A stretch of 64,000 bases of DNA from an uncultured Candidatus Saccharibacteria bacterium (lineage in GTDB: Bacteria > Patescibacteriota > Minisyncoccia > Minisyncoccales > UBA5738). Of this stretch, positions 1 to 64,000 are shown in pieces; positions within the stretch are counted from its first letter, which is position 1; each line of letters opens with the position of its first letter. The notes under the pieces were generated by a model. It was given only the letters and a program-made list of their open reading frames with translations, did not search any database and was not told the DNA's origin. The translations under genes were made by a program, and so were the position numbers. Location of the stretch: assembly GCA_964603475.1 (NCBI GenBank), contig CAZRVG010000002.1, forward strand, positions 9,923 through 73,922, in the 5' to 3' direction.

Positions 1-2
1 GC

Positions 3-158
3 ACGGATTTGGAGGGCGGTTCTGATCGGGATATGTCCGCGTCTTTGAAAGTGATTGATAAATTGATCTCCGGCGGCGCAACGGTTTATCCCGGCCACGG
101 AGAAAGTTTTCAATATAAAAAAGGAATGGCGTTGGAGTTTATTGATTATTTGGTATGA
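3..158 (+). CDS. MBL-fold metallo-hydrolase, C-terminal fragment (5' end outside window)
   Basis: Frame 3 is open from the window edge to TGA 156-158. The translation ...DKLISGGATVYPGHGESFQYKKG... has the C-terminal PGHG-type motif of metallo-beta-lactamase-fold proteins. Confidence 0.45.
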   Translation, partial: TDLEGGSDRDMSASLKVIDKLISGGATVYPGHGESFQYKKGMALEFIDYLV

Positions 159-164
159 TGGAAT

Positions 165-386
165 ATGTTTGTTAAAGTTAAAGTGTCGCCCTGCGCCAAA
201 GAGGAGCGGGTGGTTAAAATCGCCGATGGCGCGTTGAGGGTCGCGGTGCGCGAAAAACCGGAAAACGGCGCGGCTAACGCGCGGGTCAGGGAGCTGGTGG
301 CGTTTTATTTTGCCGTACCCGCGGGCAAAGTGCGTATGGTTAAAGGGGCGCATCAATCGCACAAAATATTCAAAATACTAGAATAA
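165..386 (+). CDS. DUF167 (YggU-like) family protein
   Basis: 73-aa ORF. VKVSPCAKEERV...LRVAVREKPENGAANARVRELVA matches the DUF167/UPF0235 pattern. Confidence 0.8.
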   Translation: MFVKVKVSPCAKEERVVKIADGALRVAVREKPENGAANARVRELVAFYFAVPAGKVRMVKGAHQSHKIFKILE

Positions 387-443
387 AAAATATCGAATAT
401 CGAATATCGAAATCCGAAACAATATCAAAAAAATTCCAAGAAC

Positions 444-555
444 CAAATTCCAAGCTCCAAATAATATTCAATATTCAAATCTCAATATTTAAAATTTGAG
501 TTTTGGATATTGAAATTTACTTTGTGATTTGGTGCTTGATGCTTGGAACTTAATT
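444..555. repeat. AT-rich MITE-like inverted-repeat element, copy 1 (copy 2 at 39182-39294)
   Basis: A 32-nt block caaattccaagctccaaataatattcaatatt is identical to 39182-39213. The right end ...atttactttgNgatttggNgcttgatgcttggaaNttaatt is shared, and the ends are partly inverted relative to each other. Confidence 0.6.
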
Positions 556-599
556 TCTTTGTTTCGATATTCGGATTTCAAAATTCGAAATTTATTTCA

Positions 600-1166
600 A
601 TGGATGATATTCTCTTAGTTGATGAAGACAACAATCCGGCGGGTACGGGCGAAAAGATGGATGTTCATCGCCGTGGCGTTTTGCATCGCGCCTTTTCAAT
701 TTTGGTCTACAACTCCAAAAAAGAAATGCTCATTCATCGGCGCGCGATGACGAAATACCATTGCCCGGGGCTGTGGAGCAACGCCTGTTGTTCGCATCCG
801 GCGCCGGGAGTTCATTTGCTGGCGGCGGCCAAAAAGCGCCTAAAAGAAGAAATGGGGATTTTCGTTCCCATTAAGGAAACCGGCGTGGAGTTTATATATA
901 AAGCCAAGGTGGGCGATCTGATTGAATATGAATACGACCATCTGCTTTATGGGCAATTTGACGGCCAGCCTGCGCCCAGCCCCGAGGAAGCCGACGCTTT
1001 CAAATGGATGGCGTTTGCCGATATTCGGGACGATATGAAAAAAAATCCCGAAGCGTATACTCCATGGTTTAGATTGATTATTGGTCAAGGCGATAACGAG
1101 GCCGAGCAAATACCGGTGGCGCGCTTGGAAAAGTACGAAATCAAGAAATTGGCGACATATGGATAA
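600..1166 (+). CDS. idi: isopentenyl-diphosphate delta-isomerase, type 1 (Nudix fold)
   Basis: LHRAFSILVYN, HCPGLWSNACCSHP, EEMGI and YEYDH motifs. ATG at 600 is preferred over the TTG at 543, which lies inside a repeat. Confidence 0.85.
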   Translation: MDDILLVDEDNNPAGTGEKMDVHRRGVLHRAFSILVYNSKKEMLIHRRAMTKYHCPGLWSNACCSHPAPGVHLLAAAKKRLKEEMGIFVPIKETGVEFIYKAKVGDLIEYEYDHLLYGQFDGQPAPSPEEADAFKWMAFADIRDDMKKNPEAYTPWFRLIIGQGDNEAEQIPVARLEKYEIKKLATYG

Positions 1167-1875
1167 AAAGACTGCCGACGAAATCTTGGCGCAAATGCGC
1201 CAAAATTATGATAATTTTGCCGAGTCGTTTTCTCGGACGCGCGGATATGTTCCGGAAAATGTTGCGGCGTTGTTGGGAGATTTTGTAAAAAGAGGGGACA
1301 GAGTGGTGGATATCGGATGCGGTAACGGCCGTTTGTATCCGTTTTTTAAAAATAAAGCGACTGATTATAATGGTATTGATGCCTCAAGAAAATTAATAGA
1401 GATCGCGGCGGATAAATATCCCGGCGGAAATTTTTCAGTTGGCGATGCGTTGCATTTGCCGTTTATCGCCGACGAATTTGATTTGGCGGTTTCGTTGGCG
1501 GTTTTGCACCACATTCCTTCGCGGGAATGTCGTGATAAGTTTTTTCAAGAAGCGCATCGTATTTTAAGAACCGGCGGATATTTTATTGTTTTGGTTTGGG
1601 ATTTGCGCCTGCCCGCAATGATAAGGCAAAGGCAATGGAAACGTCTCAAAAGTTTTTTTAGATCGCAAATTAAAATCGCATTGGAAGCGGAAAAAATGGA
1701 TTTTGGCGATTTTTTCATTCCTTGGCAAAACAAATACCGGCGCTATCATCACGCGTTCTCTTTGGGGGAGCTGAGGGGATTGGCAAAATCCGCCGAGTTT
1801 GAAATTGATAAATTCGGCACAATGGCGCACAGCGACAAGGAAAGCAATCTTTACATAATTGCCAAGAAGATTTAA
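1159..1875 (+). CDS. class I SAM-dependent methyltransferase
   Basis: Motif I VVDIGCGNGR and the LAVLHH motif. ATG 1159 overlaps the idi stop by 8 nt. Confidence 0.8.
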   Translation: MDKKTADEILAQMRQNYDNFAESFSRTRGYVPENVAALLGDFVKRGDRVVDIGCGNGRLYPFFKNKATDYNGIDASRKLIEIAADKYPGGNFSVGDALHLPFIADEFDLAVSLAVLHHIPSRECRDKFFQEAHRILRTGGYFIVLVWDLRLPAMIRQRQWKRLKSFFRSQIKIALEAEKMDFGDFFIPWQNKYRRYHHAFSLGELRGLAKSAEFEIDKFGTMAHSDKESNLYIIAKKI

Positions 1876-1879
1876 AAAA

Positions 1880-1904
1880 ACTCGCGCTTGCCGCGAGTTT
1901 TTTT
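1880..1904 (+). terminator. rho-independent terminator
   Basis: Hairpin actcgcg-cttgc-cgcgagt followed by a T-run. Confidence 0.7.
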
Positions 1905-1917
1905 GATTGGCATAGTG

Positions 1918-1990
1918 TGCGCCCGACTGGAATCGAACCAGTAGTCGCCAGCTCCGGAGGCCGGAATTTTATCCGTTAAACTACGGGCGC
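1918..1990 (-). tRNA. tRNA-Arg (anticodon CCG)
   Basis: The reverse complement folds by hand into a 73-nt cloverleaf: acceptor GCGCCCG/CGGGCGC, anticodon stem CCGGC/GCUGG, loop CUCCGGA, T-loop UUCGAUU. No encoded CCA. Confidence 0.9.
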
Positions 1991-2076
1991 GCCTTGCGTA
2001 ATGCGGGTTGATTATATCACAACCGCTTGTTTTTTCAATCAAAAAATATCACCGAAAGATAATTCTGCGCAAAAAT

Positions 2077-2105
2077 TTGACAAATCGTTTTCAATCGGGT
2101 AAATA
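2077..2105 (+). promoter_or_regulatory. sigma70-like promoter (TTGACA-17-TAAATA)
   Basis: TTGACA at 2077-2082, a 17-nt spacer, then TAAATA at 2100-2105, immediately upstream of the candidate ncRNA. Confidence 0.4.
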
Positions 2106-2109
2106 AAAA

Positions 2110-2271
2110 GCGAGGGGATGAGGGTTTTTACCCAATACAGGCAGAAAGCTTGTCAGCGGAGGAGGTTGACTTGGATCCATGCGGTCTCTGCCAGATTGCA
2201 CTATGTAGTTTGACTGATTTCGCGATGGGCTGTTCCCCTCGCTAAAAGGCACCGATGCATCGGTGTTTTTT
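2110..2271 (+). ncRNA. candidate structured small RNA or leader element, class unknown
   Basis: A 9-bp closing helix pairs GCGAGGGGA (2110-2118) with UCCCCUCGC (2234-2242). Nested helices are GGG-UUUUUA-CCC, GGCAGA/UCUGCC and GUCA/UGAC. The terminal hairpin caccgatgcatcggtg plus T6 (2250-2271) looks like an intrinsic terminator. No ORF. Confidence 0.4.
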
Positions 2272-2496
2272 AGTTGAAAAACCTTGACATTGATGCCCCA
2301 AAAGGCTAACATTTTGAATGTAAAGGTCTTGCATCAATAAACACTTTGGATTGTGATTTTGCGATCCAAGGTTAACTAATTTCAAAAGTTTAAGTGCGCA
2401 TTAAATTTTTGAACAAACAAGACAATGTTTAGATTCGAAGACGAAGAAGAAACTACTGAAGAAAAAACTGAAGAGTAATAGTTTAAAAATATGAAG

Positions 2497-2523
2497 CGGA
2501 CTTCGGAAACGGAGTTCGTTTTT
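2497..2523 (+). terminator. rho-independent terminator (GAAA tetraloop hairpin plus T5)
   Basis: cggacttcg-gaaa-cggagttcg followed by ttttt. Confidence 0.6.
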
Positions 2524-2584
2524 CATTTTGATTCGCTTTTGCTAAAATGGGGTATCGGGTTTTTTTGATTTATCATTAAATTTT

Positions 2585-3136
2585 ATGCAATATAAAATCG
2601 CGGTGTCGGGGGCGGCGGAAATCAGCCATTGTTGCGACAACATTATTTTTTTATCAAAAGAGATTGGCAAGGAAATCGCGCGCAGCCATTGCGTTTTGGT
2701 TTCCGGCGCGACCACGGGCGTGCCTTATTTTTCGGCGCAAGGATGCAAACAGGCGGGGGGATTTAACGTGGGATTTTCTCCGGCCGGCTCCGAAGCCGAC
2801 CACATACGGCACTATCGCTTGCCGGTGGATGTTTTTGACGTGATGGTCTATACCGGCGCGGATTATTCAGGACGGGATATTATTATGACCAAATCCGCGG
2901 ACGCGGTGATTATCGCCTGCGGCCGAATGGGCACCTTGCATGAATTTACCACGGCGGTGGAATGCAAAAAAATTATCGGCATTTTGGAAGGGTCGGGAGG
3001 AACAGCCGACAAAATTCGCGGCTTGGTGAAGGGAACCTATCGGGGCATTAAAAAGATTACTTATGAAAGCGACCCGACGCTTTTGGTGCAAAAAGTGATT
3101 GAGCGGGTGCACCAAGAAAAAAATAAATCAGGATAA
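2585..3136 (+). CDS. TIGR00725/LOG-like (SLOG Rossmann) family protein
   Basis: KIAVSGAA...LVSGATTGVP...VIIACGRMGTLHEF pattern of the LOG/TIGR00725 family. Confidence 0.7.
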   Translation: MQYKIAVSGAAEISHCCDNIIFLSKEIGKEIARSHCVLVSGATTGVPYFSAQGCKQAGGFNVGFSPAGSEADHIRHYRLPVDVFDVMVYTGADYSGRDIIMTKSADAVIIACGRMGTLHEFTTAVECKKIIGILEGSGGTADKIRGLVKGTYRGIKKITYESDPTLLVQKVIERVHQEKNKSG

Positions 3137-3187
3137 TTAACAGGAATTCCAATATTCTTGAAAATGTGAGAATGTTGGTTAACTATT

Positions 3188-3613
3188 ATGGAAAAGATAA
3201 TAGTTGGATTTGGGGAGGTTGAAAAAATGGTTGGGGAGTTTGTTGAGGATAATAGAGAATTTTTGGAAAAGATTGATTTTGTAGTTGGGATGAGCCGGGG
3301 AGGGCTGGTGCCGGCGGCGTTGCTGGCGGCGAGGATTGATAAGCCGCTGGTTGCGGCGTATATCAACAAAAACGATGTGATATTTTTTGATCGCGCCAAA
3401 TGGATAAACGATAAAAATATTTTGGCGGTTGACGATGTTATCCGCTCGGGCAAAACGCTTTGGCTTTTGAAAAATCATTTGCAAAAATATTGCCAACCAA
3501 AAAACATTTCGTTTCTCGCGCTTTATCGGGTGAAATCATTGCAAAATGAGAATTATCGCATTCAATCGTTTGCCTGGGAAATTAACGAAGATGTTGTTTT
3601 CCCGTGGGATTAA
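3188..3613 (+). CDS. type I phosphoribosyltransferase, xanthine-guanine PRT (Gpt)-like
   Basis: GMSRGGLVPAALLAARI plus the PRPP loop ILAVDDVIRSGKT and a C-terminal ...FPWD, as in Gpt. Confidence 0.75.
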   Translation: MEKIIVGFGEVEKMVGEFVEDNREFLEKIDFVVGMSRGGLVPAALLAARIDKPLVAAYINKNDVIFFDRAKWINDKNILAVDDVIRSGKTLWLLKNHLQKYCQPKNISFLALYRVKSLQNENYRIQSFAWEINEDVVFPWD

Positions 3614-3616
3614 AAT

Positions 3617-4207
3617 ATGGTTTATAATTCCGAAATTCATCATCGGAGATCAATAAGGTATGGAAAATATGATTATTCGCGGGACGGGGCTTATTTTATC
3701 ACGGTTTGCGCGCAGAATATGAAATGCGTTTTTGGAGAAATACAAAAAGGAGAAATGAAATTGAGTGGAGCGGGGGAAATGGTTGAATATTGGTGGCGGC
3801 AATTGCCGGAAAAGTTTCAAAATATACGGCTTGACGAATTCGCGGTGATGCCAAACCATTTTCACGGTATTTTGTGGATTGTAAATCGTAAGGGAGGTCT
3901 CCCGCGTTGTAGGGGCGACCTTTATGGTCGCCCGAGTTATGATTGTTCGAACGAGAGGAGGGCGGGTACAAGACCCGCCCCTACGAAAACACTTGGCAAC
4001 ATTGTTGGCGCGTTTAAATCGTTGATGACCAATGAATATATTCGAAATGTAAAGATGGGCAAATTCCCGCCGTTTGAAAAGTCAATTTGGCAGAGAAATT
4101 ATTGGGAGCATATCGTTCGCGATGACAAAGATTTAAACCGGATTCGCGAATATATCATCAACAACCCATTGAATTGGGAGTTGGACGAATTGTACCGCGC
4201 CGTGTAG
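3617..4207 (+). CDS. REP-associated tyrosine transposase (RAYT, IS200/Y1-like) carrying an in-frame REP doublet
   Basis: HUH motif MPNHFHGILWIV and C-terminal SIWQRNYWEHIVRD...IREYIINNP. Residues ~91-125 are encoded by REP hairpins. Confidence 0.85.
   Translation: MVYNSEIHHRRSIRYGKYDYSRDGAYFITVCAQNMKCVFGEIQKGEMKLSGAGEMVEYWWRQLPEKFQNIRLDEFAVMPNHFHGILWIVNRKGGLPRCRGDLYGRPSYDCSNERRAGTRPAPTKTLGNIVGAFKSLMTNEYIRNVKMGKFPPFEKSIWQRNYWEHIVRDDKDLNRIREYIINNPLNWELDELYRAV
3909..3984. repeat. REP doublet (REPIN-like) inside the RAYT coding sequence
   Basis: gtaggggcgacctttatggtcgccc (3909-3933) and gggcgggtacaagacccgcccctac (3960-3984), with GTAG heads pointing outward. Confidence 0.85.
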
Positions 4208-4297
4208 GGGCGACCTTTATGGTCGCCCGAATTTGAGGACGGTTGAAAAATAAAATGCGGGCACCCACAAGGGGTGCCTCTACGAATGTACGGGTGG
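4204..4297. repeat. REP cluster downstream of RAYT
   Basis: gtaggggcgacctttatggtcgccc (4204-4228, identical to 3909-3933), gggcacccacaaggggtgcctctac (4249-4273), and gggtggggtgcccctac (to 4297). Confidence 0.8.
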
Positions 4298-4394
4298 GGT
4301 GCCCCTACAATACAGGGATTGAGGTGCCCTAAGAATATAGAGTGTTGCTCCTATGGGGTTCTGATGTTATGTTTAAGGCAATAATAAAAAACAT

Positions 4395-4688
4395 ATGGCA
4401 ACAAAAAAAGGGCAAAATACAAAAGAAGAAAAAACCGCAAAGTGCGGGGCAAAATGCAAGCGGGAGGAATTCAAGGTTTCGGGAGGGAAGATTTTGGAAA
4501 AAGTTAAGGAGTTAATCAAAGAGGGAAATGTGCGCCGGATAATCATTATCAACGACAAAGGAGATACGCTGATGGAAATTCCTTTAACGTTTGCGGTGGT
4601 GGGCACGGCGCTGGCGCCGGTTTTGGCGGCGGTGGGCGCGCTGGCAGCATTGATCGCCAACTGCACGATTATTGTGGAGAGAAAATAG
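4395..4688 (+). CDS. DUF4342 domain-containing protein
   Basis: KVKELIKEGNVRRIIIINDKGDTLMEIPLTFAVVGTALAPVLAAVGALAALIANCTIIVER matches the DUF4342 signature. Confidence 0.85.
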   Translation: MATKKGQNTKEEKTAKCGAKCKREEFKVSGGKILEKVKELIKEGNVRRIIIINDKGDTLMEIPLTFAVVGTALAPVLAAVGALAALIANCTIIVERK

Positions 4689-4729
4689 TGAATGTATATA
4701 CATCATTTTTTCAATGCAGGATAACATTA

Positions 4730-4803
4730 AGTTTGGGCAAGGTCGCACCTTGCCAATTATCCCTTGCTACGCTTCGGGATAATCGGCAAGGAACGACCTT
4801 GGG
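4730..4803 (+). repeat. 74-nt structured repeat, copy 1 (long form of the AAGGTCG...CGACCTT element)
   Basis: agtttgggcaaggtcgcaccttgccaattatcccttgctacgcttcgggataatcggcaaggaacgaccttggg. It differs from 5319-5392 at one position. Confidence 0.85.
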
Positions 4804-4810
4804 GACGCGA

Positions 4811-5305
4811 ATGCCGATACATTTGAATTATCAGGGGACGATTTGTGAAAAGTGCGGGGCGGAATTTATCGCCTGCGGCAAAAATTGCCAATGTCCGGCG
4901 TGCGGCCAAGCAACGGACGATTTTTGTGATTTTTGCGCCGCGACAATCGCGTCGATGAAAGACCACAAGCGGGTTTATGGCGCCTATTTTCCCGAAACAT
5001 GGTTTTCGGGATCGGTTGCCGACACAATCCAGCAAATCATTTTTGAGCTGTTTGATAATTTTGAGGCCGAAACTCCAAAAGATTTTTACTTGTTTGCCAT
5101 CGAGCATTTGGCGCAAATTAAATGGGAAGAAGGACAAGAGCATTTGGCGCCGCAGGCCGAGCAGATCGCGCTTGAAGTTTTTGAGATTTACAAGAGCGAT
5201 CCGGAGTTTCGCGGCGATAATTTAAAAACCAAACCAATTGATCCGAAACTGAAGGATATGAAAAGGGACCAATTATTTAATGGTTTACCAAATGATGACG
5301 AATGA
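4811..5305 (+). CDS. hypothetical protein with N-terminal zinc ribbon
   Basis: ATG 4811 sits just after the repeat. CEKCG...CQCPACG pairs of cysteines. No family recognised. Confidence 0.55.
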   Translation: MPIHLNYQGTICEKCGAEFIACGKNCQCPACGQATDDFCDFCAATIASMKDHKRVYGAYFPETWFSGSVADTIQQIIFELFDNFEAETPKDFYLFAIEHLAQIKWEEGQEHLAPQAEQIALEVFEIYKSDPEFRGDNLKTKPIDPKLKDMKRDQLFNGLPNDDE

Positions 5306-5318
5306 AAAATCAAAAGGC

Positions 5319-5392
5319 AGTTTGGGCAAGGTCGCACCTTTCCAATTATCCCTTGCTACGCTTCGGGATAATCGGCAAGGAACGACCTTGGG
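5319..5392 (+). repeat. 74-nt structured repeat, copy 2
   Basis: Direct repeat of 4730-4803 with 1 mismatch. Confidence 0.85.
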
Positions 5393-5583
5393 AATGCGAG
5401 GGGGTTGCCTTGAAAAGAGGGGATTTTTTTTATATGATGAGGGAAATAAAATAGTTTTCAATTGCCAGTTTGCATTGAGTTTTCAATGTATCAATGAATC
5501 AAACCAAATGCGGATTTGTATTTTGTTTGAAAATTGGACAATTGGTCATTCAATGAAAATTGAAAACTGAAAATTGAAAATTT

Positions 5584-6090
5584 ATGTTTTCAGCCGAAAA
5601 CATTGTTAAAGGGAAACTGGCGGAGGGTTTGGTGGAGCAGTTGTTAAAGGCAAGCGGTTGCCGGGTTTATCGCTTGGGCGCGGATGCCGCGCTGGAAAAC
5701 ATCGCGCAATTGGAAGACGAGTTTTCCAAAGACAGCGATTTGGGAAAAAAGATGGCGTCAATTCCTGATTTTGCCGTGATGGGATGCCGCGAAAAGCCGG
5801 TATTTGTGGAAGTGAAATTTCGCGCCGAGCCCGAATCGCTGGAAGAAGAATTGCTGTTAGAAAAAGACGCGCAAGAGAATTTTTGGAAGGCAAAAATCGT
5901 TTTGGTGACCACTAAAGAAAAGCCCTATTTTCGCGTGTTGACGCCGCCCTATTTTTCCAAAGAGAAACGCGACGGCTGGCCCATTCCGGTGGCAAACTGG
6001 AAGCCGTTGGAAAAGGATGAAGATTTGGGGTGCGGCAAAGATGTCATTAAAGAGTTTGAAGAATTGGCGGAGAAATACTACAATAAATAA
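5584..6090 (+). CDS. PD-(D/E)xK nuclease-fold protein (YraN/restriction-endonuclease-like)
   Basis: N-terminal GKLAEGLVEQLLKASGCRVYRLG, then IPDFAV ... VFVEVKFR (D...ExK arrangement). Confidence 0.55.
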   Translation: MFSAENIVKGKLAEGLVEQLLKASGCRVYRLGADAALENIAQLEDEFSKDSDLGKKMASIPDFAVMGCREKPVFVEVKFRAEPESLEEELLLEKDAQENFWKAKIVLVTTKEKPYFRVLTPPYFSKEKRDGWPIPVANWKPLEKDEDLGCGKDVIKEFEELAEKYYNK

Positions 6091-6198
6091 TTTTTAATTT
6101 GAAATTTTTAATTTTTAAACAATTTAAAAATTTAGAAATTTTTAAAGATTGAAACATTAAGAATTGTTTAAAAATTAAAAATTTCAAATTAAAAATTA
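6088..6198. repeat. perfect 37-bp inverted repeat with a 37-nt loop (AT-rich intergenic hairpin)
   Basis: Arm 6088-6124 taatttttaatttgaaatttttaatttttaaacaatt is the exact reverse complement of 6162-6198. Confidence 0.9.
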
Positions 6199-6209
6199 GC
6201 ATATCTTTT

Positions 6210-8636
6210 ATGGAACACCAATCGGGCAATAAAAAAGAATATAATCCGGCTGAGATTGAAAAGAAGTGGCAGAAGATTTGGGGGGAAGGCGACTTGTATA
6301 AGGCGGAGGATTTTTCTGATAAACCCAAAACATATCTTTTGGTGGAGTTTCCTTATCCGTCCGGCGAGGGATTGCATGTGGGGCATGTGCGGTCCTATTC
6401 GGCCATGGATTGCGTGGCGCGCAAGCGCCGGATGCAAGGGGAAAATGTTTTGTTTCCCATCGGCTGGGACGCGTTTGGATTGCCTGCGGAAAATTATGCC
6501 ATTAAAACCGGCATTCATCCAAAAATCACCACGCAAAAAAATATTGCCAATTACACGCGCCAGCTAAAAAGCATGGGGCTTTCTTTTGATTGGTCGCGGC
6601 AGGTGGACACCACCGATCCGGATTATTACAAATGGACGCAATGGATTTTTTTGAAGCTCTATGAAAAAGGCTTGGCCTATCAAGCCGAAATTCCGGTGAA
6701 TTGGTGCGATTCCTGCAAAACGGGGCTGGCCAATGAGGAGGTGGTTGCCGGCAATTGTGAGCGGTGCGGCGCGCCGGCGGCGCGAAAAACAATGAAGCAG
6801 TGGATGCTGGCGATTAGCAAATATGCCGATCGCTTAATTGATGATTTGGACAGAGTTGATTTTTGGGAAAAAATAAAAATCCAGCAAAAAGAATGGATTG
6901 GCAAAAGCGCGGGCGCGGAAATTGTATTTCAATTCGCAAACATAAATGTTGGCGGAGTCAAGATATTTACCACGCGGCCGGATACAGTTTTTGGCGTGAC
7001 CGCGTTGGTTTTATCGCCCGAATATCAGGGCTTGGAAAATATTTTGCCGCAGGTGAAAAATAAAAAAGAAGTATTGGATTATATTCAAAAGGCGAAAGAA
7101 AAATCCGAATTTGAACGGGTTAATTTGGAAAAGGAAAGGACGGGCATTTGTTTAGAGGGCGTGTTTGCGATCAATCCGGCAAATAATGAAAAAATTCCCG
7201 TTTGGCTGGGAGATTATGTGATCGGTTCATATGGCGGCGGGGCGGTGATGATGGTGCCCGCGCACGACGCGCGCGACTGGGATTTTGCCAAAAAATACGG
7301 TCTGCCGATAATTGAAGTTATCAAAGGCGGTGATATTGAAAAAGAAGCGTTTACCGATTATGGCGTGCTGATAAATTCGGCGCGGTTTGACGGATTGGAT
7401 TCAAAAGAGGCGATTGGCGCGATTGCAAAATGGCTGGAAAAGGACGGGGCAAAAACCGCGGTGCATTACAAATTGCGCGACTGGATTTTTTCGCGCCAGC
7501 ATTATTGGGGCGAGCCGATTCCCATTATTCATTGCCAAAAGTGCGGCATTGTTCCGGTGCCCGAAAGCGAGTTGCCGGTTAAGCTGCCGCATATTGAAAA
7601 ATACCAGCCCACGGGCACGGGAGAATCGCCATTGGCGGCGATTGCCGAATGGGTGAATATTAAATGTCCAAAATGCGGCGGGGAAGCTAAGCGAGAAACC
7701 GACACCATGCCCAATTGGGCGGGATCAAACTGGTATTACGCGCGCTATTGCGATCCAAAAAATAATGAAGCGATCGGCGCCAAAGAAAAACTGGATTATT
7801 GGCTGCCGGTGGATTGGTATAACGGGGGAATGGAACACACCACCTTACATCTTTTGTACTCGCGCTTCATTTATAAATTTTTGTTTGACATTGGCGCGGT
7901 GCCGTCAAAGGAGCCGTACAAAAAGCGCACTTCGCAGGGAATGGTGCTGGCGGCCAACAATCAAAAAATGTCCAAATCCCGCGGAAATGTGGTGAATCCC
8001 GATGATATTGTCAAAGAATTCGGCGCGGATACTTTGCGGATATACGAGCTGTTTATGGGGCCGTTTGACCAAGCGATCGCGTGGAATACCGACAGTCTGC
8101 GCGGAAGCCGCAAATTTTTGGGACGGGTTTGGAATTTGGTTTTGGAATGTAAAGACAATAAAGAGAGCGGCAAGGAAATTATAACTCGCGCGCACAAACT
8201 CAATCAAAAAATTTCTGGCGACATTGAACAATTAAAGTTCAATACCGCCATCGCCGCCTATATGGAATTTTTAAATTTCGCCGAAGATAACAAGGGGCAG
8301 GTCGGCAAAGACGTTTTGCAAAGAATGGTTTTGCTGCTCGCGCCGTTTACACCCCACATCTGCGAAGAAATGTGGCAAGTTTTGGGCAACCAAGAAAGCG
8401 TTTTTGCGCAACCATGGCCTCAAGCGGACGCAAATCTTACCAAAGAAGAAACAATTGAGTTGATTATCCAAATCAACGGCAAGATGCGCGCCAAAATCTC
8501 CGCTCCCGTTGATATCCAAAAAGAAAAAGCGCTTGAAACCGCGCTGGCATTGCCGGAAATCAAAAAATGGATTGACGGCAGACAAATCGAAAACACAATA
8601 TTCGTTCCCGCTCGCTTGTTAAACATCGTTGTATAA
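6210..8636 (+). CDS. leuS: leucine--tRNA ligase
   Basis: 808 aa with HVGHVRSY (HIGH) and KMSKSRGN (KMSKS) motifs and a CP1 editing-domain layout. Confidence 0.95.
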   Translation: MEHQSGNKKEYNPAEIEKKWQKIWGEGDLYKAEDFSDKPKTYLLVEFPYPSGEGLHVGHVRSYSAMDCVARKRRMQGENVLFPIGWDAFGLPAENYAIKTGIHPKITTQKNIANYTRQLKSMGLSFDWSRQVDTTDPDYYKWTQWIFLKLYEKGLAYQAEIPVNWCDSCKTGLANEEVVAGNCERCGAPAARKTMKQWMLAISKYADRLIDDLDRVDFWEKIKIQQKEWIGKSAGAEIVFQFANINVGGVKIFTTRPDTVFGVTALVLSPEYQGLENILPQVKNKKEVLDYIQKAKEKSEFERVNLEKERTGICLEGVFAINPANNEKIPVWLGDYVIGSYGGGAVMMVPAHDARDWDFAKKYGLPIIEVIKGGDIEKEAFTDYGVLINSARFDGLDSKEAIGAIAKWLEKDGAKTAVHYKLRDWIFSRQHYWGEPIPIIHCQKCGIVPVPESELPVKLPHIEKYQPTGTGESPLAAIAEWVNIKCPKCGGEAKRETDTMPNWAGSNWYYARYCDPKNNEAIGAKEKLDYWLPVDWYNGGMEHTTLHLLYSRFIYKFLFDIGAVPSKEPYKKRTSQGMVLAANNQKMSKSRGNVVNPDDIVKEFGADTLRIYELFMGPFDQAIAWNTDSLRGSRKFLGRVWNLVLECKDNKESGKEIITRAHKLNQKISGDIEQLKFNTAIAAYMEFLNFAEDNKGQVGKDVLQRMVLLLAPFTPHICEEMWQVLGNQESVFAQPWPQADANLTKEETIELIIQINGKMRAKISAPVDIQKEKALETALALPEIKKWIDGRQIENTIFVPARLLNIVV

Positions 8637-8685
8637 AAAAAGAGACAATCGGAACACTTTATGATTTATGGCAGTGTCATCGTAT

Positions 8686-8715
8686 TTGACAAATACTAAA
8701 ATATACTTTAGTATT
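8686..8715 (+). promoter_or_regulatory. promoter-like TTGACA-17-TAGTAT with an embedded 9-bp inverted repeat
   Basis: TTGACA at 8686-8691. The IR aatactaaa-atatac-tttagtatt (8692-8715) covers the spacer and the -10. Confidence 0.35.
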
Positions 8716-8741
8716 TTGGCATAAAACACTAAATTATATTT

Positions 8742-10049
8742 ATGACCAACCATGAGATAATAAGCATATTGAGCCAGTGGAATTTTTGGCAAAAAAAGGT
8801 TGACACGGGATTAGCTAGGCCAAAATATGTCCAAAATCTTTTAAAACAAAAAGATCAGAAAGAGGTGTCTGTGATTACCGGAGTGCGCCGTTGCGGCAAA
8901 TCAACGGCACTTTTGCAAGCATTGGAAGAAATTATAGATAACGGCACACCTTCGCAAAATATTCTATATATTAATTTTGAGGAACCGGCTTTTGCGGCCG
9001 ATCTTGACCTGAAATTTTTGCTGCAAATCTATGACGCTTATCGTGAGAAGTTTCTTCCCAAAGGGAAAATCTATATGGCTTTGGACGAAATACATATGGT
9101 GCCGCAGTGGGAAAGATTTGTACGCGGCGTTTATGACAGAGGGGATAATGTGAAATTCTACATCACCGATTCGTCTTCCCATCTTTTGTCAAAAGAATAC
9201 GGCCATACTCTTACCGGAAGAAGCTATTCAAATGTGATATATCCTTTGAGTTTTCAGGAATTCTTATATTTTAAAAAACAGGACAATTTGCTTGACGAAA
9301 GCAAAATAAACACAAATTCCGTTCAATTGCGCCATGCATTTTTGGAATATCTTGAATTCGGAGGCTTCCCTCAAACAACACTCACCGCAGATAAGCGAAC
9401 AAAAACGCAATTATTAAAAGAATATTATTCGGCGATTATTGAGAAAGATATTGCCGGGCGCTATAAAGTCCGCGATAGCCGGCTTTTAAAAGAATTTTGT
9501 CTTTTGGCGATGACGCAAAACGGCTTGCCGATGTCGGGGTATTCGGCGCAAAAGGCGCAAGATATAGCGCAACCAACCGCCAATAAATTCCTATCCTATC
9601 TTGATGAAGTTTTCTTGATGTTGCCGGCGGGATTTTTTTCCTATTCTTTGTCGCAGCAACAAAAAAGACCCAAGAAACTATACAGCATTGATACGGGTAT
9701 TTACAATGCGGTGTCTTTCAAATTTTCAGAGAATATCGGCCGTGTTTTTGAAAATGCCGTATTTCTGGCGTTGAAAAGAAGCGGAGAGGAAGTTTTTTAC
9801 TGGCAAGGAAAACGCGAGACTGATTTTGTTGTGCGCCAAGGGCGCAGTGTGAAGAAATTAATCAATGCCTGCTGGAATTTGAATGAGGAAAATAAATCAC
9901 GGGAAGTTGAAGGGTTGGTTGAATCAATGGAAAAATTCAAACTAAAAGAAGCACGGATAATAACTTTGGGCTATGAAGACAAAATAATGGTCAAAAGCGG
10001 CATTATCAAAATCAAAAATTTTTTTAATCTGCCGGAAATGGTGCAATGA
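8742..10049 (+). CDS. AAA-family ATPase with C-terminal DUF4143 domain
   Basis: Walker A GVRRCGKST, Walker B ALDEIH, typical AAA_14/DUF4143 architecture and length. Confidence 0.8.
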   Translation: MTNHEIISILSQWNFWQKKVDTGLARPKYVQNLLKQKDQKEVSVITGVRRCGKSTALLQALEEIIDNGTPSQNILYINFEEPAFAADLDLKFLLQIYDAYREKFLPKGKIYMALDEIHMVPQWERFVRGVYDRGDNVKFYITDSSSHLLSKEYGHTLTGRSYSNVIYPLSFQEFLYFKKQDNLLDESKINTNSVQLRHAFLEYLEFGGFPQTTLTADKRTKTQLLKEYYSAIIEKDIAGRYKVRDSRLLKEFCLLAMTQNGLPMSGYSAQKAQDIAQPTANKFLSYLDEVFLMLPAGFFSYSLSQQQKRPKKLYSIDTGIYNAVSFKFSENIGRVFENAVFLALKRSGEEVFYWQGKRETDFVVRQGRSVKKLINACWNLNEENKSREVEGLVESMEKFKLKEARIITLGYEDKIMVKSGIIKIKNFFNLPEMVQ

Positions 10050-10348
10050 ATAGTGGTATTTTTCAATTCCATTCCCATGATCGGGGAAAATCCCATTATA
10101 TTTTCACTGGTATCGTAGAAGAATACCAGTGTTCCTTCGCACCCCGAGTCATCGCATACCCGGTTGCCTCCGTGGGTGCCAAATTCCCCTATTGTAACGG
10201 AAATTGTTCCGTTGCTTACTATGGGGACACAGATGGATGGCGTGTTAAAATCCCATCCGAAAACTTCCTCTGCGGTTGGCACCCTCGCTTCTACCGTGGC
10301 AGTCATGCAAAGCAAAACTGCCAGCAAAGACAAAATTTTGGTGTTCAT
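9971..10348 (-). CDS. hypothetical secreted protein (signal peptide)
   Basis: N-terminus MNTKILSLLAVLLCMTATVEA looks like a cleavable signal peptide. The 3' end overlaps the convergent ATPase gene by 79 nt. Confidence 0.4.
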   Translation of the reverse strand: MNTKILSLLAVLLCMTATVEARVPTAEEVFGWDFNTPSICVPIVSNGTISVTIGEFGTHGGNRVCDDSGCEGTLVFFYDTSENIMGFSPIMGMELKNTTIHCTISGRLKKFLILIMPLLTIILSS

Positions 10349-10554
10349 TTTAATCTCACCTCTGATTTTATTTAAGCATACTTTCTTGATTTTGTCAAGG
10401 GTTGATAAAAAAGAAAGGATGGGGCATTATGAAGCATGAGTTAAGGTCAAATTGATTGATTTTTTTAAAATTAAATGCGGAATTTTATAAATTCATAATT
10501 TTAAATTTTTCATTGTAATTTTTAATTTTGATATTTTAATTTTTCATTTGAAAC

Positions 10555-12366
10555 ATGTGCGGCATAATCGGTTATATCGGCAAAAGGGAGGCGTTTCCGG
10601 TTTTGATTTCCGGATTGAAGCGAATGGAATATCGAGGCTATGACAGCTTTGGTTTTTGCATTCACAATAAAGAAGAAAAACCCTTCACCTTCAAAAAGAT
10701 CGGCAAAATTTCCACGGCGGGGGATGATCTCGGGAAAATGAATGTTAACGGCAATGTCGGCCACGCGCATACTCGCTGGGCCACGCACGGCGGCGTGACG
10801 GAAATCAATGCCCATCCGCACTTGGATTGCAAGGGGACAATTTCGGTGGTGCACAACGGCATTATTGAAAATTACAAAGAGTTAAAAGAAAAATTAGAAG
10901 CCGAGGGACATACTTTTATTTCCCAAACCGACACCGAAGTTTTGGCGCATTTGATTGAAAAATATTTTGACGGCAATCTGGAGCGGGCGGTAAAAAAAGC
11001 GGTGGCCAAAGTGAGGGGGACATATGGCATTGTGGTGATTGCCAAAAGCGATCCCAACAAGATTGTTGCCGCGCGGTCGGGCAGTCCGTTGTTGATCGGC
11101 ATCGGCGATGACGAATTTTTGGTGGCTTCGGATCCGGCCGCGGTGGTGGCTAACACCAAAAAAGTGGTTTATTTAAACGAAGGGGAGATCGCGATTTTGA
11201 CTCCGGAGAATTATTTTATTTATGCCGAACGCGAGCCCCAAGTTATTGAATGGGATGCCAAAGACGTGGAAAAAGGCGACTACCCGCATTTTATGCTCAA
11301 AGAGATAATGGAGCAGCCCGAAAGTTTGGCAAATTCTTTGCGCGGGCGGTTGGTGCCCGACGAAGGCGCGGCCAAATTGGGCGGCTTGATGCCGATTGAG
11401 AAGCGTTTGCGCGAAATTGAAAAATTGCATATTGCCGCTTGCGGCACCGCCCGGCACGCCGGGCTTATCGCGGAGTTAATGCTTGAAGAATATGCCAATT
11501 TGCCCACGGATGTGGACGCGGCCTCGGAGTTTAGATATCGCAAAAATATTTTGGAAAGAAATTCCGCGGTTTTGGCGATTTCCCAATCGGGGGAAACCGC
11601 CGACACTTTGGCGGCGGTTCGCGAAGCCAAATCAAAAGGCGTTCTAACTATTGGCATCACCAACGCGGTGGAATCAACGCAGGCGCGCGAAACCGACGCG
11701 GGAATTTATAATCACGCCGGTCCGGAGATCGGAGTGGCATCATCAAAAGCGTTCACTTCGCAGTTGGCGGTTTTGGCGCTGTTGACTCTTTATTTGGGGC
11801 GGCAACGTCAACTATCGCTGGTTATGGGGCAACGCATTGCCAATGAATTATTAAAAATTCCCGAATTGGTGCAAAAAACTTTAAATTGCAACGATCAAAT
11901 CAAAGAAATCGCGCGAAAATATAAAGATTATACCAGTATGTTTTTTATGGGGCGCAAGTATAATTATCCCATGGCGATGGAGGGCGCGCTCAAAATAAAA
12001 GAGCTGGCCTATATCCATGCCGAAGGAGTTGCTTCGGGCGAACTAAAACACGGACCTTTGGCGTTAATTGACCAAAATTTTCCGACTGTGGCGATTTGCC
12101 CCAGCGATTCGGTTTATGAAAAAAATATCTCCAACATAATGGAAATTAAGGCGCGCCGCGGAAAAGTTTTGGCGATTGCCACCGAAGGCAATAAAGGCAT
12201 TGCCGATATTGCCGATGATGTGGTTTATGTTCCCAAAACGCTGGAGATGCTCACGCCGATAATTGCGGCGATACCTCTGCAATTGTTGGCCTATCACACC
12301 GCCTTGGAGCGGGGGTGCGATATTGACAAGCCGCGAAATTTGGCAAAATCGGTGACCGTGGAATAA
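10555..12366 (+). CDS. glmS: glutamine--fructose-6-phosphate aminotransferase (isomerizing)
   Basis: MCGIIGYIG N-terminal nucleophile, two SIS domains, C-terminal KSVTVE. Confidence 0.95.
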   Translation: MCGIIGYIGKREAFPVLISGLKRMEYRGYDSFGFCIHNKEEKPFTFKKIGKISTAGDDLGKMNVNGNVGHAHTRWATHGGVTEINAHPHLDCKGTISVVHNGIIENYKELKEKLEAEGHTFISQTDTEVLAHLIEKYFDGNLERAVKKAVAKVRGTYGIVVIAKSDPNKIVAARSGSPLLIGIGDDEFLVASDPAAVVANTKKVVYLNEGEIAILTPENYFIYAEREPQVIEWDAKDVEKGDYPHFMLKEIMEQPESLANSLRGRLVPDEGAAKLGGLMPIEKRLREIEKLHIAACGTARHAGLIAELMLEEYANLPTDVDAASEFRYRKNILERNSAVLAISQSGETADTLAAVREAKSKGVLTIGITNAVESTQARETDAGIYNHAGPEIGVASSKAFTSQLAVLALLTLYLGRQRQLSLVMGQRIANELLKIPELVQKTLNCNDQIKEIARKYKDYTSMFFMGRKYNYPMAMEGALKIKELAYIHAEGVASGELKHGPLALIDQNFPTVAICPSDSVYEKNISNIMEIKARRGKVLAIATEGNKGIADIADDVVYVPKTLEMLTPIIAAIPLQLLAYHTALERGCDIDKPRNLAKSVTVE

Positions 12367-12420
12367 GCAAGAAAGTCGATAAGCGAGAAAGCGAGAAAGT
12401 TAAAAAGTTGCAAGGTGGAA

Positions 12421-12458
12421 AACGGCAATTCAAAATGCTACAATTGAATTGCCGTTTT
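12421..12458 (+). terminator. rho-independent terminator after glmS
   Basis: aacggcaattcaa ... ttgaattgccgtt stem followed by T's. Confidence 0.6.
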
Positions 12459-12486
12459 AATTTAACAGTTAATTTTTAAAAATATT

Positions 12487-14148
12487 ATGCACAAATTATT
12501 AAAAAATCAAAAAGGGGAGAGGGCGATGCTTTTGGGGAATGAGGCGATCGTGCGCGGCGCGCTGGAAGCGGGCGTGCGGTTTGTTTCCACCTATCCGGGA
12601 ACGCCGGCATCGGAGATCGGCAACAATTTTTATTTTTTGCAAAATGAATTAAAAGACGATCCCAAATTCTTGTTTGAATTTTCCACCAACGAGAAAACCG
12701 CCATGGAAGCGGCAATCGGCGCGAATTTTTCGGGGCTAAAAACTTTGGTGGCGATGAAGAATTTTGGCTTGAATGTCGCGTTGGAACCGCTTTTACCCTT
12801 AGCGTATACGGGCACGGTGGTGCCGATGGTAATTTTTATCGCCGACGATCCCTCGTGCCACAGTTCGGCACAGTCAGAAGAAAATTCGCGCCTGTTTTCG
12901 GTTTTGGGGCATTTGCCGATGTTGGAGCCTTCCGACGCGCAGGAATGCAAAGATTTTATTATTGAAGCGTTTGCCATCTCGGAAAAACTTGGCTTGCCGG
13001 TGATTGTGCGCGCGACCACGCGCATCGCGCATCAGCGCGCGCGAGTGGTTTTGGGCGAGCTTGATTTGAGCAAAAAAGTTGATTTGAAGGGAAAGTTTGT
13101 TAAAAACAAAGAAAAATTCGTTACGATGATGCCGCGCTTGCACGAAATGAAAAAAGAAATGCTGCTGCGCGAGCAAAAAGCACAGGCCTATTTTGAAAAG
13201 AGCAATCTAAGCCGTATTGAAAACAGCGCTGGAGGTAAAAAACAAACCATAGGCGTTATCACTTCGGGTATTTCATATTTGAATGTTAAAGAAGCAATGC
13301 GCGATTTGGGAGTTGATTTGCCGATCTTAAAGCTGGGAGTGTTTAATCCCTTGCCTGAGAAAAAAATTGCCGGGTTTATTAAAAACTTGAAAAAAGTTTT
13401 GGTGGTTGAAGAAATGGAGCCCTATTTGGAAAGAATAGTGCGAATGTTGGCAAAAGACGCCAACTGCAAATTGCAAATTCACGGCCTTGACTTGAGAACG
13501 CAAATCGGCGAAATGAAGCCCGAAATCGCCACGGCGATGGTGGCAAAATTTGCGGGCAAAAAATACACAATGCCCAAATTCGCGCCAAAATTTGAATTAC
13601 CCAATCGATCCCCGCAATTGTGCCCCGGATGCCCGTATTGGCTGGCGTTTGCCGCGGTAAAAAAAGCGGTGGATGAGAAAAAAGTGATTTTTGGCGGCGA
13701 TATCGGCTGTTATATGATCGGGGCCTTGCCGCCGCATAATTTGTATGACTATATGTTTTGCATGGGAAGCTCCATTGGTATTGCCCACGGCATCAAAAAA
13801 TCCACGGATCAAAAAGTGATCGCGTTTATCGGCGACGGCACATTTTTCCATAGCGGCATTGAGGGATTGCTAAACGCCGTTTATAACGGTTCCAATCCGC
13901 TGGTGATCATCATGAACAACGAGATCACGGCAATGACCGGCCATCAGCCGCACCCGGACTCCGCGGGCATTCAAAATCATATTCCGATTGAAAAAATGGT
14001 TTTGGCCTGCGGAGTTAAAGAGCAAAATTTAAAAATTATTGACCAAGGTCAAAGCGAAGAATTTATCGCCGCGGTGCAAGAATTTGTGGAAAAACCGGAA
14101 GTGAGCGTGATTATCGCGCGCCGCCCATGCAAATTTGTTGCCCGTTAA
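12487..14148 (+). CDS. iorA: indolepyruvate/2-oxoacid:ferredoxin oxidoreductase, alpha (TPP-binding) subunit
   Basis: LLGNEAIVRGALEAGV, GDIGCY, and GDGTFFHSG (TPP motif). Start could be ATG 12525. Confidence 0.8.
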   Translation: MHKLLKNQKGERAMLLGNEAIVRGALEAGVRFVSTYPGTPASEIGNNFYFLQNELKDDPKFLFEFSTNEKTAMEAAIGANFSGLKTLVAMKNFGLNVALEPLLPLAYTGTVVPMVIFIADDPSCHSSAQSEENSRLFSVLGHLPMLEPSDAQECKDFIIEAFAISEKLGLPVIVRATTRIAHQRARVVLGELDLSKKVDLKGKFVKNKEKFVTMMPRLHEMKKEMLLREQKAQAYFEKSNLSRIENSAGGKKQTIGVITSGISYLNVKEAMRDLGVDLPILKLGVFNPLPEKKIAGFIKNLKKVLVVEEMEPYLERIVRMLAKDANCKLQIHGLDLRTQIGEMKPEIATAMVAKFAGKKYTMPKFAPKFELPNRSPQLCPGCPYWLAFAAVKKAVDEKKVIFGGDIGCYMIGALPPHNLYDYMFCMGSSIGIAHGIKKSTDQKVIAFIGDGTFFHSGIEGLLNAVYNGSNPLVIIMNNEITAMTGHQPHPDSAGIQNHIPIEKMVLACGVKEQNLKIIDQGQSEEFIAAVQEFVEKPEVSVIIARRPCKFVAR

Positions 14149-14155
14149 TTCCCCT

Positions 14156-14193
14156 AAGGTCGTTCCTCGGTGTAATCGCCGAGGTGCGACCTT
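14156..14193 (-). repeat. short form of the AAGGTCG...CGACCTT structured element
   Basis: aaggtcg-ttcc-tcgg-tgtaatc-gccga-ggtg-cgacctt. The outer stem and internal loop match the reverse complement of 4730-4803. Confidence 0.8.
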
Positions 14194-14221
14194 GTCGAAC
14201 TTTAAACCTTGACAAAAACGC

Positions 14222-14286
14222 GTAGGGGCGAATGATTATTCGCCCTTTCGCGTTGAAATGCAGGCGGGTACAAGACCCGCCCCTAC
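14222..14286. repeat. REP doublet (REPIN-like)
   Basis: gtaggggcgaatgattattcgccc (14222-14245) and ggcgggtacaagacccgcccctac (14263-14286). Confidence 0.85.
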
Positions 14287-14589
14287 AAATACCTCGCCCT
14301 TTACAATTATTATAAAATCGTTAAGATTAATACTAATGAGGCCAAAAGAAAAATCCGGCCAAAGGAGAAAACGCACAGGGAGAGATAGAACTTTGAAAAA
14401 AAATAAAGATGGAATCTACGAAGATACATCCACGGGAACAATTTTCTATGGGATTGTTCCGCATAATTGAGATGTCATTTTTTGTTTTTTGGCACTAAAT
14501 ATTTTTTGATTTAGTGCTTTTGTGTTTTTTAAAAGCGTTTTTATTTGATAAATTGCGAAATTTTTAATAGAATGAATTCAGGGATGCAG

Positions 14590-14639
14590 GTTTGGCAAGG
14601 CGCGTTCTGTGAAGCTTTGGCAAAACAGAGGTGCGCCTT
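14590..14639. repeat. divergent member of the structured-hairpin family
   Basis: gtttggcaaggcgcg-ttctgt...acagag-gtgcgcctta has the same architecture, with AAGGCGC/GCGCCTT replacing AAGGTCG/CGACCTT. Confidence 0.5.
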
Positions 14640-14690
14640 AAAATCTTAAATCATAAATCTTAAATCATAAATCAAAGATTTGGCAAAAAT

Positions 14691-15314
14691 ATGATAAAAG
14701 TTAAAAAAACAAATAATAGTGGGGAGGATAACAACAAGGTTTTTAATTGCGTGATTGTGGGTACTGGCGGGCAGGGGTTGATCACTTTGCTGGAAGTCTT
14801 GGCCGACGCGGCGGATAAGCAGGGGCTGGATGTCAAAACCAGCGAATTGCACGGGTTGTCGCAAAGGGGAGGATCGGTGGAGGTGCACATTAAATTCGGC
14901 AAGCAGGTTTTTTCGCCCATGGTGGCGGCAAAAAAGGCGGATTTGATCGTGGGGCTGGAAATGCAGGAATGTTTGAAAGCCGCCTATTTTGCCAATAAAG
15001 AAACGCAATACTTAATCAGTGAAACAATTGTGCCCATTCCCGGGAAATCGCCTTTGGCAAAAGAGGAGATAGTGAAAAATTTGCAAAAATTAACCAAAAA
15101 AATAGAGGTGGTCAATGCCGCGGAAATTTGCGAAAAAGAATTGGGAAACGCGGCGGTTGCCGGAGTTTATTTGCTTTGCCGCGCGGCGTTTGAAAAAATG
15201 GTGCCGCTTGAACCCGAAATAATGCTGGAAGCGATCAAGTCATCGGTGGCGCCCAAACATCTTGAGCTGAATGTAAGGGCGTGGGAATTGGCAAAAAAAT
15301 TTGCGAAGTCGTGA
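14691..15314 (+). CDS. iorB: indolepyruvate/2-oxoacid:ferredoxin oxidoreductase, beta/gamma-type subunit
   Basis: VIVGTGGQGLITLLEVLADAA and SELHGLSQRGGSV motifs. Confidence 0.8.
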   Translation: MIKVKKTNNSGEDNNKVFNCVIVGTGGQGLITLLEVLADAADKQGLDVKTSELHGLSQRGGSVEVHIKFGKQVFSPMVAAKKADLIVGLEMQECLKAAYFANKETQYLISETIVPIPGKSPLAKEEIVKNLQKLTKKIEVVNAAEICEKELGNAAVAGVYLLCRAAFEKMVPLEPEIMLEAIKSSVAPKHLELNVRAWELAKKFAKS

Positions 15315-15319
15315 ATCTT

Positions 15320-15379
15320 GTAGGGGCGGGTCTTGTACCCGCCCTTTCCAATTCGGGCAACCACAAGGGCTGCTCCTAC
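15320..15379. repeat. REP doublet (REPIN-like)
   Basis: gtaggggcgggtcttgtacccgccc (15320-15344) and gggcaaccacaagggctgctcctac (15355-15379). Confidence 0.85.
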
Positions 15380-15390
15380 GAACAAAAACC

Positions 15391-15418
15391 AAAATCCGGC
15401 TTTTGCCGGATTTTTTGT
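15391..15418. terminator. bidirectional terminator between iorB and murA
   Basis: aaaatccggc-tttt-gccggatttt, flanked by A-runs and T-runs on both sides. Confidence 0.6.
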
Positions 15419-15470
15419 TTGATAAATGAACATTGAAAATTCAATGAAAACTGAAAACTGAAAAATTCAT

Positions 15471-16742
15471 TTATATGCGTTTGATGTCCGCTCCCAAACC
15501 GCGGAGTTTGCCGCCAAAATCTTCGTAGCCGCGCTCGATTTGCGAGATGTTGCTGATTATGGTTTCGCCTTTGGCGGCGAGTCCCGCGAGAATCAATGCC
15601 GCGCCGGCGCGGATATCGGAGGCGTCCACTTTTGTGCCGATTAAATCGGTTTTGCCAAAGATTAACGCGCGGTGGGGATCGGTGATTTCAATATCGGCGC
15701 CCATTTTGCGCAATTCCTGCAAGTGCTGGAAGCGATTTTCATAAAGCGGCTCGTGAATCAAACTCTTGCCTTTGGCTTGAGTGAGCAGAACCGCGGTTTG
15801 CGGCTGGAGGTCGGTGGGAAATCCCGGATAGGGAAGAACCTGTATTTTTGCCGCTTTGAAATTTCCCGACGGATTAACGATAATTTCGCGATCATTGACC
15901 CGGAAATCAATGCCGATATCGCGCATCCTTTCAAAAAAGTATATCAAGTGCGAAGGATTGGTGTTTTTTATTTTGCCTTTGCCGCCGGTGAGCGCCAGCG
16001 CGATCATAAATGTGCCGGCTTCCAAAAGATCGGGGCAAATCGAATGGTTTGTGCCCGAAAGCTTTTGAACTCCTTTAATTTTAATCGTATGCGTTCCCGC
16101 TCCTTCAATTACCACTCCCATATTTTGCAGCATCAGCGCCAAGTCTTGCACTTGCGGTTCGGCCGCGGCGATTTCAATCACGGTTTCGCCTTTTGCCGTT
16201 GCCGCGGCCATCATTACGACTTCGGTGGCGGTAACGGAAAACTCGCGCAGTATTATGCGCGTTCCCTCAATTTTGCCAGGAACGTCAAAATGGTAAAAGC
16301 CGTTCTCTTCGGTAATGCCGATACCCATTTGCTTTAACGCTTCCAAATGGATGCCAATCGACCGCAGGCCGATTTTATCGCCGCCGGGATGGGGAACTTT
16401 AAATTTTTTAAACCGGGCGGCAAGCGGCCCGATGAGCAAGGCCGAAACCCGCATTTTTTCAAAAAGAGCGCAAGGAATTTTTTCCGGGTCAATGTTTTTC
16501 GCGTTGACTTGGATTTTTCTTTTATCAAGCCATTGCACTTCGGCGCCCATTTGCCCGATGATGTCAATTTGGTCCAAAACATCGCTGCACAGAGATAAGT
16601 TATCAATTACGCACGGTTCTTCGGTGAGAAGCGCGGCGGATAAAATCGCGCCTGCGCTGTTCTTGTAGCCAAAAATATCAACTTCGCCGCTTAATTGATT
16701 CTGCCCTTTGATTAAAAATTTTTCCGCCATAATTTGTGCCAT
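15471..16742 (-). CDS. murA: UDP-N-acetylglucosamine 1-carboxyvinyltransferase
   Basis: 423 aa. KNSAGAILSAALL, GGDKIGLRSI and RALIFG...RAGAALILAGL motifs. Start may be the ATG at 16730. Confidence 0.95.
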   Translation of the reverse strand: MAQIMAEKFLIKGQNQLSGEVDIFGYKNSAGAILSAALLTEEPCVIDNLSLCSDVLDQIDIIGQMGAEVQWLDKRKIQVNAKNIDPEKIPCALFEKMRVSALLIGPLAARFKKFKVPHPGGDKIGLRSIGIHLEALKQMGIGITEENGFYHFDVPGKIEGTRIILREFSVTATEVVMMAAATAKGETVIEIAAAEPQVQDLALMLQNMGVVIEGAGTHTIKIKGVQKLSGTNHSICPDLLEAGTFMIALALTGGKGKIKNTNPSHLIYFFERMRDIGIDFRVNDREIIVNPSGNFKAAKIQVLPYPGFPTDLQPQTAVLLTQAKGKSLIHEPLYENRFQHLQELRKMGADIEITDPHRALIFGKTDLIGTKVDASDIRAGAALILAGLAAKGETIISNISQIERGYEDFGGKLRGLGADIKRI

Positions 16743-16807
16743 AATAAGTTGAAAATAAGATTATTTTAAGTTATCATTCAGTTTAAGGAATAAACGGCCT
16801 TTTGTCT

Positions 16808-17818
16808 ATGATTACCAAAGAAAATAATAAAAATACAAAGTTAAAAATTGTTTGCTTGGGTGGGGGAAATTTGGTGCCCAAGGTGCTCTTGGAGCCGCTT
16901 AAAAAATATCCGTTTCAGTTAGCGGGTATTACTTCAATGGTGGATAGCGGCGGCGCGGCGGGCGCGTTGCGCAAGCAATTCGGCGTGCTTCCCCCCGGAG
17001 ATATAAGGCGTCATATTTTGGCACTATCCAATGCTCCAAAATGGAAGAAGGACCTTTGGAAGTTTCGTTTCGGTGATGAATTTTTCGGTGCTTGGCATAA
17101 GGGGCAATCTTTTGCCAATGCGTTTATCGCTGGATTGGAGTGGAATTTAAAAAGCCACAAAAAAGCCATGGTAATCATTTCCGAATTTATGGAAATTGGT
17201 AAAAACCGCGTTTTGCCCATGGTCATTGATAAAACACATATTATTGCCGAATTGGAAGACGGAAGCGAAATTATTGGCGAGGAAGAAATCGAGCTTGCCG
17301 GCAACCACGATACGAATTTAAAAATTAATAAAGTTTTCCAAAAACCAGAATCAAAAATGTTTTCCGAAGCCAAGAAGGCGATTTTGGAAGCGGACATAAT
17401 AACTATCGGTCCGGGTGATTTATATTCCAGCACAATTCCGTGCTTTTTGCCCAAGGATGCTCCGGCGATTTTCAAAAAATCCAAGGCAAAGAAAATTTTG
17501 ATCAGCAACACAGTTTCGCGCAAAGGGGAAACGCATGGATTTTCAATCAAAAGCTTTGCCGCGGAAGTGGAAAAATATATGGGGCATTCCCTGGACTATG
17601 TTATCTACAATAACGCCCCGATCGATACGGATTTGCTGAAAGAATACGAAAAAGAAGAATCTATGATCTGCGAACCGTTTAAAATTGATGTTGATTTACC
17701 CAAAGACAAATTTGTCGGCGCGGATTTATTGAAAAAAAAGGAATTTGCCTATGATCCAAAAAAAGTCATAAAGCAAATTTTTAAATTAATAAATTATCAA
17801 AATGGCAAAGGGAAATAA
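16808..17818 (+). CDS. YvcK/CofD-family (UPF0052) protein
   Basis: IVCLGGGN...[33 protein letters not shown]. Confidence 0.8.
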
Positions 17819-19127
17819 TCAACCATTGCAGGCGGTTATTTTGGCCGCCGGGGAATCATCAAGATTTTGGCCGCTGAACGGGAGGCATAAAAGTTTGTTG
17901 CAGGTTATGGGCAAGCCGCTGGTTTGGTATACCATTAACGGATTGCGCCAAATTGGAGTCGGCGAAATTGTGGTGGTACAAAGCCCGAAGTGTGAGATTG
18001 AAAAAGAGTTAAAAAACTTTTCTGAAATCAAAAATATCAGTTATGTTATTCAGCCGGAAGTAAACGGAATGAGCGGGGCGATGGTTGCGGCGCGAGATCA
18101 TATCAAGGGGCAATTTTTTGTGGTGCATGCCCACAGTATTGATTGCGGTGAGATTTGCGCCAAAATGGCGGAAAAATCGCGGCAAACCGGAACAAAAATA
18201 ATATTGGCGGGTCAAATTACAAAAACTCCTTGGCTCTATGGAATTGTCGGTCTTGATGAAGACAAGGTGACAGGAATGATTGAAAAGCCGGTCGAAGGCA
18301 AAGAGCCGTCAAATGTTAAAGTTAGAGGAATATATCTTTTTGATAAAAAATATTTGGATTGTCTGGATAAAGTTTTGGGAAAAGTGCATTTTAACCAAGA
18401 ATTTGAAGCTGCGATTGACGCTTATGCCAAGGAAAATGACGCGCGCGTTGTAATGTTGGATGAAAACTATACGGGAATATCTTTGAAATATTCGTGGCAT
18501 TTGTTTGGCGTGCAAAAATATCTTTTTGACAAATTTCTAACAAAACAAAAAATTGCCAATTCCGCGAAAATTGCCAAAAACGCGATCATTGAGGGCAATG
18601 TGGTTATCGGCGAAAATGTCAAAATTTACGAGGGGGCGGTGATTAAAGGACCGTGTTATATCGGCGATAATGCCGTGATTGGCAACAACAGCGTGGTGCG
18701 CGATTATTGCGATTTGGAGGATGGTGCGATAGTGGGTGCGTTTTGCGAAGCGGCGCGTTGCATATTCCAGCCGGATGTTCATGTTCATTCGGGATATTTC
18801 GGCGACTCAATTCTGGATCGGGGAGCGCGCGTCGGCGCGGGCGCGATCACCACAAATGTGCGCGTTGACCGAAAAGAAATTTCGGTTCTGATAAAAAAAG
18901 AAAAAAACGGCGAGAAAGTTTTGGCAAAAATTGCCACCGGATTGAAATCTTTGGGAGTTATCATCGGTCAAAATTCAAAAATCGGCGCGCGCGCCACCTT
19001 TATGCCCGGCCGATTTATCGGCAAAAACTGTTTGGTTGACTCCAACCAATTGGTAATGCGCAATATTGAAGATGACAGCAGTCTGGATGCGTTGAAGTCA
19101 AACTTCAACAAGCATATTGAAGTTTGA
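17802..19127 (+). CDS. bifunctional sugar-1-phosphate nucleotidyltransferase/acyltransferase (archaeal-type GlmU-like)
   Basis: N-terminal [18 protein letters not shown]-transferase fold plus C-terminal left-handed beta-helix hexapeptide repeats. Overlaps the upstream gene by 17 nt. Confidence 0.75.
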
Positions 19128-19134
19128 CTTCAAC
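19091..19134. repeat. palindrome with perfect 18-bp arms (copy 1; copy 2 at 22313-22356)
   Basis: gttgaagtcaaacttcaa ... ttgaagtttgacttcaac. It contains the stop codon at 19125-19127. Confidence 0.85.
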
Positions 19135-19293
19135 GCCTTCAATACTCGTAAAGATTATGTGAGTAGCAAACCTTGACGGATTGGAAATTGTTTGGTAGAG
19201 TAAAGCCAGCACCGGCTTTGCTTCGCGCAAGGCGTGAAGCAAAAATGACCGCGGAATAATTCCGCGGAATATGTTTTTTTGGAGAGAATTTGC

Positions 19294-19542
19294 ATGGAAG
19301 CGATATTAATGATTAACGATAAGGATAGCTTGAATGCTATCAACGAGGCATCGAGCAAGTCGGGGAAATTCGGTTTTTTAATTATTAAAACCATGGAAGA
19401 GATAGAGGGGAAGTTATTGCAACTTGGGGTAATGCTTCTCCAGCCGATTAGCGAGATTGCTGACAAGATCAGGAAGATAATGTCTTCCCAGAATTCTCCG
19501 AAATGCGGAGTGGCTGTTATCTATAAGCGGCCGACTCCTTGA
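19294..19542 (+). CDS. hypothetical protein (82 aa)
   Basis: ATG preceded by GGAGAG 8 nt upstream. No recognisable family. Lies in an AT-rich region. Confidence 0.35.
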   Translation: MEAILMINDKDSLNAINEASSKSGKFGFLIIKTMEEIEGKLLQLGVMLLQPISEIADKIRKIMSSQNSPKCGVAVIYKRPTP

Positions 19543-19686
19543 AATGGGTAGTTTGCACTTGCAGATTGCCCTTCTTTTTTTATATGGATGCGCGTGATAT
19601 GTTAGAATGGAAGTGCGGGCGAATGCCTCTTTCGCTAGAGCTATGGAGGCCAAGAATTATTCGTCTCCACGGATTAAATTTGCATT

Positions 19687-20634
19687 ATGGTTAAGAGTAA
19701 AAAGTTAAAAGTTAATAGTCGGGAGTTTGTCATCGGTGTTGATGGCGGGGGAACAAAGACGGCGGCGGCGTTGGCTGATATGAATGGCAAAATTATTGCC
19801 CGGGTAGTTTCGGGCGGTTCAAACGTGCGCAATGCGGGAATAAAATTGGCGGCCGAAAATGTGGCGAAAGCGATATATGACTTGATAAAAAGGAGGAAGA
19901 GTGCCAAAATTATTTCCACGTTTATCGGCTTGCCGGCAATGGAGGAGGAATATAAAGACAAAAAATCGCGGATTTTAAAAGAACTAAAAAAACAAAAAAA
20001 GATTGCCGGAATTTTTTCCGGCAAGGTAATAATCGGTTCGGACCAATTGGCGGCGTTTCGCAGCGGGGCGATGTGCCCGGAAGGAATTGTGGCGATTGCG
20101 GGCACCGGAAGCGCCACTCACGGGTGGAACGGCAAAAAAGAATTTTTAGCCAACAATAAGGGCTGGCTGGCATCAAAGGGTTCGGGGGTTTGGATCGGCG
20201 CGCAAGTCGCGCAAGCGATTGCCGAGGATATGGAAGAGCGCGGTCCAAAAACAATTTTGGGCCAAATGACGGCCAAAAAACTTAAATTCAAAAGCATCAA
20301 TGAATTTTTGAAATTCATCTATCAAAATCCAACCGCCAATTTATCACAGCTGGCGCCGATTTGCGATCACGCGGCGAACCGGAAAGATAAAATCGCGCAG
20401 GAGATTTTGATTGCCGCGGGAAAGGAGATAGCCAAGTCTGTTTGCGCCGCGGCAAAAAAACTTGATTTTGAAGGGCAAGTGCCGCTGGTTTTGGCGGGCG
20501 GAACGTATAAGTCGCGCCGGGTGGCCGATAGCGCGGCAAACGAGATTGAACGCCGCTATCCGGGCAAATTTGATTTTGTGTTTATCGGTGATCCGGTTGT
20601 CGGGGCAATAAACCTCGCTTTGGAAGTGGTATAG
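19687..20634 (+). CDS. BadF/BadG/BcrA/BcrD-type ATPase (N-acetylglucosamine kinase-like)
   Basis: VIGVDGGGTKTAAALADMNGKII and IAGTGSATHG motifs. Confidence 0.8.
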   Translation: MVKSKKLKVNSREFVIGVDGGGTKTAAALADMNGKIIARVVSGGSNVRNAGIKLAAENVAKAIYDLIKRRKSAKIISTFIGLPAMEEEYKDKKSRILKELKKQKKIAGIFSGKVIIGSDQLAAFRSGAMCPEGIVAIAGTGSATHGWNGKKEFLANNKGWLASKGSGVWIGAQVAQAIAEDMEERGPKTILGQMTAKKLKFKSINEFLKFIYQNPTANLSQLAPICDHAANRKDKIAQEILIAAGKEIAKSVCAAAKKLDFEGQVPLVLAGGTYKSRRVADSAANEIERRYPGKFDFVFIGDPVVGAINLALEVV

Positions 20635-20635
20635 T

Positions 20636-20707
20636 ACTGTGCAAAAATTGTGCAAGGTTTCACCTTGCAAGCTTGCAAGGTGAAACCTTGCACAATTTTT
20701 GCACAGT
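20636..20707. repeat. 72-bp perfect palindrome containing the CAAGGT-TTC-ACCTTG core
   Basis: Hand-checked: 20636-20671 is the exact reverse complement of 20672-20707. Confidence 0.9.
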
Positions 20708-20717
20708 TTATCAATTT

Positions 20718-21830
20718 ATGGAAGAAATATTTTTTTTGGCGATTGAAACTTCTTGCGATGATACCGCTATCGCGGTGATGCGTGCCGAAGAAGGGGGAGG
20801 CAAACTCAAAAAAATTGAGGCGGTTTCCAATATTGTTTCGTCGCAAGTCAAATTGCATGCCGAATATGGCGGAGTGTATCCTTCTTTGGCAAAGCGGGAG
20901 CATCAAAAAAATCTGCCCGTGGTTTTTGAAGACGCGGTCAAAGGTTTTGATTTGTCAAAATTAAAATTTATCGCGGTTACCCATGGCCCGGGGTTGGATC
21001 CGTGTTTGTGGACAGGGATTAATTTTGCCCAAGATTTGGCAAAAAAATATAATTTGCCGCTGGCGGGCGCCAATCATTTGGAAGCGCATTTTTTGGCGAA
21101 CCTGATAACTCTGGGAATCGGAGAAAAAGAATTTGAAAAAAATTATTTGCCGGCAATTTGCCTGGTGGTTTCGGGTGGCCACACGCTGTTATTTTTGGCA
21201 AACGCTATCGGCGGCTATCGGTTGTTGGGGCAAACCGTGGACGACGCGGCGGGCGAGTGCTTTGACAAATCCGCGCGCATTTTGGGCTTGAGCTATCCGG
21301 GCGGACCGGAAATCGCCAAACTCGCTTCTGCGCGGGTTAGACCCACGCAAACTTACAGGGGTCCAACCCCTGTCAAACTTACAGGGGTCCAACCCCTGCG
21401 GATTGAGCTTCCGCGGCCGATGATAAATCAGAAGAATTATAATTTCAGCTTTTCAGGATTGAAAACCGCGGTACTCTATGAAGTCCAAAAACGCGAACCA
21501 AAAGTTGCTCAATCCGATGAATACAAAATCGCGATGAGTTATGAAATCCAGCAGGCGATTGTTGATGTGCTGGTGAAAAAAACCGCGCGCGCGGCAAAAG
21601 AATTTGCCGGCAAGGCAATCATTATCGGCGGCGGCGTGAGCGCCAATTTGGCATTGCGCGAGGCGATGCAAAAGATGGCCGAGGAATTAGGAATTCAATT
21701 TTTGGCGCCGTCGGGGGATTTGTCAATGGATAACGCGGCGATGGCCGGAGTCGCCGGCTATTTTGCCTTTCGCCGCGGCGAAATCATCAAACCCGAAGAT
21801 CTCAAATCCCAGCCCAATTTAAGTTTGTAG
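20718..21830 (+). CDS. tsaD: tRNA N6-adenosine threonylcarbamoyltransferase
   Basis: LAIETSCDDTAIAV, GANHLEAH and SFSGLKTA motifs. ATG 20718 is preferred because the upstream ORF extension is palindrome-encoded. Confidence 0.9.
   Translation: MEEIFFLAIETSCDDTAIAVMRAEEGGGKLKKIEAVSNIVSSQVKLHAEYGGVYPSLAKREHQKNLPVVFEDAVKGFDLSKLKFIAVTHGPGLDPCLWTGINFAQDLAKKYNLPLAGANHLEAHFLANLITLGIGEKEFEKNYLPAICLVVSGGHTLLFLANAIGGYRLLGQTVDDAAGECFDKSARILGLSYPGGPEIAKLASARVRPTQTYRGPTPVKLTGVQPLRIELPRPMINQKNYNFSFSGLKTAVLYEVQKREPKVAQSDEYKIAMSYEIQQAIVDVLVKKTARAAKEFAGKAIIIGGGVSANLALREAMQKMAEELGIQFLAPSGDLSMDNAAMAGVAGYFAFRRGEIIKPEDLKSQPNLSL
21329..21399 (+). repeat. intragenic in-frame palindromic repeat block in tsaD
   Basis: tgcgcgggttagacccacgca plus two 26-nt tandem units caaacttacaggggtccaacccctg. 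Confidence 0.85.
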
Positions 21831-21850
21831 GGGCGAATGATTATTCGCCC
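21827..21850 (+). repeat. REP unit overlapping the tsaD stop codon
   Basis: gtaggggcgaatgattattcgccc. The TAG of the GTAG head is the tsaD stop (21828-21830). Confidence 0.85.
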
Positions 21851-21878
21851 CTGCAAATGCGAACGAAAACACGCGGGC

Positions 21879-21912
21879 TTGACAAGATGTTGTTATGAAT
21901 ATATATTCATAA
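21879..21912 (+). promoter_or_regulatory. promoter TTGACA-17-TATATT overlapped by a 20-bp perfect palindrome (candidate operator)
   Basis: TTGACA at 21879-21884 and TATATT at 21902-21907. The palindrome ttatgaatatatattcataa spans 21893-21912. Confidence 0.4.
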
Positions 21913-21971
21913 TATAAAGGTCAAAATATTAATTGGTTTGGAATTTCCAATAAAAATTTCAAATAAAAATT

Positions 21972-22217
21972 ATGCCGAGATTTGATGGAACCGGCCCGAT
22001 GGGCCGAGGACCGCGCACCGGCAGGGGAATGGGTCCTTGCGGCGGCGGTTATGGCTGGGGCGGCGGTTATGGATTTGGTTGCGGATTGGGATATGGGCGC
22101 CGGAGATTTATTTCTCCCCGAAACGAAATGACCGCGTTAGAAGACGAAGCCGCGGTGCTTGAAGAGGAATTGAAGGCGATTAAAGAGGAAATTGCCGCGC
22201 TGAAAAGCGAAAAATGA
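21972..22217 (+). CDS. DUF5320 domain-containing protein
   Basis: MPRFDGTGPMGRGPRTGRGMGPCGGG... Gly-rich N-terminus plus a C-terminal coiled coil. Confidence 0.8.
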   Translation: MPRFDGTGPMGRGPRTGRGMGPCGGGYGWGGGYGFGCGLGYGRRRFISPRNEMTALEDEAAVLEEELKAIKEEIAALKSEK

Positions 22218-22235
22218 TTGCCGTGGCTGGAATGG

Positions 22236-22275
22236 GCAAGGTTTCACCTTGCAATCTTGCAAGGTGAAACCTTGC
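22236..22275. repeat. CAAGGT-TTC-ACCTTG family palindrome
   Basis: gcaaggtttcaccttgcaa-tc-ttgcaaggtgaaaccttgc. Confidence 0.85.
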
Positions 22276-22312
22276 GTTTTGTTTGATTAAAGCCGATTTT
22301 TGCGGTAAAATT

Positions 22313-22356
22313 GTTGAAGTCAAACTTCAATGCGCTTGTTGAAGTTTGACTTCAAC
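22313..22356. repeat. palindrome with perfect 18-bp arms (copy 2)
   Basis: Arms are identical to 19091-19134. Only the spacer differs. Confidence 0.85.
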
Positions 22357-22383
22357 ACTTCAACAAGGTTTATTAATTCATAT

Positions 22384-23124
22384 ATGGCGGCGATATTGGC
22401 GATTTTATTTTCCACTTTTTTAATCAGTTTGTGCGTTTGGGCGGCGGTGTTTTTTTTGTATTTCAAAAAAGAAACACTGCAAAAAATCACGATATTTTTG
22501 GTGGCGCTTTCCGCCGGCGCGCTAACCGGCGGGGCGTTTTTGCATTTATTGCCCGAGGCGGCGAATGAAATTTCCGGCGACGGCCTTTATTTGATCGCTT
22601 TGGGGGCGTTTGTTTTTTTCTTTTTTATGGAAAAAATGCTTTTTTGGCGTCATTGCCACAAAGAAAATTGCGAAATTCACACTTTTGGCTATATGAATTT
22701 ATTCGGCGACGCTCTGCACAACTTTATTGATGGCTTGGTGATCGCGGCGGCATTTTTAACCGATGCAGGGTTGGGGATTGTTACCACGTTGGCAATCGCC
22801 TTGCATGAAATTCCGCAGGAGATTGGCGATTTTGGGGTTTTAATCCACGCGGGCTTTGATAAAACAAAAGCGCTGATGATAAACTATGCCGTTGCCCTTA
22901 TGGTGGTCGCCGGAGGAATTGCGGGTTATTTTCTCTCTTTTGCGGTGGAGGGCATGATTCCATATCTTTTGCCGTTTGCCGCTGGCGGATTTATTTATAT
23001 CGCCGCGTCGGATTTGATGCCCGAGATCCGCAAAGAAAAAGTTTTGAAAAAATCCGTGGGTGCGTTTTTGGTGTTTTTGTTGGGAATCGCGTTAATGTTT
23101 GCGGTTAAACTCATCGGCGAATAA
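22384..23124 (+). CDS. ZIP family metal transporter (ZupT-like)
   Basis: HNFIDGL and LHEIPQEIGDFGVL motifs with multiple TM segments. ATG 22384 is chosen because the upstream extension is palindrome-encoded. Confidence 0.85.
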   Translation: MAAILAILFSTFLISLCVWAAVFFLYFKKETLQKITIFLVALSAGALTGGAFLHLLPEAANEISGDGLYLIALGAFVFFFFMEKMLFWRHCHKENCEIHTFGYMNLFGDALHNFIDGLVIAAAFLTDAGLGIVTTLAIALHEIPQEIGDFGVLIHAGFDKTKALMINYAVALMVVAGGIAGYFLSFAVEGMIPYLLPFAAGGFIYIAASDLMPEIRKEKVLKKSVGAFLVFLLGIALMFAVKLIGE

Positions 23125-23134
23125 TAAAATTTTA

Positions 23135-24193
23135 ATGAAGGAAAAAATCGCGCTAATTTCGGTGGCGGCCAATGTTTTGTTGGCGGCAATGAAAATTATT
23201 GTCGGCGCGCTTTCGGGTTCGGCGGCGGTTTTGGCCGATGGCTTTCATTCGTTAGTGGATGTTTTTTCTTCGGCAATCGCGTTTTTTGGCATCAAAATTT
23301 CACAAAAGCCGGTGGATGAAAAGCATCCCTATGGCTATTACAAATTTGAGGTGCTGTCGGGAACGGTAATCACTCTGATTTTATTCGCCACGGGTGCGGG
23401 AATTATGTATGAATCTTGGGGGCAAATATGGTCGCCGGAAAAAATCAGTTTGGGGTGGATCGCGTTGGCGGCGATGGCAATATCCGCGGCGGTTAATGAA
23501 ACAATGGCGCGATTGAAAATTAACACCGGCAAAAAGGAAAATTCAATCAGCTTGATCACCGATGGCGTCCATTCGCGGGTGGATGTTTATTCGTCGCTGG
23601 GGGTGTTTGCCGGACTTTTGCTGGCCAATGTTTGGCCGCAAGCCGATCCGATTTTGGCGATTTCAATCGGTTTGTACATTATCAAAGAATCATTTTCGCT
23701 GGGGCGCGAAGCGGTTGACTCTTTGCTGGATGTTTCCGCCGGCGAGAAAATTGAAAAACAAATTCAAGCGATCGCGGCGCAAAAAAATATTAAAATAGAA
23801 ACGTTAAAAACCCAAAAAAAGGGATCAGCGATTACCGCGGATTTGGATATTATCTTACCCGCGCAGGCAAGCGTTGAGCAGGCAGCAAAAATTTCGGATG
23901 ATTTGCGGCAAAACTTGATGAATGAAATTGCCAATCTTGCCTATGTTTCCATTGAAATTAAAAGCCACGAATTGGAAAGCGGATTCTACAAGCCCGAGTT
24001 TGGCAAGGGTTTTGGCTGGCAAAGACAGGGGAGATTCAAAACGGACGACGGCGAACAAGGCCGCGGCCCCGGGGGAGAATGCGTTTGTCCAAAATGCGGT
24101 TATCGCGCCGCGCACCAAAGCGGCATTCCTTGCTCAACAATTAAATGCCCGAACTGCAATGTGTATTTGGAAAGGGAAAACGGCAAGTTATAA
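23135..24193 (+). CDS. cation diffusion facilitator (CDF) transporter with C-terminal zinc-ribbon extension
   Basis: LADGFHSLVDV and DGVHSRVDV motifs. C-terminus GECVCPKCGYRAAHQSGIPCSTIKCPNCN. Confidence 0.85.
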   Translation: MKEKIALISVAANVLLAAMKIIVGALSGSAAVLADGFHSLVDVFSSAIAFFGIKISQKPVDEKHPYGYYKFEVLSGTVITLILFATGAGIMYESWGQIWSPEKISLGWIALAAMAISAAVNETMARLKINTGKKENSISLITDGVHSRVDVYSSLGVFAGLLLANVWPQADPILAISIGLYIIKESFSLGREAVDSLLDVSAGEKIEKQIQAIAAQKNIKIETLKTQKKGSAITADLDIILPAQASVEQAAKISDDLRQNLMNEIANLAYVSIEIKSHELESGFYKPEFGKGFGWQRQGRFKTDDGEQGRGPGGECVCPKCGYRAAHQSGIPCSTIKCPNCNVYLERENGKL

Positions 24194-24219
24194 ATAATAA
24201 ATTATAAATTATAAATGAT

Positions 24220-24513
24220 ATGGTCAGACCCAGATTGTGCCGAAACATCAAATTTGATCCGCAGGTGAATTATTTCAAGCCGCAGGGGATACCCGTGCGG
24301 TGCTTGGAGGTGGTTGGCATGTCGTTGGAGGAAATGGAGGCGCTGCGCTTGAAAAATTTGGAAGGGCTGGAGCAAACCGAGGCGGCCAAAAAAATGAATA
24401 CCTCGCAAAGCACTTTCGCGCGGATTTTATCCTCGGCCAACCAAAAAACCGCCGACGCCCTCATCAACGGCAAAGCGATCAGGATTGAATCGGGAATCAA
24501 GAATCAGGAATAA
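24220..24513 (+). CDS. DUF134 (UPF0251) putative DNA-binding protein
   Basis: FKPQGIP...LSLEEMEALRLKNLEGLEQTEAAKKMNTSQSTFARIL (sigma-70 region-4-like HTH). Confidence 0.85.
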   Translation: MVRPRLCRNIKFDPQVNYFKPQGIPVRCLEVVGMSLEEMEALRLKNLEGLEQTEAAKKMNTSQSTFARILSSANQKTADALINGKAIRIESGIKNQE

Positions 24514-24662
24514 TGAATCAAGAATTTGAAACACGGAATAATGAATCAGCTTGCCCTGAGTATGCCGGAGGGTTGAATCGTTGAAGTTTTGTAATTTGTG
24601 TGAGTAATTTGTAGTTGGGGGGCACAAATTTAAAAAGCGCATAAATGCGCTTTTTAAATTTG

Positions 24663-24746
24663 TGCCGAAGGTGGGAGTTGAACCCACACGAGGTTGCCCT
24701 CACAGCATTTTGAGTGCTGCGTGTATGCCAGTTTCACCACTTCGGC
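24663..24746 (-). tRNA. tRNA-Leu (anticodon CAA), class II with long variable arm
   Basis: The reverse complement is GCCGAAG...; anticodon stem CAGCA/UGCUG, loop CUCAAAA, T-loop GGTTCAACTCC. 84 nt. Confidence 0.9.
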
Positions 24747-24755
24747 AAAAATGGG

Positions 24756-25047
24756 TTAGGTGTGCTCCGACTTCGAGTATTTGGCTAAATAAATTGCCCC
24801 CCCATCCTCTCGATAAATTTTGTTGAAGCCGGCAAAAAATAATTTTTTCTGGTTTTGCAATATACTAATTGCCTTCATTACCGCAAACTCATCTGTTGCT
24901 TTAAGCAAGCTGCATAACTCTGGTATGTCTAATTCTTCTTTATCAGAAGCAGAGAATATATCCAGAATCTTTTGCGATAACTGTTTGGTTGCGGGGGGTT
25001 GCTATCTTTGCTATAGATACTTTGTATCCAAAAATCGTAAAATCCAT
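24756..25047 (-). pseudogene. small hypothetical gene interrupted by a +1 frameshift at a C6 tract
   Basis: AGGAGG lies 7 nt upstream of ATG 25047. Frame A stops after 34 codons (TGA at 24943-24945). A second frame stays open to TAA 24756-24758. The 292-nt span (3n+1) and the C6 run (plus-strand G6 at 24993-24998) are consistent with a 1-nt indel. Confidence 0.5.
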
Positions 25048-25128
25048 TTTTTGCCTCCTAACTTGTGCAATTTGCTGATTGTAAGTTAGCGCAAAAATCG
25101 GGAAAAATCAAGGGAAATCCTTGCGTTT

Positions 25129-25211
25129 GTAGGGGCGGGCTTTATGCCCGCCCGTATTTATCGGGCACAATAGGGCAACTACAATAGGACAACCACAAGG
25201 GTTGCCCCTGC
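25129..25211. repeat. REP doublet/cluster
   Basis: gtaggggcgggctttatgcccgccc (25129-25153) and ggacaaccacaagggttgcccctgc (25187-25211). Confidence 0.8.
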
Positions 25212-25234
25212 GAGTTTTTGTCAATGTTCAATGT

Positions 25235-27379
25235 TTATTTGCATTCTTTGTTGGAGCACCTTACAAGCTTGCGCTTGGTTTCAACCATTAAACTGCCGCA
25301 TTTTTCGCATTTTTCGCCGGTGGGTTTGTCCCAGAGGGCGAAGTCGCAATCGGGGTAGGCCGAACAACCGTAGAAAATTTTGCGTTTCTTGGTGCGCTTT
25401 TCCACGATGTGGCCAGTGCCGCATTTGGGGCAGGGGATCTCCTTTTCAAACGCGGGCTTTTGGGGTTCCAGCGGTTCGGCGTGTTTGCATTCGGGGAATT
25501 TGGGGCAGGCCAAAAATTTGCCGAAGCGTCCCATTTTGATCACCAGATTGGCGCCGCACTTGGGGCAGATTTTGTCGGTGGCGATCGCGGTTTTGTTGGC
25601 CTTTTCAACTTCTTGGTATTTTTCTTCTAAATTTTTCGCGAACGGCTCATAAAATTCGCGCAAAACTTTTGTCCACTCGGCTTGTCCCTCGGCGATATCG
25701 TCAAATTCTTCCTCCATTTTGGCGGTAAAATCAATATCCACGATTTTTGGGAAATGTGCCACGAGCAAGTCATTGACCATTAGTCCGATCTCGGTGGGTT
25801 TTAGCGATTTTTTTTCGTCTTTTTCAATATAATTTCGCGTTTGAATGGTGGAGATAATCGGCGCGTAAGTGGAGGGGCGGCCGATGCCGTGGGCTTCCAT
25901 TGCTTTGATGAGCGTGGCTTCGTTGTAGCGCGCCGGCGGCTTGGTGAAATGCTGGTTGGCGTCAAGTTTGATAAATTCCAGCGGTTCGCCATCTTCCATT
26001 TTTGGCAAATCAAGCTCTTCAAATTTGGAGGGATAAACTTTTAAATAGCCGTCAAATTTCAATGTCTGGCCTGAAGCTCGAAATCCATAATTTGCGGGGG
26101 TTGCGCGGGTTAGACCCATGCAAGCTTGCGTGGGTCTAACCCGCGCAATATCTTCTGCGGCACATTGCGCGGAAATGTCCGCACTGATTGAATCAAAAAG
26201 CGCCGGGTTCATTTGGCTGGCGATAAATCTTTGCCAAATGAGTTCATAAAGTTTTGCTTGCGGCCGGGTGAGGTTTTTGTCGGTCAGCGCCATTTCGGGA
26301 GTTTGATCCGCGTATGCCGGGCGGATCGCCTCGTGAGCTTCTTGCGCGCCTTTGGATTTGGTTTTATAGGTTTTGAAATTCCCTGAATGATATTGGGCGC
26401 CATAAGTCTTGGTGATGAAATCCTTTGCCGCGGTTAAAGATTGAACCGACAAATTGAGCGAGTCGGTGCGGTGGTAAGTTATCAACCCCATTTCATATAG
26501 TTGTTGAGCGGTCATCATCGCGGCCTTGCCGGTCATTTTAAATCTTTGCCAGGCGGTTTGCTGCAAGGTTGAGGTGGTGAACGGCGGCAGGGGATTTTTG
26601 CGGGTTTCTTTTCTATCAATTTTTGCCACCGAATAAGCGGCGTTTTTTAAATTTTCTTCAATGGCGATGGCTTGATTTTCATCTTTTATTTCCAACTTAT
26701 CCAGCGTTTTGCCGTTGATTTTTGCCAGTCGCGCGGCAAATTCTTTTTTGGGGCCGTTTTTGGTGTTTTTTAGGTTTGCCAAAATTTCCCAATATTCTTC
26801 GGGATTGAAGGCCTCAATTTCCCGTTCGCGTTCGGCGATCAGGCGCACGGCCACGGATTGCACCCGTCCCGCTGATAATCCCTTAACGATCTTTTTCCAC
26901 AAAAACGGAGATAGCTTATAGCCCACAATGCGGTCCAAAATCCGCCGTGCCTGTTGAGCGTTAACCAAATCAATGTTGATTTCCCGCGGATTTTTCAGGG
27001 CTTCATCAATCGCGGTTTTGGTGATCTCATGAAATTCAATCCGCCGATAGAGCCTGCCTTCAACTTTTTTGGTCTTTGGCTTGCCCAGTTTCAACGCTTC
27101 AATTAAATGCCAAGCGATGGCTTCGCCCTCGCGATCCGGATCGGTGGAGATCAAAACCTCATCGGCCTTTTTGGTTTGCGCCTTCAACTCTTTTATCGTG
27201 CTTTTGCCTTTGGTCGTGATGGCGTATTTGGGAGCAAAATTATTTTCAATGTCCACGCCAAAAACAGTTCTGGGCAAGTCGCGCACATGGCCGTATGATG
27301 ATAAAATTTTATAATCGCTCCCTAAAAATTTTTGCAAAGTTTTCGCCTTGGTGGGCGATTCAACAATAATCAGCTTCAT
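25235..27379 (-). CDS. topA: DNA topoisomerase I (type IA)
   Basis: Toprim LIIVESPTKAKT, ITYHRTDS active-site region, three C-terminal CPKCG-type zinc ribbons. Confidence 0.95.
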   Translation of the reverse strand: MKLIIVESPTKAKTLQKFLGSDYKILSSYGHVRDLPRTVFGVDIENNFAPKYAITTKGKSTIKELKAQTKKADEVLISTDPDREGEAIAWHLIEALKLGKPKTKKVEGRLYRRIEFHEITKTAIDEALKNPREINIDLVNAQQARRILDRIVGYKLSPFLWKKIVKGLSAGRVQSVAVRLIAEREREIEAFNPEEYWEILANLKNTKNGPKKEFAARLAKINGKTLDKLEIKDENQAIAIEENLKNAAYSVAKIDRKETRKNPLPPFTTSTLQQTAWQRFKMTGKAAMMTAQQLYEMGLITYHRTDSLNLSVQSLTAAKDFITKTYGAQYHSGNFKTYKTKSKGAQEAHEAIRPAYADQTPEMALTDKNLTRPQAKLYELIWQRFIASQMNPALFDSISADISAQCAAEDIARVRPTQACMGLTRATPANYGFRASGQTLKFDGYLKVYPSKFEELDLPKMEDGEPLEFIKLDANQHFTKPPARYNEATLIKAMEAHGIGRPSTYAPIISTIQTRNYIEKDEKKSLKPTEIGLMVNDLLVAHFPKIVDIDFTAKMEEEFDDIAEGQAEWTKVLREFYEPFAKNLEEKYQEVEKANKTAIATDKICPKCGANLVIKMGRFGKFLACPKFPECKHAEPLEPQKPAFEKEIPCPKCGTGHIVEKRTKKRKIFYGCSAYPDCDFALWDKPTGEKCEKCGSLMVETKRKLVRCSNKECK
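26103..26146. repeat. intragenic 44-bp palindrome in topA (GCGCGGGTTAGACCC family)
   Basis: gcgcgggttagacccatgcaag|cttgcgtgggtctaacccgcgc, with one mismatch between the arms. Confidence 0.9.
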
Positions 27380-27481
27380 AAATTTCTAAATTTCTAATTT
27401 CTAATGCCAAAATAAATTCCAAAATTTTGAAATTTTAAATTTATTAATTTATTCAAAAATTAGAAATTAGTAATTTCGGAA

Positions 27482-28345
27482 TTAATTCAAACAGTATTCT
27501 CCGTTGCCCAGATTGCGCACGAGGTTGTTTATCTCCATCACGGGGATCGCGCTCATCACGATTTGCGCGGGGAGTTTTGTCGCCAAAATTATTTTATCAA
27601 TATTTAACGCGCCGTCTTTTAAAATGTCCAAAATTTTTTGCTCTTCGGGGGAAACATTTCGCGCGGCAATTTTTGCCGGCGCGGCGGCCAATCCCAATTC
27701 ATCCAAAATATCTTGAGCCGCGGTTGCGGGCTTGCCGCCGTTTTTTAACAGCCAATTGCAGCCGGCCGAGTTTGCCGCGTAAATTGATCCGGGAACCGCG
27801 AAAACCGGCTTGTGCTGTTTTCTGCCCCATTCGGCGGTGATTAGCGATCCGGACTTTTCCTTGGCTTCAATGACCGCCACGGCCAAAGATAATCCGGCGA
27901 TAATGCGGTTTCGCTGGGGAAAAGAATAATAGGTGGATTTAAATCCCGGCTCGTATTCGCTAATCAAACAACCGCCAGTATCAACTATATTTTGCGCCAA
28001 GTCAAGATTTGCTTGCGGGAAAAACGATTCCTTGTCAAGCCCGGCGCCGATGACGCCGCAAGTCAATCCGCCGCATTCAAGGGCGGTTTGGTGGGCGATA
28101 GTGTCAATGCCGGGCGCCATTCCCGAAATAATGCAAACGCCGGCGCGGAACAGTCCCGCGGCGATGTCATGCGCGGCTTGCTTGCCATAAGTTGACGGCA
28201 CCCGCGCCCCGACGATCGCCACGCATGGCGCGGCAATATTTATGTTGCCGCGGTAATATATTTGCTTGGGCCGTGAGGGGATGGTGCGCAAACAATTGGG
28301 AAATTCAATATCTCCTTCAACAATTTTTTGGATTTCGTATTCCAT
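27482..28345 (-). CDS. dprA: DNA-processing protein DprA
   Basis: VAIVGARVPSTYG and GMAPGIDTIAHQ motifs. Confidence 0.9.
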   Translation of the reverse strand: MEYEIQKIVEGDIEFPNCLRTIPSRPKQIYYRGNINIAAPCVAIVGARVPSTYGKQAAHDIAAGLFRAGVCIISGMAPGIDTIAHQTALECGGLTCGVIGAGLDKESFFPQANLDLAQNIVDTGGCLISEYEPGFKSTYYSFPQRNRIIAGLSLAVAVIEAKEKSGSLITAEWGRKQHKPVFAVPGSIYAANSAGCNWLLKNGGKPATAAQDILDELGLAAAPAKIAARNVSPEEQKILDILKDGALNIDKIILATKLPAQIVMSAIPVMEINNLVRNLGNGEYCLN

Positions 28346-28414
28346 ATATATGGCATAATCCTGACTTTACCACTATACCATTTTTTGCGCCCTTGCAAAA
28401 AATCTGCTTTATAT

Positions 28415-28460
28415 TCCAAAAAAGGTCTAACTTTTCAGATGCCCGTAAGGTTAGACCTTT
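28415..28460 (-). terminator. terminator hairpin after pth, with a GGTCTAAC/GTTAGACC stem
   Basis: aaaggtctaac (28421-28431) pairs with gttagaccttt (28450-28460). On the minus strand it is followed by a T-run. Confidence 0.55.
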
Positions 28461-28500
28461 TCAAACTTCGGATGTATGCACATTAACGATTGACGATTAT

Positions 28501-29115
28501 TTATTGGTTATATTCGGTCATTGATTTTTCAATCCCTTTGGCAAGCGCGATCTCTATGGCAGAGATTGTTGACTCAATGGATTTTTCAAATTCGGCTTTA
28601 TCGCCGGCAGTGATTTTTTTGAGCACATATTTTTCCGCCGGGATTTTTTTTTCCGCCGCGGTTTTGGGGGCGATGCCCGCGCGGAAACGGACGAAGTTTT
28701 TGGTTTTTAAATGGTCGATAATGGATTGCACGCCTTTGTGCCCGGCCGCGCCGCGGTTTTGGCAAATTTTTATTTTTCCTAAGGGAATATCCATATCGTC
28801 GTTTATCACCCAAAGATTGGGATGGGATTTTTTTTGCCGGATTTTTCTGTAATTAAACAATTTTGCCAATGCTTTACCGGAATTGTTCATCAACATCTGC
28901 GGTTTTGCCAAAATCACGCTTTTGCCCAAAATTTCTTTTTGCGCGACCAAAATCCCGTCGGGCTCCATTTTGAAATCCCCGAATTCAAACCGCCGCGCGA
29001 ATTCATCAACCGCAAGAAACCCCGCGTTGTGCGGCGTGTTTTGATGTCTTTCCCCCGGATTTCCCAGCCCCGCGATAAAAACTATCGGTAATTTTTTTAC
29101 AGTTTTCTTTTCCAT
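28501..29115 (-). CDS. pth: aminoacyl-tRNA hydrolase (peptidyl-tRNA hydrolase)
   Basis: IAGLGNPGERHQNTPHNAGF and GHKGVQSI motifs. Confidence 0.9.
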   Translation of the reverse strand: MEKKTVKKLPIVFIAGLGNPGERHQNTPHNAGFLAVDEFARRFEFGDFKMEPDGILVAQKEILGKSVILAKPQMLMNNSGKALAKLFNYRKIRQKKSHPNLWVINDDMDIPLGKIKICQNRGAAGHKGVQSIIDHLKTKNFVRFRAGIAPKTAAEKKIPAEKYVLKKITAGDKAEFEKSIESTISAIEIALAKGIEKSMTEYNQ

Positions 29116-29146
29116 AATAAAGCCATTATAGCATAATTCTCATTAG

Positions 29147-29177
29147 AATTTGGTCAAGGTTTCACCTTGACCAAATT
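29147..29177. repeat. CAAGGT-TTC-ACCTTG family hairpin (14-bp stem, 3-nt loop)
   Basis: aatttggtcaaggt-ttc-accttgaccaaatt. Confidence 0.85.
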
Positions 29178-29197
29178 TGCGGTTGGGGAAAACTTGT

Positions 29198-29228
29198 TTG
29201 ACACGGGGGATTGGGGGGGGGGTAATAT
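29198..29228 (+). promoter_or_regulatory. promoter-like TTGACA ... TAATAT with a G10 tract in the 19-nt spacer
   Basis: TTGACA at 29198-29203, G10 at 29213-29222, TAATAT at 29223-29228. Confidence 0.35.
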
Positions 29229-29316
29229 AAAGAAAATTAAAAATTTCAAATTAAAAATTAAAAATTTTTGAGAAATAACTGTCAAAAATCGAAAAAATAA
29301 GATTTTTGAGAAATTT

Positions 29317-29916
29317 ATGGAAAAAGGACCGAAAATGGGAGGAGAAAATTTCCCCAGAGTGGAGGATATAATTGAAGCGGAAGAAGGTGTAGAACAAACT
29401 GATGCAGAGTCTGTTGTTAATCCGGATCCGGATATAGTTGAGGAGGATGAGAAACGGGCGGAAGAAAATATAAACCGTGTTAAGGAAGCCATAAAAACAA
29501 GCGGAGAAGAGGCGCGCGCTACCATTGAAAACGATCCGAATTTGTCTGAAGAGGAAAAAACAGCTCGGCTGGAGATGCTCGGTCAAGCCGTGGCGCAAAT
29601 TATAAATTTGGCAAAGCGCGCACAGGAGCATCCCGTAATTTGTTATGGGATTATTGCGATGGTAAGCTGTGTTATAACTAATCAGATGTGGTTACTTGTA
29701 GTGAATAGTGAAGGGCCTTTAAGCTATGGTCTTGCAGCTTTAACATCGATACCCGTGTCGGCTGTGTTCGTATCGTCCGTTTTAGGTGTATGTGAAATTA
29801 TTTTCGGAATTGCAGATAATAAAACGGTGCAAAATAAATATACTTGGATGCGAGATAAGGTTCAAGCTAGCAAAGATAGTTTCCAGACAGGATATAAAGA
29901 AAAAAGAAATGGTTGA
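29317..29916 (+). CDS. hypothetical membrane protein (acidic N-terminal region, C-terminal TM segments)
   Basis: 199-aa ORF with hydrophobic stretches ICYGIIAMVSCVI and LAALTSIPVSAVFVSSVLGV. No family recognised. Confidence 0.55.
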   Translation: MEKGPKMGGENFPRVEDIIEAEEGVEQTDAESVVNPDPDIVEEDEKRAEENINRVKEAIKTSGEEARATIENDPNLSEEEKTARLEMLGQAVAQIINLAKRAQEHPVICYGIIAMVSCVITNQMWLLVVNSEGPLSYGLAALTSIPVSAVFVSSVLGVCEIIFGIADNKTVQNKYTWMRDKVQASKDSFQTGYKEKRNG

Positions 29917-29972
29917 ATCATTTTTTGAGGCGACTTGATAAGCAAATATATTTAAATTAATATTCTAAAAAT

Positions 29973-30344
29973 ATGACCGATGCCAATCAAAATATTTTCG
30001 ATACACTATCTCGCGTTTATCAAATTTTGGAGTTTTCTCCGGAAATGATAAAAACGACGCTCGGTGAATTAGGTGCAATGCAACAAATCGCGATATTTAC
30101 CGAATTAGTTGGTGTGTTAACTGAAAAAGAAGCTGATGAGTTAAACGCGGCGGCGGAGAAGTCCGATGAGGAGAAAAAGGCGGTGATGGAAAAGATCGCC
30201 AAAGCGCGCGCCAATGACGAGGGTTTCAAAAACGCGGCGCGGGCGGCGGCAAAAAAGGTGATTGACGAGCATATCGCGTATTTGAAAACTCGGGGCGATG
30301 AGGCGCAAAAGGCGGAGATTGCCAAAATTTTGGGGGGGGATTGA
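29973..30344 (+). CDS. hypothetical helical protein
   Basis: 123-aa ORF with coding-like composition. No family recognised. Confidence 0.55.
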   Translation: MTDANQNIFDTLSRVYQILEFSPEMIKTTLGELGAMQQIAIFTELVGVLTEKEADELNAAAEKSDEEKKAVMEKIAKARANDEGFKNAARAAAKKVIDEHIAYLKTRGDEAQKAEIAKILGGD

Positions 30345-30367
30345 GTGATTTTATTTTTAGTGTTTGC

Positions 30368-30444
30368 GTAGGGGCGGGCTTTATGCCCGCCCTTTTGGGT
30401 CAAAATGCGGATGGGACGCGGGCGGGCATAAAGCCCGCCCCTAC
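30368..30444. repeat. REP doublet (REPIN-like)
   Basis: gtaggggcgggctttatgcccgccc (30368-30392) and gggcgggcataaagcccgcccctac (30420-30444). Confidence 0.85.
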
Positions 30445-30494
30445 AAACGCGGTGCGCGGGCAAACGCGGTGCGCGGGCAAACGCGGTGCGCGGG
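30444..30494 (+). repeat. 17-bp tandem repeat x3
   Basis: caaacgcggtgcgcggg repeated three times, immediately abutting the REP doublet. Confidence 0.9.
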
Positions 30495-30590
30495 CAAATA
30501 ATCCTTGCTATTGCGGAGGGGGGATTTTTTTGGTATGATGGGGGCATAGCAAAGATAATTTTGGGTAAGTTTTAATAATAATTTCATTCT

Positions 30591-31148
30591 ATGTCGATTT
30601 CTTTTCAAAGCGCGGGCGAGTTTGTTTGGGAGGTGGCCAAGATTGTGATTTTGGCGTTCGCGATCGTGGTTCCGATTCGCTGGTTTTTGTTCCAGCCTTT
30701 TGTGATTCAAGGGTCGTCAATGGAGCCGAATTTTCACGAAACCGATTATTTGATTGTTGACGAGCTTTCCTATCGCTTGCGCGAGCCCGAGCGGGGAGAA
30801 GTAATTGTTTTTAAATATCCGCTGGACGCTTCCAAAAGGTTTATTAAAAGAATTATCGGCTTGCCCGGGGAAACCGTGGAAATCAAAAACGGGCAGGTGA
30901 TTATTGTCGGCACCGATGGCATTGCCAAAAATTTGGATGAATCCTATATTCCGCAAGGATCATATGCGCCGGATATGCTTGCCACCACGCTTGCCGATGA
31001 CGAATATTTTGTTTTGGGCGATAACCGTCCATATTCTTCGGATTCGCAGGATTGGGGAGAGTTGCCGCGCAAAAACATTATCGGCCGGGTGGAGTTGCGC
31101 TTGTGGCCGTTAGACAAAATCACCAGAATGGGACTGCCAACCTATTAA
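30591..31148 (+). CDS. lepB: signal peptidase I
   Basis: GSSMEPN (catalytic Ser), KRIIGLPGE (catalytic Lys) and GDNRPYSSDS motifs. Confidence 0.9.
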   Translation: MSISFQSAGEFVWEVAKIVILAFAIVVPIRWFLFQPFVIQGSSMEPNFHETDYLIVDELSYRLREPERGEVIVFKYPLDASKRFIKRIIGLPGETVEIKNGQVIIVGTDGIAKNLDESYIPQGSYAPDMLATTLADDEYFVLGDNRPYSSDSQDWGELPRKNIIGRVELRLWPLDKITRMGLPTY

Positions 31149-31296
31149 AATTAGAAATTCTAAATTCCAAATCCTAAATTCTAAATAAATCCAAAATCTA
31201 AAATTCAAAACAAATTTATTTTTTGTTTTGGTCTTTAAAATTTGAGTTTTGGATTTGTTTGGGATTTAGATATTAGAATTTAGGATTTGGGAAAAT

Positions 31297-32574
31297 ATGA
31301 GGTCCAAATTCCAAACCGTTACCGGGATGCATGATATTTTGCCCGAAGATCAGAAATATTATGAAAAGATATATGAAACCGCCAAAGATGTCGCGGGATT
31401 TTATAATTTTGAACGGCTTGAAACGCCGATTTTGGAAAACAGCGAATTATTCGTGAAGGGCACCGGAGCGACAACCGAAATTGTGCAAAAGCAGATGTAT
31501 TCTTTCAAAACCAGAGGCGGCGACAGTCTTACGCTGCGGCCGGAGGGGACGCCGTCGATTGTGCGTGCTTATTTGCAAAATGGAATGGCCAATTGGCCTC
31601 AGCCGGTCAAGCTTTGGTATTGGGGGTCATTTTTTCGCCACGAAAAACCGCAGGCCGGAAGATATCGGCAGTTTTGGCAATTGGGCTTTGAAGCGATCGG
31701 TCAAGCGGGTGCCATTGTCGACGCTCAGGTCATTCAGGTTTGCACGAATATTCTAAAAGAGCTGGGATTGCGGGATATGATTATTGAAGTCAACAGCATT
31801 GGCGACGCGCTTTGCCGGCCGCAATACCGCAAAACGCTGGCAAGCTATTTGCGCAGCCGCGCCGCGGTGCTTTGTGCCGATTGCAAGCGCCGCATAAAGG
31901 AAAACCCCTTGCGGGTGCTTGATTGCAAGGAGGAAAAATGCCAGACGCAAAAAGCGCAAGCGCCGCAAGCGATTGATTATTTGTGCAATGAATGCAAGGC
32001 GCACTTTAAAGAAGTTTTGGAATACTTGGAAGAATTGAAAGCGCCTTATCGGCTGAATCCTTACTTGGCGCGCGGATTGGATTATTATACGCGCACGGTG
32101 TTTGAAATTTACCAAGGCGAAGACCATGACAAAGCGCAATCGGCTTTGGGGGGAGGCGGGAGATATGACGCGCTGATCAAGATGCTGGGGGGCAAGGAAA
32201 CTCCGGCAATGGGCGGGGCGCTGGGAGTTGACAGGATCGTGCGCGAAATGAAAGCCGCGAACGTTAAAATCAGCGAGTCCGGGAAAGTAAAAGTTTTTCT
32301 GGCGCAATTGGGCGGGCTGGGGAAGAAAAAGGCGATCAAGCTTTTTGAAGATTTGCGCTGTGCCGGAATTTCGACTGCTGAATCGTTTGATCGCGATTCG
32401 TTAAAGTCTCAATTGAAAGTTGCCGATAAATACGGCGCGCGTTATACTTTGCTTTTAGGGCAAAAGGAAGCGATTGGGAACAAGGTGATTCTGCGCGATA
32501 TGGAGTCGGGTAAGCAGGAAATTTTGGATTTGGATACCGCCGTCGCTGACGTGAAAAAACGATTGAGAAAGTAG
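31297..32574 (+). CDS. hisS: histidine--tRNA ligase
   Basis: Class II motifs LRPEGT, FRHEKPQAGRYRQF and GGGRYD. Confidence 0.95.
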   Translation: MRSKFQTVTGMHDILPEDQKYYEKIYETAKDVAGFYNFERLETPILENSELFVKGTGATTEIVQKQMYSFKTRGGDSLTLRPEGTPSIVRAYLQNGMANWPQPVKLWYWGSFFRHEKPQAGRYRQFWQLGFEAIGQAGAIVDAQVIQVCTNILKELGLRDMIIEVNSIGDALCRPQYRKTLASYLRSRAAVLCADCKRRIKENPLRVLDCKEEKCQTQKAQAPQAIDYLCNECKAHFKEVLEYLEELKAPYRLNPYLARGLDYYTRTVFEIYQGEDHDKAQSALGGGGRYDALIKMLGGKETPAMGGALGVDRIVREMKAANVKISESGKVKVFLAQLGGLGKKKAIKLFEDLRCAGISTAESFDRDSLKSQLKVADKYGARYTLLLGQKEAIGNKVILRDMESGKQEILDLDTAVADVKKRLRK

Positions 32575-32656
32575 ATAAACATTGAATATTAAATTTTGGC
32601 AGAATATAAAGTTTGTTTTGTCAAGGTTGACGATAGTGATAAATTAAGGTAAATAT

Positions 32657-32998
32657 ATGGAGTGCGTGTTTTGCAAAATAATCAATAAGGAAATACCGGC
32701 AAAAGTGGTTTGGGAAAACGATTGGGGGCTGGCGTTTGAGAATATCAAGCCGGTGCATCCGGTGCATATTTTAATTATTCCCAAAAAGCATATTGCCAAT
32801 ATTCAAGAGGCAAAGCCGGAAGATAAAGAGTATCTGGCGCAAATTCTGCTGGCGATCCCCGAAATCGCCAAGATTAAGGGCGTGGGTGAAAGCGGCTATC
32901 GCTTGACGATAAATTGCGGCAAGCATTCGGGGCAGTCGGTGGATCATTTGCATATCCATTTACTCGGCGGAGAGGAACTTCCGTTTGCCACTGGTTAA
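32657..32998 (+). CDS. HIT family (histidine triad) protein
   Basis: CVFCKI... and HLHIHLLGG. Confidence 0.9.
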   Translation: MECVFCKIINKEIPAKVVWENDWGLAFENIKPVHPVHILIIPKKHIANIQEAKPEDKEYLAQILLAIPEIAKIKGVGESGYRLTINCGKHSGQSVDHLHIHLLGGEELPFATG

Positions 32999-33021
32999 GA
33001 ACATATAAACATATAAACATT

Positions 33022-33237
33022 ATGAGCTTGTTAATCAGAAGAAAACAAAGAGAAAACGTGCAGACGATGATGCGCCGCTTTCAAAAGGCGGTTCAGCAAA
33101 GCGGAATTTTGTTGGAGAAGCGCCGCCGCCAATTTTGCAAGCGGACAAAATCGGACAATATGCAAAAAAAATCCGCTCTGCGCAAGTTGGCGACCAAGAA
33201 AAAATACGAAATTATCAAAAAAATGCGCAAAGTCTAA
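33022..33237 (+). CDS. rpsU: 30S ribosomal protein S21
   Basis: 71-aa basic protein, ...ENVQTMMRRFQKAVQQSGILLEKRRRQF..KRTKSD. ATG 33022 lies in frame within track ORF 32914-33237. Confidence 0.85.
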   Translation: MSLLIRRKQRENVQTMMRRFQKAVQQSGILLEKRRRQFCKRTKSDNMQKKSALRKLATKKKYEIIKKMRKV

Positions 33238-33398
33238 CCGCTGGCGCACAAATCCGAAGCACGAAATCCGAATATCGAAACAAATTCAAATTTTCGAAAT
33301 CAAAATCTTCAAAACGGATTTAATTTTGAAAGTTTAAAGATTTAATATTAGAAAATTGTTTTGGATTTCGATATTCGATATTTGAATTTTAATCAATC

Positions 33399-33872
33399 AT
33401 GTTAAAAGATAAAATCAACGAGGATTTCAAAATCGCCTTTAAAGAAAAAAAGGAAGTTGAGCTCTCGGTTTTGAAGATGATTAAGGCCGCTTTGGCCAAT
33501 AAGGAAAAAGACAAGGAGTATCAAGCCAAACAGGCGGGCGATTCGGCGGCGGCGGAGTTTGGCGACGAGGATGTGATTGACGTTATTGTTTCCGAAACAA
33601 AAAAGCTGCGCGACTCCGTGGCGCTGTTTGAAAAAGGCGGTCGGATTGATTTGGCCGATAGCGCCAAAAAAGAAATTGAAATTTTGTCGCGCTATTTGCC
33701 CGAGCAGTTGGACGAACAAGAATTGAAAAAAATTGTTGCCGAGGCGATTGCCGCGGCAGGGGCGGAAACCATCAAAGATATGGGCAAGGTGATGGCGCGA
33801 TTGATGCCCAAGATAAAGGGACGCGCCGACAGCGGTTTGGTCGGGAAGATGGTCAAAGAAACGTTGCAGTAA
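33399..33872 (+). CDS. GatB/YqeY domain-containing protein
   Basis: KEKKEVELSVLKMIKAALANKE...YLPEQLDEQELKKIV pattern. Confidence 0.9.
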   Translation: MLKDKINEDFKIAFKEKKEVELSVLKMIKAALANKEKDKEYQAKQAGDSAAAEFGDEDVIDVIVSETKKLRDSVALFEKGGRIDLADSAKKEIEILSRYLPEQLDEQELKKIVAEAIAAAGAETIKDMGKVMARLMPKIKGRADSGLVGKMVKETLQ

Positions 33873-33931
33873 AAAGCGGGTTTGATTCTCTCTCCCGTTT
33901 TTTTGTTTTAAATTCGCGTTGTGTTAAAATG

Positions 33932-34066
33932 ATGAGTATGATTAAAGGTTTACCCCGAAATGATTGCCCGCGATGCCAAAATTGCAAAAAGACGTTGGTT
34001 GCTTTCGGTGTGTTTTTGGTTTTGGTTATTATCGCGGTCGTCTTGATTGCCGGACAATTGATTTAG
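33932..34066 (+). CDS. possible small membrane protein (44 aa, CxxCxxC plus one TM)
   Basis: Hand-translated MSMIKGLPRNDCPRCQNCKKTLVAFGVFLVLVIIAVVLIAGQLI. Below the ORF-track size cutoff. Confidence 0.3.
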   Translation: MSMIKGLPRNDCPRCQNCKKTLVAFGVFLVLVIIAVVLIAGQLI

Positions 34067-34112
34067 GGCGATTGCGGAATAAGGGATCGCGTTATTTATA
34101 AGAAGCATCATT

Positions 34113-34709
34113 ATGGTTTTCGCGCGAAAGAAAACATTTTCAATTTTGGCGTCTTTAACCGTTTTTGTCGCGGCCGGTTTTTGGCTTTTAAACCATTGCG
34201 GGCTGTTGCAAGCGCAAAACGACGGCGGCAAATGGAAAAATTTTACCGAAGGCGTTTATGGTTTTTCTGTTGATTATCCGGCTGATTGGGGAATTGATGC
34301 CAATTACGATCAATACGCGCCCGGGATTATCAGCGCGGAAATGCATAATAAAGAATGCGGCGGGCAAAATCAATGCGGCTTTGATTGCGTTGATATTAGA
34401 ATTTTGGCCGCCAAAAAAGAAATTGGCGGTAAAAGCCACGGCTTGCTCCTGCAATTATACGAGGATTTTATGATGGTGCGTGATTTTGCCGACGCGTCTT
34501 TGGTCAAAGAAGTTGATTTGGCGGGCAAAAAAGCGTTTGAATTAGTTGATAATCAAGCCACGCTGGCGTTAAACGGGCGCTGCGGCGGCCCTTTTTACGT
34601 TTTTGAGACCGAAAAACATTTTGTTTATATTTTCACCGGCTACGGCGCCGACATCGCCGAAATATCCGGCGAAGCCAAAAAAATAATCGAATCGGTGAAA
34701 GTGGATTAA
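34113..34709 (+). CDS. hypothetical membrane-anchored/secreted protein (paralogue 1)
   Basis: N-terminal TM ILASLTVFVAAGFWLL. Motif YGFSVDYPADW is shared with the two following genes. Confidence 0.6.
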   Translation: MVFARKKTFSILASLTVFVAAGFWLLNHCGLLQAQNDGGKWKNFTEGVYGFSVDYPADWGIDANYDQYAPGIISAEMHNKECGGQNQCGFDCVDIRILAAKKEIGGKSHGLLLQLYEDFMMVRDFADASLVKEVDLAGKKAFELVDNQATLALNGRCGGPFYVFETEKHFVYIFTGYGADIAEISGEAKKIIESVKVD

Positions 34710-34780
34710 CATATAATCATTTAAGCATTGAAACATATAAACATATAATCATTGGAACATATAATCATTTAATCAGGGAA

Positions 34781-34802
34781 ACAGGGGGTGCCCTGTTTTT
34801 TG
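34781..34802 (+). terminator. rho-independent terminator
   Basis: acaggg-ggtg-ccctgt followed by T6. Confidence 0.6.
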
Positions 34803-34850
34803 GTGTCTATGTCTGGTAAAATAAAATTGAAAATATAAATCAAATTATTT

Positions 34851-35462
34851 ATGAGATCAATTTCAATTTTATTGGCGGTTTTAATATTTGTGGCGGTTAT
34901 TCTGGCCGGTGCCGGAGTTTGGGTTTATGTCTCCCAAATCGCGCCAACTCCCGCGCCGATGGTCGCGCAAAACAGCCAAAAGATACAGAAAATAACACAA
35001 CCGTCTGTGGCAGAAAATAATGAAGCAAGAAATGAAACCGCGGATTGGGAAACCTACCGCAACGAGGAATATGGGTTTGAGTTTAGATATCCGGCGGGGG
35101 TTTTGTGGCAGGATGGAGTTGAAAGCGTTGATGTTGGAAATTGCGATGCGGAGAATTTTGCCCAAAAGCCGCCTTGTCCAGAATTGGCGAAATATTCAAG
35201 CTCAAAAATAATTCTTAATGGCAAGGAATATTGGCTATGCCGTGACTCCGAGGGCGCGGCGGGCAGCAGATATGAAAATTATTGGTATTTCGGCTTAGCG
35301 AACAATGAATGCTTTTCGTTTAAATTCACGGTAAAATATGTGATGAGTTGCGGGGTTTACGGATCGCCCGATGAGCCGGCCTACCGGCAATGCGAAATTG
35401 ACAATCGGCAAAAGGATGAAACGATAAAATTGATTGAATCAACATTTGAATTGATTGATTAA
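34851..35462 (+). CDS. hypothetical membrane-anchored/secreted protein (paralogue 2)
   Basis: N-terminal TM ILLAVLIFVAVILAGAGVWVYV and motif YGFEFRYPAG. Confidence 0.6.
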   Translation: MRSISILLAVLIFVAVILAGAGVWVYVSQIAPTPAPMVAQNSQKIQKITQPSVAENNEARNETADWETYRNEEYGFEFRYPAGVLWQDGVESVDVGNCDAENFAQKPPCPELAKYSSSKIILNGKEYWLCRDSEGAAGSRYENYWYFGLANNECFSFKFTVKYVMSCGVYGSPDEPAYRQCEIDNRQKDETIKLIESTFELID

Positions 35463-35517
35463 ATAAAAAAGCGAAGATGCCGGAGAGGTATCTTTGCCAT
35501 AGCGGCGTTATTTTGAA

Positions 35518-35551
35518 TGTATATACATATGTATATACACGTGTATATACA
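35518..35551. promoter_or_regulatory. three phased copies of the 10-bp palindrome TGTATATACA (12-bp period)
   Basis: Copies at 35518-35527, 35530-35539 and 35542-35551, 17 nt upstream of ATG 35568. Confidence 0.35.
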
Positions 35552-35567
35552 TTGTTTCAATAAATTT

Positions 35568-36209
35568 ATGGGTAGGAAGAAAAAGAAAAAGAATAATTTT
35601 GGCTGGATAATCGTGGCGCTGGCGGCGGGGGTTTTTGGATGGATTGGTATGGATTTTTATTTTAATTTTTATCGGCAGGCGCAAAAGGAAACCGATGTTG
35701 AAATTGTTGAGGTTCAAGAGTCGGAATCGATTAAGCAAGTCCGGCCGGCGCGGGAAAATATCGCGCCCGAACCGGAGAACGGATTCAGTTTGGCGGTATA
35801 TCGCGACGATCGCTATGGAATTGAATTTCAGTATCCCACGATTGCCGATGACGCGCGGTGTCCCGCCCCGCAAAAAAACGACGATGGTTTTTCTTTGGGG
35901 CAATGCTATTTTTTTGCCGGACGAGCGGGCGAAGCGATGGAAGATTTTATGGCGCGGCAACTACAGGGTATGGAAATTGAAAATCAGGAGATTATCGCGG
36001 TTGGGGGCAATCAAATACCGGCGATTAAGGCCGATTATCAAACGTCGGGAATGGGCTGGTTTGGCAGTTCGGTTTTTATTGATTGCGAGCGCGGAGTTTT
36101 TGAGTTTGGTATTTTGGCCAACGAAATCGCCGAAAACTGCGGCGGGGCGCGCGATTATGACGACCGAGTTTACCAATCGGCGATCGCTACGTTAAAGCTT
36201 GCCGATTGA
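35568..36209 (+). CDS. hypothetical membrane-anchored/secreted protein (paralogue 3)
   Basis: MGRKKKKKNNFGWIIVALAAGVFGWIG anchor and motif YGIEFQYPT. Confidence 0.6.
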   Translation: MGRKKKKKNNFGWIIVALAAGVFGWIGMDFYFNFYRQAQKETDVEIVEVQESESIKQVRPARENIAPEPENGFSLAVYRDDRYGIEFQYPTIADDARCPAPQKNDDGFSLGQCYFFAGRAGEAMEDFMARQLQGMEIENQEIIAVGGNQIPAIKADYQTSGMGWFGSSVFIDCERGVFEFGILANEIAENCGGARDYDDRVYQSAIATLKLAD

Positions 36210-36276
36210 TATGTGATATGAGGGGCAGCCTTAAGCAAAACGCGCGGGTTTGCGTTCATGGAATTTGTTTGGTAAA

Positions 36277-36756
36277 ATGAATATGAAAATCAATATTGAG
36301 ATTAACAATTTAAGCGAAGAAGAGATTGACTCGCGGCTGGCCAAAATTGCGGCCGCGTTGGTTATTGAAAACGAGACAAAAGAAACGGATTATCTCGGGG
36401 CTGAAGCCTCGATTGCTTTTGTGGGAGAACGAGAGATGATTCAGGTGAATAAAAAATATCGCGGCAAGGATGAGGCTACTGATGTCCTATCATTTGCTTA
36501 TGGCGATAACGCCGCCGGATTTACGGTCTCGGGCGGCATAAGGATGCTTGGCGAATTGGTGGTTTGTTCCAAACGAGTGAGAAAAGATGCCAAGGATAGG
36601 GGAAAATCTTTTGAAGAAGAAATGATATGGGCGGTCATCCACGGCATATTGCATTTGCTGGGATATAATCATGAAAAAGGCGGGGAAGAAAGCAAGACAA
36701 TGAGGGGAAAAGAGAAAGACTACCTGGATAAATTAAAAATTGAAAAATCAAAATGA
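36277..36756 (+). CDS. ybeY: rRNA maturation RNase YbeY
   Basis: ATDVLSF and HGILHLLGYNHE zinc-binding motifs. Confidence 0.9.
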   Translation: MNMKINIEINNLSEEEIDSRLAKIAAALVIENETKETDYLGAEASIAFVGEREMIQVNKKYRGKDEATDVLSFAYGDNAAGFTVSGGIRMLGELVVCSKRVRKDAKDRGKSFEEEMIWAVIHGILHLLGYNHEKGGEESKTMRGKEKDYLDKLKIEKSK

Positions 36757-36858
36757 AAAATGACAATGTAAAATTTAAAATTAAAAACGCAATTATATTT
36801 TTTAATTTTTATCTGTCATTTTGATTTTTGATATTTACATTTTACATTTTTAGGCTTT

Positions 36859-38085
36859 ATGGCAAAATCTTTACCGTTGTTTGTTGGTTTGGATATTGGT
36901 ACCGGGTTCATCAAAATTGCGGCCGGCCAAAAAAAATCCGGCGATGATTTGGAAATCATTTATGCCGGGCAAACGCCTTCGCGCGGTGTTAGGCGCGGAG
37001 TTGTCTTTGATGTTGAGGCTGCGGCCAAATGTATTGCCGAGGCCGTTGAAAAGGCGGAGATGTCATTGGGACATAATGTGGAGGGCGTTTATATCAGTGT
37101 TAACGGCAGCCACATTTTTTGCGCCAGTTCGCGCGGCTTGGTTTCCGTTTCGCGCGCCGACGGTAAAATTTCGATTGAAGATGTTGACAGGGTGTTGCAG
37201 GCTTCAAGAACGGTTTCCTTATCTTCGAGCAACAAGGAAATCATCGACGTTTATCCGCGCGAATTTATCGTTGACAGCGAAACAGGAGTGAAAGACGCCA
37301 TTGGGATGAAAGGGGTGCGTCTCGAAGCCGAGGTGCTCATCGTGGCAGGATTTACTCCATATCTTAAGAATTCCGACAAGGCGGTTTTGCGCGCCGAATT
37401 GGAGGTGTTAAACCGCGCGCCGGCGGCGGCGGCGTCTTCTTCGGCTGTGCTTTCCGAGCAGCAAAAAGAACTGGGCGCGGCCGTTTTGGATATCGGATCG
37501 GGGACGACCAATATGGCGGTTTATGAGGAGGGGGACTTGCTGCATTTGGCCGTTTTGCCGATGGGATCGGCAAATATTACCAACGATATCGCGATTGGCG
37601 CGAAAACTGACGTGGTAACGGCCGAGCGGATAAAAATTGAAAAAGGAACATGTTTTTTCAAAGGGGCCGATAAGAAGATTAAATTGACCGGAGATGCCGG
37701 CGGCGCGCCGGAAAAAGTTTTTTCGCAAAGATTGGTTTCCAAAATTATTCAGGAAAGAGTGGGCGAGATCTTTGAATTGGCCAATAAGGAATTAAAAAAA
37801 ATCGGCCGCGAAAAAAAACTGCCGGCGGGAATCGTTCTTTGCGGCGGGGGAGTGAAGCTGGGACACATTGAAGAGACGGCGAAAAAGATATTTCAGCTTA
37901 CGGTGAGTGTGGGTGTTCCCCGGGGGTCCGAAAATATCGACTCGGATCCGGCGATGGCGGCGGCTTGCGGATTGGCGAATTTGGGCTTCAAAGAGCAAGA
38001 AGAAGAAGCCTCCGGCGGCGCGAAGTTTTCTTCGCAAGGCGGCTGGGAAAAGGTGAAAAAATTTTTCAAGATATTCGTCCCCTAG
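36859..38085 (+). CDS. ftsA: cell division protein FtsA
   Basis: VGLDIGTGFIKIA and LDIGSGTTNMAVY motifs, with a C-terminal amphipathic WEKVKKFFKIFVP. Confidence 0.9.
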   Translation: MAKSLPLFVGLDIGTGFIKIAAGQKKSGDDLEIIYAGQTPSRGVRRGVVFDVEAAAKCIAEAVEKAEMSLGHNVEGVYISVNGSHIFCASSRGLVSVSRADGKISIEDVDRVLQASRTVSLSSSNKEIIDVYPREFIVDSETGVKDAIGMKGVRLEAEVLIVAGFTPYLKNSDKAVLRAELEVLNRAPAAAASSSAVLSEQQKELGAAVLDIGSGTTNMAVYEEGDLLHLAVLPMGSANITNDIAIGAKTDVVTAERIKIEKGTCFFKGADKKIKLTGDAGGAPEKVFSQRLVSKIIQERVGEIFELANKELKKIGREKKLPAGIVLCGGGVKLGHIEETAKKIFQLTVSVGVPRGSENIDSDPAMAAACGLANLGFKEQEEEASGGAKFSSQGGWEKVKKFFKIFVP

Positions 38086-38233
38086 ATTTAAAAATCAAAA
38101 TCAAATGATAAATGATAAAAAAAATCAAAATTAAAAATCAAATTTTAAAACGGAATTCTTGATATTTAGTTTGATTTTAAATTTTAAATTTTGATTTTGT
38201 TTATCATTGGATTTTAAAATTTGATTTAATAGA

Positions 38234-39163
38234 ATGCTACATCCAATAAATATAAAAGTTTTGGGAGTGGGGGGGTCCGGGTGCAACGCGGTTGGCAGAA
38301 TGGAAAAAGATCGTATTCGCGGCGTGGAGCTGATTGCCTTAAATTCCGATTATCAAGATTTGAAAAAGACAAAAGCCGATATCAAAATCCAAATCGGCCG
38401 CAAGCTAACCCAAGGACTGGGTACGGGGATGAACCCGGAAATGGGGCGAAAGGCCGCCGAAGAACAACAGCAGGAAATTCAAAAAGCGATAGACGGCGCG
38501 GGCATGGTTTTTGTGGCTTGCGGTTTGGGAGGAGGCACGGGATCGGGTGCCGCGCCCGTAATTGCCGAAATTGCCAAAAAATCCGGAGCACTCACGGTGG
38601 CCGTGGTTACCCGGCCGTTTTCTTTTGAGGGATCCTATCGCCAGCGAATCGCCCAAGAAAGCGTTAATTTGATTAAAAGCAAAGTTGATTCCCTAATATC
38701 AATCTCTAACGATAAATTACTGGCGGCACTCAATCCCAACACTACTTTAGCCAATGCTTTTTGGATATGCGATGAAATTTTGCGCCAGGCGGTGCAAAGC
38801 ATTTCGGACTTGGTTTTGTCGCCCGGGATTATCAATGTTGATTTTGCCGACGTGCGCTCAATTCTCAAAAATTCGGGACGCGCGATATTCGGCATTGGCC
38901 GCGCCAAAGGCGAAAAGCGCGCCGAGGCCGCGGCGCGCGCCGCGATTGACTCGCCGCTGTTTGACGCTCCGGCGCACGGTGCCAAGGGCGTGCTTTTCAA
39001 TGTTTCGGGGGGGCTGGATATCAGCTTGTCCGAAGTTGAAGAAGCGGCCAAAATTATCACTTCCGAAATCAATTCCCAAGCAAGAGTGATATTCGGCGCG
39101 GTGCACGACCAGTCTCTGCCAAAAGGCGAGATCAAAATCACGGTGGTGGCGACAGGCTTTTAA
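38234..39163 (+). CDS. ftsZ: cell division protein FtsZ (globular core only, no C-terminal linker or tail)
   Basis: [31 protein letters not shown] and NVDFADV motifs. Ends ...KITVVATGF then the stop. Confidence 0.9.
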
Positions 39164-39181
39164 TAAAAAAGCTCCAATAAT

Positions 39182-39294
39182 CAAATTCCAAGCTCCAAAT
39201 AATATTCAATATTAAAAATTATAATATTTAAAAATTAGATTTTGATTATTGGAATTTACTTTGGGATTTGGGGCTTGATGCTTGGAATTTAATT
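39182..39294. repeat. AT-rich MITE-like inverted-repeat element, copy 2
   Basis: Shares both termini and a 32-nt identical block with 444-555. Confidence 0.6.
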
Positions 39295-39300
39295 GCAGAT

Positions 39301-39328
39301 TTGACGGATTTTGTGGGCGGGGTAGAAT
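39301..39328 (+). promoter_or_regulatory. promoter TTGACG-16-TAGAAT upstream of nrdD
   Basis: TTGACG at 39301-39306 and TAGAAT at 39323-39328. Confidence 0.4.
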
Positions 39329-39434
39329 GAATAATTATCTTTAATAAAACCTCTTATCACATCGGTTTATCGGTCATAAACTGATTTTAAAATCGCGGTA
39401 ATTTGCCGTTTGGCGTGAATAACCACAAAAAATT

Positions 39435-41552
39435 ATGGAGAAAAAAATCACCAAAGTACAAAAAAGGGACGGGCGCGTTGTGGATTTTGATTTTGAAAGA
39501 ATAATTAACGCGATATTCAAAGCGGTGACCGCGACCGGCGAAGGCGATGAAGCGGCGGCAAAGAGAATTGCCAACGATGCCCTAAAAATTTTTAACCGGC
39601 GTTTTAAAAAAGGAGAAATTCCGGGAGTGGAGCAAGTTCAAGACATCGTTGAAGAAGTTTTGATATTGGACGGACTGACCGTTACGGCAAAGTCCTATAT
39701 TTTGTATCGGGAACAGCGGCGGCGCATCCGCGAAGCTTCGTTGGTGAGCGAGGAGGCGGTGGAGCGCGTGGACCAATATTTGGAAAAATTGGATTGGGAA
39801 GTGCAGGAAAACGCGAATATGGCCTTTTCTTTGCAAGGGTTAAACCACTACGGAGTTTCTTATATCGTGAAAAAATATTGGTTAAACAAAATCTACCCCA
39901 AAGAGATCCGCGAAGCCAACGAATCGGGGGATTTTCATTTGCACAATTTGGATACTCTGGCGCCCTATTGTTCGGGTTGGGATCTTTATGATTTTTTGAA
40001 GCGCGGGTTTGGCGGTACGCCCGGAAAGCTTGAGTCAAAGCCACCCAAGCATTTTCGCACTGTTTTGGGGCAGATTGTCAATTTCATTTACACTTTGGCC
40101 GGAGAGGTTGCCGGCGCGGTGAGTTTTTCAAATTTTGACACTTTGATCGCGCCGTTTATATATTATGACAATTTGAATTATCACCAAGTCAAGCAGGCGA
40201 TGCAGGAATTTCTGTTCAATATGGCCACGCCCACCAGAGTGGGATTTCAGTGCCCGTTTTCCAATGTCACGCTTGATTTGACGCCCGCGCCCTCGTTTGC
40301 CAAACAGCCGGTGATTATCGGCGGCAAGGCGCAAGACAAAACCTACGGCGAATTCCAGGAAGAAATGAACACCTTCAATAAAGCCTTCTATGAAGTGATG
40401 CTGGAGGGCGACAAAAACCAGCGAGTGTTCACTTTTCCCATTCCCACGGTGAGCATTACCAAAGATTTTGATTGGGAAAATCCCGCTTTGGAGCCGATGT
40501 GGGAAGCTACGGCCAAATACGGCGTTAACTACTTTACCAATTATATCAATTCGGATATGAACCCCCAAGACGTGCGCTCGATGTGTTGCCGCTTGCGATT
40601 GGATTTGACCGAATTGCACAACCGCGGCGGCGGCGGGCTTTTCGGCGCCGGCGCGTTAACGGGTTCAATCGGCGTGGTGACCATGAATATGCCGCGCATC
40701 GGATATCTTTCCAAAACCAAAAAAGAATTTTTTGATCGCTTGGGCAAAACTATGGATTTGGCCAAGGAAAGCTTGGAGCTGAAGCGCAAGACCATTGAAA
40801 ATTACGTTGAAAAGGGATTATATCCCTACACGAGGTATTATTTATCCAACATTAAAAAAGCCCGCGGATCGTATTTTAGCAATCATTTTTCCACCATCGG
40901 CCTTGTGGGGATGAACGAAATGCTGGTGAATTTTTTGGGAGAAAATATCGCGTCAAAAAAGGGCCGCCGGTTCGCGCTTGAAGTGATGAACTTTATGCGC
41001 AAGCGGATGGTGGAGTATCAAGATGAAACCAAGAATGTTTATAATTTGGAAGCCACGCCGGGAGAGTCCACCGCCTATCGCCTGTGTTTGAAAGACAAAG
41101 CCAAATATCCCGATATTGCCGCGGCAGGCACCAAAAAGAGCCCCTATTACACCAATTCCAGCCAATTGCCGGTGAATTTCACCGATGATGTGTTTGAAGC
41201 GTTGAAACTGCAAGATGATATCCAATGCCGGTATAACGGCGGCACGGTGCAGCATCTATTTTTGGGGGAGCGGTTGAGCGATACCAAAAGCGTTAAAGCC
41301 TTGGTGAAAAAGATTTTTGGAAAATTCCATCTGCCCTATATTACCCTCACGCCCACTTTCTCCATTTGTCCCACGCACGGATACATTGCCGGCGAACACT
41401 TCACTTGTCCCAAATGCGCCATCAAACAGCCCTGCGAAGTCTACACGCGCGTGGTGGGTTATCTGCGCCCGGTGACCCAATTTAACGCCGGCAAACAGCA
41501 AGAATACAAAGACCGCAAAGAATACCGCGTCAAAAAAGAAACCCTCGCCTAA
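39435..41552 (+). CDS. nrdD: anaerobic ribonucleoside-triphosphate reductase (class III)
   Basis: N-terminal ATP-cone (VQKRDGRVVDFDFERI), C-terminal zinc site CPTHG...CPKC, and glycyl-radical motif RVVGYLRPV. Confidence 0.95.
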   Translation: MEKKITKVQKRDGRVVDFDFERIINAIFKAVTATGEGDEAAAKRIANDALKIFNRRFKKGEIPGVEQVQDIVEEVLILDGLTVTAKSYILYREQRRRIREASLVSEEAVERVDQYLEKLDWEVQENANMAFSLQGLNHYGVSYIVKKYWLNKIYPKEIREANESGDFHLHNLDTLAPYCSGWDLYDFLKRGFGGTPGKLESKPPKHFRTVLGQIVNFIYTLAGEVAGAVSFSNFDTLIAPFIYYDNLNYHQVKQAMQEFLFNMATPTRVGFQCPFSNVTLDLTPAPSFAKQPVIIGGKAQDKTYGEFQEEMNTFNKAFYEVMLEGDKNQRVFTFPIPTVSITKDFDWENPALEPMWEATAKYGVNYFTNYINSDMNPQDVRSMCCRLRLDLTELHNRGGGGLFGAGALTGSIGVVTMNMPRIGYLSKTKKEFFDRLGKTMDLAKESLELKRKTIENYVEKGLYPYTRYYLSNIKKARGSYFSNHFSTIGLVGMNEMLVNFLGENIASKKGRRFALEVMNFMRKRMVEYQDETKNVYNLEATPGESTAYRLCLKDKAKYPDIAAAGTKKSPYYTNSSQLPVNFTDDVFEALKLQDDIQCRYNGGTVQHLFLGERLSDTKSVKALVKKIFGKFHLPYITLTPTFSICPTHGYIAGEHFTCPKCAIKQPCEVYTRVVGYLRPVTQFNAGKQQEYKDRKEYRVKKETLA

Positions 41553-41560
41553 GTATTTAC

Positions 41561-41598
41561 AAGGTCGTTCCTCGCTGTAATCGGCGAGGTGCGACCTT
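41561..41598 (-). repeat. short form of the AAGGTCG...CGACCTT structured element
   Basis: aaggtcg-ttcc-tcgc-tgtaatc-ggcga-ggtg-cgacctt. It differs from 14156-14193 by a compensatory pair. Confidence 0.8.
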
Positions 41599-41853
41599 GC
41601 CAAAACTTGCATTTTACCCGTATTTTACCCTTGGCTACCCGCCGAAGCTTGTTTTTGTTTGCGAGTTGTGCGGCAAGAATAAATGCCAAATTACCGCTTG
41701 CGTTAAATGCGGGAAGAATAAAAGTTCGGGAATTTTGCCGTGCGTTTTGCGCATGCGGCAGGGGATAGTTGATCCGGCCGGATTTTATGAAATCAAATAA
41801 CCGCTATTAATTTCCCACAAATTTTGCGGTCGCAAAAAATGTGGGAAAATCAG

Positions 41854-41876
41854 CCGCGCCAATTGGCGCGGTTTTT
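41854..41876 (+). terminator. rho-independent terminator
   Basis: ccgcgcc-aatt-ggcgcgg followed by T5. Confidence 0.6.
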
Positions 41877-42042
41877 GGTTAAACGGGGCGGGCGGGGTAT
41901 AATGGAGGAGGAGCGAGAGTTAAAGACAAGAATTATTCTTATCTTTGGATGACGGGGAAAATACAATAATGTGAAATGGAAGCAAGATAAATTATCACTT
42001 GGATTTCACAAAGCAAAATGGCTTTGCGCAATTTTGATTTTT

Positions 42043-42089
42043 TGATATAATTGAACCACACATTAGTTTTAAGCTAATGTATGGTTCAA
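42043..42089 (+). promoter_or_regulatory. extended -10 (TGaTATAAT) followed by a 16-bp-arm inverted repeat (candidate AbiEi operator)
   Basis: TATAAT at 42046-42051. IR ttgaaccacacattag (42051-42066) / ctaatgtatggttcaa (42074-42089), with one mismatch. Confidence 0.4.
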
Positions 42090-42093
42090 ATTG

Positions 42094-42693
42094 ATGAAAA
42101 AAGTGGCGCAAAAAGGTGATTTTTTGGATATTTTATTGAGATCAAAGAAAACCGTTTTTTCCGTAAAAGACGTCGTTTTGCTTTGGGGCGATTCCAATAT
42201 CAGCGCGGTCCAGGTGAGATTGCATTACTATGTTAGGAACAAAAAGCTTATTCATCTGCGGCGCGGAATTTATGCCAAGGATCCAAATTATAACAAATAC
42301 GAACTGGCAAACCATATTTTGCGGCCTTCATACGTGAGTTTTGAAACCGTGTTGGCGGCGGCGGGAATAAATTTTCAATATTCTTCCCATATTTTTTCCG
42401 CGTCCCACGCAAAAAGAGAAATAGTTTGCGATGGAACGACCTATGTGTTTGCAACGATAAAAAAGGGAATTTTGACCAATCCCGCGGGCATCGATCAAAG
42501 CGGGGAATATTCCATTGCGGTTCCGGAGCGCGCGTTTTTGGACACGATATACCGGAGCAAAGATTATCATTTTGACAATTTGGAGCCGTTAAATTGGGAA
42601 AAAGTTTTTGACATTTTATCAATCTACGAAAATAAAAAAATGAGCCGGAAGGTGGGACAATACCACAAATGGTTTCAATCCGGCCGCCTGTAA
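42094..42693 (+). CDS. abiEi: type IV toxin-antitoxin/abortive-infection AbiEi-family antitoxin
   Basis: N-terminal wHTH-like region, LIHLRRGIYAK and SYVSFETVLAAAGI, typical of AbiEi. Lies directly upstream of the AbiEii gene. Confidence 0.7.
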   Translation: MKKVAQKGDFLDILLRSKKTVFSVKDVVLLWGDSNISAVQVRLHYYVRNKKLIHLRRGIYAKDPNYNKYELANHILRPSYVSFETVLAAAGINFQYSSHIFSASHAKREIVCDGTTYVFATIKKGILTNPAGIDQSGEYSIAVPERAFLDTIYRSKDYHFDNLEPLNWEKVFDILSIYENKKMSRKVGQYHKWFQSGRL

Positions 42694-42695
42694 AT

Positions 42696-43397
42696 ATGTT
42701 AAACATTGCCGTTCATAAAGAAATTTTGTTACGAATTCTGCGCGATATCTATTCCGATGAATCAATAGGTCCGCTTTTGGGTTTTAAAGGAGGCACGGCC
42801 GCTTATCTGTTCTATGGTCTTGATCGTTTTTCCGTGGATTTGGATTTTGATCTTTTGGGCGCGGCCAAAGAGGAATATGTTTTTAACCGAGTGAAAAAGA
42901 TTATTAGCGAGTACGGAACGATCAAAGATGCGCGCATCAAAAGATTCAATTTGTTTTTCTTGCTTTCTTATAGCGACAAAAAAGAGGGGGCGCAGAATAT
43001 TAAAATTGAAATAAACCGGCGCGGATTCGATTCCTGCTATAAAATAAAATCGTTTATGGGCATTCCCATGAATGTGGCGGTGCAAGAGGATATGTTCGCT
43101 TGCAAATTAATGGCGATGTATGAGCGGTTGGGAAGAACAAACCGCGATATTTACGATGTTTGGTTTTTTGGAAAAAATATGTGGCCGATAAATCGGAAAA
43201 TCGTGGAAAAAAAATCAAAGATGGCTTATGGCGAATTTTTGGATAAAATCCTCAAAAAACTGGAAAAATTCAACAATAAAAGAATTTTGGACGGATTGGG
43301 CGAATTGCTGAATGAAAAACAAAAAGATTGGGTGCGAAAAAATCTGCTAAAAGACGTTATTTTTAATATTAAGTTAATGGCACAACAAAAACTCTAA
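42696..43397 (+). CDS. abiEii: nucleotidyltransferase AbiEii/AbiGii toxin family protein (DUF1814)
   Basis: GFKGGTAAYLFYGLDRFSVDLDFD NTase motif. ATG is 3 nt after the abiEi stop. Confidence 0.8.
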   Translation: MLNIAVHKEILLRILRDIYSDESIGPLLGFKGGTAAYLFYGLDRFSVDLDFDLLGAAKEEYVFNRVKKIISEYGTIKDARIKRFNLFFLLSYSDKKEGAQNIKIEINRRGFDSCYKIKSFMGIPMNVAVQEDMFACKLMAMYERLGRTNRDIYDVWFFGKNMWPINRKIVEKKSKMAYGEFLDKILKKLEKFNNKRILDGLGELLNEKQKDWVRKNLLKDVIFNIKLMAQQKL

Positions 43398-43513
43398 AAA
43401 TTATAAAAATGAGAGCGTTGAATAATTGACAAAATTATCAAATTTGAAAAAATTTAAGCTCAAATAATTATTAAATTGGCAAAATTCAGCAATTATTCAA
43501 CACTCTAAAAATT

Positions 43514-44296
43514 ATGAAAATATGCGGATTGCAAAAAACAACGTTGATTGATTATCCGGGGAAGGTGGCGTGCACGGTGTTTACCGCGGGGTGTAATTTT
43601 CGGTGTCCATGGTGCTATTCCAAGGAATTGGTTTTGCCCGAATTGATCGCTCAACAGCCCGAAATCCCCGAAAGCGAGATTTTGGAATTTTTAAAAGAAA
43701 AGCAAGGTCTTTTGGAGGGCGTGGTTTTGTGCGGGGGAGAGCCCACGCTGCATCCTGATTTGCCCCAATTTTGCAAAAAGATAAAAGATTTGGGGTTTGA
43801 GGTGAAATTGGATTCCAACGGCTCCAATCCAAAAATGCTAAAAGAATTGATTGACCAAAAATTGATTGACTATGTGGCAATGGACATCAAACTTCCCAAA
43901 GAAAGATACGCCACTCTCTTTTGCGCGGGTCAGACCCACGCAAATTCAGCGCGGGTCAGACCCGCGCAATCTGCACAATCTGCGCGGGTTCGGGGGATAA
44001 GTGTTGATGATATAGAGGAAAGCATTAAAATTTTGAAAAATTCCGACATCGGCTTTGAATTTCGCACCACCTGCGCGCCGACGGTTCACACGCCCGAAGA
44101 TTTTGAAATTATGGCCAAATGGATCGGGCAAGACATTCCCGGCCGATCGCCAAAATACTTTTTGCAGAATTTCAAACCCGGACGAAACATCGACCCCAAG
44201 TTTGAAGACCTAAAACCCTTTGACAACGAATTTTTCACCGCCGCCCTTGCCAAAATCAAACCCTACGTTCCCGACTGCCACTTGCGCGACCTGTGA
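43514..44296 (+). CDS. nrdG: anaerobic ribonucleoside-triphosphate reductase activating protein (radical SAM)
   Basis: TLIDYPGKVACTVFTAGCNFRCPWCYS (CxxxCxxC) and GVVLCGGEPT. Confidence 0.9.
   Translation: MKICGLQKTTLIDYPGKVACTVFTAGCNFRCPWCYSKELVLPELIAQQPEIPESEILEFLKEKQGLLEGVVLCGGEPTLHPDLPQFCKKIKDLGFEVKLDSNGSNPKMLKELIDQKLIDYVAMDIKLPKERYATLFCAGQTHANSARVRPAQSAQSARVRGISVDDIEESIKILKNSDIGFEFRTTCAPTVHTPEDFEIMAKWIGQDIPGRSPKYFLQNFKPGRNIDPKFEDLKPFDNEFFTAALAKIKPYVPDCHLRDL
43923..43995 (+). repeat. intragenic in-frame repeat block in nrdG (GCGCGGGTCAGACCC family, about three degenerate copies)
   Basis: gcgcgggtcagacccacgca ... gcgcgggtcagacccgcgca ... tgcgcgggttcgggg. Confidence 0.85.
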
Positions 44297-44447
44297 TAAT
44301 AACCGATAACTAACGAACATTCCAACATACTTGAGAATGTGAGAATGTTCACAGGGTTTTATGATTTTGCGTTTTATGCTTATATGCTTAAATGATTATA
44401 TGATTAGCGAAGCGTATGCTTAAATGTTTCTATGATTAAATGATTTT

Positions 44448-45191
44448 ATGATTCCGCAATATGATTTGGAGAAAATTAAGTTCGGAGTGGGCGAAAAGAC
44501 TTGGGAGCGGGCGGTGGGGCTTTATGAAGCCGGGAAGATAAGCGAGGTGGAGGAAGGTTATTTTGGCTTTACCGCGCGGGTTTTGGGTACCCAGCCCTAT
44601 GATGTGGCAGTTTCCCAAACACATTATGATCGCGGCGATTGCAATTGTTTTGTGGGGCAACGCGATATGCTTTGCAAGCATATGGTGGCGTTGGCGATAT
44701 GGGCGGTTTTGCGCGGCGCGCCGTTGTCCGAAGACGATAAAAAACAAAAAAACGAGGTGGAATTTTGCGGCAAAACCGGCGAGTTGAGCGGCGAAGAATT
44801 GGCGCGGGCTAAAGAAAAAATCCGCGAGGCGCAAAAATATATCAAAGCCTGGCGCGGACCGTCAAAAAAATGGTTTGCCTATCAAAACTCTTTGTCCGAA
44901 GGTTGTAATCGCTTGTCCGCCGTTATCAGCGAATTGCCGGCTAGTCCGCAAACCGCTAAACTGATGATTGATTTGCTTTTGCGGCTGGATAAAAAACTAT
45001 GCACCGGCGGGGTGGATGATTCCGACGGCACCGTGGGCGGCTTTATTGAAAGTTGCGTGGCTTTATTGTTGGAATTTGTCCAAGCCGATAAAAACTGCGC
45101 CAAGGCGTTCAAAAAACTGGCAAAAGTTGAAACCAGTTTTGGCTGGGAAGAACCCCTAATGCGCCATTACGACGACGAATACTGCAAATGA
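44448..45191 (+). CDS. SWIM zinc-finger domain protein
   Basis: CNCFVGQRDMLCKHMVALAIW is a CxC...CxH SWIM signature. Confidence 0.7.
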   Translation: MIPQYDLEKIKFGVGEKTWERAVGLYEAGKISEVEEGYFGFTARVLGTQPYDVAVSQTHYDRGDCNCFVGQRDMLCKHMVALAIWAVLRGAPLSEDDKKQKNEVEFCGKTGELSGEELARAKEKIREAQKYIKAWRGPSKKWFAYQNSLSEGCNRLSAVISELPASPQTAKLMIDLLLRLDKKLCTGGVDDSDGTVGGFIESCVALLLEFVQADKNCAKAFKKLAKVETSFGWEEPLMRHYDDEYCK

Positions 45192-45205
45192 TAATTTGTG
45201 GCAAT

Positions 45206-45235
45206 AATCCCCGGCGATACCCCCGGGGATTTTTG
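45206..45235 (+). terminator. rho-independent terminator
   Basis: aatccccgg ... ccggggatt followed by T-run. Confidence 0.6.
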
Positions 45236-45525
45236 GGTTTAATTTGAGTTTATTGTAATTATTCACTGGGGTAGCGCATTATTCTCCCTTTTTTAAAGGG
45301 AAGCTTGTCCTGAGGTATTTTGCTGAATGGATGCCCGTAGGGCGAGGGATTTGGATTTAAAAATCCTCCGGCGCGATTACGCGCCACCTCCTTTATGAAA
45401 GGAGGAATAAATGTGAAATGCAATCCCCATTGAATGGTTATGTAAAAGCAAGTTGACTTTGGGGGTGTTTGTGTTAGTTTTTGTTGTGCGCTAATATAAA
45501 ATCAATAGTGGCGATAAATAAAAAT

Positions 45526-45870
45526 ATGAACAAAATAACGCGCGGACAAATAAAATTTCTTATTTTTAAAAAGAAAGGCGATAAACTTTTCACTGGCGTG
45601 TGTTTGGATTTTGGAATGGTGATTCAAGGGAAGACGATAGATGAAGTTAAGAATGAGTTAAGCGCGGTTTCGCTGGGTTATCTCAAAACCGTAAAAAAAG
45701 AGAAATTAAGCGAAGATTTGCTTAATAATCAAGCGGAAAAAAAATATTTTGATTTGTACAAGGCGTTTTTAAAATCGGCGAAAGAGGAAAAACCGCTAAA
45801 ATCTGCGATAAAAAGCATTGATGAATGTTGTGTGAGTCTCAATAATCTCAAAAATTATTGTTATGCCTAA
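45526..45870 (+). CDS. hicB: HicB-like antitoxin (putative)
   Basis: FTGVCLDFGMVIQGKTIDEVKNELSAVSLGYL resembles the HicB N-terminal fold. Overlaps hicA by 8 nt. Confidence 0.55.
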   Translation: MNKITRGQIKFLIFKKKGDKLFTGVCLDFGMVIQGKTIDEVKNELSAVSLGYLKTVKKEKLSEDLLNNQAEKKYFDLYKAFLKSAKEEKPLKSAIKSIDECCVSLNNLKNYCYA

Positions 45871-46144
45871 TGGATTGCTCAATTGGAAGTTTAAAGATAT
45901 TGAGCGTTTTTTGAGGAAGCATTATTTTAAGCATGTGAATACCGAAGGGTCGCATTTTTATTATCGCGGATGCGTGGATGGTCAAGAAAGATTAACATTT
46001 GTTCCGTGGCACAGGGGGAAAAGCATCCCGCCGAAAACCCTTGAGTCAATTATTTACAAATCCGGAATTCCCAAAAACTTTTGGAAAAAATGGGGGAGTG
46101 GAGACAAGAACACTCATTATGAAGGAGCGCAGATATGGGAGTGA
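45863..46144 (+). CDS. hicA: type II toxin-antitoxin system HicA family toxin
   Basis: FKDIERFLRKHYFKHVNTEGSHFYY...FVPWHRGKSIPPKTLESIIYKSGIP. Confidence 0.7.
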   Translation: MPNGLLNWKFKDIERFLRKHYFKHVNTEGSHFYYRGCVDGQERLTFVPWHRGKSIPPKTLESIIYKSGIPKNFWKKWGSGDKNTHYEGAQIWE

Positions 46145-46173
46145 TCTTGCCGCGTTAAGAGAATTGCAAATAA

Positions 46174-47637
46174 ATGGTTTATCCGCAGATTTTTTTGTGG
46201 GGGTGGGTGGCGTTTGTGGCGGGAGTTGGGGCGGCGTCAATGGTGTTGGTTTCGCAATTTTTGCTTTTATGTTTGGCGGCGGGTGCCGTTTTTTTGTTTT
46301 TCGGGGGGCTGATGGCAAAAAACCATAAAATCGCGGTGGCGGGAATTTTGTTTGCCGGGTTCGCTTTGGGCTTCTGGCAGTTTGATGTTGCGTGGCAGAA
46401 AACTATTGATAACTATTTGGCGAAATTAAACGGCCAAACCGCGAAGATTGAAGGCGTTATTGACAACGATCCGATTCTAAAAGATTCAAGCCAGCAGATA
46501 ATTTTTCGGCCTGACGATATGCAAGGAAAAATTTTAATCATCACCGATCGCTATCCCGAATATCGCTATGGCGACCGGATAAAATTTATTGCCAGATTGG
46601 AAGAGCCGCGGCCGTTTGAAGGGTTTGACTATAAAAATTATTTGGCAAAAGACGGCATCTATTCAATGGCACGCTGGCCGGAGATTGAATTGTTGTCCGA
46701 GGGCAATGGCAATTTGATTTTTTCCGGACTGTTGTGGATTAAGCATCAATTAAAGCAAGGAGTGGCGCAAAGTTTGCCCAGTCCGCACGATTCGCTTTTG
46801 ATCGCGATTTTGCTGGGAGATCAAAGCGGATTGTCTGATGCCTTGAAGGAGAAATTGAATGTTTCCGGATTGCGGCACTTGTCGGCGGTTTCGGGGGCGC
46901 ATGTGGCGATAATGGCGCAAATTATCGCGCCATTCTTGATCTGGCTGGGGTGGTGGCGGCAAAAGGCGCTTTGGGCGACGATTATTTTTGTGTGGCTGTT
47001 TGTGTTAATGATCGGCTTGCCGGCGTCGGCGGTGCGCGCGGCGGTGATGGGGACTTTGGCGATTGCGGCGCAAATTATCGGCCGCCCGGGCGACACTTTG
47101 CGCGTTGTTTGCCTTGCCGCGGCGTTTATGGTTTGCCAAAATCCGCTGATTTTGCGTTTTGACGTGGGTTTTCAGTTATCGTTTTTGGCGGTTTTGGGGA
47201 TGATCTTTTTTGCGCGCCCGATTGAGAAAAAGTTGAAATTTATTCCGGCCAATCCGGATTTTATCCGGCAAGGGCTGGCGGTGGCGATTTCGGCGCAGAT
47301 ATTTACCCTGCCGATTTTGATTTATAATTTCGGCTATGTTTCAACCTACGGGCTATTTGCCAATGTTTTGGTTGAACCGACGGTTCCGTTTATCACCATC
47401 TATGGATTTGTTTTGGCGATTTGCGCCGCGGCAAGTTCAGCAATAGGGTGGCTGTTATTTTTTCCCATATGGCTGGCGCTTTCCTATTTGTTGGTAATGA
47501 CCAATTTATTCTCGGAATTGCCCGGCGCCAAAATGGAATTTGAAATCGGCATTTTCTGGCTGGCGCTTTCGTACCTTGTTTTGGGAGTTATCGCCCGGCG
47601 CGTCCAAGAAAACGAAAAACTAGATTTTTTGCGCTAA
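46174..47637 (+). CDS. comEC: ComEC/Rec2 family competence channel protein (no MBL domain)
   Basis: Polytopic membrane protein. LLGDQSGLSDALKEKLNVSGLRHLSAVSGAHVA signature. Confidence 0.85.
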   Translation: MVYPQIFLWGWVAFVAGVGAASMVLVSQFLLLCLAAGAVFLFFGGLMAKNHKIAVAGILFAGFALGFWQFDVAWQKTIDNYLAKLNGQTAKIEGVIDNDPILKDSSQQIIFRPDDMQGKILIITDRYPEYRYGDRIKFIARLEEPRPFEGFDYKNYLAKDGIYSMARWPEIELLSEGNGNLIFSGLLWIKHQLKQGVAQSLPSPHDSLLIAILLGDQSGLSDALKEKLNVSGLRHLSAVSGAHVAIMAQIIAPFLIWLGWWRQKALWATIIFVWLFVLMIGLPASAVRAAVMGTLAIAAQIIGRPGDTLRVVCLAAAFMVCQNPLILRFDVGFQLSFLAVLGMIFFARPIEKKLKFIPANPDFIRQGLAVAISAQIFTLPILIYNFGYVSTYGLFANVLVEPTVPFITIYGFVLAICAAASSAIGWLLFFPIWLALSYLLVMTNLFSELPGAKMEFEIGIFWLALSYLVLGVIARRVQENEKLDFLR

Positions 47638-47691
47638 ATTGGGCAAGGTTTCACCTTGACCAAATTGGTCAAGGTGAAACTTTGCCCAATT
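47637..47691. repeat. CAAGGT-TTC-ACCTTG family palindrome (55 bp, 1 mismatch)
   Basis: aattgggcaaggtttcaccttgaccaa|ttggtcaaggtgaaactttgcccaatt. Confidence 0.85.
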
Positions 47692-47728
47692 TTTTGTGAG
47701 AAGGAAATTTTTTTGGTATGATGGAATA

Positions 47729-49156
47729 ATGGAAAAAATTAAAAACAAAAAAAACAACAAGGACGAGATAGCGGGAAAAAAAATAAAACGAAAGAGCGCC
47801 GCAAAAAAAGGCGCTACGAGAAAGATTGAGCGAACGAAAATCAAATCCTTGCCAAAAATTGATAAGGCGTGGGTGGTGGCGGTGAATATGGGCTACGGGC
47901 ATCAGCGCACCGCGCATCCGTTGCGGTCTTTTGCGTATAAGAGAGAAATCATCAATGCCAATGATTATGACGGTATTCCCGAACAGGACAAAAAAATTTG
48001 GAAAGACAGCCGCAGATTCTATGAAGCGATTTCCCGCTTCAAGCGCATTCCGTTAATCGGCAAGTCAATGTTTTCTCTATATGACAATTTTTTCCAGAAA
48101 ATAGTTGAGTTTTATCCTAAAAAAGATTTATCCCGGGCGCCGCTCTTAACTCGGCAAACTTACGCGTTGATAAAAAGCGGTTGGGGCAGGCATTTCGTGG
48201 AAAAATTGAAAACCAAGAATTTGCCGCTGATAACCACTTTTTTTATTCCGGCATTTATGGCCGAAGAATTCGATTATCCGGGAAAAATTTATCTAGTTGT
48301 TTGCGATGCCGATGTTTCGCGACAATGGGCGCCCGAATATCCAATATCTACGCGCATCAATTATTGCGCCCCCAATAAGCGCGTGGCGGAAAGATTGAAG
48401 CTCTACGGCGTGCCCAAAAAACAGATATTTTTAACCGGCTACCCTTTGCCGGAAAGCAATATCGCAACAACTCGAAACGGCGGCATTAAGGAGATGAACG
48501 CGGTCAAAGCGGATTTGGGGCGGCGTTTGACGAACTTGGATCCGGTTGGCGCCTATTCGGAAAAGTATTGCAGTTTTGTTAAAAGCGCATTGTGCGCTTT
48601 GCCCAAGAAATCCCGTCGTGTGCTGACTTTGATGTTTTCCGTCGGCGGCGCGGGCGCGCAAAAAGAGATCGGTATGGAGATTATGCGCCAAATGTCGCCA
48701 CGCGTAAAAAACGGTAGAATAAAAGTTATTATTTCGGTGGGTACCAATCGGACGATGAAGGATTTTTACCAAAGAGAAGCGCAGTTTTTGGGTCTTGGAC
48801 GAAATCAAAATCTGGAAATTTTATTTGAAAAAGATATTAAAAATTATTTTAATTCTTTTAATAAAGCCTTGCGCCAAACCGATATTCTATGGACCAAGCC
48901 CAGCGAGCTTTCTTTTTATTCAGCATTGGGGTTGCCGATTATTGTGGCTCCGCCCATCGGATCGCAGGAAGATTTCAACAAAAGCTGGCTTTTGCGTTCC
49001 GGTTTTGGCATTGAACAGGGGAATTTGTGCTGTATCAACGAATGGCTTGATGATTGGCTGGATAACGGCTATTTAGCCGAAGCGGCGATGGAAGGATTTA
49101 TCGAGGGCGAAAAATTGGGCACAACCAACATCAAAAACCTCGTCTTTAATAAATGA
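47729..49156 (+). CDS. putative GT-B glycosyltransferase (MGDG synthase/UgtP-like)
   Basis: N-terminal VNMGYGHQRTA and C-terminal LWTKPSELSFYSALGLPIIVAPPIGSQEDFN resemble GT28-type enzymes. Assignment is tentative. Confidence 0.45.
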   Translation: MEKIKNKKNNKDEIAGKKIKRKSAAKKGATRKIERTKIKSLPKIDKAWVVAVNMGYGHQRTAHPLRSFAYKREIINANDYDGIPEQDKKIWKDSRRFYEAISRFKRIPLIGKSMFSLYDNFFQKIVEFYPKKDLSRAPLLTRQTYALIKSGWGRHFVEKLKTKNLPLITTFFIPAFMAEEFDYPGKIYLVVCDADVSRQWAPEYPISTRINYCAPNKRVAERLKLYGVPKKQIFLTGYPLPESNIATTRNGGIKEMNAVKADLGRRLTNLDPVGAYSEKYCSFVKSALCALPKKSRRVLTLMFSVGGAGAQKEIGMEIMRQMSPRVKNGRIKVIISVGTNRTMKDFYQREAQFLGLGRNQNLEILFEKDIKNYFNSFNKALRQTDILWTKPSELSFYSALGLPIIVAPPIGSQEDFNKSWLLRSGFGIEQGNLCCINEWLDDWLDNGYLAEAAMEGFIEGEKLGTTNIKNLVFNK

Positions 49157-49272
49157 CCAAATTTCCAATTACCAATTTCCAATAAATGACCGAATGCCAA
49201 AATTTTAAAATTATGAAATTTTTGAATTTTGGAATTTATTCTGAAATTGGAAATTGGGAATTCTGAAATTTT
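49152..49272. repeat. 121-nt AT-rich element, copy 1 (copy 2 at 52642-52762)
   Basis: aatgaccaaatttccaattaccaatttccaataaatgac...ggaatttatt...attggaaattgg...gaaatttt is shared nearly base-for-base. Confidence 0.75.
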
Positions 49273-49276
49273 TATT

Positions 49277-50185
49277 ATGGTTTGGCTTTTTGTAGCGCTA
49301 GGCGCCTATTTTTTATTGGCGGGCGCCGCGCTGATTGATAAATTTTTATTGGCGGGAAAGCTGGATGATCCCAAAATATACGCCTTTTATGTGGGTATAT
49401 TGAGTTCGGCGGCGTTTTTGCTTTTGCCGTTTGGTTTTTGGGGCGATCCGCCGCCTTTGGTTTTTGTTTTCGGTATTGCCGCGGGGGCGAGCCAAATTTT
49501 TGGCTGCTATTTTTATTTTTCGGCGCTCAAAAAAATGGAGGCGGCGCGGGCGGTGCCGGCGGTGGGCAGCTTGGTGCCGATTGCCGCGTTTTTTTTGACC
49601 GCTTTGGCTTCCGGCGGGGAGGCGGTGCTCACCCAAAATGAGCTGGCCGGATTTTTTTTGCTGATTGCCGGCGGCTGGATGATTACGGCCAAGGGGTTTT
49701 TGCCGTCTAAAATCGGCTTGCGCTCCATTTTCTTGGCGGCATTTTTGTTTGCTTCAAACGTGGTTTTGGCAAAGTTGGTTTATTTGCAAATGCCGTTTTT
49801 GAAAGGGTTTTTGCTGATGGCTTTTGGATCCACCACCGCGGCGATGGGTTTTCTTTTTTTCAAATCGGTGCGCCGGGCGGTGTTTTCCCTCAAAGGGGGG
49901 CACAAACAAGGGCAGCCGAACCTTTTGTTTTTTTTCGGGCAGACAATGGGAGGAAGCGCGTTTTTACTGCAAAGCTTGGCGGTGTCTTTGGCGCCGCAGG
50001 CAAATGTGCCGGTGATTAACGCGCTGGCCGGCGCGCAATATGTCTTCATCTTCATTTTCTCGCTTTTCTTGGCAAAACACTTTCCTAAAGTTTTTATCCG
50101 AAAAAAATCGCCGACGGTGCTGGCGCAAAAAATCATCGCCATTCTGCTTATTATCATCGGTTTGGTGATTTTTGCGGCGGATTAA
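49277..50185 (+). CDS. DMT/EamA-like transporter
   Basis: About ten TM segments in a two-fold repeat arrangement. Confidence 0.65.
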   Translation: MVWLFVALGAYFLLAGAALIDKFLLAGKLDDPKIYAFYVGILSSAAFLLLPFGFWGDPPPLVFVFGIAAGASQIFGCYFYFSALKKMEAARAVPAVGSLVPIAAFFLTALASGGEAVLTQNELAGFFLLIAGGWMITAKGFLPSKIGLRSIFLAAFLFASNVVLAKLVYLQMPFLKGFLLMAFGSTTAAMGFLFFKSVRRAVFSLKGGHKQGQPNLLFFFGQTMGGSAFLLQSLAVSLAPQANVPVINALAGAQYVFIFIFSLFLAKHFPKVFIRKKSPTVLAQKIIAILLIIIGLVIFAAD

Positions 50186-50226
50186 GGTTATTTTTAGGTT
50201 GGGGAATTTGGGGTATAATAGAAAAT

Positions 50227-51213
50227 ATGCGAAAGAAAATGGCAATTTGGGGGGTAGTAATAATATTCATGTTGGTGATGGGATTTTTTTATTGGTATAA
50301 AGCGCCGGAGGCGGAGGATATTGTTTGGGGGGTTTCGTTTTCGCAAAAGCACAGCCAAAATATGGAGCTGGATTGGCGCCAAGCTTATTTGGCGTTGCTG
50401 GATGACTTGGGGGCAAAAAACATCAAGCTGGCGGCGCACTGGGATTTAATTGAGCCGCAAGAGGGGGTTTATGATTTTTCCGATCTGGACTGGCAAATGA
50501 ATGAGGCGGCAAAAAGGGGAGCGAAAGTGATGCTGACAATCGGGATGAAAACGCCGCGCTGGCCAGAATGCCACTTGCCCGAGTGGGCAAAAGGCGTCGG
50601 CAGAGAAAAACAGCAAGAAGTCATTTTGCAAATGTTGGAGCAAATTGTTTCGCGCTATCGCGATCATCCGGCGCTGGCGCTGTGGCAGGTGGAAAACGAG
50701 CCGCTGTTTCCGTTTGGCGAATGTCCGTGGATTGACAAGGAATTTTTAAAAAAGGAGGCGGCGCGGGTAAAATCTCTTGACAGAGGCAGCAAACGGGTTG
50801 TAATATCTGATAGCGGGGAGGGTTCTTGGTGGTTTGAAGCCGCGCGTATTGGCGATGTTGTTGGGATTACTATGTATAGAAAGGCCTATTTTGATGAACT
50901 CAATATCTATGTTAATTATCCGATTCCGCCGGCATTTTACGCGGTAAAGGTCAAAATTGTTGATTTGGCTTTTAAAAAGCGCGTTATCTGCGGGGAATTG
51001 CAAGCCGAGCCGTGGGTGCCCGGCCAAATTTATGACGGCGCCGGCGGCGACGGAAAAACAATGAGCCTCGCGCAGTTTCGCAAGAATATCGCCTTTGCCA
51101 AAAACACCGGGCTGGGAACATTTTATTTGTGGGGATCGGAATGGTGGTATTGGATGAAAACAGAACATAACCGCCCCGAATTTTGGCAGGAAGCTAAAAC
51201 CCTCTTTCAATAA
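50227..51213 (+). CDS. membrane-anchored glycoside hydrolase, clan GH-A TIM barrel (GH5/GH42-like)
   Basis: WDLIEPQEGVYDFSDLD and catalytic-type WQVENEP motifs, with an N-terminal TM. Confidence 0.55.
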   Translation: MRKKMAIWGVVIIFMLVMGFFYWYKAPEAEDIVWGVSFSQKHSQNMELDWRQAYLALLDDLGAKNIKLAAHWDLIEPQEGVYDFSDLDWQMNEAAKRGAKVMLTIGMKTPRWPECHLPEWAKGVGREKQQEVILQMLEQIVSRYRDHPALALWQVENEPLFPFGECPWIDKEFLKKEAARVKSLDRGSKRVVISDSGEGSWWFEAARIGDVVGITMYRKAYFDELNIYVNYPIPPAFYAVKVKIVDLAFKKRVICGELQAEPWVPGQIYDGAGGDGKTMSLAQFRKNIAFAKNTGLGTFYLWGSEWWYWMKTEHNRPEFWQEAKTLFQ

Positions 51214-51318
51214 TTCAAAATTCAAAGGGCAAAATTCAAAAGTATAAGCTAAAAATTAAAAAGTTTTAACTTTCACTTTTAACTTTTGAATTTTAACTTT
51301 TGACTTAATTTTGTGTCT

Positions 51319-52638
51319 ATGTATAATCTTGATTCAAATTCAAACAAAGAAGAAAAGCAAAAATTAACTTCTAATGGCGGCAAACAATCAAAAAATATTT
51401 TAATCGCGATTTTGGCGCTGGCGGTCGGTTTTGGTATTGGGGCGCTGTCTTTCAATCAGAATTTTGACAGCTTGTTTGATCAATTGGAATTATCCGCGAT
51501 AAATTTGAGGCAAAAAACGGATGAACCGCAAAAAATTATTGAAACAAAGATCATAGAATATGTGCCGCAGACTTCGCAGGAAGACGCGGTGATTCAAGTG
51601 GTGAAAGATTATTCTTCGGCGGTGGCCTCCATTGTGATCACCAAAAATATGCCGATTTACGAGCAATATTATGTTTCTCCGTTTCGCGGATTTTTCGGCG
51701 AAGAATTTCAAATCCCGCAAGTGAGGCAAAAGGGCACCGAGGAGCAGGAAGTGGGCGCGGGCACCGGATTTATCGTTTCCGAGGACGGGTTGATGATCAC
51801 CAATAAGCACGTGGTGATCGACGAGGAAGCGCAATACACGGTAACCACTGTTGATGGCAAGAAATATCCGGCCAAAGTGATGGCGCTGGATCCCGTCCAG
51901 GATGTCGCGATTGTTAAAATCGATGCCGATGAAGGGCAAAAATTCCCTGCCGTGGTTTTGGGCGATTCGGATAATTTGCAAATTGGCCAATCGGTCATTG
52001 CCATTGGCAACACTTTGGGAGAATTTGACAACACGGTTTCGGTGGGCGTGATATCGGGCTTGCAGCGCACGATTGTCGCCGGCGGCGCAGGGGTGCAAAG
52101 CGAGACTTTGGATAATTTGATTCAAACCGACGCGGCGATTAACGAAGGCAACTCCGGCGGCCCCTTGCTGAATTTAAAGGGCGAGGTCATTGGATTGAAC
52201 ACCGCCATTGCCAGCAACGCTCAAAACGTGGGGTTTGTGATTCCCATCAATCTGGCTAAACGCGATTTGGAGCAAGTGAAAACTTTGGGCAAAATCGCCT
52301 ATCCCTATTTGGGCATTTATTACACGATGATTGACAACGATATTCAAAAAGAAAACCAACTGCCGATAAATTACGGCGCGTGGATCGCGCCTCCGGGAAT
52401 GTCTGCCCAAGGGCGGCGGATCGCGCCGGTGATTGCCGAATCTCCCGCGTTTAACGCGGGATTGAAAGAGGGCGATATAATCTTGGAAATTAATGGCCAA
52501 AAATTAGATAAAGATAATTCTCTGTCAAGGGTTGTTGCAAAATATAATCCTGGTGATAAGGTGGAACTGAAAGTGCTAAGGGGCGATGAGCGGATTGATC
52601 TGGAAGCCGTGCTGGGGGATAGAAACGAAGAAAAATAA
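51319..52638 (+). CDS. htrA: HtrA/DegP-family serine protease with PDZ domain
   Basis: ITNKHVV, DVAIVKI and GNSGGPLLN catalytic-triad motifs, with a C-terminal PDZ. Confidence 0.9.
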   Translation: MYNLDSNSNKEEKQKLTSNGGKQSKNILIAILALAVGFGIGALSFNQNFDSLFDQLELSAINLRQKTDEPQKIIETKIIEYVPQTSQEDAVIQVVKDYSSAVASIVITKNMPIYEQYYVSPFRGFFGEEFQIPQVRQKGTEEQEVGAGTGFIVSEDGLMITNKHVVIDEEAQYTVTTVDGKKYPAKVMALDPVQDVAIVKIDADEGQKFPAVVLGDSDNLQIGQSVIAIGNTLGEFDNTVSVGVISGLQRTIVAGGAGVQSETLDNLIQTDAAINEGNSGGPLLNLKGEVIGLNTAIASNAQNVGFVIPINLAKRDLEQVKTLGKIAYPYLGIYYTMIDNDIQKENQLPINYGAWIAPPGMSAQGRRIAPVIAESPAFNAGLKEGDIILEINGQKLDKDNSLSRVVAKYNPGDKVELKVLRGDERIDLEAVLGDRNEEK

Positions 52639-52641
52639 AAT

Positions 52642-52762
52642 AATGACCAAATTTCCAATTACCAATTTCCAATAAATGACAAAATGTTAAAATTTTAAAA
52701 TTATGGAATTTTTTAATTCTGGAATTTATTTTGACATTGGAAATTGGAAATTTTGAAATTTT
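52642..52762. repeat. 121-nt AT-rich element, copy 2
   Basis: See 49152-49272. Confidence 0.75.
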
Positions 52763-52766
52763 ATCT

Positions 52767-55481
52767 ATGATGAATCAACCTCCTAATTTTACTCACAAGG
52801 CACAGGAAGCGATAATCTATGCCCAAGACCTGGCGCGCGAAAAAGGCCAACAGCAGATAGACGCCTTGCATTTGCTGGCGGCGCTTTTGGGGCAGGAAAA
52901 AAGCTTGATTGCCAATTTGCTCGAACGTTTGGGCGTGGATTTGGAAAATCTGAAAAAACGGGCGCTGGCGGCCTTGAATCGATTGCCGGTGATTGCCGCG
53001 CCGCAAGCTTTCGGCCAGTTTTATCTAACTCAAGATATGGCCAAGATATTGGAAAGGGCGCGCGAGGAAGCCAACAAATTCGGCGATGAATTTATTTCCG
53101 TGGAGCATCTTTTTTTGGCGCTTTTGGGCATGGGCACCAAGGCCCGGGAGATTTTGGACAAAGCTGAATTTATCCGTTCGGACGGGGCTTTTGCCACGCC
53201 GGAAACCGGCGCGCTTGATTATGAGGCGGTGCTCAAAGAATTGATGAAAATTCGCGGCGGCCAGCGCATCACCGATCCCGAGCCGGAGTCAAAATATCAA
53301 GTGATTGAAAAATATACCCGCAACCTTACGCTGATGGCGCGCCAAGGCAAAATGGATCCGGTCATCGGGCGCGAAAACGAAATCCGGCGCTTGATGCAAG
53401 TTTTGAGCCGGCGCACCAAAAACAATCCGGTTTTGATCGGCGAGGCCGGCGTGGGCAAAACCGCGATTGTTGAAGGATTGGTGCAGCGCATCGCGGCGGG
53501 AAACGCGCCGGAAAGCTTGCGGGATAAAGAAATCATTTCGCTTGATCTGGGGGCGCTGATTGCCGGCACCAAATACCGCGGCGAATTTGAAGACCGCATT
53601 AAGGCGCTTTTGCGCGAAATGGACAGTGCTGCGGGAAGATATGTTTTCTTCATTGACGAATTGCACACTTTGGTGGGCGCGGGTGCCGCCGACGGCACCA
53701 TTGATGCGTCAAACTTGTTGAAGCCGGCATTGGCGCGCGGAGAATTGAAAGCCATCGGCGCCACAACTTTGAAAGAATATCAAAAATACATTGAAAAGGA
53801 TCCGGCCTTGGAACGCCGCTTCCAGCCGGTGTTTGTTTCCGAACCGTCGATAGGGGACGCTAAATTGATTTTGATGGGATTAAAAGAAAAATATGAACTG
53901 CATCACGGCGTAAAAATTGATGAAAAAGGCTTGGAAGCGTGCGTGGAATTGTCCTCGCGTTACATTCCCGACAGATTTTTGCCCGACAAGGCGGTTGATT
54001 TAATGGATGAGGCGATGAGCTCTCTGCGTTTGGATATTGAATCCGAACCTTCGGAGGTGGAAAAATTGCGCAAGGAATTTCAAAAATTACAGGTCGAATA
54101 TGAAGCGATCAAAAACGATAAGGATGAAAATAGCATCAGACGATTGAAAGCTATCAGCCGCGAATTGGCCGATATCGGCGAAAAGTTAAAATCCGTGGAA
54201 GCCAAATGGCATTCGGAAAGGGATACCATTACGAAAATCAAAACCCTGAAGAAACAACTGGAAGATTACCGCTTTGAGGTTGAACAGGAAGAAGCGCGCG
54301 CCAATTTGCAGCGGGTGGCGGAATTGAAATACGGCAAAATTCCCGAACTTGTCAAAGAACTGAAAGCCGCGGAAAGAAAGCTGGCGCGCTTTCAAAAAAC
54401 CCGGCCGATCCTCAAAGAAAAAGTGACCGAAGAAGATGTTGCCAATGTTGTTTCGCGCTGGACGGGCATTCCGGTGACGCGCTTAATGGAGGAGGAGGCG
54501 CGCAAACTGCGCGCGTTGGAAGATATTTTAAACCGCCGCGTTATCGGGCAGGAAGCGGCGATCGTGGCAATTGCCAACGCGATTCGGCGCGCGCGCGCCG
54601 GCATTGCCGAAGAAAATCGGCCGCTGGGATCGTTTATGTTTTTGGGACCCACGGGCGTGGGCAAAACCGAAACCGCCAAAGCGCTGGCCGAGTTTTTGTT
54701 CAATGATGAAAACGCGCTGGTGCGCTTGGATATGTCCGAATATATGGAAAAGCACACGGTGTCGCGGATATTGGGATCGCCTCCCGGCTATGTGGGATAT
54801 GAAGAAGGGGGACAGCTCACCGAGAAGATCCGCCGCCGCCCATATTCGGTGATCTTGCTTGATGAGATTGAAAAAGCGCATCCGGAAGTGTTCAATATCC
54901 TATTGCAGATTTTGGAGGATGGGAGGTTGACGGACGCCAAGGGACGCACGGCTTCTTTTAAAAACGCGATTTTGATTATGACTTCCAATATTGGATCAGA
55001 CATTATTGCCAAAGAAACGGCCTTGGGATTTTCGCCCAAAAACGGGCAAGAGGCCGATAAAGAAAAAACGCATGATAAAGTGATGGCGGTGTTGAAAGAA
55101 TCTTTCCGCCCCGAGTTTTTAAACCGCGTGGACGAGATTGTAATCTTTAACTATTTGAGCAGTCTGCAGATCAAAAAGATTGTTGATTTGGAATTGCAGA
55201 AAGTCGACAAGCGTCTGCGAGCCAAAGACATTCGAATTTGCGTGACCGATGCCGCCAAGGAAATTATCGCCCAGCGGGGATTTGACGCCAATTTGGGCGC
55301 CCGTCCTCTGCGCCGCGTGATCCAAAAGTTGGTTTTGGACGCTTTGGCCTTGCAAATCGTTTCCGGCGAGGTTAAAGAAGGTGATCGTGTTTTGGTTGAT
55401 GTTGAAGGCGGCGAGATTGCCGTTAAGCCGCCGGTTAAAGTTATTGCCAAATCGCGCAAAGCGGCAAAAACCCGAGTATGA
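52767..55481 (+). CDS. clpB: ATP-dependent chaperone ClpB
   Basis: Clp N domain, two AAA modules ([16 protein letters not shown]), and a long coiled-coil M-domain. Confidence 0.95.
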
Positions 55482-56176
55482 AAACAGACCGCCTGCCGGT
55501 ATTGGTTTTGATCGCCTTGTTTTGCGGCGGATTTTCCGGCGCCGGCGTTTTTTTGTTTTTAAACAGCAATATGTCCGGCGCCGCCGCGATGACCGCCGCG
55601 CCGGTTTATTTGGCCGAAACGAAAGAAACGATTATCCAAGAAAACACCGCGTTAAAAAACGCGGTTGCCGCGGCGAACGGCACGGTTGCCGCGCTGGCGA
55701 TTGCGTCAAAAACGGGCGAATTGATTTACGGATGCGGCGCGGCGCTTACTTCCGACGGCATTATCGCGACTCCGCATTCTTTGTTTGAGCCGGGCGCGGC
55801 GGCGCAAATGAGCGTTGCCGGCGAAAAAACATCCTTTGAAGTTTTGAAAAGAGATAAGGATCTCAATTTGGCGATTATAAAACTGGAAACCGCCGATTTG
55901 TCCACCGCCGGATTTTATCCGCTCGAAGAATTGCGGCTGGGAGAAAGAATATTTTTGGTTGGAGTTTCGTCCGCCGGCAAATCTTTTGCCAACGAAGGCA
56001 TCGTGCGCGATTTTGACGGCGAAACAATTACCACCAGCATCAGCGAAAAAAATGAGGCGCTGGGCGCGCCGGTGTTTGACATTGAAGGCAGAATTTTAGG
56101 AATTGCCGACATTGACAAAAACGGACTGGTGCGCGTGATTCCCATCTGGAAAATCAAAGAAGCCAGCGGCTTATAG
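55478..56176 (+). CDS. membrane-anchored trypsin-fold protein lacking the catalytic serine motif
   Basis: His and Asp contexts (IIATPHS, DLNLAIIKL) are present, but GNSGGP is replaced by NEALGAP. ATGA overlap with clpB. Confidence 0.55.
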   Translation: MKTDRLPVLVLIALFCGGFSGAGVFLFLNSNMSGAAAMTAAPVYLAETKETIIQENTALKNAVAAANGTVAALAIASKTGELIYGCGAALTSDGIIATPHSLFEPGAAAQMSVAGEKTSFEVLKRDKDLNLAIIKLETADLSTAGFYPLEELRLGERIFLVGVSSAGKSFANEGIVRDFDGETITTSISEKNEALGAPVFDIEGRILGIADIDKNGLVRVIPIWKIKEASGL

Positions 56177-56213
56177 CGGCTTATAGCGGCTTGTCAAGGC
56201 AAAAAAATTTCAA

Positions 56214-56234
56214 GCGGGGAATAACCCCGCTTTT
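56214..56234 (+). terminator. rho-independent terminator
   Basis: gcgggg-aataa-ccccgc followed by tttt. Confidence 0.6.
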
Positions 56235-56300
56235 GCATTGCTTGCAAAGTTTGCATAGGTGCCACCTATGCAAGTTCAGCCCCCCGCCAAACTTATAGGA

Positions 56301-56392
56301 TGTTTCGCCCCGCAGTAGAAATTCGGCGCGCCATGGCGCAACCAAGAAAGCCGAATTTACACTGCGGGGCATACCCGAAAGGTGCAATGGAT
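56301..56392 (+). repeat. 92-bp direct repeat, left copy (flanks the R-M island)
   Basis: Identical to 61347-61438 except at one base. Contains a 20-bp-stem hairpin ccccgcagtagaaattcggc/gccgaatttacactgcgggg. Confidence 0.9.
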
Positions 56393-56407
56393 CTTGCGCG
56401 ATAGGTT

Positions 56408-56450
56408 TCAGAGGGTTAGACCCTCTGAATTTTTGACCCTCTGAATTTTT
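56408..56450. repeat. intergenic member of the GGTTAGACC hairpin family with a partial tandem duplication
   Basis: tcagagggt-tag-accctctga, then accctctgaattttt duplicated. Confidence 0.7.
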
Positions 56451-56606
56451 GAATCTTTAATGTTGAGATTGCGGATGAACAATGGGCGGTTGATGGAATC
56501 TTTCGCCCGAAAGGTGCAATAGATTGCGGGGATATCGGTTGAAAATGAGGGGGAAGGGTGGTAAAATTGCCCATTGGGGCAAATTTTTAAATAAATTTTT
56601 TATTGT

Positions 56607-58547
56607 ATGGAAAACAAATTAAAGGACAGGTTTTATAAGTTGCTTAAAAAAGACGAGCGGCTTTGGGGTAAAGAAACAAAAGAATTAAACCAAACGCTGT
56701 TGAAACATTTGATTGATCAGCTTGACGAAAATTTGCTGGCGCTGTTTTTGGCGGATAAAAAAATCAAAGAAAAATTTTTTGCAAAAATCGGCGATGTTTT
56801 TGTTTTGAAACAAAATGATTTGAAATTTTTTATTGACGAAAACAAGTTGGACAATTCTTATACCCGATATCAAAACAAAATCGGCTTGCGCGCGGGCGAT
56901 AAATTATTGAGCGAGCGCGACGAGGTGGTTTTGGATTGGCCGTTCAAGGATTGTGTTTTGGAAGGCGGAATGACCAAGGAAGACCAAAGGCGCGATGAGA
57001 TATTTTTCAATGAAATTTTAGCCCAAGACGAAATTGACCGGCTTTATGACCCCAAAGCGTTCACCGGCTGGGCGCGCCACACCGCCAAAGGCAAAGAAAA
57101 AGTGAAAGAATTGAAGCGAGACAAAGACGGCACCATCCGCGAAAACCTAATTATCAAGGGCAACAACCTGCTGGTGCTTCATTCCCTCAAAAAACAATTC
57201 GCCGGCAAAATCAAACTCATCTACATCGACCCGCCGTACAACACCGGCGGTGAGGCAAATATTTTTTCCTATAACAATAATTTTAACCACTCTACATGGC
57301 TTACTTTTATTAAAAATCGGCTTGAAATTGCTAAAGATTTGATTAGGGAAGATGGATTTATTGCGATTACAATTGATCACGCGGAATTATTTTATTTGGG
57401 AACAATGATTGATGAAATTTTTGATAAAAAAAATCGATTGGGAATAATTAGTATAGTTATAAAACCAGAAGGAAGGCAATTTTCTAAATTTTTTTCAACT
57501 TCTAATGAATTTATGATTGTGTATGCGAAGAATATTGCAGTTGCGTATTTCCAAAATGTTATACTTGACCAAAAGAATAAAGAAAAATTTGATAGATTTG
57601 ACGAGCTTGGCAATTACAAGGTAAGAAGATATTTGAATTATAATAATACCGAAATATCCGGAAGAGAAAATAATCCGGAAGGTTGGTATGCATTCTATGT
57701 TAATGAAAATATGGTAGTTTCGTTAGAAAAGAGTCCAAAATCAATTGAAATTTGGCCTGTGGATAAGGGAATAGAAAAATCTTGGCAAACAAATAGAGCT
57801 ACGGCGCAGGGAAGAATAGATAACAATGATATAATTTGCGAAAAAAACAACAAAGGTCAGTTAGAAATATATCTTAAAGTACGCGAAAGTCAAAGATATT
57901 TAACACACTGGTTTGATAGCAAATATAATGCTACGCATCATGGAACTAAATTATTAGAGAAGATTATTGATAAAAATGATTTTAGTTATCCGAAATCTTT
58001 ATTTTCTGTTTTGGATACATTAAAAATCATGACAGACAAAAATGATTTGGTATTAGATTTCTTTGCGGGAAGCGGAACAACGGGGCATGCGGTGTTGGAA
58101 TTAAATAAAGAGGACGGCGGGAGTAGGCGAGTTATTCTTGTTGAGCAATTAGATGATCATATTAAAATTTGTAACGAAAGATTGCAAAAAGTTTTATCAA
58201 AAGAAAATATTGAAGATAATTTTGTTTATTGTGAGATGGCGAAGTTGAATGAGCGGGCGAAGGAGAGGATTTTGGCGGCAAAGAGTTTGGCGGAGTTGGA
58301 AGAGTTGTTTGATGAGCTGTATGAGCGGTATTTTTTGGATTACAATGTTGAGGTGAAAAATTTCAGGGAAAAAATTATCAAAGAGGAAGAGTTTAAAAAG
58401 TTGAAATTGAGGGAGCAGAAAAAATTGTTTGTGGAAATGCTGGATGCCAATCAGATGTATGTTAATTTCAGCGAGCGGGGGGATCAAAAATTCGGCTTGG
58501 CAAAAGATGACATCGCGTTGAGCGAAGAATTTTATCAAACAAAATGA
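56607..58547 (+). CDS. mod: type III R-M system methyltransferase (Mod), N6-adenine beta class
   Basis: Motif IV IYIDPPYNTG precedes motif I DFFAGSGTTGHAV, with a variable region between them. Confidence 0.9.
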   Translation: MENKLKDRFYKLLKKDERLWGKETKELNQTLLKHLIDQLDENLLALFLADKKIKEKFFAKIGDVFVLKQNDLKFFIDENKLDNSYTRYQNKIGLRAGDKLLSERDEVVLDWPFKDCVLEGGMTKEDQRRDEIFFNEILAQDEIDRLYDPKAFTGWARHTAKGKEKVKELKRDKDGTIRENLIIKGNNLLVLHSLKKQFAGKIKLIYIDPPYNTGGEANIFSYNNNFNHSTWLTFIKNRLEIAKDLIREDGFIAITIDHAELFYLGTMIDEIFDKKNRLGIISIVIKPEGRQFSKFFSTSNEFMIVYAKNIAVAYFQNVILDQKNKEKFDRFDELGNYKVRRYLNYNNTEISGRENNPEGWYAFYVNENMVVSLEKSPKSIEIWPVDKGIEKSWQTNRATAQGRIDNNDIICEKNNKGQLEIYLKVRESQRYLTHWFDSKYNATHHGTKLLEKIIDKNDFSYPKSLFSVLDTLKIMTDKNDLVLDFFAGSGTTGHAVLELNKEDGGSRRVILVEQLDDHIKICNERLQKVLSKENIEDNFVYCEMAKLNERAKERILAAKSLAELEELFDELYERYFLDYNVEVKNFREKIIKEEEFKKLKLREQKKLFVEMLDANQMYVNFSERGDQKFGLAKDDIALSEEFYQTK

Positions 58548-61315
58548 ACTATCAACCCGCCGGAAAAAATTTGGAATTGCAGGTCAAGGAAAAGGCCTAT
58601 AACCACGGCATTGCCAAACCGCCGATTCCGGATTATATCGCGCAAAATTTGAAATATGATCTTTGGCCGTGGCAAAAAGAAGCTTTAGAGCTTTTTTTGA
58701 CCAATGAGTTGGTGAGGCAAAAAGAAGGGCGGGCCGGCACCGGCCATTTTATGTTTAATATGGCCACTGGAAGCGGCAAAACCTTGCTGATGGCCGCGCT
58801 GATTTTGCATTGCTATAAAAGCGGATACCGGAATTTCATATTTTTTGTCAATCAAAACATTATTTTGGGCAAGGCCGGCGAGAATTTCGTCAACAAAAAT
58901 CATCCCAAATATCTTTTTCGCCAAAATATCATTATAGGCGATAAAATCGTCAATATCCGCGAAGTGGAAAATTTTGACCGTGGCGGGGATATTCAAATAA
59001 AATTCACCTCCATTCACAAATTGCACAACGCGGTTTATCGGGCAAGGGAAAATTCAACCACTTTGGACGATTTGCAAAAGCGCGATTTGGTTTTGATCGG
59101 CGATGAGGCGCATCATTTAAACGCCGCCACCATCAGGCGCGGGCAAACTCGGCTTGACTTGCCGCAAGAATTGAAAGAAAACGCCCGCGCGCAGGATGTT
59201 GAAAAAAGCTGGGAGGACACTGTGGTTAACAAAATTTTAAACCGAGAAAACAAAAATTCGGGCGCCAACAAAAATATTTTGCTGGAATTCACCGCCACAA
59301 TTCCGCAAAACGAAGAAGTTTTGAGAAAGTATGAAAATAAAGTCATTTATGAATTCAATCTGGCGGATTTTTTAAACGCTGGCTACACCAAAGAAATCAA
59401 TTTGGTTTCCACTTCGTTGGCAAAGAAAGAAAAAATTTTGCTGGCATTGCTTTTTAATTGGTATCGCCACCAAATCGCGTTGAAAAACAGCATTGCCAAC
59501 TTCAAGCCGGTGATTTTGTTTCGGAGCAAGTTTATTGAAGATTCAAAAAACGATTACCGCGAATTTTTGGAAACGGTTGGCAAGATTTCGCCGGCAGATT
59601 TTGGATTTTTAAAAAAAATCAACGATAAAATAAAAACCGACCGCGGGGAAGAGATTAAAATTTACGAACAGGGCAACAGCCGGATTTTGCAAATGCTGGC
59701 ACACATCAAAAGCGAAAAAATAAATTTTGGCAAAATAATCAAATATATTAAAGATGAATTTTGCCAACGGAACTGCATTATCACGAATTCAAAGAATAAC
59801 CAGGCGTTAAACAAGGAAAAAACCGACGAAGATCAAGAGCGATTGTTAAATAGCTTGGAAGACAAAAACAATCATATTCGCGCGATTTTTACGGTGAAGC
59901 GGCTCACCGAAGGGTGGGATGTGCTTAATTTGTTTGATATTGTGCGGCTTTATTCCGGACGCGACGAGAGCGGCCAGAGCGGCAAAAGGACTGCGGGGCA
60001 GGCGACCATTCAAGAAGTGCAGTTAATCGGGCGGGGAGTCCGCTATTTTCCGTTTTCTTTGGACGGACGCGAAAAAAACCGGCGTAAATTTGACGACGAT
60101 CTTGCCAACCCGTTGCGGGTTTTGGAGGAATTTTATTACCACAGCGATGACGACGCGCGCTATTTGGACGAATTAAAGCGGGAATTGAAAAATAAAGGAT
60201 ATATTCGGGATAATCATATTTTGAAAATTTTTTCGCTTAAAAATGAATTCAAAAAAACCGAATTTTTTAAAGAAGTGAAAATTTGGAAAAATGAAAAAAT
60301 TGACAATCCCCGGAAGCGCAAGCAGAGTTTAGCGGATTTGAGAAAAGATTTTATTTTGGAATACAAGATCAAGGAATTAACGATGAGAGAGCAAAAAGTT
60401 TTATTGGATAAGAGTGACGATGAAATTTTGTCGCAAACATCCTATGGCGATAAAAAAACAATAAGTAAAACTCTCAAAGATTTTGAAAAACACATCATTG
60501 CCAAGGCGATTAACATAAAAGGCGCCAAAGATTTGTCGCTTTTGCGCTTTTGTAATTTGCGCGAGGAGTTAAATATTAGCGGGGTTGATGAATTGGCAAG
60601 CTCGCAATTTGCCGGAGATTTTAGAATAGACATCATTACCCCATCCGAGATGAATGGACTGAATGATATTTCCAGCAGAGAAAAATTAGAAATAATGCTG
60701 GAATTTTTTGATAAATTTATTGCTGGTTTGAAAGAGATTATTAATCCTTACTTGGGCGCGCAAGAGTTTAAGCCTTTTTCATTTGCGGAATTATTTGGCG
60801 CACCGAAAGAAAAGAGCGTAATTATCAACACGGAAAGCCAGAGCTTGGAGGCGGAGCTTTTAAAAAATGAATGGTATGTGTTGGACGCTTTTAACGGAAC
60901 TGGCGAGGAAAGGGAGTTGCTGGAATTCTTGAAAAACAAAATCGGCAATTTAAAGCAAAAATATAATGAGGTTTATTTATTGCGCAACGAAGAAGTTTAT
61001 AAAATTTACGATTTTAAGCAAGGTCGCGGGTTTGAACCGGATTTTATCCTATTTTTAAAGGGTAAAACCGGCAATCTATACTACCAAATTTTTATTGAGC
61101 CGAAAGGTGATCAATTCGTTTCTGAAAATGGTGGTTTTGACGGAGGTAAAGAGGGGTGGAAGGAGGAATTTTTAAAAGAAATTAGTAAAAAATATGGCAG
61201 TGGCGATTTGTTGAAAGCGGAAAATAAAAAATACAAATTGATTGGCCTGCCGCTGTTTAACCGTGGAATTTTAGAAAATTTTGATAAAGTTTTTGGTGAA
61301 AGTTTATTACAATAA
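58544..61315 (+). CDS. res: type III R-M system restriction subunit (Res), SF2 helicase plus C-terminal PD-(D/E)xK nuclease
   Basis: MATGSGKT (Walker A), GDEAHH (DEAH box), and C-terminal EPDFILF...IFIEPKG. ATGA overlap with mod. Confidence 0.9.
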   Translation: MNYQPAGKNLELQVKEKAYNHGIAKPPIPDYIAQNLKYDLWPWQKEALELFLTNELVRQKEGRAGTGHFMFNMATGSGKTLLMAALILHCYKSGYRNFIFFVNQNIILGKAGENFVNKNHPKYLFRQNIIIGDKIVNIREVENFDRGGDIQIKFTSIHKLHNAVYRARENSTTLDDLQKRDLVLIGDEAHHLNAATIRRGQTRLDLPQELKENARAQDVEKSWEDTVVNKILNRENKNSGANKNILLEFTATIPQNEEVLRKYENKVIYEFNLADFLNAGYTKEINLVSTSLAKKEKILLALLFNWYRHQIALKNSIANFKPVILFRSKFIEDSKNDYREFLETVGKISPADFGFLKKINDKIKTDRGEEIKIYEQGNSRILQMLAHIKSEKINFGKIIKYIKDEFCQRNCIITNSKNNQALNKEKTDEDQERLLNSLEDKNNHIRAIFTVKRLTEGWDVLNLFDIVRLYSGRDESGQSGKRTAGQATIQEVQLIGRGVRYFPFSLDGREKNRRKFDDDLANPLRVLEEFYYHSDDDARYLDELKRELKNKGYIRDNHILKIFSLKNEFKKTEFFKEVKIWKNEKIDNPRKRKQSLADLRKDFILEYKIKELTMREQKVLLDKSDDEILSQTSYGDKKTISKTLKDFEKHIIAKAINIKGAKDLSLLRFCNLREELNISGVDELASSQFAGDFRIDIITPSEMNGLNDISSREKLEIMLEFFDKFIAGLKEIINPYLGAQEFKPFSFAELFGAPKEKSVIINTESQSLEAELLKNEWYVLDAFNGTGEERELLEFLKNKIGNLKQKYNEVYLLRNEEVYKIYDFKQGRGFEPDFILFLKGKTGNLYYQIFIEPKGDQFVSENGGFDGGKEGWKEEFLKEISKKYGSGDLLKAENKKYKLIGLPLFNRGILENFDKVFGESLLQ

Positions 61316-61346
61316 TTTTAAAGCGAAAGCGGATTATTGATGGGGT

Positions 61347-61438
61347 GTTTCGCCCCGCAGTAGAAATTCGGCGCGCCATGGCGCAACCAAGAAAGCCGAA
61401 TTTACACTGCGGGGCATACCCGAAAGGTGGAATGGATT
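61347..61438 (+). repeat. 92-bp direct repeat, right copy
   Basis: See 56301-56392. Confidence 0.9.
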
Positions 61439-61627
61439 TTGAGCTTATGGGGCGTAAAGGTTGGAATTTTTTCAAAAGTTTGCATAGGTGACACCTATGC
61501 AAACTTTTTTTGGCGGGCGGGCGGGGTTTTGGCGGGGGCATATTTTGATTGCGCGTGCTTTGTGATTTATAATGAATTTGCGGCGGGTGAAACCTTGAAA
61601 TTAAATAAATTGCGGTAAGGCGGAAAT

Positions 61628-61677
61628 ATGGCAAGGTTTTGCCTTGACCTAGTTTGGTCAAGGTGAAACCTTGCCAT
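61628..61677. repeat. CAAGGT...ACCTTG family palindrome (degenerate)
   Basis: atggcaaggttttgccttgacc...ggtcaaggtgaaaccttgccat. Confidence 0.75.
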
Positions 61678-61759
61678 GTTGAGTTTTAATTTGGGGGTGA
61701 TAAAAGGGGCGGGATGTGGTAGAATGGATAATCGGGGAAATGACCAATAAATTTTGTTT

Positions 61760-62968
61760 ATGAAAACTTTAAAGGAGGGGAATTTTAAAAATAAAATTGT
61801 GCTGGTGCGATGCGATTTCAATGTTGCCATTGATAATCATGGCGAGATTGCCGATGATTTTCGCATTGTCAAAGCACTGCCCACGATCAAATTTTTGCGC
61901 GAGAATAAAGCGGCTGTGGTGCTGATGAGCCATTTGGAAAAAGACGGCAAGCCAATGAGCTTGGCGCCGGTTGCCAAGCGTCTGGAAAAATTGCTGGCCC
62001 AAAAAATAAAATTTTTCGGCGATTGGCCGGGGAAAAAATTTGACAAGGAAATCAAAAAATTGAAATTCGGCGAAATCGCTTTGTTGGAAAATTTACGTTT
62101 CAACGCTGGAGAAAAGAAAAACAGCGCGGAATTTGCCAAACAGATTGCGGCAATGGGGGATTGCTATGTCAACGAGGCGTTTTCGGCTTCCCATCGCGAA
62201 CACGCGTCAATTGCCGGCGTCCCGCGATATTTGCCTTCTTTTGCCGGACTGCTTTTCGCGCAGGAGATTGACAATTTGCAAAAAATTTTGAAAAACCCAA
62301 AACGGCCGTTCACCGTGATTATCGGCGGGGCGAAAGCCGATGCCAAATGCCGGGCGCTGGCCAATATCGAAAAAATCGCGGATCATATTTTAATCGGTTC
62401 AAAAATCGGCGCAATGCTTCTGGCTCACAAGCGCCAGCTGGCCGGCTGTGTTCCGCTATCCGATGATTCGATAATCCGCGCGATTGATCTAACCAGCTCC
62501 AAACTGCATCTTCCGATAGACGGAGTTTTGGCGTTAAAAGACATTTCCGAAGGATATTTGCGCACCGCGGCAATCGGCGCAATGCGCTGCGAGGAAAATA
62601 TTTACGATATCGGTCCGGAAACCGCCAAATTTTTTGCCGAAATTATCAAAGATTCCAAAACGATATTTTTTGCCGGGCCGATGGGGATGTTTGAAAAAGA
62701 AAAATTTTCACATGGAACATACGCGATGCTGGAAGCGATTTCGCGGGCGCACGGCGCCTATTGCGTTGCCGGAGGCGGGCAGACGCTGGAAGCGATCCGC
62801 CGGCGCAACGCGCAAAAATATTTTAACTTTTTATCCACCGGGGGCAGCGCTTTGTTGGAATATCTGGCCGGAAACATTTTGCCCGGGGTCGCGGCTTTGA
62901 ATGAAAGTGAAAATTCGGCGAAAAAATCTTCAATAATCGCGCCGCCAAAACCAAAAAGAAATGAATAA
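61760..62968 (+). CDS. pgk: phosphoglycerate kinase
   Basis: VLVRCDFNV, MSHLEKDGKP, IIGGAKADAK and STGGSALLEYL motifs. Confidence 0.95.
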   Translation: MKTLKEGNFKNKIVLVRCDFNVAIDNHGEIADDFRIVKALPTIKFLRENKAAVVLMSHLEKDGKPMSLAPVAKRLEKLLAQKIKFFGDWPGKKFDKEIKKLKFGEIALLENLRFNAGEKKNSAEFAKQIAAMGDCYVNEAFSASHREHASIAGVPRYLPSFAGLLFAQEIDNLQKILKNPKRPFTVIIGGAKADAKCRALANIEKIADHILIGSKIGAMLLAHKRQLAGCVPLSDDSIIRAIDLTSSKLHLPIDGVLALKDISEGYLRTAAIGAMRCEENIYDIGPETAKFFAEIIKDSKTIFFAGPMGMFEKEKFSHGTYAMLEAISRAHGAYCVAGGGQTLEAIRRRNAQKYFNFLSTGGSALLEYLAGNILPGVAALNESENSAKKSSIIAPPKPKRNE

Positions 62969-64000
62969 CGCAAAAATTAAAAATCTAAAACAAGCCGCCG
63001 AAAGAATCAAAAAAGCGGTTGAAAATAAAGAAAAAATTATTGTTTACGGCGATGCGGATTTGGATGGAGTGAGCGCGTCCATTATGCTGGGTGAAATCAT
63101 CAAAAACGCCGGCGGTAATCCGGCGGCGTATTATTTTCCCAATCGCGAAAAAGAAGGCTATGGAATAACGCCGGCGGCAATCAAAAAACTCGCGCCTTTT
63201 TCGCCGGCGCTTTTAATTGCCGTTGATTTGGGCATTGGCAATTTCAAAGAAGTTAAATTGGCGCGCGCGGCGGGATTTGGCACCGTTATCATCGATCATC
63301 ACGAAATTTTGGGCGGCGTACCGGAAGCCGATATTGTCGTTGATCCCAAACAGCCGGGCGACGAATATCCCTTTAAATTTTTTTCCGCGGCGGGATTGGT
63401 TTTTAAGCTGGCCGAGGAATTTTTCGGCAGTGGCTTTTATGGCAATTTGCGCCAGAGCTTTGCCGAATTGGCGGCGCTGGCGACAATCGCCGATATGATG
63501 CCGCGCGAAAGCGACAATGTTGATATCATTAGCGAAGGCTTGTCGGCGTTAAAGCAAACTTTTCGGCCGGGATTGCGCGCTTTTTTTGATACCGACGCTT
63601 TTTTTGAGAATGATTCGCGCAATTTCAACAGCCGCCTCAACAAAATTATCGCGGTTTTGAACGTGCGCGATTTTCGCGATAACGCGCCGGCGTCGTTTAA
63701 GCTTTTAACCACCGATTCTTTGAATGAGGCGCATCAACTAATTCGCGAGTTTTTGGAAATCAACAGATTGCGGCGGGCAAAAATCGGCGGAATTGTGGAC
63801 GAAATCAAAACCCGCGTCGCGCGAAAGAGCGAGTCGCTGATTTTTGAAGGCGATAAAAATTGGGAAACAAACCTTTTGGGCACGGCGGCATCAATTTTGA
63901 GCGTTGAACAAAAAAAACCCACATTTCTTTACAAAGAATTGAACGGAGAAAGCTTAGGCGCGGTGCGCAGCATCGACGGCGTTGACAGCGTGGCGCTGAT
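62961..64000 (+). CDS. recJ: single-stranded-DNA-specific exonuclease RecJ (DHH family), 3' end outside window
   Basis: Hand-translated open frame from ATG 62961 to the window edge. IVYGDADLDGVSAS, VDLGIG and IIDHHE (DHH) motifs. Overlaps the pgk stop by 8 nt. Confidence 0.8.
   Translation, partial: MNNAKIKNLKQAAERIKKAVENKEKIIVYGDADLDGVSASIMLGEIIKNAGGNPAAYYFPNREKEGYGITPAAIKKLAPFSPALLIAVDLGIGNFKEVKLARAAGFGTVIIDHHEILGGVPEADIVVDPKQPGDEYPFKFFSAAGLVFKLAEEFFGSGFYGNLRQSFAELAALATIADMMPRESDNVDIISEGLSALKQTFRPGLRAFFDTDAFFENDSRNFNSRLNKIIAVLNVRDFRDNAPASFKLLTTDSLNEAHQLIREFLEINRLRRAKIGGIVDEIKTRVARKSESLIFEGDKNWETNLLGTAASILSVEQKKPTFLYKELNGESLGAVRSIDGVDSVAL

Follow-up and report, generated by a model that had tools for sequence, protein, structure and literature searches.

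Results

Hairpin units inside the nrdG gene

The nrdG gene in the 64-kb stretch of CPR (Patescibacteria) DNA analysed here, hereafter the window, carries an in-frame insert of two and a half hairpin units that belong to a dispersed, REP-like hairpin superfamily. In relatives, these hairpins are associated with Y1-B, a gene that looks like a Y1 transposase gene. The block probably represents REP/REPIN-like elements that came to lie in a permissive loop and are tolerated there, with Y1-B as the likely mobiliser. The features of the host gene and its insert are:

43514–44296, plus strand: nrdG, anaerobic ribonucleotide reductase activase and host of the insert; 260 aa, Radical_SAM domain, 200.9 bits against TIGR02495 (NrdG2)
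43922–43993, plus strand: in-frame nrdG insert of 24 codons (C137–R160) with 2.5 hairpin units and spacers, missing from orthologues of 236–239 aa
43922–43942, plus strand: hairpin unit 1, TGCGCGGGT-CAG-ACCCACGCA, 8-bp arms with one C/A mismatch, read CAGQTHA
43948–43968, plus strand: hairpin unit 2, AGCGCGGGT-CAG-ACCCGCGCA, perfect 9-bp stem, read ARVRPAQ one frame over
43981–43995, plus strand: truncated unit 3, consisting of left arm TGCGCGGGTT with CGGGG after it and no right arm downstream, read ARVRG

The first-pass annotation had named the host as a ribonucleotide reductase activase, and this is borne out by the TIGR02495 score, well above the equivalog cut-off of 131 bits, by the radical-SAM Cys motif CNFRCPWC, and by nrdD upstream (39435–41552). 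It had also described a triple repeat block with a truncated third copy, which resolves into two full palindromes and a lone left arm at 43922–43995. The DNA letters at 43920–43999 are ttTGCGCGGGTCAGACCCACGCAaattcaGCGCGGGTCAGACCCGCGCAatctgcacaatcTGCGCGGGTTCGGGGgata, and the palindromes, each of 21 nt, have the form T/A-GCGCGGGT-CAG-ACCC(A/G)CGC-A. Across the insert the open reading frame 43514–44296 translates as ...LPKERYATLF CAGQTHANSARVRPAQSAQSARVR GISVDDIEESIKIL..., in agreement with the translation in the annotation, and one peptide stretch at the insert reads CAGQTHANSARVRPAQ.

An offset of 26 nt separates the core of copy 1 from that of copy 2, so that the two copies are read in different frames, as had been proposed: the codons are TGC GCG GGT CAG ACC (CAGQT) in copy 1 and GCG CGG GTC AGA CCC (ARVRP) in copies 2 and 3. 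The block as a whole keeps the nrdG frame, since its 72 nt amount to 24 codons. The claim that the element is open in at least two frames held in a six-frame translation, where the unit with a CAG loop was stop-free in 5/6 frames, the unit with a TAG loop in 4/6, and the related CAGGGGT, GCGTGGGT(CGG) and GCGGGGGT units in 5–6 of 6. Stops are rare in the units; stops in most frames had been named as evidence to the contrary. Such openness is nearly automatic in a GC-rich stem, where the T-NNN-A apex is the sole place at which a stop codon could form, and so it provides no evidence for adaptation to coding. Two of the three frames are used within the window, but relatives use all three sense frames (CVGRTHA, AWVGPTQ, LRGSDPR), and we therefore claim no frame preference.

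As single-stranded DNA, the insert region has a predicted folding energy of -27.4 kcal/mol (z = -4.1). A sequence search of the PDB with NrdG returned no close structure. The position of the loop was therefore taken from an AlphaFold (AF2) model, in which pLDDT falls below 50 solely at residues 138–159, inside the insert. The model predicts that the insert is translated as a floppy, disordered loop of 24 residues. The identical 260-aa NrdG is encoded on five independently assembled contigs (JGI, ENA, Logan, NCBI), which shows that the insert is not an assembly artefact.

Insertion relative to orthologues

The baseline NrdG orthologue has 236 aa, and the AMDIK and FEFRTT motifs are spaced by 65 residues in the window compared to 43–45 in most orthologues. 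These ~20–24 extra residues agree with the wider motif spacing that the first-pass annotation had anticipated, and the orthologues that lack the repeat also lack the segment. The closest relative in a neighbour-joining (NJ) tree, P0003, is 90% identical outside the insert, and its site reads LFANDGISADD with no insert. Judged by these alignments, the block is an insertion and not an ancestral segment. No target-site duplication, as would be sought for a MITE, is visible between the filled site of the window and the empty site of L008.

Doublets of other stem types occupy the nrdG site elsewhere: GCGTGGGT in L004, CAGGGGT in L006, L009 and L011, and GCGGGGGT in L010. The doublets are inverted in L006, L009 and L011 and direct in the window, L004 and L010; given its direct orientation, the window pair is not a canonical REPIN. 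The insert peptides vary with frame and lineage (CAGQTHA.., RGSTPVK..GVEPL, GGPTPANK..). The stems at orthologous nrdG sites vary in a compensatory manner: among 17 hairpins picked by gene position, 88% of cells were paired versus 80% in shuffles (0/500 shuffles reached the observed value) and 31–45% when the partners were slid, and both-sided changes were found in 20 cells versus 8.3 expected.

The history of the site is not simple. The window and L004 have the spacer and trailing sequence of the insert in common, which implies common descent; the third unit is missing at the homologous position of L004. The NJ tree nests P0003, with its ancestral empty site, between the two, so that the history needs loss, recombination or an error in the tree. 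A single ancient insertion followed by vertical descent is at odds with this tree, and purely independent insertions are at odds with the shared spacer.

Other copies in the window and in relatives

A 19-mer search with up to three mismatches found five places in the window, compared to 0.00 expected from 100 shuffles. The first-pass annotation had assigned the nrdG units to a repeat family with further copies, and matching units are indeed present in tsaD (21329–21349) and topA (26102–26147). Further members of the superfamily in the window are listed with them:

21329–21398, plus strand: three units inside tsaD, TGCGCGGGTTAGACCCACGCA and two ACAGGGGTCCAACCCCTG, read SARVRPTQTYRGPTPVKLTGVQPL
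26102–26147, minus strand: inverted (REPIN-like) doublet in topA, TGCGCGGGTTAGACCCATGCA-agct-TGCGTGGGTCTAACCCGCGCA, read ARVRPTQACMGLTRA
20651–20692, no strand: intergenic inverted doublet upstream of tsaD, TGCAAGGT-TTC-ACCTTGCA-agct-TGCAAGGT-GAA-ACCTTGCA
22235–22276, no strand: intergenic inverted doublet of the GGCAAGGT/TGCAAGGT type
29149–29175, no strand: intergenic single hairpin, TTTGGTCAAGGT-TTC-ACCTTGACCAAA
56251–56273, no strand: intergenic hairpin, TTGCATAGGT-GCC-ACCTATGCAA, with a sister copy at 61478–61504
56407–56429, no strand: intergenic hairpin, TTCAGAGGGT-TAG-ACCCTCTGAA, a stem type also present in the Nealsonbacteria locus L166

The tsaD units correspond to an insertion of ~13 aa relative to close orthologues, with a loop of 43 aa here and a baseline of 30–31 aa, and alignment with the solved structures 8iey and 6n9a gives a gap of ~20 aa. 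The hairpin type in the TsaD loop changes from lineage to lineage and, as far as the alignments tell, this loop is likewise an insertion hot spot. In topA, alignment with the topoisomerase I structure 6ozw reveals an insertion of ~20 aa, and the AGCT linker of this doublet recurs in the intergenic doublet at 20651–20692. Some copies in the window are half-compensated, e.g., GCGCGGGT/ACCCACGC. One GCGCGGGT octamer, at position 279 within GCGCGGGTCAGgg, is possibly a relic; further octamers at 23857, 28200, 36242, 40001, 44574, 50761 and 53677 look like chance occurrences.

Hairpins of this kind are dispersed in the genomes of this clade of ultra-small CPR bacteria, both between and inside genes. 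A 22-mer pattern matched 34 metagenomic loci, mostly on CPR-like contigs of 41–51% GC, where the intragenic hosts include holB, uvrC, a miaB-like gene, a DegT-like gene, an FAD oxidoreductase gene and Y1-B itself. The intragenic copies in these relatives occupy all three frames and both orientations. The matches listed for a GCGYGGGTYRGACCCRCGC search of genome contigs were palindromes that high-GC genomes of Actinomycetota and Proteobacteria contain by chance; L046 was set aside as an unrelated high-GC repeat.

A hairpin superfamily with a conserved apex

The copies share the form TGC-N2-3-GGT-NNN-ACC-N2-3-GCA, a GC-rich palindrome of 21 nt, in which the GGT-NNN-ACC apex is invariant, the TGC/GCA foot is semi-conserved and the middle of the stem is lineage-specific. 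In a census of 409 kb for perfect stems of at least 7 bp with 3-nt loops, the GGT/ACC apex was found in 100 of 244 hairpins versus 0.3 expected; the window contributed 12 such hairpins out of 32, and in total it holds 16 superfamily members. The first-pass annotation had recognised neither this superfamily nor its connection with a gene resembling those of Y1 transposases.

In being short (about 20–40 nt) imperfect palindromes present in many copies, the hairpins agree with the definition of REP sequences. Described REP superfamilies are, however, defined by a GTAG or CGTC tag (PMC3733652); both tags are absent from the hairpin alignment, where the flanks read T/A-GC...GC-A. The copies are also not restricted to extragenic positions, those of nrdG, tsaD and topA lying inside intact genes. 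The inverted orientation of a REPIN is found in topA, at 20651–20692 and at 22235–22276. An intrinsic terminator was rejected, as a scan gave no terminator-like site at the nrdG insert and the intergenic copies have runs of T on their 5' side and runs of A on their 3' side, the wrong polarity. An Rfam search of the window returned two tRNAs only and no match at the hairpins. Searches of the full-text literature yielded nothing relevant on the hairpin sequence, nor on REP combined with CPR; there appears to be no description of the tag-less hairpin family, of the transposase clade that goes with it, or of the way it behaves at hot spots in CPR bacteria.

Association with the Y1-B gene in relatives

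In the layout known as a REPtron, the gene for a REP-associated tyrosine transposase (RAYT) is bracketed by its own repeats. This layout was found in relatives at all six Y1-B loci examined (L151, L164, L165, L166, L167 and L170), where family hairpins flank the Y1/HUH IS200-like gene on both sides, one 7–41 nt before the start codon and another 1–41 nt after the stop. An internal hairpin occupies a fixed codon position in every locus except L166 (5/6), and the stems differ by lineage (GCGTGGGT, GCGGGGGT, GCAGGGGT, GCGAAGGT). In L165, all three family hairpins within 20.8 kb sit at Y1-B. The nrdG insert of L010, including its 19-nt spacer, is a near-copy of the hairpin pair that precedes Y1-B in L164, and both contigs were assembled from one metagenome.

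Several comparisons suggest that the Y1-B protein (~250 aa) is a Y1 transposase. The HUH motif NHFHLLL(KE) and the Tyr motif FQG.Y[RK]G occur in conserved order and are invariant in 18–25 sequences. The Pfam model Y1_Tnp (PF01797) matched 18/18 members with a best E-value of 1.9e-8; the L151 member, the sole one with a score shown, reached 22.8 bits against a gathering score of 23. A search of NCBIfam, REP_Tyr_transpos included, gave no match, nor did a sequence search of the PDB with the Y1-B profile. The AF2 model (pLDDT 81) had 4er8_A as its top Foldseek match in the PDB (E = 1.5e-3, probability 1.0) with modest TM scores of 0.35/0.49, followed by TnpA structures of IS608, ISDra2 and IS200. 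4ER8 is the RAYT of E. coli (TnpA-REP) bound to a REP hairpin. Clustered at 50% identity, the Y1-B family comprises 252 clusters when E <= 1e-30 is required and 4,343 when the limit is E <= 1e-10.

A tblastn search for Y1-B in the window and all fetched CPR loci returned only L151 itself. The sole Y1 gene of the window (3617–4207) is a classical RAYT gene with GTAG-tagged REPs of a different design, and hhalign of the Y1-B profile against this RAYT aligned only the HUH region.

Discussion

Comparison with known systems

The system has much in common with REP/REPIN-RAYT systems: the palindromes are short, GC-rich and numerous, direct or inverted dimers are frequent, the repeat variants are lineage-specific, and a Y1/HUH gene present in a single copy has its own repeats on either side, here in relatives. 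It differs in that the apex (GGT-N3-ACC) is conserved together with the TGC/GCA foot, not the foot alone, in the unit of just 21 nt, in a Y1-B protein without a match to the NCBIfam RAYT model and with weak Pfam Y1_Tnp matches, and in the lack of the cognate gene from the 64-kb window. Intragenic REPs of other phyla are mostly dimers that code for 20–30 aa and lie in frame within genes for housekeeping and DNA repair, uvr genes among them (Di Nocera et al. 2013, PMC3733652). In the CPR bacteria the intragenic share is large and concentrated at recurrent hot-spot loops.

Rickettsia palindromic elements (RPEs) similarly lie in frame in many unrelated functional genes and encode peptides compatible with the fold; in contrast, RPE-1 is ~100–150 bp long with a conserved peptide and belongs to another host phylum, while the units here are 21 nt with frame-dependent peptides. 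To our knowledge RPEs have been linked to no transposase, unlike the present hairpins with their candidate, Y1-B. With IS200/IS605 elements and PATEs, their palindrome-associated miniature forms, there are similarities in the Y1 HUH fold, the recognition of subterminal hairpins and single-strand transposition without target-site duplication. Those elements, however, span hundreds of bases, differ between their left and right ends and use a specific tetra- or pentanucleotide target, whereas in the present family the hairpin itself, or a pair of hairpins, seems to be what moves.

Proposed origin of the nrdG block

A plausible course starts with an enzyme of the Y1-B type, which would cut and rejoin DNA and thereby place one or more units, as single-stranded hairpins, in the nrdG region coding for a surface loop between two helices. 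As the unit has 21 nt (7 codons) and is nearly stop-free, whole-codon insertions would leave the gene open. Copies in permissive loops would survive selection and be translated as a disordered linker, presumably a neutral peptide. A resident hairpin may then attract more units or be overwritten by the current variant of the genome, in which case the same loop would become a hot spot across lineages. No transposition intermediate, target-site signature or within-population empty/filled polymorphism was seen in the sequences compared.

A bolder version, which we judge unlikely, is that the hairpins are more than tolerated debris and that Y1-B maintains "landing pads" at set positions, in loops encoded by essential genes (nrdG, tsaD, topA, holB, uvrC, miaB), repeatedly overwritten with the genome's current variant through hairpin-guided strand exchange. 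If this were true, it would represent a long-lived, vertically inherited REPIN-RAYT-like partnership inside coding sequence, with a continual supply of new disordered loops and possibly a function for the host that is exerted through DNA or RNA.

Alternatives to mobilisation by Y1-B

It is quite unlikely, in our view, that the hairpins spread free of a transposase, by gene conversion or template switching between hairpins and arm-templated repair, with Y1-B incidental or merely binding. Orthologous sites do keep their position while their stems shift to the current variant of the genome, half-compensated copies such as the GCGCGGGT/ACCCACGC example exist, and no target-site duplication is visible. 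Yet hairpins could not have reached so many unrelated genes unless they had been inserted there de novo, whole doublets are copied between loci together with their spacer, and the REPtron layout at each of the six Y1-B loci is difficult to put down to coincidence.

The compensatory stem changes, the strong predicted folding and the repeated use of the same loop in many lineages would also suit a selected cis-acting mRNA or DNA structure, e.g., for mRNA stability or processing or as a replication or transcription pause site. We find this very doubtful: the insert is missing from the closest relative and most orthologues, the sense RNA has C/A mismatches rather than G-U pairs in copy 1 and in the tsaD and topA copies, orientation varies, hairpins also lie between genes and in unrelated genes, and there is neither an Rfam match nor a terminator-like tail.

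That the mobiliser is the window's own classical RAYT instead of a Y1-B enzyme is highly improbable. Its gene is on the same contig, and a CGGGT...ACCCG stretch is common to its GTAG REPs and the nrdG hairpin; but the nrdG-type hairpins have no GTAG foot and a conserved apex, the reverse of the conserved foot and variable apex of the GTAG REPs, and in relatives they flank Y1-B instead. An adaptive Arg/Ala/Gln-rich loop altering NrdG function or its interaction with NrdD is extremely improbable; the frame is kept and the gene intact in five assemblies, but the peptide is dictated by the palindrome, varies with frame and lineage, is predicted to be disordered and is absent in the nearest relative. 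Finally, local slippage or tandem duplication within nrdG unrelated to a dispersed element, which the adjacent units with their similar period of 26 nt might suggest, or an assembly artefact, has virtually no chance of being correct and is refuted by near-identical units in tsaD and topA, 17–22 kb away, and on dozens of other contigs, and by the identical protein in independent assemblies.

Implications

The probable mobilisation of REP/REPIN-like hairpins, putatively by Y1-B, bears on the proteins of CPR bacteria, which have frequent unexplained lineage-specific insertions; one source of these is a family of 21-nt, presumably mobile hairpins in permissive loops of essential enzymes. Annotators and structure predictors could spot and discount the resulting peptides (e.g., ARVRPTQ, LRGSDPRK, RGSTPV..TGVEPL). 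A large unnamed Y1/HUH protein family is now putatively linked to a simple DNA substrate, providing a REP-RAYT-like system in which recognition of the apex, and not of a GTAG foot, is testable. The hot spots reveal loops of NrdG, TsaD and TopA that tolerate 15–25 extra residues, and their recurrence constitutes a natural experiment in which mobile DNA makes new disordered protein segments.

The nrdG insert

The anaerobic ribonucleotide reductase activase gene nrdG, with nrdD upstream, is a 260-codon ORF (43514-44296) whose translation agrees with that of the first-pass annotation; it carries a radical-SAM domain and matches TIGR02495 with 200.9 bits (cut-off 131). Positions 43920-43999 read ttTGCGCGGGTCAGACCCACGCAaattcaGCGCGGGTCAGACCCGCGCAatctgcacaatcTGCGCGGGTTCGGGGgata and hold three hairpin units.

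Hairpin units within nrdG
43922-43942: unit 1, 21-nt palindrome, read CAGQTHA
43948-43968: unit 2, 21-nt palindrome with a perfect 9-bp stem, read ARVRPAQ
43981-43995: unit 3, left arm only, read ARVRG

The first-pass annotation had proposed that the copies are read in different frames while the block as a whole keeps the nrdG frame. Both claims stand: the unit cores lie 26 nt apart, so that the frame of units 2 and 3 is shifted by one relative to unit 1, and the insert measures 72 nt, or 24 codons (C137-R160). Four to six of the six frames of the hairpins are open depending on the loop, with stops confined to the apex, as expected of any GC-rich stem. The spacing from AMDIK to FEFRTT is 65 residues, in comparison to 43-45 in most orthologues. 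Overall, the repeat noticed in that annotation is real and its reading is supported. Five contigs, drawn from four data sources, encode the identical NrdG protein, which excludes an assembly artefact.

The block was inserted into a permissive loop. Close relatives most often have an NrdG of 236 aa, and the closest relative (protein P0003), 90% identical outside the insert, has LFANDGISADD at this site, a state common to outgroups. In the AlphaFold2 model (pLDDT 85.5), only residues 138-159 have low confidence; helices 129-135 and 164-175 flank them. On a neighbor-joining tree the insert is present patchily. The inserts of the window and of contig L004 have their spacer and trailing sequence in common, indicating common descent; P0003, placed between the two, has an empty site nonetheless, so the history includes loss, recombination or tree error. 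In more distantly related CPR NrdG proteins (P0049-P0113), peptides of quite different repeats (NFQFPISNFQ; LKSQILNPKSQTNPKSKIQ; CHSGLDPESR...LDSGFRQND) fill the same loop, so the loop accepts several unrelated repeat families.

Between nrdD and nrdG, the window carries an AbiEi/AbiEii-type toxin-antitoxin pair (42091-43397). Contigs L004, L009, L010 and L011 have DUF433/DUF5615, DDE or rve transposases or unknown ORFs in this gap, which is thus a variable islet. At 279-292, GCGCGGGTCAGgg matches the nrdG hairpin over the hairpin's initial 11 nt but lacks the right arm, and may be a decayed copy.

Copies in other genes and lineage-specific stems

A search with the hairpin 19-mer (up to 3 mismatches) returned 5 sites in the window, with 0.00 expected. 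Two further housekeeping genes carry hairpins.

Hairpins in other genes of the window
21329-21398: tsaD, three units; ~13 extra residues versus close orthologues, ~20 versus solved TsaD structures
26102-26147: topA, inverted doublet; ~20 extra residues versus solved topoisomerase I structures

A metagenome scan with TGCGYGGGTYNGACCCRCGCAA revealed 34 loci, on contigs mostly of 41-51% GC. In-frame hairpins, frequently doublets, were found in holB, uvrC, miaB-like, DegT-like and FAD-oxidoreductase genes, using all three frames (CVG[RP]THA, AWV[GR]PTQ, LRGSDPR[KN]) and occupying the same position in orthologues of different lineages; intergenic hairpins also occur. Local slippage is excluded by these loci together with the near-identical 19-mer sites of the window. 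A stem variant, TCTGGTGAGGT-CAA/TTG-ACCTCACCAGA, reads SGEVKPHQI inside uvrC and DegT-like genes (L141 5777; L144 1477; L159 8255/8296; L149 1067). The contigs with this variant carry the GCGYGGGT type as well, and several stem variants therefore coexist within one genome.

At the nrdG site itself, doublets have the stem GCGTGGGT-CGG-ACCCACGC in L004, CAGGGGT-TCA/TGA-ACCCCTG in L006, L009 and L011, and GCGGGGGT-CCA-ACCCCCGC in L010. Among 17 hairpins picked by gene position and not by pairing, 88% of cells pair versus 80% when shuffled, a value reached in 0 of 500 shuffles; slid partners gave 31-45%. Both sides had changed in 20 cells (8.3 expected). The TsaD loop, with a baseline of 30-31 residues, is likewise a hot spot with lineage-specific inserts (QTYRGSTPVKLTGVEPL, SAWVRPTQACVDPTHAS, KRVGPFLNKKGPTLL or SVEVKPPL...GGLTSTTS).

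A hairpin superfamily

Perfect hairpins (stem at least 7 bp, 3-nt loop) were counted in 409 kb of CPR-like DNA. The closing triplet GGT/ACC occurred in 100 of 244, versus 0.3 expected under a first-order Markov model, a pooled count biased by the 34-locus contigs having been chosen for one stem type; the unbiased count from the window alone is 12 of 32. Stem types include AAAAGGGT, CAGAGGGT, CAGGGGT, TGCATAGGT, GCGAAGGT, GCGCGGGT, GCGGGGGT, GCGTGGGT, TGCAAGGT, TGGTGAGGT and GGTCAAGGT, many conforming to TGC-N2-3-GGT-NNN-ACC-N2-3-GCA.

Intergenic inverted doublets of the TGCAAGGT type
20651-20692: AGCT linker as in the topA doublet
22235-22276: second doublet

Adjacent ORFs at 4688-5305 and 5280-5570 share the N-terminal peptide SLGKVAP[CF]QLSLATLRDNRQGTTLG, which includes the GGT-N3-ACC hairpin GGCAAGGTCGCACCTTGCC (4736-4754); the stretch may be a repeat of 5' leader regions and not genuinely coding. 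In the Nealsonbacteria contig L166, identical doublets TCAGAGGGT-CTA/TAG-ACCCTCTGA (4522-4563 and 5388-5429) flank a bAvd gene adjoining a reverse-transcriptase gene, a DGR-like locus; the stem type is also present in the window at 56407-56429.

A Y1-B gene flanked by the hairpins

In contig L151, an ORF of 260 aa that matches Y1_Tnp, here termed Y1-B, is accompanied by three hairpin copies: TGCGTGGGTCCGACCCACGCA lies 7 nt before the ATG and again 13 nt after the stop, and the third is intragenic. Five further loci have this layout with other stems: GCGGGGGT in L164, L167 and L170, GCAGGGGT in L165, and GCGAAGGT in L166. In L165 (20.8 kb), all three family hairpins are located at the Y1-B gene. 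The doublet upstream of the L164 Y1-B gene, with its 19-nt spacer, recurs almost unchanged in the nrdG insert of L010, and both contigs come from the same metagenome. Besides the flanking hairpins, five Y1-B genes carry one at a shared codon position (..LQ.LRGSDPR..), which may serve autoregulation or be no more than a further hot spot.

Intragenic Y1-B hairpins
L151: 12010-12028
L164: 10207-10237
L165: 10222-10240
L167: 3211-3233
L170: 1488-1506

The motifs H-F-H and FQG.Y[RK]G are invariant, and all 18 members matched PF01797; no NCBIfam model matched, and a sequence search of the PDB gave no match. The best PDB fold match of the AlphaFold2 model (pLDDT 81) was 4ER8, the REP-associated tyrosine transposase (RAYT) in complex with a REP hairpin, followed by IS608, ISDra2 and IS200 TnpA. 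Y1-B is a large family, with 252 clusters (50% identity, E ≤ 1e-30); its homologues are CPR proteins labelled Pacebacteria, Nealsonbacteria and Parcubacteria. A search of the window for Y1-B found none.

A second, classical system

The window encodes a RAYT with GTAG-tagged REPs of the form GTAGGGGCG...CGCCC. These form inverted pairs in intergenic regions, and one such pair even lies within the RAYT gene, in frame between the HUH and Tyr motifs; further copies lie directly 3' of the gene's stop codon.

RAYT and GTAG REPs
3617-4207 (+): RAYT ORF, NF047646, E = 2e-17
3909-3933, 3960-3984, 4204-4228, 4260-4282: REPs in or at the RAYT gene
14222-14285, 15320-15344, 21829-21852, 25129-25153, 30368-30444: REPs, mostly intergenic inverted pairs

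These REPs have 8-bp stems and 5-nt loops; their foot is conserved and their apex variable, whereas the nrdG-type hairpins show the reverse design, and the two were therefore treated as separate families. Adjoining a GTAG REP, a perfect 17-nt tandem repeat (CAAACGCGGTGCGCGGG x3.2, 30444-30498) includes TGCGCGGG, the left arm of the nrdG hairpin.

Probable origin of the nrdG-type hairpins

The reading that fits the nrdG block best is one of REP/REPIN-like hairpins inserted in, and tolerated by, a permissive loop. Their most likely mobiliser would be a Y1-B enzyme that acts on the hairpins as single-stranded DNA, as we infer from the REPtron layout, a transposase gene bracketed by its own repeats, and from what biochemistry has established for RAYT and IS200/IS605 enzymes. 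Spread by conversion only, without transposition, accounts for the overwriting of stems but leaves new sites unaccounted for. Selection for an RNA or DNA structure is disfavoured: the nearest relative has no insert, the sense RNA contains C/A mismatches, orientation is free, and neither an Rfam match nor a terminator signal was found. An adaptive peptide is likewise disfavoured by its frame-dependent sequence and predicted disorder.

As a concept, intragenic palindromes have precedents: the Rickettsia palindromic elements (PMC10969869) and, in Opitutus, Thauera and Rickettsia, REP dimers that lie within genes and encode 20-30 aa (PMC3733652). The nrdG-type hairpins differ in having no GTAG/CGTC tag, a conserved apex, a 21-nt unit, a distinct Y1 clade, and hot-spot turnover in CPR housekeeping genes. 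No description of the family turned up in literature searches, whose coverage cannot prove novelty. What these hairpins add is the tie to an uncharacterised transposase family and the repeated in-frame colonisation of essential genes.
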